A DNA stretch of 43,001 nt, from positions 1 to 43,001 of the IMG/VR virus record IMGVR_UViG_3300026825_000002; one strand, 5' to 3'. The notes beneath the pieces were generated by a model. The model worked only from the letters and a program-made list of their open reading frames with translations. It had not been told where the DNA came from and did not search any database. Positions 1-43,001 of this stretch are shown piece by piece (position 1 is the first letter of the stretch; every line of letters begins with the position of its first letter). Origin of the DNA: a virus. Lineage: Duplodnaviria; Caudoviricetes. The translations under genes and the position numbers were made by a program.

Positions 1-56
1 TGTAGCGCGCAAAATCGCGTGCGACTCTGCGCAACATCACGTGCGAGCGTGCAACA
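1..56 (+). repeat. Phage end (Mu attR equivalent): terminal TGT plus tandem transposase-binding sites
   Basis: GCGCAAAATCGCGTGCGA (7-24) and GCGCAACATCACGTGCGA (29-46), 16/18 identical, 22-bp period; partial third copy GTGCAACA at 49-56. Confidence 0.85.
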
Positions 57-173
57 GGCAGTTCCCGACCAACTTTGAAGCTCGTCTGAAAGCTGGACAT
101 TGGCTGCTGCACGGACTGGACTTCAGCGCGCGGTGGAGCGTCAGTGTGGGGGCAACGAACAAGGGAGCCCCCC

Positions 174-404
174 ATGCTTGCAAAGACGCCCACGGTCAAT
201 CCTGCTATCGAAGTCGGCCTGTCCGCTCTGCGCGATACGCTGGCCACGGCACAGGCCGCCATTGATCTGGCAACCGCGGACTTGGCCGAAGGGCGGCAGA
301 ACGCGGCGATCGGTGCGATTATCGATCTTGAGCGCCGCCTGCCGGAAGCAGTCACCATTCTGAACGCGATCCTCATATTCCACCGGCAGCAAGCGCCACG
401 GTAA
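174..404 (+). CDS. Hypothetical helical protein (76 aa)
   Basis: AGGGAG Shine-Dalgarno (SD) sequence before ATG 174; protein-like sequence; converges on the methylase with a hairpin between them. Confidence 0.65.
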   Translation: MLAKTPTVNPAIEVGLSALRDTLATAQAAIDLATADLAEGRQNAAIGAIIDLERRLPEAVTILNAILIFHRQQAPR

Positions 405-428
405 CTCCTGCCCGACTGCGAAGCACGG

Positions 429-449
429 ATGGCGGCCATCGGCCGCCAT
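429..449. terminator. Hairpin between convergent genes, probable terminator
   Basis: ATGGCGGCC-ATC-GGCCGCCAT, 9-bp stem; weak U-tract. Confidence 0.5.
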
Positions 450-481
450 TGTCGTCTTGGGCCGTGGGAGCCGAATCCGTG

Positions 482-1288
482 TCATTCCCCACCCCTGATG
501 ATTACCTCGCGCACGGATTTGGCCGCGCCATTCCCGCCCGCCGTGTAGGTCAATTCGGCCGTCTCGATCCGCGCCCATGAGAACAACTCCCGGACCTCAG
601 GCACGTCGTTCAGTGTGAGGATGAAGCGGCCTTGAAGGCCCCTCAAAACCGACGCCATCTCGGTGAACTCATCCCGCCCGAACAACTCCCTGCCGTAGTA
701 GTGCTCAGTGCCCCAGTACGGCGGGTCGAGATAGAACAGCGTGCCCGGACGGTCCCAGCGCTCGATGAACTGCCGCCACGGCAGGCACTCGATCCAGACA
801 CCAGCGAGGCGTTCATGTGCCGCCTCCAAGAGCGGCCCCAGCTTGCGCACGTCGAAACGGCCCGGTGCCTGGGTGTCGATGCCGAACACCCGACCGGCTA
901 CCTTGCCGCCAAATGAGAGGCGCTGCAGATAGAGGAAGCGAGCCGCACGTTCGAGGTCGGTCAGCGTGTCCGGCTCCTGCCTCAGCAGCCGCTCGAACTC
1001 GGCCCGGCTGCTCAGCTGCCATTTCAGCATGTCCATGAACGGCTGATAGTGCCGCTGCAGGATGCGGAAGAACGTCGCGACGTCGCGGCTGAGGTCGTTG
1101 ATCGCCTCGGCCTTGGGCACGGCATGGCGCTTGAAGAACACGCCGCCCATGCCGACGAACGGCTCGCAGTAGGTGGTGTGGTCGGTTGCGGCGATGAGGT
1201 CCGCCAGCAGCTTCGAGAGCTGCTTCTTGCCGCCGATATAGGCGGCCACCGGACGGATCGGCCGCACCGTCTGCAGATCAGCATTCAT
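482..1288 (-). CDS. D12-class (Dam-like) DNA adenine methyltransferase at the mom position
   Basis: YIGGK, EPFVGMGGV (SAM binding), NDL and FYLDPPY motifs; alternative start ATG 1318. Confidence 0.93.
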   Translation of the reverse strand: MNADLQTVRPIRPVAAYIGGKKQLSKLLADLIAATDHTTYCEPFVGMGGVFFKRHAVPKAEAINDLSRDVATFFRILQRHYQPFMDMLKWQLSSRAEFERLLRQEPDTLTDLERAARFLYLQRLSFGGKVAGRVFGIDTQAPGRFDVRKLGPLLEAAHERLAGVWIECLPWRQFIERWDRPGTLFYLDPPYWGTEHYYGRELFGRDEFTEMASVLRGLQGRFILTLNDVPEVRELFSWARIETAELTYTAGGNGAAKSVREVIIRGGE

Positions 1289-1435
1289 ATTGTGTATCGA
1301 TCCAGAATCAGCGCCCATGCGCGCGCGGCCTCCCAAGGCCGTCGTGGCGGGCGATGTGGTGCAATGCTCGTCGGGCGGCTTTCCTGCCAGGGATCGGGCC
1401 GCCGGAGCCCTCGGGCTCCCCCGTCACGTCACCAT
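1289..1435 (-). promoter_or_regulatory. Structured leader upstream of the methylase
   Basis: Stems GGAGCCC/GGGCTCC, GGCGGC/GCCGCC and GGCCT/AGGCC; the last buries a GGGAGG SD-like sequence. Confidence 0.45.
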
Positions 1436-2494
1436 TCAATCGTCGTCATCGTCCTTCGTCGACGTCCCGTCCTCCTTCGCCTTGATCTCGATGCGGGTGT
1501 GCCAGCCCTCGTCGTTCCACGTGTGCTCGACGGCTTCGGCACGCCACACGCCGGCGATTTCCTTGCGGAAGGAGCTGCCGGCGATGACGTCGGCCTCGGC
1601 CTGGGCGTCGACGCGGCCGAGGGCCAGTTCGAAATGGCCGTCGCCGGTGTTGCGCGTCAGGCGCCGCGCCTCGGCCTGAGCCGCCTTCTCGGCCTGCTCG
1701 TGGCCGGGCAGCGGGTCGCGGATGGTGAAGTCCGGGCCGTCGAGGCCAGTCGGTGCGTCGACGATGACGCGCTTGCCGGTCCGCTGGTCGATGTAGGCGG
1801 CCCGCACCTTGCCGTACTGCGCCCGGCCATTCGGGTTCACTTCCCAACTCGAGCAGTCGTTTTTCTCGATCTTGATGGCCGGCAGGAGCAGCCCGCTCGC
1901 CGACTTCGCCATGCCGCGCGGCGCCATGACGATGACGTTGCCCATGGGCTTCAGCACGGCGCCCAGGTCATCGGCGAGGCGCGTCAGAAAGTCGATCTCG
2001 CTGCTGTCGATGCGGGCCTTGTACGGGATCGAGATGCCTGCCAGCTCGGGAGAGACGCGGGCCGAGAGGCCGTTGCGGCCGGCGATGCGCTCAACGATCT
2101 CGCCCACCGTCGTGTTCTCGAAGTGCTCCCGACCTTCACCCTTCAGCTTGCGCCGCAGGTCGGCCGCACTCGCCTGCAGCACCATGGTCTCGCCGCCGCT
2201 CACATCGCCGGCGAGGCTCGGCGTCTGCAGCTCATAAAGCCCGATCAGCTGGGGGGGGCCGGTTTCCTTCCAGCCGGCATAGACCTCGATCGACGCCTTC
2301 TCGCGCGGCAGCTCCAGGGCATTGCCGGCATCGTCCAGCTTGAACGTGGCCTGATCGGACTTCTGGCCGGCCTCGTCACGCACGCTCGCCTCGATCAGGC
2401 GATTATAGAAGCCGCCCGAGACCTCCTGGCCGTCCACCTTCACGATGAGGACGGGCGTGAAGCCGCGCTGCGTCGTGCTGAAGACGTAGGGCAT
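1436..2494 (-). CDS. Baseplate hub / late control protein D (P2 gpD-like)
   Basis: RDEAGQKSDQATFKLDD and SEIDFLTRLA motifs; follows U and X. Confidence 0.9.
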   Translation of the reverse strand: MPYVFSTTQRGFTPVLIVKVDGQEVSGGFYNRLIEASVRDEAGQKSDQATFKLDDAGNALELPREKASIEVYAGWKETGPPQLIGLYELQTPSLAGDVSGGETMVLQASAADLRRKLKGEGREHFENTTVGEIVERIAGRNGLSARVSPELAGISIPYKARIDSSEIDFLTRLADDLGAVLKPMGNVIVMAPRGMAKSASGLLLPAIKIEKNDCSSWEVNPNGRAQYGKVRAAYIDQRTGKRVIVDAPTGLDGPDFTIRDPLPGHEQAEKAAQAEARRLTRNTGDGHFELALGRVDAQAEADVIAGSSFRKEIAGVWRAEAVEHTWNDEGWHTRIEIKAKEDGTSTKDDDDD

Positions 2495-2495
2495 C

Positions 2496-2711
2496 TCAGC
2501 TCCACAGGCGCACGACGTCCTGCCGTGTCCTCGGCCGCGCCTGCGGTTCGGGCAGCTCGATCTCGACGCCCACCGGCAACATGATGCCGACGTCCGCGAT
2601 ATCGGGATTGAGGGCGAGCACCTGCTCGACGAGACCCTCGTCCTGCCGGCCGAAGGCCTGCCAGACGACGAGGTCGACGGTCATGTTCTCCCGCTCCACC
2701 TTGACACGCAT
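2496..2711 (-). CDS. Tail protein X (P2 gpX-like, LysM-like)
   Basis: TVDLVVWQAFG...VEQVLALNPDIA...LPVGVEIELP; 71 aa from ATG 2711. Confidence 0.9.
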   Translation of the reverse strand: MRVKVERENMTVDLVVWQAFGRQDEGLVEQVLALNPDIADVGIMLPVGVEIELPEPQARPRTRQDVVRLWS

Positions 2712-3136
2712 CAGAACAGCCCTCCGAAGCGGGGATCGCCGCCGAGGGGAGCGATCCTGACGTCGAAGCCGACCTTGCGACCGATGCCGTTGTCGCCGAT
2801 CCACTCGTGCTCCGCGCCGACTTCGAGAATGACCACGGTGCCGAACACGGACGCCGCCGCACCGCCGGCCGCCCAGCCGAGAAGATCGACCGGTTGGCCG
2901 GCCGACTGCGTCGCTTTGAGCGCGAGGTACTCCTCGTGCCCGCCGAACTCCTGGTGGAAGTAGAGGCCCTCGATCTCGAACTCGTCTTCGCCGCGGCCGG
3001 TGAACTGCCGCGCGGGACCGACGCCGAAGCGTCCCACCGCCGGCCAGTTCGCGACCGTCCGCTCGCGCAGGCGCTGCAGCGACAAAGGCAAGGACGCAAA
3101 GACATGCGGACCGAGGGCGAGCAGCGGGATCTGCAT
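2711..3136 (-). CDS. Tail protein U (P2 gpU-like)
   Basis: LLALGPHVF...RQFTGRGEDEFEIEG; lies after tape measure; TGATG overlaps. Confidence 0.88.
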   Translation of the reverse strand: MQIPLLALGPHVFASLPLSLQRLRERTVANWPAVGRFGVGPARQFTGRGEDEFEIEGLYFHQEFGGHEEYLALKATQSAGQPVDLLGWAAGGAAASVFGTVVILEVGAEHEWIGDNGIGRKVGFDVRIAPLGGDPRFGGLF

Positions 3137-5295
3137 CAGTCGACTCCGTCGTGAAGAGCGCCGTTGATCGGCACCGGCCGGCCGCCGCCGGCCCGGCCGG
3201 AGACGGCCTGCACGCGCCGCGCGATGGCCTCTGCCTCGGCAACCGCCTGTGCCCCGCCGGCCCGGATGCCGGCAGCGAGCGTCGACATCATCGCCTGCCC
3301 GGCCGGGGCGAGATTGGTGCCGGCGAGCGTCGAGCGGATGGTGGCCCCGGTCTCGACGGCACTGTCGGCCGCTTCCTGCAGCTGCTGGGTGATGGTGGAG
3401 CCCAGCTTGATGTCGAGGCCAGGCCAATGGCCGGCACCGATCGGTGCGATGCCACGGCTCTCCCGGCCGAGGGGGCCGGACGGGCCGAAATGCAGCGTGC
3501 TGTTCCCCTGCAGCTTGTCGAAGGCGGCACGGCGGCGCCGCTCGCGCTCGTGGATCTGCGCCAGCACGGCGTTGCGGTTGCGGAAGCGGCTGTCATAGGC
3601 GTGATCGGCCTCGGCCGAGGCCTTGGCCTTCGCCTCGGCATCCTCGGCCGAGCCGCCGACCCAGTCATTGAGCCACTCGTTCCACTTCCGCCCGCTCAGC
3701 CAGGGCAGGCTTTCCTCAAGCTTTTTCTCGATGTTGCCGCCTGCACCGAGGTTCGCGGCGGGCTCGATCTGGATGAGGCCGTTCTCGCCCATTCGCCCTT
3801 CGAGCCGCGCCCGCTCGCGGTAATAGGTGTCGATCTTGGTCATGAGCCGCTGGAGGAACGTGCCGCGCTCGTCGACACGGCCCATGAGGTCGATCAGCTC
3901 CTGGACCTGCTCATTGATGCCGGGCAGCGCCCAGCGCCCCAAGCGGTCGCCGACTTCCGTGGCCAGCGTTTTCAGGCGTTCGAGGTGATTGGCGGTGGTC
4001 CCTAGCTCGATGTTGAGGTTCTTCTGTGCCGAGCCTTGCCAATTCGCCGGCGATTTGAGGATTTCAAGGTTCTTCATGATCTCAGGCAGCGCCTGACCGG
4101 CACGAGCTATCTCGTCCCACCACTCCTCGCCAAAGATCTTGATCGCAGCCGATGCCTGATCCGGATGCTTCTGCAGCCGCTCCAGCACGTCGAGCATGGT
4201 CTTGAGGGCGTCCGTTCGCATGCCCTTCTCGACCTGTCCGCTGGAAAGCCCAAGCATCTTCAGGCCTTGGCCCACTCTCTTCTTGCCGCCCGAACGTGCT
4301 GTCCGAAGCGTCGATGCGAAGGCAGCGAATCCCCGCGAAGCAACCTCGGGTACGATCGCAACGTTGTTCATCGCAGTCAGAAACGCGAGCGAGGTGTCGA
4401 ACTCGACGCCGGCCGCTTTCGCAGCCGCTCCGGCGCGCTGGAACATCTCGACCACGTCCATTTCCTTCGCCGATCCGGAGTCGGAAAGGGCGTTCACCTT
4501 GTCGACGAACTGCTCCAGCTCTTGGTTTGTCCATTGGGTGGCAGCGCGGATCTTTGCGAGCGCCTGCGACGTCTGGTCGGCCGGCGCATCCCAGGCCGTG
4601 GCTGCGGCCATGGTGATTCGAAGGAACTCCGGCATGTCCTCCTTGGACACGCCGGTGGCGCCCGCTTCAGCAACGAGTCCGGCGATCTCCTCGCGGGAAC
4701 GCCCATAGGCGATCGCTGCGTTGACGATCAGCTTTTCGATCTTCGCCAACTCGGCGGGATCGTCCATGCCATCGAGCTTCTTGCGGACCTCGGCCATTGC
4801 CTTCTCGAAAGAGATGGACTGGCCGACGGTGGCACCCGTGGCGAGCCGTGCGGCGTAAACGCCGCCTGCCGCGGCCAAAACGCCGCGCCCTCCGGCGATG
4901 ATGCCGGGCGGCTCCTCCACGGCTGCTGCCGACGCATGTCTCGGCGCCCCCGACTGCCGTTGGTTGCGGGGTTGGCGCTTGTTGAGCTTGTCCAGCTCCT
5001 GACGGGTCCGCGCTGCCTCCTTGCCGGCCTTGCGGAGATCGTCCGCCAGCCGCTTGCCCGCGCGCGTGTTGTTCAGCTTCTTCGCCTCGGCGACGACGCC
5101 TGCGACCTCGCGCTTCGTGCGGAGCGACTCGTTGCCGGCACGCTTGAGCCCGCGCTCCAGCTGCTCGCCGCCGCGCGTCTTGCCGAGGCGGTCGGCCTTC
5201 TTCTTCACCCCCTGAAGATCCCGCTGCGCCCGCTTGGCCGGGCCGGCCAGCTTGTTCACCAGCTCCAGGAAGAGCTTGACGCGCATGTTGGACAT
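3136..5295 (-). CDS. Tail tape measure protein (719 aa)
   Basis: Ala/Gly-rich helical protein with SFEKAMAEVRK core; position after chaperone. Confidence 0.92.
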   Translation of the reverse strand: MSNMRVKLFLELVNKLAGPAKRAQRDLQGVKKKADRLGKTRGGEQLERGLKRAGNESLRTKREVAGVVAEAKKLNNTRAGKRLADDLRKAGKEAARTRQELDKLNKRQPRNQRQSGAPRHASAAAVEEPPGIIAGGRGVLAAAGGVYAARLATGATVGQSISFEKAMAEVRKKLDGMDDPAELAKIEKLIVNAAIAYGRSREEIAGLVAEAGATGVSKEDMPEFLRITMAAATAWDAPADQTSQALAKIRAATQWTNQELEQFVDKVNALSDSGSAKEMDVVEMFQRAGAAAKAAGVEFDTSLAFLTAMNNVAIVPEVASRGFAAFASTLRTARSGGKKRVGQGLKMLGLSSGQVEKGMRTDALKTMLDVLERLQKHPDQASAAIKIFGEEWWDEIARAGQALPEIMKNLEILKSPANWQGSAQKNLNIELGTTANHLERLKTLATEVGDRLGRWALPGINEQVQELIDLMGRVDERGTFLQRLMTKIDTYYRERARLEGRMGENGLIQIEPAANLGAGGNIEKKLEESLPWLSGRKWNEWLNDWVGGSAEDAEAKAKASAEADHAYDSRFRNRNAVLAQIHERERRRRAAFDKLQGNSTLHFGPSGPLGRESRGIAPIGAGHWPGLDIKLGSTITQQLQEAADSAVETGATIRSTLAGTNLAPAGQAMMSTLAAGIRAGGAQAVAEAEAIARRVQAVSGRAGGGRPVPINGALHDGVD

Positions 5296-5296
5296 G

Positions 5297-5530
5297 TCAG
5301 TCCTCCTCCCCGAGCGTCACCAGGGCGGCCTCGTGGTGCCACATGAGGATCTCGGGCACGCGCATGGCGAGGACGGCGGGCAGAGGCGTCATCAGCACAT
5401 GCGCCACCTCGGCGACGAAGGCCGGGAACGCCGTCAGGCCTCGGTTCCGGTCTCGCCCATCGCTTCGTCCGCCAGCGCCACGACGTCGGCGAGGTCCGGG
5501 TCGTCCCGTAGCTGGCGCGGCAAGAAAGGG
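5297..5530 (-). CDS. -1 frameshift extension of tail assembly chaperone (E+E'/GT type)
   Basis: Slippery C CCT TTC at 5530-5524 in the chaperone frame; -1 frame open to TGA 5299-5297, ending ...AMRVPEILMWHHEAALVTLGEED. Confidence 0.7.
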   Translation of the reverse strand, partial: PFLAAPATGRPGPRRRRGAGGRSDGRDRNRGLTAFPAFVAEVAHVLMTPLPAVLAMRVPEILMWHHEAALVTLGEED

Positions 5531-5880
5531 CGGCAGGCCGCCACGAAGCGCAGGTAGTCGTCGTCGCGCAGCCCGGCGACGACGGCCGGGTGCACGCCGG
5601 CCATGGCCGCGCGGGCGAGATCGAGCAGGGCATCCTCGTCGCCGCCCGAATCGACGATGATGCCCATGAACTGGATGCCCGACAGCGCCCGCACGGTGAG
5701 CTGATCGAGCCGTTCGCCATCGACCAGGAGCGGATAGTCCAGCGGCACCACGGTCGACCAGCGATCGGGATCCGCCGGCGCCACGACTGGCCCGGCCGGC
5801 GCGATGCGTGCGGCCGGCTGGGGCGTTGCACCGGGGAAGCCCGGCGGTGGCTTCACGGGCGTCAGATCGTCCTCGGCCAT
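5434..5880 (-). CDS. Tail assembly chaperone
   Basis: VPLDYPLLVDGERLDQLTVR motif; between tube and tape measure. Confidence 0.82.
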   Translation of the reverse strand: MAEDDLTPVKPPPGFPGATPQPAARIAPAGPVVAPADPDRWSTVVPLDYPLLVDGERLDQLTVRALSGIQFMGIIVDSGGDEDALLDLARAAMAGVHPAVVAGLRDDDYLRFVAACRPFLPRQLRDDPDLADVVALADEAMGETGTEA

Positions 5881-6425
5881 CAGAGGTTCGCCCCGATCAT
5901 GTTGGCGATGCGCTGGGCCTGCCCGTCGCCGTCGACCCAGCCGCCCAGCTCGACGTTCCACCGGCAGATCTCGCGCGTGCCGATGGTGAGGACGTATTTC
6001 GAGATCGACTTGATCTCGTATTCCGTCCCGGCGAAGCCGCCGCCCTCGGTCTCGTCGGTCTCCGCGTTGAGGCGGCCGTACATGGTCGCCGTAACCTGTA
6101 CCTCGCGATCAGTCGCCGACGTGGCGTATTCGTTGACCAGGGCGCCGAGGATGGTGAACTTGCGCCGGACGCCGAAGGGCGTCTGGAACAGCGCCAGCAT
6201 CTCCGGCTGCAGGCCCTGCATCTTGAACGGCACCGCGCAGGGCTCGCGCGAGGTGGCGATCTCGATGGCACCATTGGCGCCGGCCGGCGTGAACGCCTCG
6301 TAGGTCTCGCGCTGCACGGGCAATTTGGTGCGGCCGAGCACGAGATGACCGTTGAGCGTCTGCCCGTTGGCGTCCTCGGCCAGAAGGTTGGCCGCGCGCA
6401 GGATGAGGAAGGGAAGCTTCGCCAT
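5880..6425 (-). CDS. Major tail tube protein (P2 FII-like)
   Basis: 181 aa directly after sheath; ILRAANL...KLP...PAGANGAIEI pattern. Confidence 0.85.
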   Translation of the reverse strand: MAKLPFLILRAANLLAEDANGQTLNGHLVLGRTKLPVQRETYEAFTPAGANGAIEIATSREPCAVPFKMQGLQPEMLALFQTPFGVRRKFTILGALVNEYATSATDREVQVTATMYGRLNAETDETEGGGFAGTEYEIKSISKYVLTIGTREICRWNVELGGWVDGDGQAQRIANMIGANL

Positions 6426-6449
6426 GGGAGGTCTCCGTTGCCCGCGCCG

Positions 6450-7661
6450 TCAGGCCGCCTGCCGCTCCAGCGTCTGCAGGATGCCGTTGGCCAGCTCGGC
6501 GTAGTAGGTGAGGTTGCGGCGGGCGCCGAACTGCAGATCCTGCAGCGGCGCGGCGGGCTCACGGTCGTACTCGACGCGCAGGATACCCGAGGCGAGTCCC
6601 TCGTTGCTGTTGAGGTCACGCTCGAACCACGCCCTACCGCCAAGGATCGCGCCGGCCGCCTTCAGCTCGTCGAGGAAGTTGTCGAGCGACTGGATAACGG
6701 CGACGGCGAGCGGCACCGACAGGTTGCGGTCGAGCGCCCAGTAGAAGGCGTTGATGACGGCGTCGTCGATGGCGTCCGTCGTGCGCACCACGTTGACGAA
6801 GCGGTCGAGCGGATCCTGCGCGCAGGTCTCGTTGCCCCACAGGATCGAGCCGGCGCGGATCGTGGCGATGCGCTTCTCGTTGAGCCAGTTGGCCTCGCTG
6901 TCCGGCTCGCCGGTGTAGTAGCTGATCGGCCGCGACGGGCCGAGGATGCCGCCGATCGTCTGGTTGGACGGACTTTCCCACGGCCCGCCGATCTCCCGGT
7001 CGCGCTTGACGAACAGCCCCGCGACGCGGCCGGAGCCCGGCTGGTTGATGATCTGCGTACCGGCCAGAACCTTGACGGACGGGTGAAAGAGGTACGCCCG
7101 CTTGTCGTCGGCGAAGTCGGAGCGATAGGTGTCGGCCGCCTCCCTCGACGTGTCCGGCGTATCGAGGATCTTGATGCCGCGCAGGCGGTTGCAGATGCCC
7201 GTCAACTCGGCCGCCACCGGGTTCTTGGCATTGCCCAGGCGCTGACTGGTGTAGCCCGGCACGAAGACGAGTTTCGCGGGCTTCGAAGCCTCTTTGAAGG
7301 CATGGACGCCCGAGTTGTTGGCGCCCGAGCCGACGATGTTCGCGATGGTCGCTTCCAGCTTGTCCTGGTCGTTCGCCCCGTCGCCCTCGGCCACGCGCAC
7401 GACCTGCAGTTCGGCGACGACGCCCTGGTCGTCGACAGCATCGAGCACCGCGTCGACGTTGCCGCCGGCGCCGAGCGCCGTGCGCATCTCGGTGTCGTTG
7501 GTGAACATGGTCGTCACCACGTTGAGCGGGAACTTCTCCGGGTCTGCGGCTGGCGCCACCACGACAGCGCCGAGCGTGGAATACTCGTTGACGGAGACGG
7601 GCCGCGTCGTCTGACCCGCCTGGAAGACGCGCGTGCCGTGGAAATATTCGGAGATGGGCAT
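6450..7661 (-). CDS. Contractile tail sheath (P2 FI-like)
   Basis: YFHG N-terminus, WESPSNQ, LWGNET, FVNVVRT motifs; GAGGGA SD before ATG 7661. Confidence 0.95.
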   Translation of the reverse strand: MPISEYFHGTRVFQAGQTTRPVSVNEYSTLGAVVVAPAADPEKFPLNVVTTMFTNDTEMRTALGAGGNVDAVLDAVDDQGVVAELQVVRVAEGDGANDQDKLEATIANIVGSGANNSGVHAFKEASKPAKLVFVPGYTSQRLGNAKNPVAAELTGICNRLRGIKILDTPDTSREAADTYRSDFADDKRAYLFHPSVKVLAGTQIINQPGSGRVAGLFVKRDREIGGPWESPSNQTIGGILGPSRPISYYTGEPDSEANWLNEKRIATIRAGSILWGNETCAQDPLDRFVNVVRTTDAIDDAVINAFYWALDRNLSVPLAVAVIQSLDNFLDELKAAGAILGGRAWFERDLNSNEGLASGILRVEYDREPAAPLQDLQFGARRNLTYYAELANGILQTLERQAA

Positions 7662-7708
7662 ATCGTCCCTCGATCGACAGGTGCTTGACAGCGGACTGAT
7701 CGACGGGA

Positions 7709-7760
7709 ACGGTAGGGAGACAGCCAAACTGCAAGGCCCCGGACGCGCGTCCGGGGCCTT
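7709..7760 (-). promoter_or_regulatory. Putative activator-dependent late promoter for the sheath operon
   Basis: Palindrome GGCCCCGGACGCGCGTCCGGGGCC (7735-7758), 20-nt spacer, -10 TACCGT. Confidence 0.75.
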
Positions 7761-7909
7761 TTTTCGAAGGCGCAACGGCGAGGCCGTCCGCTGACGCAGG
7801 TGGAGCTTGACACAGCGGCCCAACTGGACTGAATGCTTGGAACTCCCGGGTCGGTTGGGCCGTTCTCCGGCAGACACCCCGCAGCGCGCGGGTCCCGCTA
7901 GGAGGTACT

Positions 7910-8275
7910 ATGCCTGAATGTCCGTCGGATTCGGACCTCAATCTGCTGAAGACCGAAATCTACATGATGCCCATGGGCGGCGGCAGCAGGCTCCTGAATA
8001 GTGCCAGGATGCATTTAGAGAACGCGATGTCCCGCGTGCAACCGGACGGCGCGGCTCTCGATCTGAGAGACAACGTCCTCCGCGAGTGCGAGCGGCTGGC
8101 CGCGGCGGCCAACAGTCTGAGCACAAAAAAAGGGGATCACGTTGCCGAACTGCGAAAGGTGGCCAGCGATGCAGCGGATGCTCTGCGCCGCCACCTTTCT
8201 ACGTTGATGCCGCTACCGGTGCAGAACAGTCTCGCCCCGGATTCGGCCGCATCCCCTGCTGACGATCGGGCATGA
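7910..8275 (+). CDS. Hypothetical moron-like protein, antisense to the tail operon (121 aa)
   Basis: AGGAGG SD; upstream TTGACA (7807-7812) with CTGAAT 16 nt later; fills the gap between DUF4376 and the sheath promoter. Confidence 0.75.
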   Translation: MPECPSDSDLNLLKTEIYMMPMGGGSRLLNSARMHLENAMSRVQPDGAALDLRDNVLRECERLAAAANSLSTKKGDHVAELRKVASDAADALRRHLSTLMPLPVQNSLAPDSAASPADDRA

Positions 8276-8286
8276 GATAGCCGCTG

Positions 8287-8877
8287 TCATGAACCGCCGT
8301 TCGCAAAAGCAGCATCAATCTGCGCGGTGGTGGTGATTGCCCCTGCCGTGATGTCCGCCAGGACCTGTGCCTCGATCGCGAACGCGTCGCGGATATGGGT
8401 CCGCACCGCCAGCGCCAGCGCCTCCATGTCGGCATTCGTGAGCGCCCGGAACTCGCCATCGGCGAACTTCCACGCGTCGCCATCCTGGCGCTCGCCGCGC
8501 TCGATCGCGAGCACCTCGGCAACGATCTTGCCCTGGCTTTCCCGGTCTGTGTGGACCGACCAGCCCGACCAGGTTGTGCCACCAACCTCGGCTTCCCAGC
8601 GACGCATGGCGGCATACTCGGCAAGGCTCGGCTCTGGCTGCGGAACGTCTTCGAGCTGATAGCTCTCGCGCGGCACGCCGTCGTCGTCGACCAGGACGGC
8701 CTCGCCGACGGGGACCTTGCCGGGCGGGATGATCGCCGGCTGGATCACGGCGAGGCCGGCGTCCGCCAACTCGGCCGTCGACCAACAGCGCTCAACGTCG
8801 AGCGTGTTGTGCTGGGCTTCGTCGAGCCAGCCGTCCCAGCGTTCCCACACGCCGTTCTTCAAGATCGCAAGCGCCAT
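8287..8877 (-). CDS. DUF4376-like tail fibre-associated protein
   Basis: YAAMRRWEAEVGG...TDRESQGKI...WKFADG motif. Confidence 0.8.
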   Translation of the reverse strand: MALAILKNGVWERWDGWLDEAQHNTLDVERCWSTAELADAGLAVIQPAIIPPGKVPVGEAVLVDDDGVPRESYQLEDVPQPEPSLAEYAAMRRWEAEVGGTTWSGWSVHTDRESQGKIVAEVLAIERGERQDGDAWKFADGEFRALTNADMEALALAVRTHIRDAFAIEAQVLADITAGAITTTAQIDAAFANGGS

Positions 8878-8879
8878 CG

Positions 8880-9527
8880 TCAGCTCCAATCGATCAACAC
8901 ACGGCCGTGGCCACCCCAGCCCGTCCCCTCAAATGAGGTGTAGACCGGCGACCCGCCCGAACCCACCGTGACCTGCATGGTTTCGCCGGGGACGGGCGCG
9001 CCGGGCTGTCCGGCCGTGACCGTAATGTCCGAATAGCCGCCAGAGCCACCGCCACCGGGTCCGGAATACGTGTTGTAGCCGTTTGCGCCACCCGAGCCGC
9101 CGCCGGGAGAGCCGGCGTTGCCCGACCACTGGCCGTGTCCCGACATGCCCGCCGATCCGGCGCCGCCGAACGGCGCGCTTCCGCCGGAGCCGCCGCCATA
9201 GGGCACGCCGGAGCCGCCAGGATTGCCGTTCTGGGTCATGCCCGCGCCACCCGCACCGCCTGCGCCAAACTGCCCGCCGGAGCTGAGCCAGCCGCGCTGA
9301 CCCCCGCCGGCAGTGACGCTGCCCGCCGAGGAGGGCTGCCCGTCCACACCGGCATAGCCCTCGCCCGACCGCTGGACGCCGCCCGACGCTCCGCCGCCCC
9401 ACACGCGACGGCGTAGGGTATTGTAGTTCGGGACCACGAACTGATAGGTGCCCGGCGAGGCGTAATCCGCCGAGCCCGGCACGACGCTGCCGCCGATGAG
9501 GAGGGCATTGACGAGACCGGGGATCAT
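8880..9527 (-). CDS. Glycine-rich tail fibre tip / adhesin-like protein (215 aa)
   Basis: VWGGGASGG...GGGGSGGYS...VTVGSGG...GHGRVLIDW; TAATG overlap with the fibre gene. Confidence 0.75.
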   Translation of the reverse strand: MIPGLVNALLIGGSVVPGSADYASPGTYQFVVPNYNTLRRRVWGGGASGGVQRSGEGYAGVDGQPSSAGSVTAGGGQRGWLSSGGQFGAGGAGGAGMTQNGNPGGSGVPYGGGSGGSAPFGGAGSAGMSGHGQWSGNAGSPGGGSGGANGYNTYSGPGGGGSGGYSDITVTAGQPGAPVPGETMQVTVGSGGSPVYTSFEGTGWGGHGRVLIDWS

Positions 9528-10978
9528 TACACCAGCCCCGCGATGCTGGAGCCGATCACGAACCCGCTGTGCAGGACCTGATAGGCGACGACGTTGGTCC
9601 GGCTGGCGCCGGTGTTCATGCTTGGGGCATTCCCGTTGGCGAAGCGCCATGCCGATCCGAACGCCACCGTCCTGCCGCCTGTCGTGTCCTGCTGAAGGAC
9701 GATCAGGCCGGTCTGGCCTGCCTTGGCATTCGTCGGGTTGCCGATCGTGATGTTGCCGCCGAGCACGTTGTGGAAGTTGAGGCCTGCGCCGAAATTCGGC
9801 GCGTAGGTGCCCGCCGCGAGCGTCGAGCCCCCGGCGCCGGACAGGCCGACGTAGCCGGCCGCCGCCCAGACGCCGTCTGAGGTCAGGACCGTATTGGCCG
9901 TGCCCGCGCGGAACTGGGCCGCAGTCGCCTTGTGACCGGCGTGCCAGATGGTGTTGCCGTTGAAGTCGACCGTGCCGTTGGCGCGAAGCGAAATCGTGCC
10001 CGCAGGGACTGCGGTCCCGTTGCCATCGTCGACATAGACCCGCAGGTGCGCATCGCCGGTGTTGCGATCCCAATAGAACAGCGCGCGGTTGTTGCCGGCA
10101 GGATCCTGCAGCCAGACATGCGCGTTGCCGTTGGTCGCCGCTCGGGCGGCCAGCCGGTCAGTGGCGAGCAGCGGCCCGGACAGACTGCCGCCCGAGGTGT
10201 TGAGCTTGGACGCCGGGTCGAAAGTCTGGGCGTCCCACATCTGCCGCCACGGCTGCCAGGCGCCGTTGATGCAAAGGCGCTTCCAGCTCGCCCCGTTGCT
10301 GTGATTGAGGGCGGTCGCGATCTGCTCGACGTAGAGGCCCGAATTGCTGTGCCGCTGAACCTGTACGTAGTACCAGGTGCTGCTGCCTGCGCCGGTTGGC
10401 CCATTTGCGAGATTGCTGCCGTCGTAGAAGCCGGGCGTCGTCAGAGCATCGAGGTCGGTGCCCGAGATCGCCTTGGCCTTGCCGTAGGTGAATTCTCCCC
10501 CGACCGCCAGATTGCCGGTGATCGCGCCGCCGGCGACGTCGAGCTTGCCAGCAAGCCCGTTGATGATCGCCGCGACATTCTCCGCCTGCAGGTGGGACGG
10601 GAACCGCGCGTCCTCGATGGTGCCGGAGCGGATGTCGCCGGCGGCGATTTGGGCCGGCACCCACACGCCACCGACCAGCTTGAAGAACATGCCGTTGGCG
10701 GCCTGTTGAAGGTCAACCCCTTGCAGGGCGCCGAGCTGGTGCGAGTGATCGGAGGCCGCCTTGCCCTGCAACGCCGTCACGAGACCGACGATGTGCTCGA
10801 TCTGGTGCTCGTGCTCCAATGGAGCCTTGCCGAGCACGGCCGCGATAAGCGCGCCGACGTCGCCGTCGATCTGCGACAGCGCCTCGATGAGCCGCACCAC
10901 ATCATCCCGGAGCTTGTTGCTCTGGTCCGGCAGTGCGTAGTTGCGGCTCTGCGTGCGGTTGTCGATGACGTCTGCCAT
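9527..10978 (-). CDS. Tail fibre protein with pyocin-knob-like domain
   Basis: DLDALTTPGFY...WYYVQVQ...WQPWRQ knob pattern; HxH repeats; position after the baseplate genes. Confidence 0.85.
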   Translation of the reverse strand: MADVIDNRTQSRNYALPDQSNKLRDDVVRLIEALSQIDGDVGALIAAVLGKAPLEHEHQIEHIVGLVTALQGKAASDHSHQLGALQGVDLQQAANGMFFKLVGGVWVPAQIAAGDIRSGTIEDARFPSHLQAENVAAIINGLAGKLDVAGGAITGNLAVGGEFTYGKAKAISGTDLDALTTPGFYDGSNLANGPTGAGSSTWYYVQVQRHSNSGLYVEQIATALNHSNGASWKRLCINGAWQPWRQMWDAQTFDPASKLNTSGGSLSGPLLATDRLAARAATNGNAHVWLQDPAGNNRALFYWDRNTGDAHLRVYVDDGNGTAVPAGTISLRANGTVDFNGNTIWHAGHKATAAQFRAGTANTVLTSDGVWAAAGYVGLSGAGGSTLAAGTYAPNFGAGLNFHNVLGGNITIGNPTNAKAGQTGLIVLQQDTTGGRTVAFGSAWRFANGNAPSMNTGASRTNVVAYQVLHSGFVIGSSIAGLV

Positions 10979-10985
10979 GTGACCC

Positions 10986-13900
10986 TCAGACCGAATAGGC
11001 GCGCAGGCGGGCGATGGACGGGCGGGCGCCGGGGCTGCCTGTCAGCGTGATGCGGATGCGCCCTTGCTGGGCGGTGAAGTTGGTCCGCTCATAGCGAGGC
11101 TCGGTCCAGCCACCGCCGAGGACGCCGGCGCCGGCCGCCGAGAGCGGTTGCCAGTTGTTGTCGGTGCCGTCCACGTGGACCGCGACCGCCGAGCCGGCCG
11201 GTAGCCGCGCCGCGAACAGGGCCGCGACGCGCACCGCATTGCCCATGTCGAATGCGCGGGTGATGTAGGTGCCGGAGGGGCGGATGCGCCCGCCGACGAG
11301 CGTCGTGCCCGGATAGAGGATCGGCGCCACCTTGGCCGTGCCGGTCAGCACGGCCCGGAGCGTGACCTCGCCCGTCACGAACTCGCTGAACGCGACCCCC
11401 TGCCCAGGCGCCAGCGCAATCACGGTCGAGCCGCTGACGAGCTCGTAGCGGAACCGGGCGGCGTCGCTCGGGATGTCGACCGTGCCGCGTACGAGGACGT
11501 CGCTGATCTGCTGGAACTCGCCGGTCCACAGGTCGATCGTGCGGCTCGTGGCGGTGAACTTTGCCGCGACCAGCTCGAAGTGCATCGCCGTGTCCTGGTG
11601 CGCCGTCCAGGCGAGGCGGTTCACCGATGAGAACAACGGCGCGACGGTGTACGGGTGCGACGAGACGCGCTGCTGGGTGAGCGGATCGACGTCGCCGAGC
11701 CGGGCGATCGCTACGGCATGGTCGGCATCCGCCGTCAGGACGACAAAGCAGAACTGGCGGTCGGCCGGCAGGAAGACGGGTGTGCGGAAGCGCGCTTCCA
11801 CCAACTCGCCCACCTCGACCGTCTGCATGTTGACGAAGGCCTCGGCGAGCACCTCATTGGTCGGATAGCCGTTGAGGACCGTGGAGAGCTGCACGCGCAC
11901 GCCGTTAGCCCGGTTGCCGATCGCGGTGAAGCGGAAGTTGATCCCCGCGATGTGCCGCGGCTCGGGCAATGTGAAGGGCTGCGCCAGCGGATCCGACGAG
12001 CCGCCTTCGCCGCTCGACTGATCGGCCCCCTGCTGCTGCTGTGCCTCGGGCTGGCGGATCACCACGTTGGTGATCTGGTTGACCACGGTGATGTTGGTGA
12101 TCTGCACCGGATCGGGCGCCGCCCGCGCCACCAGCGTGACGCGGCGCATGGTGTTGATGTCGACCGTGCCCTCGCCGACGAAGATGGCTTGGGCGAAGCC
12201 GCCGGCGGCGCCCTCGGCGCGCACCATGCGGCGACCGGCCGGCATGTTGGCCGGGATCTGGAACGAGACTATGAGCCGCCCGTCCGGGCCGGTCGTCTGC
12301 GTACCGGGCGGCTTCACGTCGACGCCGTCGAAGTCGAGCTTCGACAGGTTCTCGTTGGGCGAGAAGCCCTCGATCGTCGCCTGGATGGGGATCTGGCGCA
12401 GGAACTCGGCTTGCGTGCGCTGGATCTCCACCACCTCGTTGATCGTGGTGGAGCCGGGTGGCGTGTCGGGCGCGGCGGTGAACTCACGCGTCACCGGCGA
12501 GGTCCACTGCGTCTGCACCTCCGTCCAGAAATCCGCCGCCGGCTCCAGCACGAGGGCGGCCGGCATGGCGGTGAAGTTCATGTACGGGTTGATCTTCATC
12601 GACGAGGTGCGCAGCGGCTGGCTGACGATCACCTCCTCCGCCCACGGCAGGGTCTCGATCGCCGAGCCGGCCCGCTGCATCAGCACATTGTCGATGGCGA
12701 GCTGCAGCACACCGCGGTTGATGGCGGCCGTCTGCACGGCGCCCTGGTCGCGGTAGAAGTCGTCGACGAACGCATCCGTGAAGATGCCGCGCTTGGCGAC
12801 CGGCTCGCGGGCGAGGATGTCGCGCTCGGCCTCGGAGCGGTCGAAGGTCTCCAGCACGTCGATCAGCCGGCCGAACAGGCGCCGCTGCTGGTCGAAGGTA
12901 TAGTTGCGCGTGCCGTTGTTGATGACGGTCGGCGCGCCGAACCAGTTGTGGTGCACCTCGGCGAGCTTGAGCAGCGAGGTCGGTGCGATCGGAGGCAGGC
13001 CGCCGTTGCGGGCGCTGATGCCGCGCACGTAGGCCGCGCGGCCCATGACGTCCATGCAGATGAGGTCGATCCTCGGCACCTTGGAGGTGTAGGAGACGAG
13101 CACCGGCCGGCCCTGTACGCCACCCGAGACGGTCACCTCGCGGTCGGTCACGTTGTCCGGCACGACGGCGACGTTGTAGAGGTAGGTGACCTGATAGGAC
13201 GAGCCGGGCGCGGGCTCGGCACCGCCGGGCGCCCAGGAGACGCCATCACCGGCAAGGGCATAGGTGGACGACGCGAAGGTCGTTCCGCCCTGCACGACGC
13301 TCTCGATCTCCACGACCGCCGGGAACTGCAGCGGATCCGTGCCGCCGGCCACCGGGCCGCGCACGAGCGTCTCCGTCACGCGCTTGACGACGATGGCCGA
13401 GGTGACGGCCGCGATCGGCGGACGCGACACCGCGACGATGGAAGAGCCGCCGGTCGGGCCGGTGAATGTGTGCGGCTCGGCCGCGATCGGCTCGAGGTCG
13501 GGATCCTCGGGCACGGCATAGCGCAGCGCCGTCTCCCTGATCCGCTTGAAGCCGCTGATGTTGGCCGTGCCGGCCGCGATCGAATAGACCTGATCCGTGC
13601 CGATGCGGCCGAGCGGCGTCACCTCGCAGCCGTCGACGATGTAGTGCCCGAGGGCGTCGTAGTCGTAGCGGGCGATCTGCTGGATGACGCCGGTGAGCGC
13701 CGGCGGCGGCATCTGGTCGATGACGGTGCCGTCGCGCAGCACGTAGACCGAGATGAATTCGCCGGGCTGCTCGTCATCGGCAAGCGCCCACACGAGGTGC
13801 TCGGCGACGCGCGCGGCGCCGGGCTCGCCCTCGCCCTCGGTGCCCGGATGCAGGCCGACCAGCGACGGCTCATCGTCCTCGGTGACAACCGTGCCAATCA

Positions 13901-14237
13901 GGCGCACGCCGACGCGCACCTCGCCGGTCATCGGCACGTCGGTGAGGACCGCCGCCTCGACGGGACGCACATCGCCGGCGACATAGATGCGGCCGGCGGT
14001 GAGCGAGACGGTGCCGGCCTCGGTATCGACGATGATATCGGCCCCCTCCTGGCGGTCCCCGTCCTTGGCGATGAGGTTGCCGATGCGGCGCACGCGGCGC
14101 TCGCCGAGCGACTGGATCTCGTTGATCTCCGCCGCCTGGGCGATGCGGTCCTCGCGCATGACCACGCGCGCCCAATCGGGATGGTCCGCCGACCTGTCGT
14201 AGGCGCCGGGGACACCGGAAGGATGCTCGTGGGACAT
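10986..14237 (-). CDS. Large baseplate/tail protein, DUF4815-like (1083 aa)
   Basis: AQAAEINEIQ, GIFTDAFVDD, DPLAQPFTL motifs. Confidence 0.8.
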   Translation of the reverse strand: MSHEHPSGVPGAYDRSADHPDWARVVMREDRIAQAAEINEIQSLGERRVRRIGNLIAKDGDRQEGADIIVDTEAGTVSLTAGRIYVAGDVRPVEAAVLTDVPMTGEVRVGVRLIGTVVTEDDEPSLVGLHPGTEGEGEPGAARVAEHLVWALADDEQPGEFISVYVLRDGTVIDQMPPPALTGVIQQIARYDYDALGHYIVDGCEVTPLGRIGTDQVYSIAAGTANISGFKRIRETALRYAVPEDPDLEPIAAEPHTFTGPTGGSSIVAVSRPPIAAVTSAIVVKRVTETLVRGPVAGGTDPLQFPAVVEIESVVQGGTTFASSTYALAGDGVSWAPGGAEPAPGSSYQVTYLYNVAVVPDNVTDREVTVSGGVQGRPVLVSYTSKVPRIDLICMDVMGRAAYVRGISARNGGLPPIAPTSLLKLAEVHHNWFGAPTVINNGTRNYTFDQQRRLFGRLIDVLETFDRSEAERDILAREPVAKRGIFTDAFVDDFYRDQGAVQTAAINRGVLQLAIDNVLMQRAGSAIETLPWAEEVIVSQPLRTSSMKINPYMNFTAMPAALVLEPAADFWTEVQTQWTSPVTREFTAAPDTPPGSTTINEVVEIQRTQAEFLRQIPIQATIEGFSPNENLSKLDFDGVDVKPPGTQTTGPDGRLIVSFQIPANMPAGRRMVRAEGAAGGFAQAIFVGEGTVDINTMRRVTLVARAAPDPVQITNITVVNQITNVVIRQPEAQQQQGADQSSGEGGSSDPLAQPFTLPEPRHIAGINFRFTAIGNRANGVRVQLSTVLNGYPTNEVLAEAFVNMQTVEVGELVEARFRTPVFLPADRQFCFVVLTADADHAVAIARLGDVDPLTQQRVSSHPYTVAPLFSSVNRLAWTAHQDTAMHFELVAAKFTATSRTIDLWTGEFQQISDVLVRGTVDIPSDAARFRYELVSGSTVIALAPGQGVAFSEFVTGEVTLRAVLTGTAKVAPILYPGTTLVGGRIRPSGTYITRAFDMGNAVRVAALFAARLPAGSAVAVHVDGTDNNWQPLSAAGAGVLGGGWTEPRYERTNFTAQQGRIRITLTGSPGARPSIARLRAYSV

Positions 14238-14246
14238 GGTCGCTCC

Positions 14247-15356
14247 TCAGAAGCGCAGGACGGCCCGCACGCGCTCGCGCACGGTGCGGCCGAATTCGAT
14301 GGAGACAGGGGTTTCGGCGACCACCGGCCCGGCCGGGACGATGCCGCCTGCCGGCAGCCACCGGGCGCCGGGCGCAAAGCCGGCCGCGGGGACAGCCGAG
14401 AGAACGAAGCCGACGCTGAATGCCGTCGAGCCAAAGCCGTCGCCGAAATCGGTCATGGCCTCGACATAGAGGCGCGTGGCACCGGAAAGCTCGACCGCAT
14501 ATCGGTTGCTGCCGATGGCATAGATGCCGCCGGGTGCCGGCCGCACGGGCCAGCGAGCGCGCGCCCGGCGATAGCCGATGACGGCGCCGTCCGCGTCGCG
14601 GAATACGGCCCAGGCGGTGCCGGCCGGTACGGCCGCCAGCATGGCGACGGAGCGTGCGTGTTCGGCGTCCGAGGTCCAGGGCGCATCGGGCCATGGGATA
14701 TCGTCCCAGCCCAGCTCGATCTCGCCCGTCGGCTCGATCCAGACGCCGAGCGCCTGCAGCTCGGCCTGGGTCATGGCGTGGTCGATGTCGTAGGGCCGGC
14801 CGAACGACCATTTGACGTCCGACTGCGGGATGCGAGCACCCGAATAGGCGCTCCAGAGCGTCTGCCCCCAGCGCGTGCGGCCCCATTCCAGCGCCCGGAC
14901 GTCGTAGCCGTGATAGCCGCGCCAGAACGTGGAGCGCTTCGGCAGGGAGAGCGTGGTGACGCCGTCGATACGGATAAGGTCCGCTTCGTTGTCCCGCACC
15001 CGCTCGAGCGCGATCTGCAGCACGTTCCAGAAGCGCCGGCGCGGCGGCGCCTCGTCGAGAGCCGCGCTGTATCCGAGCCAGCCGAGCGCCCGGAATACGG
15101 AGGCCGGCGTGCCGCGGACCCGCTGCCAGTCGATGCCTTCGTCGATCAGCTCGTACAGGTTCGGAACATAGGGCTGCAGCTCGCCGAGCCCGTATTCGTA
15201 GACGAGGAACGGCAGCCAGCTCGGTGGCGGGTTGCCGAGCTTCAGCCGCCGCATGGCTGTTACATTGGCCCCGACCCGCTCATAAACGTCCGTCGATGCC
15301 GAGAGCGTACGCTCCAGCGGGGTCGAGCTGTCCGGCTGAAGGTGGGGCAGCTCCAT
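14247..15356 (-). CDS. Baseplate/tail protein I (P2 gpI-like)
   Basis: STPLERTLS...LPFLVYEYGL...RVRGTPASV; follows J. Confidence 0.85.
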   Translation of the reverse strand: MELPHLQPDSSTPLERTLSASTDVYERVGANVTAMRRLKLGNPPPSWLPFLVYEYGLGELQPYVPNLYELIDEGIDWQRVRGTPASVFRALGWLGYSAALDEAPPRRRFWNVLQIALERVRDNEADLIRIDGVTTLSLPKRSTFWRGYHGYDVRALEWGRTRWGQTLWSAYSGARIPQSDVKWSFGRPYDIDHAMTQAELQALGVWIEPTGEIELGWDDIPWPDAPWTSDAEHARSVAMLAAVPAGTAWAVFRDADGAVIGYRRARARWPVRPAPGGIYAIGSNRYAVELSGATRLYVEAMTDFGDGFGSTAFSVGFVLSAVPAAGFAPGARWLPAGGIVPAGPVVAETPVSIEFGRTVRERVRAVLRF

Positions 15357-16237
15357 CAGTAGTCGCGCCCCCGGTTGTTGAGCTGGATCTGCCCGATGGC
15401 GAGCGCCTCGTGCGGCTCGGCCCGCACGTCGGCGCCGGGCTGCAGGAGCTGCACCTTGTAGACACCGGTGCGCATGAGACGTGCTGTCGCCCAGGCGAGC
15501 GTCAGGTCGAAGCCGAGCCCGGTCTCCGTCATCCATGCTTCGCGCAGGGATGCCGACAGGGTGCCGAGCACCGTGTCGGGCGTATCAGGCAGCAACCAGA
15601 CGTCGGCCACGATGTCGACGACGTTGAAGATGGCGGAGCGCACGACGATCGTGTCGTTGATCAGCCTCACCTCGTCGTCGTTCAACGCGGCCGAGACCTG
15701 CGCAAGAAGCGCGGCATCGGCGACGCCGCTGTTGTCGGCAGCGTAGACGGCGACGAAGATGGTCGGATCCCGGCCGACCCGATAGACGCGGGCATCCGCC
15801 ACGCGCAGGGACGCGGCCAGGGCGACGCCCCGATAGCGAGGCGCGGTGCCACCGGTCGAGCGGCCCTGGATGGCGAGAATGACGCGCAGGCGAAGGCGAT
15901 CGTCCAGCTCGCCCGGAAGCCGAACGACGTCATAGAAAGCGGCGAGATGGTCGAGATCGGAGCCCTTCGCAAAAGCGAGCAGGCTCGCCCGCACCGCCTC
16001 GTTGATGCGCTGGCGCACGAGCAGCTCGCGATAGGCGCCGGTCTGGAGCGCGATCGTGACCGGCTCCGACTCGAGCAGGACCGTGTTGACCGAGGGCAGC
16101 TCGGGCTTGGCGAGCCGCAGTTCCTCCCAGCGGCGCGTGAACTCCTGCGTCGCCGCGTCGAGGAGCATCTCGAACTCGAGCTCATCGATCGCCTGGGGCG
16201 GCGGGAGGGCGGCAAGGTCGATGGCGGTGATGCCCAT
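15356..16237 (-). CDS. Baseplate J-like protein
   Basis: IDLAALPPPQAI...LESEP...AYRELLVRQRINEA...GSDLDHLAA. Confidence 0.93.
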   Translation of the reverse strand: MGITAIDLAALPPPQAIDELEFEMLLDAATQEFTRRWEELRLAKPELPSVNTVLLESEPVTIALQTGAYRELLVRQRINEAVRASLLAFAKGSDLDHLAAFYDVVRLPGELDDRLRLRVILAIQGRSTGGTAPRYRGVALAASLRVADARVYRVGRDPTIFVAVYAADNSGVADAALLAQVSAALNDDEVRLINDTIVVRSAIFNVVDIVADVWLLPDTPDTVLGTLSASLREAWMTETGLGFDLTLAWATARLMRTGVYKVQLLQPGADVRAEPHEALAIGQIQLNNRGRDY

Positions 16238-16632
16238 CAGGCCGCCTCCCTCACGAGGCGCAGGCCCGTATCGGCGGCAAGCGCCACCTCGCGCTCCTCG
16301 CTCGTGCTGTAATCGCCGAGATGGCCGTTCGGATAGAAGACGCCGGTGATCTCGAAGGCGAAGACGCCATCAGCGCCGGCGCGGATCAGGCGGATCGTCC
16401 TGAGGCGAAAGCCCGGCTCCCACTGGCGCAGCGCGGCCGCGATGGCAGTGTAGACGCGCATGATGTTCATGGGCGTGGCATTGCGGTCCTGCAGGTCGAG
16501 CGCGGCCGAGCCGAAGGCGCGGCGCATCACCCGCTGGCCCACGCGCGTTGTGAGGATCTTGCCGATCGACTGGACGCAATGATCCCAGCCAGTCAGCAGC
16601 TTCCCCGTCTGCGCATCCATGCCCACCCGCAC
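16237..16632 (-). CDS. Baseplate wedge W / gp25 family
   Basis: GMDAQTG...QSIGKILTTRVGQRVMRRAFGS...WEP. Confidence 0.93.
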   Translation of the reverse strand: MRVGMDAQTGKLLTGWDHCVQSIGKILTTRVGQRVMRRAFGSAALDLQDRNATPMNIMRVYTAIAAALRQWEPGFRLRTIRLIRAGADGVFAFEITGVFYPNGHLGDYSTSEEREVALAADTGLRLVREAA

Positions 16633-16636
16633 GGGA

Positions 16637-16843
16637 TCAATCCTTGCGCTTCGTGGTCGGCGTCGCCGCCGGCCGCTCGATCACGCCGGACAGCAGCTCG
16701 TATTTCGCCTCCGCCTCGGTGAGGCGCAGCTCATGGCCGACCTTCGGGCGGACGGCACCGTCGATCTTCTCGGCCGGGATCTTCCGGCCGGCGACCCACC
16801 AGCCTGCCTTGTCCGTGGTGCGGAACAGCTTCGTCTCGGACAT
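16637..16843 (-). CDS. Small hypothetical baseplate-region protein
   Basis: GAGGAG SD; tight packing; LRLTEAEAKYE motif. Confidence 0.75.
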   Translation of the reverse strand: MSETKLFRTTDKAGWWVAGRKIPAEKIDGAVRPKVGHELRLTEAEAKYELLSGVIERPAATPTTKRKD

Positions 16844-16853
16844 GCGTCTCTCC

Positions 16854-17126
16854 TCACTCGTCGATCAGGAACCAGCCCCGCCCGGTGGTGGCGTGGCCGC
16901 AGTTGGCGAGATGGCCGGCCCGGCAGACCGGCACGCCGTCGATGCTCATCCAGGGCGATCCCTGCGCCATGATCGGAGCGGTGTGCAGCGGTACGAGCGG
17001 CAGGTGCGGCGTGACGGGATCGCCGCGCAGAACGACGAGCTGGCCCTCGACCGAGAACCAGTCCTGCCCGCCGGCGAGCTGGGCGCCGCCGGCGATGTCG
17101 AGGGCTTTGACCGCGATCCCCGGCAT
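16854..17126 (-). CDS. PAAR-like spike tip protein
   Basis: GDPVTPH...IDGVPVCRAGHLANCGH with Zn-ligand His/Cys; follows V. Confidence 0.85.
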   Translation of the reverse strand: MPGIAVKALDIAGGAQLAGGQDWFSVEGQLVVLRGDPVTPHLPLVPLHTAPIMAQGSPWMSIDGVPVCRAGHLANCGHATTGRGWFLIDE

Positions 17127-17653
17127 CAGGCCTTCACCCCGCGGAACTGCTGCGCCATGAGCGTGACGGCGGCATCGGTGAGCACGAAGGAGGAGGCGCC
17201 CCGCTTCAGCTCGATCCGCTCGGCCGTGACGACGAACACCGTGTCGGCGACCTGCAGCTGGATCTCGCCATCCTTGATGGCGATGGTGGCGTTGCCGATG
17301 GTGATGATCTCGCCGTGTTCCTCGGCCGAGCCGGGTGAGGGAAAATCCTCGACGTGGCCGCCGGGCAGGACACGAGAGTGCGCACCGATCTCCCCGCCGG
17401 GCGACATGACGATGGCCGGCTCGCCCTTGCCCATGCGGGTGTAACGCGAGACGCCCTGGCCGTTCTTGCCGGCCGAGGCCGCCTGGGCGAGGAACGGCGA
17501 GACGAACGGCCCGCCGGCGGCGCCTTCGTCGTCAAAACGCACCTTCACCTGGGCGCCCCTGGTCTCCTCGACCGTGCCGACCAGGAGGAGCGCCCCGAGC
17601 CGGCGCTCCAGCGCCGCGACGCGCTTGCGCAGATCCCGCTCGCCGCCGCTCAT
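17126..17653 (-). CDS. Baseplate spike / assembly protein V
   Basis: OB-fold-like N-terminus, GEPAIVMSPGGE, beta-repeat C-terminus. Confidence 0.85.
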   Translation of the reverse strand: MSGGERDLRKRVAALERRLGALLLVGTVEETRGAQVKVRFDDEGAAGGPFVSPFLAQAASAGKNGQGVSRYTRMGKGEPAIVMSPGGEIGAHSRVLPGGHVEDFPSPGSAEEHGEIITIGNATIAIKDGEIQLQVADTVFVVTAERIELKRGASSFVLTDAAVTLMAQQFRGVKA

Positions 17654-18237
17654 GTTCCGTCTCCCGCCGTGCGGGGCGGCTCCGGCTCCCCGTCGCCGAT
17701 GGCGATGCCGTCCGGCGTCCACCGATTGCGACCGGTCTCGATCGCCGCCTGGATGGCCGGCCGCGCGATATGGGCGTCGAGCAGGCGCCACTTCGTTTCC
17801 AGCAGCGCGATCGCGACGGCGTGCTTGTTGCTCTGCTCGGAGACGGCGACGAGTTGGTCGCCGATGTCGGCGGCTTGCAGCTGGCCGAGCCCGACATAGG
17901 GATCGAACATCAACTCGACCGTGCAGCGATCGAGGAGGCCGAGCGCCGCGAGGTCGGCCGACGACAGCTCGGGGTTGGCGCGCCCCTGCCGGCCGGCGAC
18001 GACGACGATGGCGACGGAGACGTCGAGGTCCAGGCCGCCGTCTTCCCGCTTCACCGGTTTGCTGCGCATGAAGCACACCCGCGCGGTCGGAGCGCGTGTC
18101 GAATCGTTGACCAGGTCGGCGAGGTCGTAGCGGTCGAGCTCGACGCGCACCTCGGTGAAGACGGGCCTGTTCGCCTCGTCTCGCGCAGCACGCAGCTTGC
18201 CTGCGACGGCGGTGAGCAGTGCGGCCACGCGGCTCAT
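17650..18237 (-). CDS. Tail completion/terminator-like protein (Mu gp37 position)
   Basis: Synteny and 4-nt overlaps on both sides; family not firmly recognised. Confidence 0.6.
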   Translation of the reverse strand: MSRVAALLTAVAGKLRAARDEANRPVFTEVRVELDRYDLADLVNDSTRAPTARVCFMRSKPVKREDGGLDLDVSVAIVVVAGRQGRANPELSSADLAALGLLDRCTVELMFDPYVGLGQLQAADIGDQLVAVSEQSNKHAVAIALLETKWRLLDAHIARPAIQAAIETGRNRWTPDGIAIGDGEPEPPRTAGDGT

Positions 18238-18716
18238 TGGAAGAGCCTCCGCAGATAGCCGACGGCCGCGGCGACCAGCTCGGCGCGATCCTCGACCGAC
18301 AGGCCGATGTAGGGTCGGGCCGGCATGGTGACCTTGCGGGTCATGATGAACTGGTTGCCGATGCGGAAGGCGAGCGCACCGGCCGAGCGCGGCTTGATGG
18401 CGCCGCCGTGCTGGTGGATGGCCGCATAGACCAGGCCCGAGCCGACGATGGCCGCGTTGCCCGAGACGGCGTAGTCGATGGAGCGGGCGAGCGTGCCGGT
18501 GCGGTGGAGAATCGGCGTGCGCCGCTCGGCGTTCGGTTTCCAGGCCGAGCCGTCCGGTGCCGGCCCGCCCGAGATCAGCCGGTCGACCGTTTGTTCGCGG
18601 ATGAGCCGGGCGAGCGCTTCGAGCAGCGTCTCGCTTTGAAGCGGGTTCAAACGCGCGAGAACCGCCTCGATCGTGCCGAAGCCGGAGAGGTCGAGGCGGA
18701 CGGTCAGCGCGCTCAC
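18234..18716 (-). CDS. Virion morphogenesis protein (Mu gpG-like)
   Basis: APDGSAWKP, ILHRTGTLARSI, YAAIHQHGG, MPARPYIGLS. Confidence 0.93.
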   Translation of the reverse strand: MSALTVRLDLSGFGTIEAVLARLNPLQSETLLEALARLIREQTVDRLISGGPAPDGSAWKPNAERRTPILHRTGTLARSIDYAVSGNAAIVGSGLVYAAIHQHGGAIKPRSAGALAFRIGNQFIMTRKVTMPARPYIGLSVEDRAELVAAAVGYLRRLFQ

Positions 18717-19147
18717 AGCAGCCCCCCGCCGGTCGGCCAGCGCCGTTCGTCCGTGAAGAACGCCGCGCCGCTATCCGTCTCGGCCGAGTTGGGGCCGCCG
18801 CCGATGGAGATCTGCGCCGCCTCGAGTTCGGCGATATCGACCTTGCCGTCCGCCAGGGCCGTCAAAAAGGCGATGCGGATCTTGGCGCGCTTCTCGATCT
18901 CCTCGGACATGCGGTCGGCGGCCGGCGCCAGCTGCCAGCAGGCGAGGTCGATGGCGCACTGCTGGATGATGGCCGGGATGACCGGAAGCGGCAGCCGGTA
19001 CCGCTTGCGCAGGTACGGGTCGATCATGGCGGCAGCGGCCGTGATGGCGCGGCTGACCGCGACGTCGATGTCGACGTCGGCCGGCACGAGCGTCTCAAGG
19101 TGGCGCGCGCCGTAGATCGCCTCGATGTCCTGCCGGCTCGCGTACAC
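18713..19147 (-). CDS. Head-tail connector, Mu gp36/DUF1320 family
   Basis: MYASRQDI...IDPYLRKRYRLPL...DLACWQL. Confidence 0.9.
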   Translation of the reverse strand: MYASRQDIEAIYGARHLETLVPADVDIDVAVSRAITAAAAMIDPYLRKRYRLPLPVIPAIIQQCAIDLACWQLAPAADRMSEEIEKRAKIRIAFLTALADGKVDIAELEAAQISIGGGPNSAETDSGAAFFTDERRWPTGGGLL

Positions 19148-19324
19148 CGCAATACCTCCGCAATGGTGGGTGCCGGCTTTCCACCGGCTCGGCCGCTCCT
19201 CTCCCGGCTTGGTCCGCTCGATCCGCGTCGAGGCCGCGCCTACTCGGAACTCCCGCCCAGCGGCCCGGCCTTCACGCTCCGGTTTGTCCCGCTGCGTTGC
19301 CCGCGGTTCCTTTCGCTCGGGATC
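19148..19324 (-). ncRNA. Candidate structured RNA downstream of capsid genes
   Basis: 177-nt gap in an otherwise overlapping operon, with a chain of short hairpins carrying purine-rich loops. Confidence 0.35.
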
Positions 19325-19600
19325 TCAGTCTTCGTCGGGGTCGGGGTTCTTCGCCGGCCGCACAGTGAGCTGGGGGTCGGCCAGGATCGCTTCCCACTGC
19401 GCCTCGGTGAGATCGTCCAGGGCGAGCGGGGTGCCGGCATGGGCGAAGTCGATGCCGGCACGGCGCCGGCCCTCCTTGGCCACCGCCGACACGATCACAT
19501 GGAGGCCCTCGGGCTTGGTCGGGCCGATGGCCTCGGCGGGCTTTTGCGCCTTCTCGGCGCCGGCCGCCGGAGCCTGCTTGCTGTTGGGTTTCGCGCTCAT
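19325..19600 (-). CDS. HI1506-like protein (Mu gp35-like)
   Basis: EGRRRAGIDF...DDLTEAQWEAILADPQLTV. Confidence 0.85.
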   Translation of the reverse strand: MSAKPNSKQAPAAGAEKAQKPAEAIGPTKPEGLHVIVSAVAKEGRRRAGIDFAHAGTPLALDDLTEAQWEAILADPQLTVRPAKNPDPDED

Positions 19601-19642
19601 CGGGTCACCTTGCGAACTATCGGGGAAGGGCTGGCCCGGCGA

Positions 19643-20536
19643 TCAGCCGAGCCAGGGCGCCACGACCAGCTCGACGCGGCCGTAATCGAGGTTCGACTCG
19701 CCGCCCGCGAGGTTCTGTTTCTTGACGATGGCCTCCGCCTTCGAGCGGTTGCTCGGGCCGACGAGCAGGACGTCGGGCGTGATGCTGAGCGGCGCGCCGT
19801 AGTCCGCCTTGAGGAGCGTCATCGCCGTGAAGGCGGCGGCGAAGTTCGCCGGCGTGAGATCGGCCTTCGAGCCGAAGGCCGTCTGCCAGAAGCCGAAGCC
19901 GCCCGTGTTGCGGCTGTCCGCCCCGTAGATGAACTCCTTCTTCATGAAGACGTTCGGATCATCCGGGTTGTCGAGCGCTGCGAACACCGGCGCCTGCCGG
20001 TTCTGGAAGATCAGCGGCTTCAGCGCCTTCCGGGTGTCGAGCAGGAACCACGGCTCGGCGGTGCCGGCCTGGACGTTCGAGACGGAAACGAATGAGCCGT
20101 TGGCGTCGAGAACCGGATGGTCCGTGTCGAAGAAGAACTGGCCGTCGAAGCAGTTGGTGGTGAACCCTTGCTTGAACAGGCTGAAGATCAGTTCGTCCGG
20201 CTGGCGGCCTGCGGCGTCGCCGAGCATGCCCATCAGAGGGCGATAGAGGCCATATCGATCGTCGAGGATCGAGTTGCGCCCGACCGAGACCGTGTCCTCC
20301 CAGTCCTCGTTGACGAGGCGGTAGCTCGAGTCGGCAACGTTCTTGATCTGGCGCTCGCCGATCCATTTGCGCATGCCGGGGATCTGGTTGAGCCACGGGT
20401 ACAGCTCCTCCGACGTGGTGGACGGCACCTCGGTCGCGAAGCGGCCCCACATGGGCTGCACTGCGCCGAGGCCCGCCTGAAAGTTGGCGCGGTAGCCCGT
20501 CGTGAGCGCCCGCAGGTTGGCCGAATTGATGTCCAT
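19643..20536 (-). CDS. Mu-like major capsid protein gpT
   Basis: VPSTTSEELYPWL...MRKWIGER, CFDGQFFFDTDHP, WFLLDTRKALKPLIFQNR. Confidence 0.97.
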   Translation of the reverse strand: MDINSANLRALTTGYRANFQAGLGAVQPMWGRFATEVPSTTSEELYPWLNQIPGMRKWIGERQIKNVADSSYRLVNEDWEDTVSVGRNSILDDRYGLYRPLMGMLGDAAGRQPDELIFSLFKQGFTTNCFDGQFFFDTDHPVLDANGSFVSVSNVQAGTAEPWFLLDTRKALKPLIFQNRQAPVFAALDNPDDPNVFMKKEFIYGADSRNTGGFGFWQTAFGSKADLTPANFAAAFTAMTLLKADYGAPLSITPDVLLVGPSNRSKAEAIVKKQNLAGGESNLDYGRVELVVAPWLG

Positions 20537-20558
20537 GGTCCGTCCTCACGATGAAGGG

Positions 20559-20633
20559 TGGTTGCGGGAGGTGGATTTGAACCACCGACCTCCGGGGTAT
20601 GAGCCCGGCGCGCTACCGCTGCGCTATCCCGCC
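20559..20633 (-). tRNA. tRNA-Met(CAT), initiator-like, encoded CCA
   Basis: GGCGGGA-TA-GCGC-AGCGGTA-GCGC-G-CCGGG-CTCATAC-CCCGG-AGGTC-GGTGG-TTCAAAT-CCACC-TCCCGCA-A-CCA: complete 75-nt cloverleaf, 1:72 mismatch, three G-C pairs in the anticodon stem. Confidence 0.93.
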
Positions 20634-20638
20634 GAAGC

Positions 20639-21040
20639 TCAGAGGGTCTCGACCCAGACGCCGGTGGGCTCGATGTCGAGCACCTTGCCGGCCCTGGACC
20701 GCGTGCCCGCCCCGTCCGTCTTGGCGACCGTCTCGTCGTCGACGACGTAGCAGTCGGCCAGCAGGTCGGCTTGGCCGATGGGATCCGCGGCGGCGTTCTT
20801 CCATTTGAAGACGCCGCGGCGAATGGTGATCGCCTTGGCGCCCGCGGCACCGTCGCTGTTGTCGACGGTTTCCTCGGCCCGGCCGGCCGCCGTCAGCTCC
20901 GCGGCGGTGGCGCCGGGGACCGCATGGCCGCCGTCGACGCACACGAGGGCGCCTTGCTGGATGACCGTGGCTGCGGCGACAGGGATGACCAGAAGATCAG
21001 GCGCACGCGTGATGGTGTTGCGGGGTTTGGCGAGGGGCAT
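20639..21040 (-). CDS. Capsid decoration/cement-like protein
   Basis: IPVAAATVIQQGALV...RRGVFKW...CYVVDDETV; between protease and capsid. Confidence 0.75.
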   Translation of the reverse strand: MPLAKPRNTITRAPDLLVIPVAAATVIQQGALVCVDGGHAVPGATAAELTAAGRAEETVDNSDGAAGAKAITIRRGVFKWKNAAADPIGQADLLADCYVVDDETVAKTDGAGTRSRAGKVLDIEPTGVWVETL

Positions 21041-21073
21041 CGGGGCAGGCTCCGGTTGCGGATGGTCGCGGCG

Positions 21074-21541
21074 TCAGACGCGGCGGGCAGCGAGGAACGC
21101 GGCAGGCTCGATGCCGAGCTTGGCGGCGATCTCCTTCTCGGCGTCGCTGAGCTGGCCCGCGGCGCCGGTGCTGGGATCGGCCGTCGCGGTCGCGGGATCC
21201 ACGCCGGGCGGAACGACCACGGGCATCGCGTCGATGGCCGCCTTCGTGGCGTCGTAGTTCGCTCTGGCGAGGGCGACATAGTGGTCGCGGGCGGCGGGGG
21301 CGATCTTGCCGGCCGTGACGGCCTCGTCGACCAGGGACGAGCAGCGGGCCGCCTCGGCGGCATCCCTGGCGGCCGCGATGGTTGCCTGCGCCTGGGCCAG
21401 CGCCGCCGCCGTCGCCTCGTGCTGTTCCTTGGGCACGTACTTGTCGGGATCGATGGCCGACAGGCGCGCGATGGCGCCCTTGGCATCGTCGAGGGTCGCG
21501 GTGTCGGCGAGGCCGAGCGCCGCCAGCAGCTCTTTCAGCAT
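21074..21541 (-). CDS. Scaffold protein Z from an internal in-frame start
   Basis: GGAGGA SD before in-frame ATG 21541 (MLKELLAALGL); matches the Mu I/Z arrangement. Confidence 0.7.
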   Translation of the reverse strand: MLKELLAALGLADTATLDDAKGAIARLSAIDPDKYVPKEQHEATAAALAQAQATIAAARDAAEAARCSSLVDEAVTAGKIAPAARDHYVALARANYDATKAAIDAMPVVVPPGVDPATATADPSTGAAGQLSDAEKEIAAKLGIEPAAFLAARRV

Positions 21542-22051
21542 TGGGTCCTCCAGATGAGCGGATGCGACGGCCGGCATGCCGAGCGCCGGCGAGGTGACGA
21601 GGGCGGCGCCCTTGAGGAGACGGGCCGTCATGCCGTCCTCCTCGCGCCAGAAGGTGGGTGAGATGTAGCGATAACGGCGTGCCTGGAGCGCCTCGACGGC
21701 ATCCGGCAGCCATTCGACACGGCCGAACAACCCCTCGGGGCGTGCCTCGACGGCGACGATCCAGCCACGCGCCGGCTTCGCGCCGAGCATCATCGTGAAC
21801 TCGGTCTCGTGGTCGAAGTCGATCGGCAGCTTCAGCCCGCCCGCCGTGAAGCCGGCGGCCAGCCGCTCGGGATCGAACGCAAAGACCCGTCCGTCCCGCG
21901 CCGTGACGCGACCGCGCGGCGTGAGCTGGATCCACTCCGGCAGCGTGACCTCGCCGTCCGCGGCGGCGGTGACAACCTCGAAGGCCACGCCGCCGGCGAT
22001 CAGGTCGGCCGGGAGAATTTCGTCACGGGGGGTTGCAGTTCGCTTCGGCAT
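21074..22051 (-). CDS. Mu-like prohead protease I
   Basis: PEWIQLTPRG, LPIDFDHE, ARGWI, YRYISPTF, AALVTSPAL. Confidence 0.95.
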   Translation of the reverse strand: MPKRTATPRDEILPADLIAGGVAFEVVTAAADGEVTLPEWIQLTPRGRVTARDGRVFAFDPERLAAGFTAGGLKLPIDFDHETEFTMMLGAKPARGWIVAVEARPEGLFGRVEWLPDAVEALQARRYRYISPTFWREEDGMTARLLKGAALVTSPALGMPAVASAHLEDPMLKELLAALGLADTATLDDAKGAIARLSAIDPDKYVPKEQHEATAAALAQAQATIAAARDAAEAARCSSLVDEAVTAGKIAPAARDHYVALARANYDATKAAIDAMPVVVPPGVDPATATADPSTGAAGQLSDAEKEIAAKLGIEPAAFLAARRV

Positions 22052-22057
22052 GAGGGC

Positions 22058-22107
22058 ACCATGGCGAAGCTGGCGGAACACAAGGCCCCGGACGCACGTC
22101 CGGGGCG
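22058..22107 (-). promoter_or_regulatory. Putative late promoter (Mu P_I equivalent)
   Basis: GGCCCCGGACGCACGTCCGGGGCG (22084-22107), 20-nt spacer, -10 CATGGT 6 nt before the protease ATG. Confidence 0.75.
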
Positions 22108-22141
22108 TTTGCTATCCGGTTCGGCCGATGTTACCTTTCCG

Positions 22142-22204
22142 AAGCGGTCGAGCCATGGAGTGCCGTCCAGGTGACGTGTAGGGGTGCCGACCTACCGACC
22201 GCTT
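22142..22204 (-). ncRNA. Candidate multi-stem RNA element immediately after MuF
   Basis: Closing stem AAGCGGTCG/CGACCGCTT (9 bp) enclosing hairpins GTAGG/CCTAC and CGTC/GACG. Confidence 0.5.
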
Positions 22205-23408
22205 ATCCCTCTTTCCCCGCCGCTTTCAGAGCCTTCTGAAAGGCATCTTCGCGACCGCGGTAAACGCTGTTGAGGAAGAGCTCGCCCGAAGCGCTCGCCT
22301 TCAAGGCGATCTTCCACGGGATGCCGGCAACGCGACGCCACAGCACCAGCTTCGGGCCGGTCACCACAACGTCCGGATTGTCGATGGCCTCCTGCACGAT
22401 CGGCCAGAAGGCTGTCGTCTCGGGATGCTTCTCACGGATCTTCGCCGCGTCGGCCACGCTCAACGTGAGGGTGCGGCTCTTCGTGCCGAGCATCGCCGCC
22501 AGCTCGTCGCCGAGCGCGGCCACCGGCCAGCGCAGCCGCCCGGCCGGCGCCTGATCAGGCTCGAACCGGCGTCCATGGTCAAACCCTGCACCGTTCTCCG
22601 TGACATAGCGAAAAACCGGATCCGCCCGCAGGTGCCGGATCGTCTCGCGCCGGGCCTCGTCGCCCATACGGTCGAGCCGGTCGACAAGGCGGCGGCTCGC
22701 CATGCGCTCGCGCGTCCGGCCGGGGTTGCTCTCCCAGCCGGGATCGATACCGGCCGGGACAAGGCGCGACTCTCCGGTGGCGGGATTGGTCCAAGGCTGG
22801 AGATTGATTGGCGGGCGCTCGGTCGAGGCGCCTTCGCGCGGCGCGGCCCGGCTTCGGACCCGGCATTTGCAGCGCCAGCCGTTGGGCGGGTAGTGCGTGG
22901 CCCACCAGCTGTCATCGACCGGCAGCGTGGTGCCGACCCACGAGAGGTGCAGCGGTCGCTTCCGCTCCGACAACGAGGTCATGTATTCGAGATACGGCAG
23001 CACGTCCTTGGTGCGCTGGATGCGGATCCAGTCGCCCGCCGCCTCGGCCGAGCGGATGTTGGCGTCGTAGATGAGGGACAGGCGCCGCACCGAACCGAGC
23101 TGCGCCTTCACCAGTTGCCCGGTGCGTGGATCGCGCACGCGCCTTTCGCCCCACCAGCCCTTGGCGCGCAACGTCGGCTCGAGCTGCGCACGGAACTGCT
23201 CGAAGGGGATGCGGTCGACCACAGCCTGCCGCGTGGCCGCCCTGATATCGTCCAGGACGTCGAAGCCGGCCGTGCGGGCAACGGTATAGCCGAGGGCGTG
23301 CTCGCGCGGCGACCACTCGGACCACCGAAACGACGGCCGCGAAGGTCGCCGGTCGAAATACTCGACGACCTCCTTCGGCGTCTGGTTGAACAGGTCGTCA
23401 AGCGACAT
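22203..23408 (-). CDS. MuF (gp30-like) head morphogenesis protein with C-terminal extension
   Basis: LRAKGWWG, RRLSLIYDANIR, RPLHLSW, WWATHYPPNGWRCKCRV, GIDPGWESNPG; then about 130 extra residues. Confidence 0.93.
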   Translation of the reverse strand: MSLDDLFNQTPKEVVEYFDRRPSRPSFRWSEWSPREHALGYTVARTAGFDVLDDIRAATRQAVVDRIPFEQFRAQLEPTLRAKGWWGERRVRDPRTGQLVKAQLGSVRRLSLIYDANIRSAEAAGDWIRIQRTKDVLPYLEYMTSLSERKRPLHLSWVGTTLPVDDSWWATHYPPNGWRCKCRVRSRAAPREGASTERPPINLQPWTNPATGESRLVPAGIDPGWESNPGRTRERMASRRLVDRLDRMGDEARRETIRHLRADPVFRYVTENGAGFDHGRRFEPDQAPAGRLRWPVAALGDELAAMLGTKSRTLTLSVADAAKIREKHPETTAFWPIVQEAIDNPDVVVTGPKLVLWRRVAGIPWKIALKASASGELFLNSVYRGREDAFQKALKAAGKEG

Positions 23409-23533
23409 GAGCGGCCCCGCCGGACAGGCGCCCACCGGCGCGCGAGGACTTCCGGGACGGCCCGATGGGCGCGCCGGCCCGAAGAGGCGCCCCCAGGGGC
23501 TTCAAAACCCCTTTAACGGCGGCGCTGCGCCCC

Positions 23534-25192
23534 TCACTCCTCTCCCGCATCGCCGCGCCCCCTGCCGATCATGTTCAGGACCGCGATCCGGCGGGCGAGC
23601 CCGTCTACCGGCAGCTGCCCGTCAAGCCGGTCGAGGGAGGCGAGGAACTCGTCATAGTCGCGCGCGTCCTCGGCCGCCGCGCGGACAGCCTGCAGGATCG
23701 GATCCATGACCGGGCGCCAACCGTCCAGCTCGGCCGCGACGAGCGCGTCGATCTCGTCCTGGTCCTCACCGCCGTCCGCCTGCAGCCGCGCCGGGCCACA
23801 GGCCGGGCACACGCGCGGATCGAGACGGTAGCGGGACGGCATAGCCCCGCGCCCGGGCGGGGCGTCCCCATCCACAGACGGGCGCGCTCCCGCGCCCCCT
23901 ATGGCGCTGGCCTTCTCAACCGGCACCTGCGGGGCAGCGCGAGCCTGTCCGGCCGTGAGCAGCTTGGCGCCCTTGGCCGGCTCCTTGAGGCCGAGCACGT
24001 CGTAGACCTGAGACTGCTCGACTTCGAGCCCCCGGTCGACGAGCGAGGTCACCGCATTCGACCAGACCTGCAAATCCTTCCGCTCGGGGATCGGGAAGTG
24101 CACCTTGGGATAGGCCACCTGCGGCCCGAAGTTGAGCTGCACCACGGGGATGATGAGCTGCTGCATGAGCGTCAGCTGCAGATCCCGCGTGTCGGAGCGC
24201 TTGATGTCGATGCGGACCTTGTCGAGCGTTTCCTCGCCGGCACGGGACGAGGCGGTGCCGTCGCCGGGCTTGCCGATGATCAGCTTCGACATTTGCTCGT
24301 CGATGAAACGCGCGTGACCCTCGAACGGCCGGTCGGAAAAACCCTTCGGCTCCACGAACTCGATGTTCATGCCCTCGGGAACGATGGCGGCGGCATCGCG
24401 GCCGAGGCGTCGCACTGCGGCGAGCAGGACGGCGCGGTCGTCCTTCGACGAGCCCGGCCCGTATTTCCCGAGGCGCAGCGGCATGCCGTAGACTTCGAGG
24501 AACTGCGCCCAGTCCCGCATGCTGAAGCTCTTGAACATGAACGCCCAGGCCGCGATGCGCGCGAGCCCGTTGCGCGCCGGCAGGCCCATCTTCAGGAGCG
24601 GAACGTGCGTGAGGTACTTCAGCGGCGTGAGCGGCCGGCCGTCCGGTTCGGCCTGGATGCGCAGGCGAAACGCGCGCCGGGTCTCGCGGTCGAAGTGGAA
24701 CAGGCGCGGGTCGCGCCAGATGAACCGCTCCGGCACCCAGCGGTTGCCCGTCCGCCAGACCATCTCGACGACGGAATAGCCCTTGGCGAGACCGTCGACG
24801 AGCATGTCGGGCAGTTGCTGGAAGGCCGGCGTCTCGACCAGCTCGTTGCGCAGGAAGTCGGCGATCTCGACGTCGCGGGCGTTCTCGCTTGCCGGGTCGA
24901 CCTGGACGTTGAGCGATGTGACGCCGTTCTTCCGGGTCTCCAGCACGTAGCGATAGTGCAGCTCGCGCTCCTCCATCTCCTCGGCGAGGGTCAGGAAGTC
25001 GTACATGTCGCCGGCGGCGGCATCGCGCAGGGACGACGCAAGCCGGGCGGGCGTCAGGCCGGAGGCGACGGTCTCGTCGAACCTGTGCTGGATGCCGGTG
25101 ACGCTCGGCACGGCCTCCTCGCGCTCGAGTTCGCGCCGACTGCGGATAGGGACGCCGGTCCAGTCGACCAGCCCGGGTTTGTCAGCCATCAC
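23534..25192 (-). CDS. Portal protein, DUF935 / Mu gp29 family
   Basis: LAEEMEERE, KGYSVVEMVW, DWAQFLEVYGMPLRLGKY. Confidence 0.96.
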   Translation of the reverse strand: MMADKPGLVDWTGVPIRSRRELEREEAVPSVTGIQHRFDETVASGLTPARLASSLRDAAAGDMYDFLTLAEEMEERELHYRYVLETRKNGVTSLNVQVDPASENARDVEIADFLRNELVETPAFQQLPDMLVDGLAKGYSVVEMVWRTGNRWVPERFIWRDPRLFHFDRETRRAFRLRIQAEPDGRPLTPLKYLTHVPLLKMGLPARNGLARIAAWAFMFKSFSMRDWAQFLEVYGMPLRLGKYGPGSSKDDRAVLLAAVRRLGRDAAAIVPEGMNIEFVEPKGFSDRPFEGHARFIDEQMSKLIIGKPGDGTASSRAGEETLDKVRIDIKRSDTRDLQLTLMQQLIIPVVQLNFGPQVAYPKVHFPIPERKDLQVWSNAVTSLVDRGLEVEQSQVYDVLGLKEPAKGAKLLTAGQARAAPQVPVEKASAIGGAGARPSVDGDAPPGRGAMPSRYRLDPRVCPACGPARLQADGGEDQDEIDALVAAELDGWRPVMDPILQAVRAAAEDARDYDEFLASLDRLDGQLPVDGLARRIAVLNMIGRGRGDAGEE

Positions 25193-25198
25193 CGCACC

Positions 25199-26929
25199 TC
25201 ACCAAAGGCCGTCATTGCGGCCCGGCATCATGTTGTCGCGATAGGAATCGACCGGGCGCAGCCGCCGGCGCCGCTCGTACTCCGCGTCTGCGCCCGGCTG
25301 GGCGCTCTCGTAGCCGTAGGCCTCGAACGGCTGGCGCGTCGCCGAATAGGCGAGCACGATGGCGATGCCGGCGTCGCCGTGCCGCGTGCCGCCCGTGGCC
25401 GTGGTGGTACGCAGGGCGGGCAAGGTCGCGATGCCCTTGATGACCTTGAAGGCGCGCAGGTCCGCCGACACCTCGGCATCCTTCGGAACGGCGATCATGT
25501 CGTCTTCAAAGGCCGCTTTAACCGGCGGCATCTCGACCCGGTACCATTCGGTCGAGAACTTCACCTCGACCATGCGCTGCCCGAATTTCTGCATGCCGCT
25601 CTCGGCGAGGCTGGCGCCGATGCCGGTGGCGTCCGTCCGGCCGCCGATGAAGCGCGGCAGGCCAGCGACGAGGGCGTCGCGGATCTGCTCCTGCTGCTGG
25701 AAGGGCACGCGCTGCAGCTCGACCATGAACGGCACCACGCGGCGCATCAGCCGGCTGATCTGCATCGGGCACATCACCGTGAGGTCGCGGTGACGGCCGA
25801 CGTCCATGCCGAACCCGGTCATCAGCGTCGGATCGAGCGTCGCCCGCATGACGGGCAGCAGCTCCTCCTCGATCCAGCGCTGCACCGTCGCCTTGCGGAT
25901 GTGCTCCGGTTCCAGGGCGAACGACTCGGGGAACGACAGCCGCAGGATCGGCGCATCCACCATGCGCGCCTCGATCAGGGGCGACGGCAGCCACGCGCCC
26001 GAGCCCTGGCTCGGGATGCAGTACAGCTCCTCGTCGGCCCCATCGCGATAGTCGCTGACGAGCTTCTCGCGCCAGTCCGCCTCCTTCTCCGGGGTCCACT
26101 CGCCGTGCTTGTGCGAATTGACAAGGCACATGCGCTCGAACAGCCCGTCGCGAAGCGCATCGTCGAGGTCGAAGCGCACCAGGCCGTAATTGACGCGGCC
26201 GGCGCGGATATCGGTGATGACCTGGTTGAACGGATTGTCGGCGCCGTTGTGGGTGCTGATGACCAGCACCTTGCCGCCCCACATGAGGAAGGCCATCGCG
26301 GCCTTCAGCAACTCGGCGAGGTTGTCGACGAAGGCGGCCTCGTCGAGGATGGCGAAGCCCTGCCGGCCGCGCAGCGAACGCGGCTTCGACGACAGGGCGA
26401 CGATGGAGAAGCCCGACGCGAAATCGATCTTGAGCGCCTGGATGCCCTTCTCGGACCCGTCGTCGAAGATCGTCTCCGAGATGCCGGCGCAGACCTTTTC
26501 GAACAGGCGCGCCCACATGGCGGCGGCGTCGATGAACTCCTTCGCCATGTCATGGGACGTTCCCATGTACAGGGTGTCCATGCCGCCGTTATTGCGCGGG
26601 CTCGCCGAGCGCAGGACGGCGTCGGCTGCCGCGCCCCAGGTGGCGCCCGTGCGGCGGCTCTTCTCGACGAACACGACGTCGTACTGCTCGCACGCCAGGA
26701 CGATGCGGGCCTGATAGCCGAGCAGGACCGTGGTCTCGCGCCAGTCGGCCGCGGTGGCGCGGCCCTGCTGGGTGCGGATGAATACCCACTCGTCGCGTGT
26801 CGGCCGCGCCGTGATGTCGGCGGTCGCGGCGGTGATGGCGATCGAAGCGGCAGCGGCCGTCGTGATCCCGTCGCGCAGGCCTTTGCGGATCGCCTTGCCG
26901 GCGGCCTTGAGGATGTCCCCGTCAGCCAT
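25199..26929 (-). CDS. Terminase large subunit (Mu gp28-like)
   Basis: EKSRRTGATW, LRGRQG..ILDEAAF, ISTHNG, GMDVGR, HGDAGIA. Confidence 0.96.
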   Translation of the reverse strand: MADGDILKAAGKAIRKGLRDGITTAAAASIAITAATADITARPTRDEWVFIRTQQGRATAADWRETTVLLGYQARIVLACEQYDVVFVEKSRRTGATWGAAADAVLRSASPRNNGGMDTLYMGTSHDMAKEFIDAAAMWARLFEKVCAGISETIFDDGSEKGIQALKIDFASGFSIVALSSKPRSLRGRQGFAILDEAAFVDNLAELLKAAMAFLMWGGKVLVISTHNGADNPFNQVITDIRAGRVNYGLVRFDLDDALRDGLFERMCLVNSHKHGEWTPEKEADWREKLVSDYRDGADEELYCIPSQGSGAWLPSPLIEARMVDAPILRLSFPESFALEPEHIRKATVQRWIEEELLPVMRATLDPTLMTGFGMDVGRHRDLTVMCPMQISRLMRRVVPFMVELQRVPFQQQEQIRDALVAGLPRFIGGRTDATGIGASLAESGMQKFGQRMVEVKFSTEWYRVEMPPVKAAFEDDMIAVPKDAEVSADLRAFKVIKGIATLPALRTTTATGGTRHGDAGIAIVLAYSATRQPFEAYGYESAQPGADAEYERRRRLRPVDSYRDNMMPGRNDGLW

Positions 26930-27497
26930 CGCGGACCCCGAACAACTCGCGCTTGAAGTCCTCCTTCGCTTCCGGGCTGAGCCCCTTGAAGGCGCCGACC
27001 TTGTCGACGGCATCGTCGACCTTCTTGCGGAAGTCCTTCTCGATGATCTTGCGGGTGTCGGCCGAGATCTTCTTGGCGCGCTCGGCCGAGGCGACGGCGG
27101 TGGCGAGGTTCGCCACCATCTCGGCCGTGAGCGGCGTCGCCTTCAGGTTGCCGGCGTTTTCGAGCAGCTCGAACACGAGGCTCTTGATGGTCTCGCTGAC
27201 GAGCAGCGTCAGTTTCTCGTCGCCGCCATCCTCGAACTTCGTGGCAAGGGCGCTGGCGATCTCACGAACCTCGCCCAGGCGGTGCGCCATGCGCGCGGTG
27301 CGTACGGCCGCCCGGTTGAAGGCCGAGGAGCTGATCGGGTCGATGCCCTTGAGCTTCAGCCGCAGGTTGAGCTGCTCGCGGATCTCCTCCTGGGTCATCT
27401 TGCGCTCGCGCAGCTGCGCGAACGCCCAGGCAACATCCTCTTCGGCTTCGGGCGGAAGAAGGTCGATCGACGAAAGGCGGCCGCGTCCGCGCGCCAT
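26922..27497 (-). CDS. Terminase small subunit, DUF3486 / Mu gp27 family
   Basis: GRGRLSSIDLLP...ISSSAFNR; directly upstream of TerL. Confidence 0.88.
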   Translation of the reverse strand: MARGRGRLSSIDLLPPEAEEDVAWAFAQLRERKMTQEEIREQLNLRLKLKGIDPISSSAFNRAAVRTARMAHRLGEVREIASALATKFEDGGDEKLTLLVSETIKSLVFELLENAGNLKATPLTAEMVANLATAVASAERAKKISADTRKIIEKDFRKKVDDAVDKVGAFKGLSPEAKEDFKRELFGVRDG

Positions 27498-27499
27498 GA

Positions 27500-27799
27500 T
27501 CAGGCCTCCGGCGAGGGGCGCTTGACGCCCTCGATCACGATGCGCCGGGCGACATGGTCGGCGCCCTTGGAGGTGAGGCTCGCCACCCGCACGGTGCCGG
27601 CCTCGACGACGGCCACCGCGCCGAGATCGGCGAGCCAGCGCAGCTCCTCGTGCACCCACTCGCGGGTCTTGGTGATGCCGAACGACTCGAGGGCGAGGCG
27701 CAGCAGCTCGCTGTTGAGGCGCCGGTCCGCCTGCTCGTCGAGCGCGCGCAGGATGATGAGGCGCGCCTCCTCACGGATGAGCCGGTCCATCAGGTTCAT
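27500..27799 (-). CDS. Mu gp26-like winged-helix protein
   Basis: RLIILRAL...LRWLADLG...LTSKGADHV...GVKRPSP. Confidence 0.82.
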   Translation of the reverse strand: MNLMDRLIREEARLIILRALDEQADRRLNSELLRLALESFGITKTREWVHEELRWLADLGAVAVVEAGTVRVASLTSKGADHVARRIVIEGVKRPSPEA

Positions 27800-28125
27800 G
27801 ATCTGCCCTTCGCCTGTTCGAGGAAGAGTTCCTGCAGCCGCCGGCTGATTTCGGCGACGGGCTTGAGGCGCTCGGCCAGCACGCTGATGTCGCCCTGCAT
27901 CTCCTTGATGGCCAGCTCCATGCGGTGGGAGACGTCCTTGTCGGGCAGGTGGCGCATCTCACCTTCCAGGGTGATGAGCCGGTCCTCGATGTCGTCGATG
28001 CGCTTGTTGCTCGCGGCCAGCTGGTCGCGCGTCACGAACTTCGACGAGAGCAGGATCACCGCGATCGAGCCGAGGAGCGCCAGCGCCCCGCCGTAGGCCT
28101 GGATGAACGTCATCAGCTCGCTCAC
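27796..28125 (-). CDS. DUF2730-like membrane-anchored coiled-coil protein (Mu gp25 position)
   Basis: N-terminal TM helix, RLITLEGEMRHLP motif; 4-nt overlaps. Confidence 0.78.
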   Translation of the reverse strand: MSELMTFIQAYGGALALLGSIAVILLSSKFVTRDQLAASNKRIDDIEDRLITLEGEMRHLPDKDVSHRMELAIKEMQGDISVLAERLKPVAEISRRLQELFLEQAKGRS

Positions 28126-28400
28126 GGGGAGGCGCTCCCGTCGACAGCGGCGACGGCCGCGGCGCGCCGTTGCTCGCAAGCGCGCAGCTCGGCACGGTCG
28201 CGGCCCCACCAGCGCGTCACCTCGGCCGAGGTGATGCCGCGGTCGGGCAGCGGCACCGGCGCCGGGCACGGCTCGCGCACGGCGGGCGGCAGGCTTGGCC
28301 GCACCAGCTCCGTCCGGATCACGGGATCACCGGGCGCCGTTGAGCAGCCGGACGCGATCGCGCCCCAGGCCGCCATCATCGCCACCAGCAAGGGCCGCAT
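28122..28400 (-). CDS. o-spanin (Rz1-like lipoprotein)
   Basis: Lipobox-like IASG-C, Pro-rich PCPAPVPLP; overlaps the i-spanin 3' end. Confidence 0.85.
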   Translation of the reverse strand: MRPLLVAMMAAWGAIASGCSTAPGDPVIRTELVRPSLPPAVREPCPAPVPLPDRGITSAEVTRWWGRDRAELRACEQRRAAAVAAVDGSASP

Positions 28401-28719
28401 TTGCCTCCTCCAGCTCCTTCAAATCCGCTTCGAACTGCTGTTTCGCGTCGCGCAGAGACTTCTCGGCCTGCATGGCTGCCTCGACCTGCTGCAGGCGCAT
28501 GGCCGCGACCTTTGCGTTGGACGCTTCGATCTCGGCCCGCCAATGCGCATCCCGCGCCGCGCGCGCCTGCGTCGCCGCGTCGTTGACCAGGCGCTCGATC
28601 GCGGCCGTCGCCCGCCACGCGCCGAGGCCGGCGACAGCGAGGAGCGCCGCAACCGCGAGGGCGATGGCGCCCGCCCGGCCGAGGCGCTGCGCGAAATAGG
28701 TGCCGATGGCGGCGATCAT
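28327..28719 (-). CDS. i-spanin (Rz-like)
   Basis: N-terminal TM helix followed by Ala-rich coiled coil; lysis cassette position. Confidence 0.82.
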   Translation of the reverse strand: MIAAIGTYFAQRLGRAGAIALAVAALLAVAGLGAWRATAAIERLVNDAATQARAARDAHWRAEIEASNAKVAAMRLQQVEAAMQAEKSLRDAKQQFEADLKELEEANAALAGGDDGGLGRDRVRLLNGAR

Positions 28720-29006
28720 GGCTGTTGCTCCCGGTCGTGGCGGCCGAAGTCGATCCTGTCGTCGCGGTCGTAGGGCGGCCGGCCGCGCCGGCCGGCGCCC
28801 AGCTGGCCGCGCAGGTCGAGATGGCCGACGCCCTGGTAGACGCCGAGGGTCGCGGCGATCAGCATCATCATGGGCGGCACCACGGCCTCGGCCATGCGAT
28901 CGCCGAGCCACATCGCCCAGGCGATGCACGTCCACGCCGGCACGAGCGTGCCGATCGTCAGCCCGCGCGTGAAATGGCGCTTCGGCTTGATGAGCCCTTC
29001 GCTCAT
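28716..29006 (-). CDS. Putative holin (2 TM)
   Basis: Two hydrophobic segments and a charged C-terminus; between endolysin and spanins. Confidence 0.7.
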
Positions 29007-29857
29007 GCGTCGCCACCGTGACGCTGCAGGAAGAGGGCATCAGCAATCGCGCGGCGGGTCGCTGCGTCGACGATGCCAGTGGCGGAGAGATTTGCGCGCC
29101 GCTGGAACGCCGCCACGACGGCCGCCGTGCGCGGGCCGAACTGTCCGTCGATGCCGGTCTCGATGCCGAGCTCGACCATCTCGGCCTGGAGCAGACGCAC
29201 GTCGACACCGGCGCAGCCCGACCGCAGGGTGCGCACGGGCAGCTCGCCGGGCAGGAAGATGGCACGGGCGATGGCGGTGAGCTGGCGGCGATCGTCGAGC
29301 CCATTGGTGCCGCCGTTGATGCGGCGCGTGACCGCGACGACGTCGTCGGCATCCGCGGCCTCGCGACAGCCGGCCTCGGCGAAGAACGATGCTGCCAGCC
29401 GGAACGCGATGCCGGGCTCGGCCGCGAGGTCGGGGTCCTCTTCAAGGTCCACACCGATCCTGCGGCCGTAGTGGCGGTAGTTGGCCCGGCCGGTGAGGCC
29501 GATGAGCCCGCGCCCGCGGAACGCCCAGCCGTCGTCGGGATCCACATTGCCCATCCGGCCGCCGTAGACGCGGTTCGCAAGCGCCCGCGGATTGCGGGCG
29601 AAGGGCGTGGCCGACGCGAGGGTCGGAAAGCGCTTGGGCCACACTTCCATGAGGCGCGGTGCGCTGTAGCTGAGATCTTCCTCCAGCCGCGTGAGGCCGC
29701 GGCTCTCGTGTGCCGTCTGCGGCAGGAAGTGCGCCAGCCGCAGCGGGGTGTCGATGCGCGTGCTGGTCAGCACATGGGCGCCGTCGCGCACCATGACGGC
29801 GACGACGTCGTCGCGGGCGTTCGGCGCAAGCGCCCTGATCTGGCTCTCGTGAATCAC
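29003..29857 (-). CDS. Endolysin: GH19 catalytic domain plus C-terminal peptidoglycan-binding domain
   Basis: [37 protein letters not shown]; [14 protein letters not shown]. Confidence 0.93.
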
Positions 29858-29930
29858 GTGGCCCCCGGCTCGAGTTCGGATGTCTCGGCGAGGCCTGATT
29901 GACAGAGCGTCCGGCCTCGGGATGATGGAG

Positions 29931-29980
29931 ACGATCCCGAAAACGGTGCTGGAAGCGGCCCCGGACGCGCGTCCGGGGCA
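29931..29980 (-). promoter_or_regulatory. Putative late promoter (Mu P_lys equivalent)
   Basis: GGCCCCGGACGCGCGTCCGGGGCA (29957-29980), 20-nt spacer, -10 GATCGT. Confidence 0.75.
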
Positions 29981-30089
29981 CAGTCGTCGGCTCCCCTAAA
30001 AACCGGGCGCTGGAGCTGGCTGAAATGCTACTCTTGTTCGCGCCGACTCAAGGGTGCCTCGTGTGTGACTGCAATCGGGGGGTAAGGGC

Positions 30090-30698
30090 GTGGTCGACGC
30101 AAAGTGGCTTGACGCGATTAAGCTTCCGCTGCCGCATACGATAGCAATTGCTCTGGCATGTATTGCTCTCATCGGCGGCGATGCGATTGAGCTCTATGAC
30201 CTCCGCGACGCGGGAGGGTTTGTCAGGCCTATCATCATCATTGTGGGTGTGCTCTTCACGTTTCTATCGATAGCGGGGGGCATCAACATTTTGATGGAAC
30301 CGGTTAGGCAACGTCGACGGCAATCGCAATTGGCGATGCGGCGAGCGCTCCGAAAGAACGAGGAGGCGCAGGAGCGAGTTGCCGCACGCGCCAAAATCCT
30401 TGCCCGACTCGATCACCTTTCCGCGCAGGAGATAGCGATTGTCGCCAAAGCCCTGAACAGCGGCTCGCCCTCGATCTACACTTGGGTCCAAAATCCAGCG
30501 GTCGCGATGCTGATGGCAAAAGGCATGGTGTGGACACCCGGTGGGACACACCTTGGAGATCATTATCCTTTCTCATTCAATGATTTTGTTTGGGAGGAAC
30601 TGCAGCGCCGCAAGGCCGAGTTCCTCAATAAGCACGAGGAACATGAACGTGCCGAAGAGGAGCGCAAGAAAGCCGAAAGCCGCCGTCGAGGATGGTGA
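30090..30698 (+). CDS. sieB: Superinfection exclusion B-like membrane protein
   Basis: Two N-terminal TM helices, then LDHLSAQEIAIV...NPAVAMLMAKGMV...FVWEEL pattern typical of the SieB family; lower GC; antisense orientation. Confidence 0.65.
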   Translation: MVDAKWLDAIKLPLPHTIAIALACIALIGGDAIELYDLRDAGGFVRPIIIIVGVLFTFLSIAGGINILMEPVRQRRRQSQLAMRRALRKNEEAQERVAARAKILARLDHLSAQEIAIVAKALNSGSPSIYTWVQNPAVAMLMAKGMVWTPGGTHLGDHYPFSFNDFVWEELQRRKAEFLNKHEEHERAEEERKKAESRRRGW

Positions 30699-30708
30699 TT
30701 GAGACGTC

Positions 30709-31122
30709 CTAGAACAGCGATTGCTGGCCGTCGCCATCATCTCGCGTTCGAGCTCTGAAGCGCCGCGCTGAGCGGTTTGTGACGCCGGCCGCACGAGCGA
30801 TCTCATTGGCTGACGCGCCGGCTGCCAACGCATCGGCCATCGCTCGCGCCCGGCGGCGGCGCTCGGCGAGATAGGAACCGGTGGGACCAAGCGGAACCGT
30901 CACCTTCAGACGCGCCCGCCCGCTGCAGAAATGATCGCTGATGAGGCGCGCCTTCTCCATGCCGACTGCCTGGACGAGCCAGTTGTCCGGCTTGAGACGC
31001 GCTACAATGAACACCTCCTGGCCGCCCTTCGCCTCGGCGATCGCGAGGGCGGCGCTGATGCCGGCGACCTCCGCGATCTCTGACAACAGCAAGGGAAGAT
31101 CGGGCCAGCCGGGACGTGTCAT
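30709..31122 (-). CDS. Mor/C-family late transcription activator
   Basis: LSEIAEVAGISAALAIAEAKGGQEVFI dimerisation motif, C-terminal HTH; last gene before lysis. Confidence 0.85.
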   Translation of the reverse strand: MTRPGWPDLPLLLSEIAEVAGISAALAIAEAKGGQEVFIVARLKPDNWLVQAVGMEKARLISDHFCSGRARLKVTVPLGPTGSYLAERRRRARAMADALAAGASANEIARAAGVTNRSARRFRARTRDDGDGQQSLF

Positions 31123-31682
31123 GCCGCCTCCTGGTCGAACTTGCCCGCCTCGTTGCCCCACGCCGACCAGCCCGGCCGGCTCTGACGCGAAAACAGGTCG
31201 AGCTTGCCGATGGCCGGCACATGCGCGTCGACGAGGCGGTAGAACTCCTCGGGCTTGCGGGAGTGCTGGCGGGCGACACCCGCGAAATAGCTCGGAAACG
31301 GCCGGTGGGCCGGCGAGCCCATGACGCCGAGGAGGACCGGCTCGTGCATGGTGCGCACCCGGTAGCCGGTGCCCATGCGTGTCTTGCCGTTGCGCGTGAC
31401 CTTGTGCCAGACGATCTCGGATACGAACCGAAAACCCCACGCCTGCATGACGCTGAGCGCCTGCGGTAACATGCATCCTGTCGCCCACAAGAGCAGCAGG
31501 CAGTCGCCGCGGGCGAGTTGACCGACCGGCAGGCGCTCGATCTCGTCGAGCGACATGACGCAATAATGCGGATCCGCACCCTTCTTCGTGCCGGCCTGTG
31601 ACCAGTTCTCGAAGTCCCAGGGCGGATCGGCGACGATCACATCCATGGACAGGGGACGAAGCTCTCCGAACGGCCAGCTCAT
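31119..31682 (-). CDS. MT-A70-family adenine methyltransferase
   Basis: VIVADPPW, LLLWAT, WGF, MGTGY...E, HSRKPEEFY, DLFSR...GW..WGNE. Confidence 0.93.
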   Translation of the reverse strand: MSWPFGELRPLSMDVIVADPPWDFENWSQAGTKKGADPHYCVMSLDEIERLPVGQLARGDCLLLLWATGCMLPQALSVMQAWGFRFVSEIVWHKVTRNGKTRMGTGYRVRTMHEPVLLGVMGSPAHRPFPSYFAGVARQHSRKPEEFYRLVDAHVPAIGKLDLFSRQSRPGWSAWGNEAGKFDQEAA

Positions 31683-32287
31683 TTGCGCCCCCTGCGCCGG
31701 CGGATCAGACGACCGTATTCCGCGATGGTGGCGTCCAGTTGCTCGGCGGCGACATTGACGACAGGCAATTCGAGGTCGGCACAGCCGGCGAGGAGGCGCG
31801 CCTGGGCGCGCAGCACGCCGCGCTTGGCACCGATCACGTCCGAGCGATCCCCCGGCCAAGCAACGCGGGCCTCGCGGGCGAGCCACGCCTTGAGGGCTTC
31901 AATGGCCTTTGAAGCCTCCTTCGGATCCGTGAGAAAGCGGGTGTGCGTCACCCCCGTCTGCCGCTGGACGAAGGCGAGCAGCGCCCGGTCATCCCGCTCG
32001 GCAACGACGCCGAGTTGCCAGCCGGAGATCCACAGCGCCCGCAGCTTGCCAGCGTAGATGCCGGAGACCGTCGCGGCTGGGGAGCGGCGCGGGGCGCGGG
32101 CATTCAGCTCGTCGATCAGACGGGCCGCGGCCGTGCGGCTCAACTCGGTGGTGGAGAAGACGCCGGCGCGCGAATCGAGCCACGCGCGATAGTCCTCATC
32201 TGTCATGCCGGCCTTGCGGCGGGCCGCTTGGAGCGCGCAGATCTGCGCGGGCGTCACGCGTTCGTTCGAAGGGGCGACTTTCGTCAT
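31679..32287 (-). CDS. gemA: GemA / DUF1018 family protein
   Basis: ARRKAGMTDEDYRAWL...STTELS, KLRALW, ALLAFVQRQTG, AIEALKAW. Confidence 0.88.
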   Translation of the reverse strand: MTKVAPSNERVTPAQICALQAARRKAGMTDEDYRAWLDSRAGVFSTTELSRTAAARLIDELNARAPRRSPAATVSGIYAGKLRALWISGWQLGVVAERDDRALLAFVQRQTGVTHTRFLTDPKEASKAIEALKAWLAREARVAWPGDRSDVIGAKRGVLRAQARLLAGCADLELPVVNVAAEQLDATIAEYGRLIRRRRGRK

Positions 32288-32508
32288 GGCAATGGCCTCG
32301 CATTGAGGGCGACCTCGGCTGCGACGAGCTGGAGGGTCAGCTGCTCGAGTCGCGCCTGCAGGACGATCCGGCGGTGGCAATGGAGAGGGAGGCGGGCAAC
32401 GCGCTGCCGCAGCTGCTCGCGCTCGAAGCGCATCTGTTCGATCTGCCGCAGCTCATCCCACACGAGCAACGGCGGCGGTGCGGAGGGGCGAGCGGCAGCG
32501 CGGGGCAT
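32284..32508 (-). CDS. Hypothetical protein (74 aa)
   Basis: Coupled overlaps on both sides; helical. Confidence 0.65.
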   Translation of the reverse strand: MPRAAARPSAPPPLLVWDELRQIEQMRFEREQLRQRVARLPLHCHRRIVLQARLEQLTLQLVAAEVALNARPLP

Positions 32509-32870
32509 CAGGCCGGCTCCCGGGGCGGATACGCCCGGTTCCAGGCCTCGTCGGCTCGCTGCTCGCATCGCTCGTAGGCGCGCCAATGCCGGGCCATCGC
32601 CTCGTTGGCTTTCACGTAAGCGGAGTCGGCGGCAAGGCGCGTGCGGGCAGATCGGGCCGTTGAACGCTTGTCATGCGCAGCGTTCCGCCGGTTGCCGGCC
32701 TCAACGTAGCGGTCGAACTCCTTACTCGCTCGCCGGCGGAATGCCTGGGATCGCGCCCACCAGAGATCGGCCTCCCTCACGAGCCAAGGATTGGCCTCGA
32801 CCAGTATGTCGAAGAGGATGCTGCGCTCCTCCTGGTCGAGGTCGGCGAGCGTGATGGTGGCGGCACTCAT
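32508..32870 (-). CDS. Hypothetical protein (120 aa)
   Basis: GGAGA SD before ATG 32870; TGATG overlap downstream. Confidence 0.65.
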   Translation of the reverse strand: MSAATITLADLDQEERSILFDILVEANPWLVREADLWWARSQAFRRRASKEFDRYVEAGNRRNAAHDKRSTARSARTRLAADSAYVKANEAMARHWRAYERCEQRADEAWNRAYPPREPA

Positions 32871-33520
32871 GACCGTTCTCCCAATGTGCTCGGAACGGGC
32901 GAATCCGTTATGTTTTCGAGAGCTTCCGGGGAGAGGGCTGGATGGACATCGACTTCGATCAGGCTGTCGCGACGGTCTCGCGCACGGCTGATACCGTGAC
33001 CAAACTTGCGCAAGCCGTTGGTTCCCTGCGCCAACTCTTGGTGCCGGCAGGCCGCAAGCAGGCCGTGCATGACGGCGCGGCGCTGGTGGAAACGGTCGAT
33101 CTTGTGCTTCAGACGCAGCAGCTCGTTCTCGCGCTGCAGGGCGAGATAGCGGCGCTGGCACAACGTTGTCGTGAACTTGAAGGCGAGAATCGCCGCCTGA
33201 CCGAGTTTCAGGCAAAGGAAGAGGACTACGAGCTTCGCGCGCTCGCGCCGCATTCCTATGCCTATGCCCGCAAGACGGCGGGAGGCAATTCCGAGGCCGG
33301 TCCCTACCTTTGTGCAAACTGCTTCCAACAAGCCAATAAGGCGTATCTGCAGCTTGCGAAGCGGCAGTTCGGCATGGATGAACTCGTGTGCCCGCGCTGC
33401 GGCGCCCGCACGCATGCCGCCAATGACCTCCGTGCGGACGTGATCACGATCCCCCGCGAAAGGGGAGGCCTCGACGACTGGTGAACGCCGGCGCGAGACC
33501 TCGGCGGGATCGGGGTTCAT
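32867..33520 (-). CDS. Possible bridge ORF antisense to 32942-33484
   Basis: ATGA overlaps at both ends; protein not recognisable. Confidence 0.3.
   Translation of the reverse strand: MNPDPAEVSRRRSPVVEASPFAGDRDHVRTEVIGGMRAGAAARAHEFIHAELPLRKLQIRLIGLLEAVCTKVGTGLGIASRRLAGIGIGMRRERAKLVVLFLCLKLGQAAILAFKFTTTLCQRRYLALQRENELLRLKHKIDRFHQRRAVMHGLLAACRHQELAQGTNGLRKFGHGISRARDRRDSLIEVDVHPALSPEALENITDSPVPSTLGERS
32942..33484 (+). CDS. Coiled-coil plus C-terminal Zn-ribbon protein, antisense cargo gene
   Basis: YLCANCF...VCPRCG; GGAGAGGG SD; TATGTT -10-like box upstream. Confidence 0.8.
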   Translation: MDIDFDQAVATVSRTADTVTKLAQAVGSLRQLLVPAGRKQAVHDGAALVETVDLVLQTQQLVLALQGEIAALAQRCRELEGENRRLTEFQAKEEDYELRALAPHSYAYARKTAGGNSEAGPYLCANCFQQANKAYLQLAKRQFGMDELVCPRCGARTHAANDLRADVITIPRERGGLDDW

Positions 33521-33798
33521 TTTTGACCTCCGGCGGCTTCATCGATCTGCCGGAGGATCTTGCGCCCTCTTTCGGTGATGGAAGCGGCGCCGCAGCATCC
33601 GCCATCGTCCCTCTTCGCGAGCCACTGGTTCTCCAGCGCCTCGATCGTCCTGTTGCGGATCACCGCGCCATCGGCCTCATAGCCGATGCGGTTGCGAAGG
33701 AGCCTGCGTCTGGCAAGCGCGCGCAGCGCAATGACCTGAGCATCGGAGAGGCGCGGCTCGCCATAGAGACAGCGGCGCTTGTCGAGACGTTCCTTCAT
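33517..33798 (-). CDS. Hypothetical winged-helix-like protein
   Basis: LSDAQVIALRAL...TIEALE...ITERGRKIL. Confidence 0.7.
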   Translation of the reverse strand: MKERLDKRRCLYGEPRLSDAQVIALRALARRRLLRNRIGYEADGAVIRNRTIEALENQWLAKRDDGGCCGAASITERGRKILRQIDEAAGGQK

Positions 33799-33801
33799 GA
33801 C

Positions 33802-34053
33802 TCACATCCCCAATGCCTGCATGTAGAGTTCGAGGATGGCTTCCTCTTCCTGCCGTTCCTCGGGCGAGCGCTTGCGCATGGCGATCAGCTTTCGGATGGC
33901 GGCAGCATCGAAGCCGCGGCCCTTGGCCTCGCCGTAGATCTCCTTGATGTCGCCGGCGATGGCGGCCCGCTCTTCCTCCAACCGCTCGATGCGCTCGATG
34001 AACTGCTTCAGCTCCTCAGCGGCCACGCCGCTGTCTGCAACGTCGCTGGTCAC
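33802..34053 (-). CDS. gapR: GapR / DUF2312 nucleoid-associated protein
   Basis: [14 protein letters not shown]...[15 protein letters not shown]...[15 protein letters not shown]. Confidence 0.95.
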
Positions 34054-34937
34054 TCCGGTGCCTCCTGTTCGCTGATGAGTTGCTTGAGCCGGGCCTTGGC
34101 ATCGCCGGACAGGTAGAACTCGCCGCCGCGCCGGTTGAGGATATCGAAGCCGAGTGCCTGCACGCGCGCCCGCATCCTTGAGATGAAGACGTCGATGATC
34201 TTCTCGTCCCGCTCGTCCTCGCCCTTGGCAGGGTCATGCGTGGCGACGAGGAGGCCGTAGCGATTGACCTGTTCGCGCCGGAGCAGCACCTCCAAGATGG
34301 CGGCCTCGGCCGGGGCGAACGACTGGCCCCCGATCCGTCGCGGAAAGGTCGGGGTCAGCCCGAGAAGGGCGCGCATGTGCGTGTCCTCTTCGCCCCGGCC
34401 GGCGAGGGCGGAGCGCTCCGGCGGCGGATCGCCCATCAGCTCGGCCGTCACCGTCTCGGCCGGGCGCCGCACCGGGGGCCGGGGCAGACGCGGCAGTTCC
34501 GCCGGCGCCAGCGGCTTCGGCGTCGCCGGGACAGGGGCGGACCGCAGGAACGCTTGCGGCATCTCCACGAGGATCTGCCTACCTATCGCATCGACGTAGA
34601 ACTCCGGCTCCGCAGGCTCGCTGCCAGCAAACACCCCCGGTGGCAACGGGCAGCGAATTAGGCGCCTGTCGCCCCTGCCGGACGGGACCGCCTCATATGC
34701 CCCGCGATCGTCCGCCTTGACCCGTAGCAGTCCCTTCGCTGCCGCGAACTGGATCGCGAAGCGGCCACCGCCGATCTCGCTCTCCAGATCCGACGACATG
34801 TTGAGCTGCAGGCGTGGCGACTGGCGGTTCTTGCGGCCGAACAGCTTGACGGAGATGACGAGCGGCGCCGGCCCTGCAGGCCGCGCCGGCAAGACGTCGA
34901 CGAAATCGGCGTCTGAGATGTCGCTGAAAATCGACAT
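34050..34937 (-). CDS. Protein with C-terminal CtrA/OmpR-type winged-helix domain
   Basis: EAAILEVLL...[14 protein letters not shown] resembles CtrA KIIDVFICKLRKKL; no receiver domain; AAGGAGG SD. Confidence 0.75.
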
Positions 34938-34948
34938 TGAAGCCTCCT

Positions 34949-35236
34949 TCACGCAGCGAGCTGGCGGGCGAGATCGAGCGCGGCTTCCGTCACGGTCAGG
35001 TGCCGGCCGGCTTTCTCCAGCGACTGGCGATGGCGCCGGGCATCGCGCCACGCCTCGCGCGCCGCCTCGGCGTCGTCGAAGACGAGCGCGGGATCGACGA
35101 GGCGCGGCATGCGGGCACCCTGGATGCGCACCTTGCAGCGCGTGCCGCCGCGGTAGTCGAGGCGCGCCATGAGCCCGGCCTGCCGGATGCCCATGGCCTG
35201 GATGACGAAGACCTTCTGCATCGCAGCCTCCGTCAT
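34949..35236 (-). CDS. Hypothetical protein (95 aa)
   Basis: ATGA overlap with DUF3164 gene. Confidence 0.6.
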   Translation of the reverse strand: MTEAAMQKVFVIQAMGIRQAGLMARLDYRGGTRCKVRIQGARMPRLVDPALVFDDAEAAREAWRDARRHRQSLEKAGRHLTVTEAALDLARQLAA

Positions 35237-35877
35237 GCTCTCGCGAGGTCGATGGTCACCGGCCGCCATTCCGCGTCGTGCCGGTCGCGCTCGTAGCAGC
35301 GCACATAGGTCTTGGAGCCGATGACCCGCATGGCGTCGCGGATCGCCTCCATGGCCCGCTGCCAACGCTCGTCCTCGATGTCGAGGCGCAGGAGCATGAA
35401 GATCTCGGCGCGGTTGATCTGGCCCGCCTTGTCCGTGTTGAAGGCGCGGGTGACGATGGCGCGGATCTCGGGTCGGCTGTCGGCCGACCACTCCATCAGG
35501 CACTCGTCGATCAGCTCCTTGGCGTGCTGGAGCTGCGGCCCGAAGTCGATGTTGTCCTGGACCTGCACCTGCACCTTCAAGAGGCCGTCGAAGGTGGTGA
35601 AGGTTTTGTTGCCCTTCGCCCCACCTTTGCTGGTGCCGTACTCCTGCGCGAGGATGGCTTCGAAGGCGCCGAGATCGTCGAAGGTGTGCTGCTTGAAGCG
35701 GCTGATCTGCGCCGACAGGGCCTTGGCATAGCCCATCACCTTGCGGACGGTCTCGTCCTCCAGCTTGTCGGCCGGCTTTATGGTGTCGACCGGCACGAGA
35801 TTGCCCTTGGCGTCGGGCATGTAGATCTTGCCGTGCACCTCGACGGTGCCGGGCTCAAGGACCGCAGGCTCAGACAT
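35233..35877 (-). CDS. DUF3164 family protein
   Basis: YMPDAKGNLVP..IKPADKLED, GGAKGNKTFTTFDG, WQRAMEAIRDA...SKTYVRCYER. Confidence 0.9.
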   Translation of the reverse strand: MSEPAVLEPGTVEVHGKIYMPDAKGNLVPVDTIKPADKLEDETVRKVMGYAKALSAQISRFKQHTFDDLGAFEAILAQEYGTSKGGAKGNKTFTTFDGLLKVQVQVQDNIDFGPQLQHAKELIDECLMEWSADSRPEIRAIVTRAFNTDKAGQINRAEIFMLLRLDIEDERWQRAMEAIRDAMRVIGSKTYVRCYERDRHDAEWRPVTIDLARA

Positions 35878-36295
35878 TGTGATCTCCGTTGGGAAGGGCG
35901 CGGGCGTTGTCGGCCGACGCGTGAGGGCATTTCCGGCAGGCGTGAAAGAGGCGCGCGCGCAGTGACGAGGTCGCGCGGAAGGGTTGCTTCTGCTCGTCGA
36001 GACAGCGGTCGCGGCCGATATCGCCGAGCACGGGGCACACGACGGTCGCCCCCATGAGCGCGCCGCGGACCACCTCCTCGACACGGGCGACGTTGCCGCG
36101 ATAGGTGCCGGAGATGATGTTGCTGAGGACGGCCGGGCTGTAGTTGATGCGCTTGGCCGTCACGGCGCCCGATGTGCGCGTCATCTCCTGGGCGAGCACG
36201 AGCACCCAGTCCGGCAGTTCTTCGCCCCAGGTTGCGCGCGCCTTGGCGACGTAGTCGATGCCGGCGGCCATGCCGGGCAGAGGTCCGCGGTTCAC
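35870..36295 (-). CDS. HTH protein with Cys cluster
   Basis: AKRINYSPAVLSNIISGTY; CPVLG...C...C..C. Confidence 0.75.
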   Translation of the reverse strand: MNRGPLPGMAAGIDYVAKARATWGEELPDWVLVLAQEMTRTSGAVTAKRINYSPAVLSNIISGTYRGNVARVEEVVRGALMGATVVCPVLGDIGRDRCLDEQKQPFRATSSLRARLFHACRKCPHASADNARALPNGDHNV

Positions 36296-36912
36296 GGCGT
36301 CACCTCCTTCGCCTCGGGCTGGCCGAGCACGGTGTTGCTGTTCGGATCGAAGACGAGGTGCGTGCGCAGGATGCGCGGCGGCTCGGCGCCGAGATTGCGC
36401 ACGAAGTGGAACTCGGCCTCATGCCCGCGGCCGCCGCCCGCCTTGAGGCGCGCGAGCACGCCCACCTCGGCAAGGTGGCGGACGTACCGCTGCACGGTCG
36501 GCCGCGGGATGGCCCGTAGCTCGGTGCTGGCGGCTTCCTGCAACGCCGACACCGTGAAGCGCTTGAGCATCTTCATGGTGCGCCAGAGCGTTTCGGTGGC
36601 CGTCTCGGGAAAGGCGCTGCCGTCGCGGGCGAGCCGGGGCGCATCGCGCGAGGTGCGGGTGAGCCGGTAATGATAGCGGCCGTGGCGGATGCCGCGCACC
36701 GCCTCAACATGGTCGACCGCGAGATAGCCGGCCTTGACGAGGCGCTTCACATAGTCGGCGACGGTCGCCTCGTGGACATTCGTCTCGCCGACGATGTCGG
36801 CCAGGGTGAAGGTGCCTTGCTCGGCGGCGCGCTGGATGAGCTGCCAGAAGCCCGCATGGCCGCGCGGCACGCGAAGGTGCATGGCGACGTGTTCGACGAG
36901 AGGACGGCGCAT
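36292..36912 (-). CDS. Tandem winged-helix DNA-binding protein
   Basis: Two repeats of FT..L...TV..YV..L...G.L; follows MuB. Confidence 0.75.
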   Translation of the reverse strand: MRRPLVEHVAMHLRVPRGHAGFWQLIQRAAEQGTFTLADIVGETNVHEATVADYVKRLVKAGYLAVDHVEAVRGIRHGRYHYRLTRTSRDAPRLARDGSAFPETATETLWRTMKMLKRFTVSALQEAASTELRAIPRPTVQRYVRHLAEVGVLARLKAGGGRGHEAEFHFVRNLGAEPPRILRTHLVFDPNSNTVLGQPEAKEVTP

Positions 36913-37586
36913 TATGCGGCCCTCCCCAGGCGGCGGCTCTCCTCCAGCTCGCGGGCGAAGCGCACGACAATGCGCCGCGTGTTGCCGCGCTCGGCATCGA
37001 CGATCTGCGCGAGGCGGGCGTCGTCGATGTCCAGCTCGGGGCAGTAGCTGCGGGCGAGCAGGCGGGCGTCCTCGACGTCGCAGGGCACGGCCTGGACGAA
37101 CTCGAGCATGCGGTTGTGGACCCGCTCGAAGGCCTCCAGCTGGCCCGGCAGGGTCTCCTCGCCGATCAGGATGACCGGGGCGAGGCTCTTGTCGTGCAGC
37201 TCGCGCAGCAGGTCGACGAAGCGCTTCTGCGCGATGAAGTGCGCCTCGTCGACGATGAGCGGGCGCATCGGATCGGCCGCGAGCACCATGATGGCCTGCT
37301 CGACCATGTCGGCGATGGCGCCGCGCGGGCGCTGCCCCAGCTCGACCAGGATGGAGCGCAGGAGGCTCTTGGCGGTCGTGAACTGCCCCACCTCGACATA
37401 GGTGGCGCGGGTGACGTTGGCCCCGTAGGTGGCCGCCTTGGTCTTGCCGAGGCCGGAGCGCCCGAAGAAACAGGCCATGCCCGGCAGGTCCGGCGCGCGG
37501 TTGATCACGCGCTTGATCAGGCCGTTGAACGCGGCGACGTTCTTGAGGGGAGCCGGCTTCTTGACCGTTTGTGCGTCGACTGTCAT
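36912..37586 (-). CDS. MuB-like AAA+ transposition ATPase
   Basis: Walker A GRSGLGKT, Walker B LIVDEAH, VILIGEE; GAGGA SD before ATG 37586. Confidence 0.93.
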   Translation of the reverse strand: MTVDAQTVKKPAPLKNVAAFNGLIKRVINRAPDLPGMACFFGRSGLGKTKAATYGANVTRATYVEVGQFTTAKSLLRSILVELGQRPRGAIADMVEQAIMVLAADPMRPLIVDEAHFIAQKRFVDLLRELHDKSLAPVILIGEETLPGQLEAFERVHNRMLEFVQAVPCDVEDARLLARSYCPELDIDDARLAQIVDAERGNTRRIVVRFARELEESRRLGRAA

Positions 37587-37607
37587 GCTTTCCTCGGTTC
37601 GACTTTC

Positions 37608-37637
37608 GGCCCGGCCTTCGTGCCGGGCCTTCTTCTT
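37608..37637 (+). terminator. Intrinsic terminator oriented antisense to the early operon
   Basis: GGCCCGGC-CTTCGT-GCCGGGCC followed by TTCTTCTT, between A and B. Confidence 0.5.
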
Positions 37638-37641
37638 GGGC

Positions 37642-39852
37642 TCACGCAAACAACCACTCGTCCCCGAAGTCCCGGTGGAGATCCTGGTGGGCGAGGTACT
37701 CGGCACTCGTCTGGTAGCGGCCGAGCCACAGCGCCTCGTCGGTCGAGACGCCCTGGCCGGCGGCAATCCGGCGCTCCAGTTCCACCGCGCGGCGGAAGCG
37801 GTGCTTCGGCTGCTCGGGGAAGGCTTTCACGGTGCTCTCAGGGGCCGGCACCGGAGCATCGGCCTCGGCCGCGGCGACCAGCTCGGCGTGGATGGCGGCA
37901 TCGTCCGGCCGCAGCTCGACCGGGCGCGCGTGACGCGGCGTCATCGCCTCGATCGCCGCCTCGATCTGCGGCGTGGTGTGCTCGACGCGCGGCTTCGGCA
38001 GCTCGACCAGCTTGCCGGCGTCGCGGGCGGCCTGCCGCATGACGAGATCGGCAAGGCGCGGCCCCTTGGCGAGCTTCTTCACCTCGGCCTTCACGGGCGC
38101 CATGCGCTCGTCGATGATGCGCTTCTGCTCGGCCTTGACCGCGCGCACCGCGGCCGCCGGATCGATGCCGGCGAGGACGGGACAGGTCGCCTCGCCGAGG
38201 AATTCGTCGCCCTCGGGCGTGAACAGATATGCGCGGCCGAGGTCGGCGGGATCCATGCGCACGAGCACGCGGGTCTCGGGCATGAGATGCGGCACGAGAT
38301 ACCAGTTGTGATCGATGCGGATGCCCGACTTGCTGACGGTGCGTATGCCGTCACGGCCGGCGATCGGCATGAGCAGGATGTCGAGGGCGCGCTCGTCGAC
38401 GGTGCGGATGGCCTCGCGCGACGCGCTGACCAGCTCGAAGGGCGTGCGCTTGCCGAGTCCGGCGTGCGGCTCGTGCATGTACATGGCCTCGACCCAGCGG
38501 TCGCATTCGCGCTGCAGGTCGGCGCCGGTCAGCGCTACGCAGAACGTCTCGGCCGGATCCTCGCCCAGGCGGGCGGCGAAGGCCTTGCGCTGCTCGATCT
38601 GCTTCCGGTCGGCCACGTCATGGCCGATGAAGCCTTCCAGCAGCGGCATGAGGCCGCGCTGCAGGGTGCCGATGGCGCGCTCGACGAAGGCCTTTTCCTC
38701 GGGCGTGAACGGCTGGGAATAGGACACGTCGATGCCGAGGTTCGCCATCAGCATCGTCGTCTGCCGGGCCGTGAAATCGCTGCCGTTGTCGGTCTTCACC
38801 CGATCCGGCGCGCCCCAGGCGAGGACGGTGCGCCGCATCAGGGCACAGACGGCGGCGGCGCGCGGCGTCCGGCTGACCGAGATCAGCAGGCGACGCGAAT
38901 AGACGTCGATCGCGGCATAGATCGAGTGTCGCCCGTCCGAGCACAGCACGTCGGCCGGCGAGGCGTCGATCATCCAGAGCTGGTTGAGGCGCGTGACGTG
39001 CCGGTAGGAGTTGCGGCCCGATGCGCGATACTTCGACTTGAAGGCGTCCGGGTTGGTGAGGGCTGTCAGCTCGACCTTCAGCTCTTCCTTCCATCGGCCG
39101 ATCGCCCACTGGATGGTGCGCAGAGGCGGCACGGGAACGCGGCGGATCTCGCCGTGCCGTGAAACGAGGTCGAGCCCGCCTTCAAACTGCGCTTCAAGCG
39201 CGCGCCGGAGGTGCTTCGCGGTGAGGTGCGGCTGCTTGACCAGGAGCGCCAGCAGGAAGGTCTTCACCTCGCCGCCGTTGGCCTGATCGAGAACGCCGCA
39301 GCCCTTCCGCGCTGCCGCCTTGTCGACGCCGAGGCGCTTGGTGCGCCCGTCGCGGCGGGCTGCCCGCCACCGAAACAGCGTCGAGGGCGTGATCGAGCGG
39401 ACATGGCGCCGGATCCAGTCCGCGACTTCGATGCGGTCGGAATTGTAGAGGTCGCAGAAGTGCTGATCCGCGAGGCGCTTGGTGACGCCCGACTCGGCAA
39501 TGTAGCGATCGAGGATCTGCAGAAGCGCTAGGCGCGCGTCCCGTGCTTCCGCTACCCGGCCGCACAGGTCCGAAGTCTCGGGCTCTGCCGGTGACGGCGA
39601 GGCCTGCAGGACAACAGGCACCTCGACGGCCTGAAGGTGGCGGCCGAGATAGGCGGCGCGGGCCTCGGCCGGCAGCGCTTCGAGCGGGTACTCACGCCCG
39701 CCGCCGCGGCCGATGCGGTCGCGGGAGGGCCAGCCTTCGCGGGCAGCCATTTTACGGACGCCACGTTCGGTTTCGGGCAGCGACGGGAGCTGCGCCTCGG
39801 CAAGTTCGCTCGCCGTCAGCCATTGTTTCACCGGGGAGATAGGAGCGTTCAC
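37642..39852 (-). CDS. MuA-like DDE transposase
   Basis: N-terminal Mu DNA-binding domain (WLTASELA...GRGGGREY); IDASPAD, KTDNGSDF, KAFVER catalytic triad; GTG 39852 overlaps the upstream TGA (alternative start 39867). Confidence 0.96.
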   Translation of the reverse strand: MNAPISPVKQWLTASELAEAQLPSLPETERGVRKMAAREGWPSRDRIGRGGGREYPLEALPAEARAAYLGRHLQAVEVPVVLQASPSPAEPETSDLCGRVAEARDARLALLQILDRYIAESGVTKRLADQHFCDLYNSDRIEVADWIRRHVRSITPSTLFRWRAARRDGRTKRLGVDKAAARKGCGVLDQANGGEVKTFLLALLVKQPHLTAKHLRRALEAQFEGGLDLVSRHGEIRRVPVPPLRTIQWAIGRWKEELKVELTALTNPDAFKSKYRASGRNSYRHVTRLNQLWMIDASPADVLCSDGRHSIYAAIDVYSRRLLISVSRTPRAAAVCALMRRTVLAWGAPDRVKTDNGSDFTARQTTMLMANLGIDVSYSQPFTPEEKAFVERAIGTLQRGLMPLLEGFIGHDVADRKQIEQRKAFAARLGEDPAETFCVALTGADLQRECDRWVEAMYMHEPHAGLGKRTPFELVSASREAIRTVDERALDILLMPIAGRDGIRTVSKSGIRIDHNWYLVPHLMPETRVLVRMDPADLGRAYLFTPEGDEFLGEATCPVLAGIDPAAAVRAVKAEQKRIIDERMAPVKAEVKKLAKGPRLADLVMRQAARDAGKLVELPKPRVEHTTPQIEAAIEAMTPRHARPVELRPDDAAIHAELVAAAEADAPVPAPESTVKAFPEQPKHRFRRAVELERRIAAGQGVSTDEALWLGRYQTSAEYLAHQDLHRDFGDEWLFA

Positions 39853-40316
39853 CGGCGGGCCCTCCACTCCGCATCGGCGGCAGCGATTTGGCGCTCGAGT
39901 TCGTCCTTCAGCTCCTTGGCGCGCTCCCGTTTGAGCAGAGCTTCGTAGCGGCTGGGCACAGCAATGAGAGCAGCTGCATCGAGCAGGGCATTAAGAGGCC
40001 GCTCGTCGCCGGTGACGGACACAAGAGCAATGAGGCGCGTGGCCGAGATCTGATGCGTGCCGGCCTTGGCTTGGCTGGCATAGGCTTCCAGCATCGACAC
40101 CGGGACATCCTCACCGAGAAATTCCGACATGCGCCGCGCAACGACCTCTCGGGAGAGGCCGCAGTCGCGCAGGCACTGCGACACGGCGCGCGACAGGCGG
40201 GCGGCAAGAGTGCCAGCCCGCACGACCTCCTCGCCGAACCGCGCCACGACAGGCGACGGCGCGAAGTCGCGGAAGAGGTCGAGCGTGTTGGTGTCGCGCT
40301 GCCGGGCCATGGTCAC
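39849..40316 (-). CDS. Hypothetical DNA-binding protein upstream of transposase
   Basis: LSREVVARRMSEFLGEDV..SMLEAYAS; coupled to MuA; alternative start ATG 40310. Confidence 0.78.
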   Translation of the reverse strand: MTMARQRDTNTLDLFRDFAPSPVVARFGEEVVRAGTLAARLSRAVSQCLRDCGLSREVVARRMSEFLGEDVPVSMLEAYASQAKAGTHQISATRLIALVSVTGDERPLNALLDAAALIAVPSRYEALLKRERAKELKDELERQIAAADAEWRARR

Positions 40317-40723
40317 CCTCGCCCGAAAGGGGCCGGGCGGGCGGAACCCGCCCGGCCAAGGCTAGGGAGGAAACGCCCATAGAGGGCACGGGTTAGCCCC
40401 GCCACCGACCACTGACGCAGGTCGCGCGCTCCCCCTACACTCGACGCGTCACCAAACGAGTCGGGGAAAGACCGAATGTCGAATGCTGAAGAACGAACAA
40501 AACGTCTGTTGGAGCGCCGGGCCGCGGCGCTGGAAAAGGGCGTGCAATACGCCTTCTGGCGCCACCGCATCGCGGATGCGGTGGTCACCCTCGTCGAGCG
40601 TGACGGCGACGTTTCGCTAGACGCTCTGATGGCGGAATTGGCGGCCGCTGCGGAGCGCAGCGAGCCGGTAGTGGTCGACGGCGTCCAACTTGACCCTGCC
40701 GGGAAATCCTTAGCGGCCGCCAT
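40313..40723 (-). CDS. Possible bridge ORF across antisense gene and sRNA
   Basis: GGAG SD, ATG 40723 inside the end of the upstream gene, GTGA overlap at its 3' end. Confidence 0.25.
   Translation of the reverse strand: MAAAKDFPAGSSWTPSTTTGSLRSAAAANSAIRASSETSPSRSTRVTTASAMRWRQKAYCTPFSSAAARRSNRRFVRSSAFDIRSFPDSFGDASSVGGARDLRQWSVAGLTRALYGRFLPSLGRAGSARPAPFGRG
40326..40390 (-). ncRNA. MmgR/suhB (alpha-r8)-like small RNA
   Basis: GCCC-TCTAT-GGGC hairpin, GTTTCCTCCCTAG core, 11-bp terminator stem GGCCGGGCGGG/CCCGCCCGGCC then CCTTT. Confidence 0.7.
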
Positions 40724-40766
40724 CGAGCATCTCCGCGAGGCGATCGCCGTGCACAAAGGCGAGTAG
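40476..40766 (+). CDS. Hypothetical antisense cargo protein (96 aa)
   Basis: CTGACG-18-TACACT promoter-like sequence; GGGGA SD; protein-like sequence. Confidence 0.65.
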   Translation: MSNAEERTKRLLERRAAALEKGVQYAFWRHRIADAVVTLVERDGDVSLDALMAELAAAAERSEPVVVDGVQLDPAGKSLAAAIEHLREAIAVHKGE

Positions 40767-41009
40767 GAAAATGACTTCGTCGACCTGATCGGGCGGCAGG
40801 GTGTCGGCTAAGTCTCGCAGGATCTGGCGGGTGCCCCCACCGGCTCCTTCGTCGGCGAAGTCCACCAGCGACGTGCGGGCAGCGCTCGTCAGCTCGAAGC
40901 TGCCGGCCTGTTCGCGGCAAAAGCGTGCGAAGGCCGCGAGGCGGCGTCGGCGAGCACCGGCTGCAGTATGCCAGCCGCGAGGCACAGCAGCGTGTTGCAG
41001 GTCGCTCAT
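40710..41009 (-). CDS. Hypothetical protein (99 aa)
   Basis: ATGA overlap with the upstream small gene. Confidence 0.55.
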   Translation of the reverse strand: MSDLQHAAVPRGWHTAAGARRRRLAAFARFCREQAGSFELTSAARTSLVDFADEGAGGGTRQILRDLADTLPPDQVDEVIFLLAFVHGDRLAEMLDGGR

Positions 41010-41182
41010 TGGAAGCCCCGCACAAGGCGTACGAGCCGCTCGGCCTCATTGGCCCAAACCCACACGGCGCCAACGAACAGCGCGAGGCACACCAACTCGA
41101 AGGCGTCGCGGGCGAAGGCGCGCGTTGTAGGCAGAAAATGCCTGTCTGGCCGCTGGCGATTTTCAGACGGGGAACGCGTCAT
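41006..41182 (-). CDS. Small single-TM protein (58 aa, absent from the ORF track)
   Basis: MTRSPSE...FELVCLALFVGAVWVWANE...GFQ; ATGA overlaps at both ends. Confidence 0.65.
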   Translation of the reverse strand: MTRSPSENRQRPDRHFLPTTRAFARDAFELVCLALFVGAVWVWANEAERLVRLVRGFQ

Positions 41183-41475
41183 GCTGCCGCTCCCATGTCA
41201 GGACGCCCATGCACGTTTTGGCTGGTGGCGCCTGTGCGGCACGCGCTATCCTGCGTGCCGGATGATGGTGTCTCGTAGCGATCGGGCCAAAGGTCCGCCG
41301 GTTCGAGGCCGAGAAAGGCGGCGAGTGCCTTCTCACCGGCGAAATGCCGGCGGATGAGGGCCGAGCGACACGCGGAAGGATCGAGCTTTGCATCGGTCGC
41401 GATCTTCGTCAGCGTGCTCTTGCGCCGGTGCACCTCGGCCTTGATGGTGAACCTGTCCCAGCGTTTGCGGGCCAT
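41179..41475 (-). CDS. ner: Ner-like transcriptional regulator
   Basis: WDRFTIKAEVHRR..TL...GEKALAAFLG....LWPDRY; divergent from the repressor. Confidence 0.92.
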   Translation of the reverse strand: MARKRWDRFTIKAEVHRRKSTLTKIATDAKLDPSACRSALIRRHFAGEKALAAFLGLEPADLWPDRYETPSSGTQDSACRTGATSQNVHGRPDMGAAA

Positions 41476-41574
41476 CTCATTCTCCGGATCGTCCGGCCCT
41501 GGCAGGGGCCGGTTTTTTCGGTCTTTCGGGTGCACGTTCGTGCTCCCGTTCGTGTGCACGGTGGAGACAAGATG

Positions 41575-41704
41575 TCGATTTTTGTCGTGATTCGCAACGA
41601 TAAAAGTCGAGTTCCGGGTTGCCGGAGGTCGATTATCGACGGTGAATGCCGATTTATATCGTCATTCCAGGGGGTTGCTTGATGTCGGAACCGACTTTTG
41701 GCGG
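41575..41704. promoter_or_regulatory. Immunity operator array between ner and repressor
   Basis: TCGATTTTTGTCGT (41575-88), inverted copy (41597-610), CCGATTTATATCGT (41649-62), CCGACTTTTGGCGG (41691-704); palindrome GTCGATTATCGAC (41628-40). Confidence 0.7.
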
Positions 41705-42167
41705 GTCCGGCGCGGTTCCGGGTTGGACGCCGGAATTCGGAACCCGCCTTCGAGCTATTTGCGATCAGATTGGGGGGCTTTCGAAGGCGTCGAAAATTGC
41801 CGGTGTGACGGCCGAGCAAATCGCCAAATGGCGTGATGGAGTGGCGCGCCCGCCGCTGTTCCCTGTCGCGTCACTCGCGGTCGCTGCAGGCGTGTCCTTG
41901 GATTGGATCGTGACCGGAGGTCGACAAGGGGACGGCCGCTCCGAAAGAGTGCCGGTCGAAAGTCGATCGACAATTCGTGCCGATATTCTCGGGGAGACCC
42001 TGGGAATTATCGAGGAATGGCTGGCGGTAAACAATCGCACACTAGAACCAAACAAAAAGTCGGAAATTGTATCAAAGCTTTATCAATTGATTATAGAGGA
42101 AATTGAGGCAGGGGAGAATCACATCGACAAGCGAACAGCACATAGATTTTTGCGACTTGTTGTCTGA
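41682..42167 (+). CDS. Phage repressor (XRE-type HTH)
   Basis: FGTRLRAI...ASKIAGVTAEQIAKW...LAVAAGVSLDWIVTG; divergent from ner; alternative start 41646. Confidence 0.88.
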   Translation: MSEPTFGGSGAVPGWTPEFGTRLRAICDQIGGLSKASKIAGVTAEQIAKWRDGVARPPLFPVASLAVAAGVSLDWIVTGGRQGDGRSERVPVESRSTIRADILGETLGIIEEWLAVNNRTLEPNKKSEIVSKLYQLIIEEIEAGENHIDKRTAHRFLRLVV

Positions 42168-42179
42168 GGCTCCCGCGTC

Positions 42180-42410
42180 ATGACATCGAGGCAAACAATG
42201 AATACGTACGATGCCGAGAAAAAGGCCCGCATCTTCGAGACGCTAAGGCATGTATTGGATGAAGGGGGATTTGAGAGCCGGAAGTCCGACAATAGGCAGC
42301 CGCCTCGACGGACAAGGCGCCGAGCGCGAAATGCAAATCCGATAACATTGAATATCAGCGGCGACATGACGGGCAATTCGGTCTTCATTGTGGTCGGCAG
42401 CAACGTTTAG
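42180..42410 (+). CDS. Hypothetical protein co-transcribed with the repressor
   Basis: GAGG SD; tight spacing; lower GC. Confidence 0.55.
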   Translation: MTSRQTMNTYDAEKKARIFETLRHVLDEGGFESRKSDNRQPPRRTRRRARNANPITLNISGDMTGNSVFIVVGSNV

Positions 42411-42419
42411 GAGGCTCGT

Positions 42420-42830
42420 GTGAGAAGGCTCGTGATAGTGGCCGCTTCGCTTGCGCTTGTGGGGAGCAGCGCGATGCCCGCGAAGGCTGTCGATCTTGAG
42501 CAGAAGCTCTTTGCGCAGTCCTTAGTGGATGCGGAGGAGATGATAGCCTTATCTATCGAAACGGCAGATTTTGAGACGCTTAAGGACTATGAGTTCCGAT
42601 TGTCGCGCCAGCTCGGCCAAGTTCCGGTGTTTGATGGTCTTGGTTTAATGTGCGCGTTCGCTGCCCAGTCACTGCTTAATATCACGTTGGATATCAAGCT
42701 TCCGCCGGCGCGTGCCGTCAAAGCCTATGACGGCAACCGACGTGACTTCGTTGCCTACATGAAGGATTGTGCAAAATATACCGGTGTTCGGTTCAAGGTC
42801 CAGTTGCCGCGATCCCTTGCTCGCAGGTGA
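42420..42830 (+). CDS. Secreted/periplasmic hypothetical protein
   Basis: AGGAGG SD; Sec signal peptide MRRLVIVAASLALVGSSAMPAKA; two Cys. Confidence 0.75.
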   Translation: MRRLVIVAASLALVGSSAMPAKAVDLEQKLFAQSLVDAEEMIALSIETADFETLKDYEFRLSRQLGQVPVFDGLGLMCAFAAQSLLNITLDIKLPPARAVKAYDGNRRDFVAYMKDCAKYTGVRFKVQLPRSLARR

Positions 42831-43001
42831 TCTTGCGCCGTGCGGTTGGCGGCAGCGGACTCGCATCCGATATTGCGCCGCCAACTGCGCTCGCCGCACC
42901 GCCGATATGGCCCGCAACGCTATATTCAGCCGGCGGTTGCGCCCGTTCTATCCCGCTTAATCCCGGCTGGTCCCGGCTAGCACCTGTTCTTGCACTTCAC
43001 A
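42821..43001 (-). repeat. Phage end (Mu attL equivalent): three transposase-binding sites and terminal ACA
   Basis: Reverse-complement copies of the 18-bp end repeat at 42978-42995, 42861-42878 and 42821-42838 (13/18, 14/18, 16/18 matches to the copy at 29-46). Confidence 0.85.

Follow-up and report, generated by a model that had tools for sequence, protein, structure and literature searches.

According to the accessible parts of the papers cited here, solitary tRNA-Met/fMet genes occur in Sinorhizobium prophages (PMC12429752; PMC10460002), and tRNA dosage from a strong promoter rescues a phage from retron Eco7, with function of the tRNA in translation being needed (PMC11555353). Initiator tRNA is targeted by toxins such as VapC and AtaT (PMC7180214); BoVapC1 of Bosea cleaves tRNAfMet, extra metZWV tRNAfMet genes giving partial rescue, and the VapC cut falls between the anticodon stem and the loop (PMC8522696). 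Within the initiator, the open 1:72 position is described as an initiator feature and the main formylation element and A11:U24 as a secondary determinant, an engineered initiator being functional without A11:U24 (PMC8576571), and a Cm32-A38 pair has been reported in which A38 contributes to the initiator-specific loop shape (PMC2528185).

The locus analysed here lies in the window, the whole stretch of 43,001 nucleotides under study, which represents a 43-kb Mu-like prophage. Its genes, largely encoded on the minus strand, include MuA/MuB-type, I protease, gpT, gp36 and contractile-tail genes. The gpT of the window is 100% identical to that of a contig titled Chelatococcus caeni DSM 103737 (L045), and the tRNA, including C38, was unaltered in contigs of runs X5 and X7, which belong to studies other than those flagged as the source. 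One run recorded as RNA and one presumed RNA run contained only 0.05-0.06 of the sequence words. The single tRNA detected by ARAGORN across the whole 43 kb is a Met(CAT) on the minus strand, and its score against RF00005 (66.2 bits, E 2.3e-12, cut-off 29) places it among the tRNAs of Rfam. Two positions beside gpT are distinguished below, namely slot 1, the gap between the cement gene and gpT where the tRNA of the window resides, and slot 2, between gpT and the gp36/neck genes. The features concerned are as follows.

20559..20633, minus strand: initiator-type tRNA-Met(CAT), 75 nt, with encoded CCA (ARAGORN; Rfam; covariation)
20633 (G1), 20563 (A72), 20623 (C11), 20611 (G24) and 20597 (C38), minus strand: bases of the tRNA (by position numbering)
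20605..20609, minus strand: G26-G30 of the tRNA, the site of replacement or insertion in near-identical strains and relatives
20543..20547, minus strand: putative Shine-Dalgarno-like GAGGA of gpT, within the 22-nt spacer past the CCA
19643..20536, minus strand: major head protein gpT (PF10124, E 1.6e-113; PHROG 371)
20639..21040, minus strand: virion structural protein, probable cement/decoration (PHROG 1731; Atlas lead)
21074..22081, minus strand: Mu-like I protease/scaffold (PF10123; PHROG 328; ORF as listed, true start perhaps later)
19325..19600, minus strand: small HI1506/FluMu_N-type gene 3' of gpT (PF17891), whose stop codon marks slot 2
18713..19147, minus strand: gp36 head-tail adaptor (PF07030), the downstream border of slot 2
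36912-37766, minus strand: MuB-type transposition gene (PHROG 296 and 310, cited jointly for the MuB/MuA pair)
37642-39867, minus strand: MuA-type transposition gene (same joint citation)

The stop of the upstream ORF (20639) is followed by 5 nt, the tRNA, 22 nt and the gpT ATG (20536), confirming the original prediction of a full tRNA-Met(CAT) on the strand of gpT with these gaps. The tRNA exhibits G1xA72, G2:C71, C3:G70, A73, an encoded CCA, G29-G31 paired with C39-C41, a TTCAAAT loop, C11:G24 and C38, with position 17 absent and A7:U66 in the acceptor stem; the base-level claims made beforehand (1:72 mismatch, G29-G31 pairs, TTCAAAT, G1, C11:G24 and C38) all check out. The designation as initiator-type, based on the 1x72 mismatch, the three G:C pairs and the initiator acceptor stem, also holds, as does the view of the gene as cargo of a transposable phage rather than an att site, considering the MuA/MuB-type genes, no integrase among the 56 ORFs scanned against PHROGs and no duplicated part of the tRNA 3' end in the window. 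The upstream neighbour, previously called a decoration gene, is a virion structural protein by its PHROG, whereas its decoration label comes solely from an Atlas lead (a DUF2190 cluster name, and Phage_cement_2 on 12% of one cluster). No strong Watson-Crick pair is formed at 1:72 and three G:C pairs lie at the base of the anticodon stem next to CAU, as in initiators, but C11:G24 stands in place of A11:U24 and C32 is accompanied by C38 rather than A38. C11:G24 is elongator-like and was counted in favour of a non-initiator identity. These features mark it as an initiator-type tRNA-Met, for which charging, formylation and use in initiation are predicted; no statement on the formylation of G1xA72 relative to C1xA72 was found in the literature. 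A GC-rich 12-mer in the central part of the tRNA has a second occurrence in the window. A scan for sigma70-like promoters found none near the tRNA, although it is weak for Mu-type late promoters, because these are activator-dependent. Other features observed in the window include a match to the Rfam suhB/MmgR sRNA in the early region (40317-40394, minus strand, 48.4 bits, cut-off 41), a perfect 9-bp GC-rich hairpin between gpF and the protease gene (22085-22106), near the expected head promoter, and a SieB-like superinfection exclusion gene on the opposite strand (30090-30698, plus strand; PF14163).

The host genome contains three canonical initiator matches, and the two examined in full (L200 and L204) carry C1, A11:U24, A29:U41 and A38. 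The phage and host tRNAs share CAU, G2:C71, C3:G70, the unpaired 1x72, A73, G30:C40, G31:C39, the TTCAAAT loop and CCA, whereas the phage tRNA differs by G1, A7:U66, C11:G24, a shorter D loop, G29:C41 in place of the host A29:U41, and C38. In total, 15 of the 75 positions differ, which rules out a recent copy of the host initiator gene. A wider reference was obtained with a permissive pattern from 111 proteobacterial genomes, where 150 of 153 matches were listed and 149 of them lie outside this prophage; as judged by eye, U24, C32, U33, A38 and C39 are present in all 149 of these listed matches. The D-arm pattern with C11:G24 was detected in 3 of 401 host-family genomes, two of the matches lying in Mu-like head operons and one directly before a terminase small subunit gene.

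Related phages were surveyed for this slot, a check proposed in the original prediction, and a tRNA sharing this isotype was found to recur beside gpT. IMG/VR is estimated to contain about 5,300 gpT stretches. The survey comprised 398 gpT loci, forming 269 clusters at 95% capsid DNA identity, with 2,430 kb scanned in the interval between -10 and +11 kb relative to the start of gpT. The loci are best matches to the capsid of the window or of a carrier, and the seed alignments included carriers, so that carrier prevalence may be inflated; the isotype and position patterns are not sampling artefacts, because ARAGORN is blind to both. ARAGORN made 18 calls over the 269 clusters, 15 of which are Met(CAT), the other three being a Met-like tRNA with a broken loop (L228), an 'Arg' whose loop is of UUCG type (L063) and an antisense call regarded as junk. 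The 17 calls on the sense strand all fall between -118 and +2139 of the gpT ATG, either just before gpT or between gpT and gp36, and the region holding them (-200 to +2200) accounts for 25% of the scanned bases. Five of the 15 intact copies occupy slot 1 and ten occupy slot 2, where nine directly follow a gene ending in an HI1506-like segment. The tRNA starts 4-11 nt past a stop codon in 14 of the 15 copies, the exception being L219, where a structured RNA (motif A, described below) lies in between. An intact copy was present in 13 of the 168 clusters covering both slots, and 6 more clusters hold broken copies, four of which (L003, L047, L031 and L501) came from a profile search; more than 90% of relatives are without the tRNA. 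In the near-complete carrier prophages it is the sole tRNA (5/5), and none of six cultured Mu-like phages checked carries such a tRNA. Two further gpT-like genes are present in the host genome (G001:C3:670538-671422 and G001:C4:109051-109938), with no tRNA within 1.5 kb.

Differential conservation was observed along the tRNA. When 15 phage copies were aligned with 2 from the host (the L447 row trimmed by one base), two-sided changes were seen in 13 of 21 stem pairs and 94.9% of cells are paired, compared with 46-52% in slid controls. G2:C71, G4:C69, G5:C68, G10:C25, G30:C40 and CAU are invariant, and a standard pair at 1:72 is seen in one of 16 rows (U:A). Since the stems covary, CAU is fixed and 1:72 stays open, selection keeps a methionine tRNA with an open 1:72. 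Among the phage copies, G30:C40 is present in 15/15, G31:C39 in 13/15 and G29:C41 in only 5/15, and CCA is encoded in 14/15. The first base of the 15 carriers is G (6), C (4), A (3) or U (2), so that C1 is absent from 11, and C11:G24 is found in 7 and A11:U24 is absent from 10; as G1 is the commonest first base and C11:G24 occurs in 7/15, both represent family features and not private oddities of the window. In the loop, positions 32/33/38/39 deviate in 8 of 15 phage copies versus none of the 149 listed host initiators (Fisher p 6e-10, with rows that are not independent), and C38 is carried by 5 of the 15 phage copies but by none of the same 149. A38 is kept in 10 of 15, including L009 and L049, the two closest intact relatives of the window, and since these closest relatives have A38, resistance is not a family rule. 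C38 is best viewed as a recurrent option, part of the change being perhaps drift, because 10/15 keep A38 and 10/15 are without A11:U24. A FastTree capsid tree was scored for 209 rows, leaving aside 50 clusters whose slots were incompletely covered and 10 whose capsids were short or broken; its 21 carriers require 17 changes, and the 5 carriers of C38 require 5. Such scattered carriers fit repeated gain, loss or recombination.

Insertions and broken copies were also observed. In runs X9 and X6, near-identical strains have 63 other letters in place of G26-G30, X6 having both forms, and in the Bosea-type prophages L003 and L047 (about 2866-2976) C25 and G31, the bases bordering that site, are separated by a 41-nt stretch containing a hairpin; both prophages have A38, and compensating changes are seen between the two. 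The 41-nt insert gave one match in 5 genomes, which was itself, ruling it out as a host repeat, and the expanded-tRNA pattern matched one stretch of viral DNA, the contig of L003 itself. A decay series is formed by L501 (4411-4521), L228, L063 (4105-4177), L031 and L006-L008, with a variable-arm hairpin insert, swapped anticodon loops, loss of the T arm and residual small hairpins at the tRNA site.

Beyond the Mu-like gpT loci, the D-arm pattern was found in at least 119 stretches of viral DNA (about 700 estimated). Among the matches listed, 130 distinct copies comprise 76 of eukaryote type (A54 loop) and 54 of bacterial type, and a change at 38/39 among these matches was seen in 14 of the 54 bacterial-type versus none of the 76 eukaryote-type copies, all of which have A38-C39. 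The eukaryote-type initiators with the same D-arm (L077-L195) are in many cases on giant-virus (GVMAG) contigs, often in tandem. Of the 16 bacterial-type, GC-rich viral loci that have long flanks, 12 were annotated on either side of the tRNA, as was L211. Slot 2 is repeated with another capsid family in L094 (capsid, small gene, tRNA, adaptor-like gene, neck); the tRNA lies 3' of a head morphogenesis gene in L135, upstream of terminase in L078, L082 and L211, near replication and integrase genes in L108 and L127, and 5' of a capsid gene in L148, where the acceptor is paired and elongator-like; and the remaining five annotated viral loci showed no telling flank match. The cultured phage PfAn1 has a copy with C33 and C38 between rusA and an HNH gene, C38 being found in L211 as well. 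Phages with other capsid families also place such a tRNA in the head or packaging module (L094, L135, L078, L082 and L211).

Slot 2 harbors other structured RNAs, one of which is found in the window.

19217..19327, minus strand: motif B, a conserved structured RNA in slot 2, with no Rfam match

Motif B occurs in 12 clusters (the window, L005, L025, L029, L047, L049, L060, L061, L062, L221, L233 and L447), 3' of the HI1506-like gene. Two blocks that never vary, AGCGAAA and GAGTAGGC, loop-E-like in character, lie on either side of a covarying stem; 9 of 12 tested pairs covary in a structure derived from the same alignment, and its 5' end possibly pairs with the third hairpin loop. Motif A was observed in 15 clusters, namely L004 (4206-4304), L047 (4230-4331), L219, L228, L051 and 10 more, sometimes in tandem with motif B (L047) or no more than about 10 nt from the tRNA (L051, L228 and L219). 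Both motifs are always on the sense strand at +930 to +1700, and they are present in 8 of 20 tRNA-bearing clusters versus 15 of 208 others, the seeds having come from carriers and their kin. Neither motif matched Rfam in the loci scanned, and short partial matches alone (E up to 10) led to the rejection of host rrn-region or 5S remnants as their source. Mu-gpT-DE (RF03012) is presumably a structured RNA downstream of Mu-like gpT, in the slot-2 region, and unlike the feature of the window it is not a tRNA; motifs A and B appear to be other RNAs, because its 49-bit cut-off was reached by none of five records (best 13.1), the window and carriers of both motifs among them. Self-cleaving ribozymes were considered as candidate occupants of the gpT slots, but none was found in either slot when 60 loci were compared with Rfam, and a literature search returned nothing on them; a twister-sister match in L047 (17.4 bits, E 0.35) is at chance level, and a regex ribozyme scan, which returned 0 and then 5 unconvincing matches, is insensitive, as it missed two type II hammerhead ribozymes in L265 (159-238 and 421-479, minus strand) that lie on the strand opposite to gpT, roughly 2 kb upstream of it.

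Five readings of the tRNA were weighed, the first of which is a replacement initiator, expressed late and opposing toxins aimed at tRNAfMet through its dosage and sometimes through a changed loop, followed by plain supplement of the initiator pool, mRNA punctuation, a decoy, and another isotype or att site. The replacement initiator is put forward tentatively, with a chance somewhat short of even, and is supported by the non-random isotype and position, the selection on tRNA function, the repeated loop deviation, the similar placement in phages with other capsid families and the toxin and dosage precedents of PMC8522696 and PMC11555353. The tRNA and the capsid genes would probably share one transcript that starts at the late head promoter, given the tight spacing and no sigma70-like promoter found nearby, and RNase P and 3' processing would release it for charging and formylation. 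It could then replace the host tRNAfMet once toxins cut or block it, sustaining capsid synthesis, the protection arising mainly from the dosage of a very abundant late transcript. The VapC cut in tRNAfMet is numbered 38/39, and C38 at this stem-loop junction may add protection in about one third of the lineages, including the window. Cutting of the head mRNA would be a by-product, as any matured copy must cut it. The loop of the window tRNA is unlike that of the host at or near this cut site (C38 versus A38), as expected for nuclease evasion. On the other hand, the deviation is not confined to the loop, so that general drift may explain part of it, and enteric phages generally avoid encoding tRNA-fMet, according to the accessible part of PMC10264068, which counts against a replacement initiator, as do the small share of carriers (13 of 168 fully covered clusters) and the six cultured Mu-like phages without the tRNA. 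The host genome G001 yielded 9 PIN-domain hits, which count in favour, although none was over the fMet-specific VapC cut-off, and none of five host genomes passed NF010285, the best score of the host being 50.5 bits versus 143. No report of C38 blocking VapC and none of an anti-phage system cutting tRNAfMet upon capsid sensing were found in the literature. A phage-encoded tRNase paired with a resistant tRNA was rejected, with no PIN, HEPN or GNAT domain among the ORFs scanned (49 with Pfam and 56 with PHROGs, of 278 listed). The counter-defence function originally proposed is hence favoured in part: the non-random isotype and position, C38 in five lineages versus 0/149 listed host initiators and the BoVapC1 precedent (PMC8522696, as far as its accessible part goes) support it, whereas A38 in L009 and L049, A38 in 10/15 carriers and no host match over the NF010285 cut-off weigh against it.

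The next reading, in which no toxin takes part and the tRNA adds to an initiator pool that becomes limiting while capsid is made in bulk, its deviations being tolerated drift, is doubtful, with an appreciable chance of being right. It explains the same pattern of isotype and slot, is consistent with the A38 kept by 10 of 15 carriers and with the many proteobacterial assemblies showing only 1-2 initiator matches (a count that collapsed repeats may lower), and finds a parallel in the Sinorhizobium prophages, where solitary tRNA-Met/fMet genes are common in the accessible part of PMC12429752. However, it predicts neither the recurrence of C38 (five lineages, L211 and PfAn1) nor the rapid gain and loss among close relatives.

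An unlikely role is that of an mRNA punctuation mark, in which the cloverleaf acts as an RNase P/3'-processing signal that splits the head transcript and sets the dosage of high-copy head versus low-copy neck products. The tight spacing past stop codons, the two fixed slots flanking gpT, the two other structured RNAs hosted by slot 2 (15 and 12 clusters) and the retention of the acceptor stem and T arm with a disrupted anticodon arm in four of six broken copies (L003, L047, L228 and L063) and in the 63-nt variant all point in this direction. Yet any tRNA would serve such a purpose, and 15 of 15 copies keep CAU and no 1:72 G-C pair despite diverging stems; moreover, a cut in slot 1 and one in slot 2 would fall on different sides of gpT, the tRNA is absent from more than 90% of relatives, and no ribozyme at the Rfam cut-off was present in either slot among the 60 loci scanned. 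Punctuation as the selected function, the second idea of the original prediction, is therefore weakened by the CAU in 15/15 intact copies and by the 10/15 that lie after gpT. Masking of the gpT ribosome site by the 3' strand of the tRNA was rejected, as the alternative fold gains only 0.8 kcal/mol in the window and is absent in the other four slot-1 loci.

Quite improbable is a decoy, an RNA unused in translation that soaks up a nuclease or acetyltransferase recognising tRNAfMet. This requires initiator-like shape and abundance only, and it tolerates copies without A11:U24 and C1, perhaps also the expanded forms, but a working tRNA agrees better with the CCA in 14 of 15 copies and with the conservation of the elements for MetRS and formyltransferase, and function in translation was needed in the retron case, as given in the accessible part of PMC11555353. 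Least credible is a tRNA that is not an initiator (an elongator Met, or a lysidine-modified Ile2 reading AUA) or that serves as an att site or in lysogeny compensation: CAU by itself leaves the isotype unfixed and prophages of Paracoccus frequently have their att sites in tRNA-Met genes (PMC6536676, accessible part), but the 1x72 mismatch, the three G:C pairs and the initiator acceptor stem speak for an initiator, Ile2 or codon compensation is ruled out by these identity elements and the near-absence of AUA (missing from gpT, terL, the cement gene and the HI1506-like gene, with a single codon in each of portal, MuA and tape measure), an att site or inserted element is ruled out by the transposase, the scan for integrases and the unduplicated 3' end, and the tRNA lies mid-genome in a phage whose host keeps three initiator matches of its own.

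A broader and more speculative extension of the replacement initiator, which is rather doubtful, holds that an undescribed proteobacterial anti-phage system destroys initiator tRNA late, perhaps by sensing head proteins, and that the capsid operon serves Mu-like and other tailed phages as a counter-defence cassette based on RNA, swapping escape-variant initiators (C38, U32-C38 and U39), expanded tRNA-like forms and two new structured RNAs. If the counter-defence reading is true, tRNAfMet would be a target of late-acting anti-phage immunity and the phage tRNA could serve as bait for the system. Why small phages keep one tRNA is a long-standing question, and the fixed isotype, the capsid-side position and the loop changes allow a sharp test on a single gene, in a prophage of 43 kb from an alphaproteobacterium in culture, for which natural alleles are at hand (present, absent, A38, C38 and broken). 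In addition, natural initiator-type tRNAs without C1 and A11:U24 test the textbook identity rules.

Counter-defence tRNAs and solitary Met/fMet tRNAs are already known, while the capsid-side initiator slot in transposable phages appears to be undescribed; no description of an initiator-type tRNA fixed beside a transposable-phage capsid gene was found in the open-access literature, subscription papers and supplements being outside this search. Like the tRNA of the window, the defence-evading phage tRNAs in the accessible parts of PMC10264068 and PMC11555353 are phage-borne, with an anticodon loop unlike that of the host and a plausible dosage effect of strong transcription, whereas they are elongators of tRNA-rich phages, such as the T5-like SP15 and mycobacteriophages, and the present one is a solitary initiator-type tRNA in the head operon of a transposable prophage. 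Similarly, the phiLM21-like Sinorhizobium prophages share one Met(CAU) tRNA per temperate phage that does not match the integration site, but they are integrase phages, and in the accessible part of PMC12429752 their tRNAs are tabulated without analysis of slot, identity elements or function.
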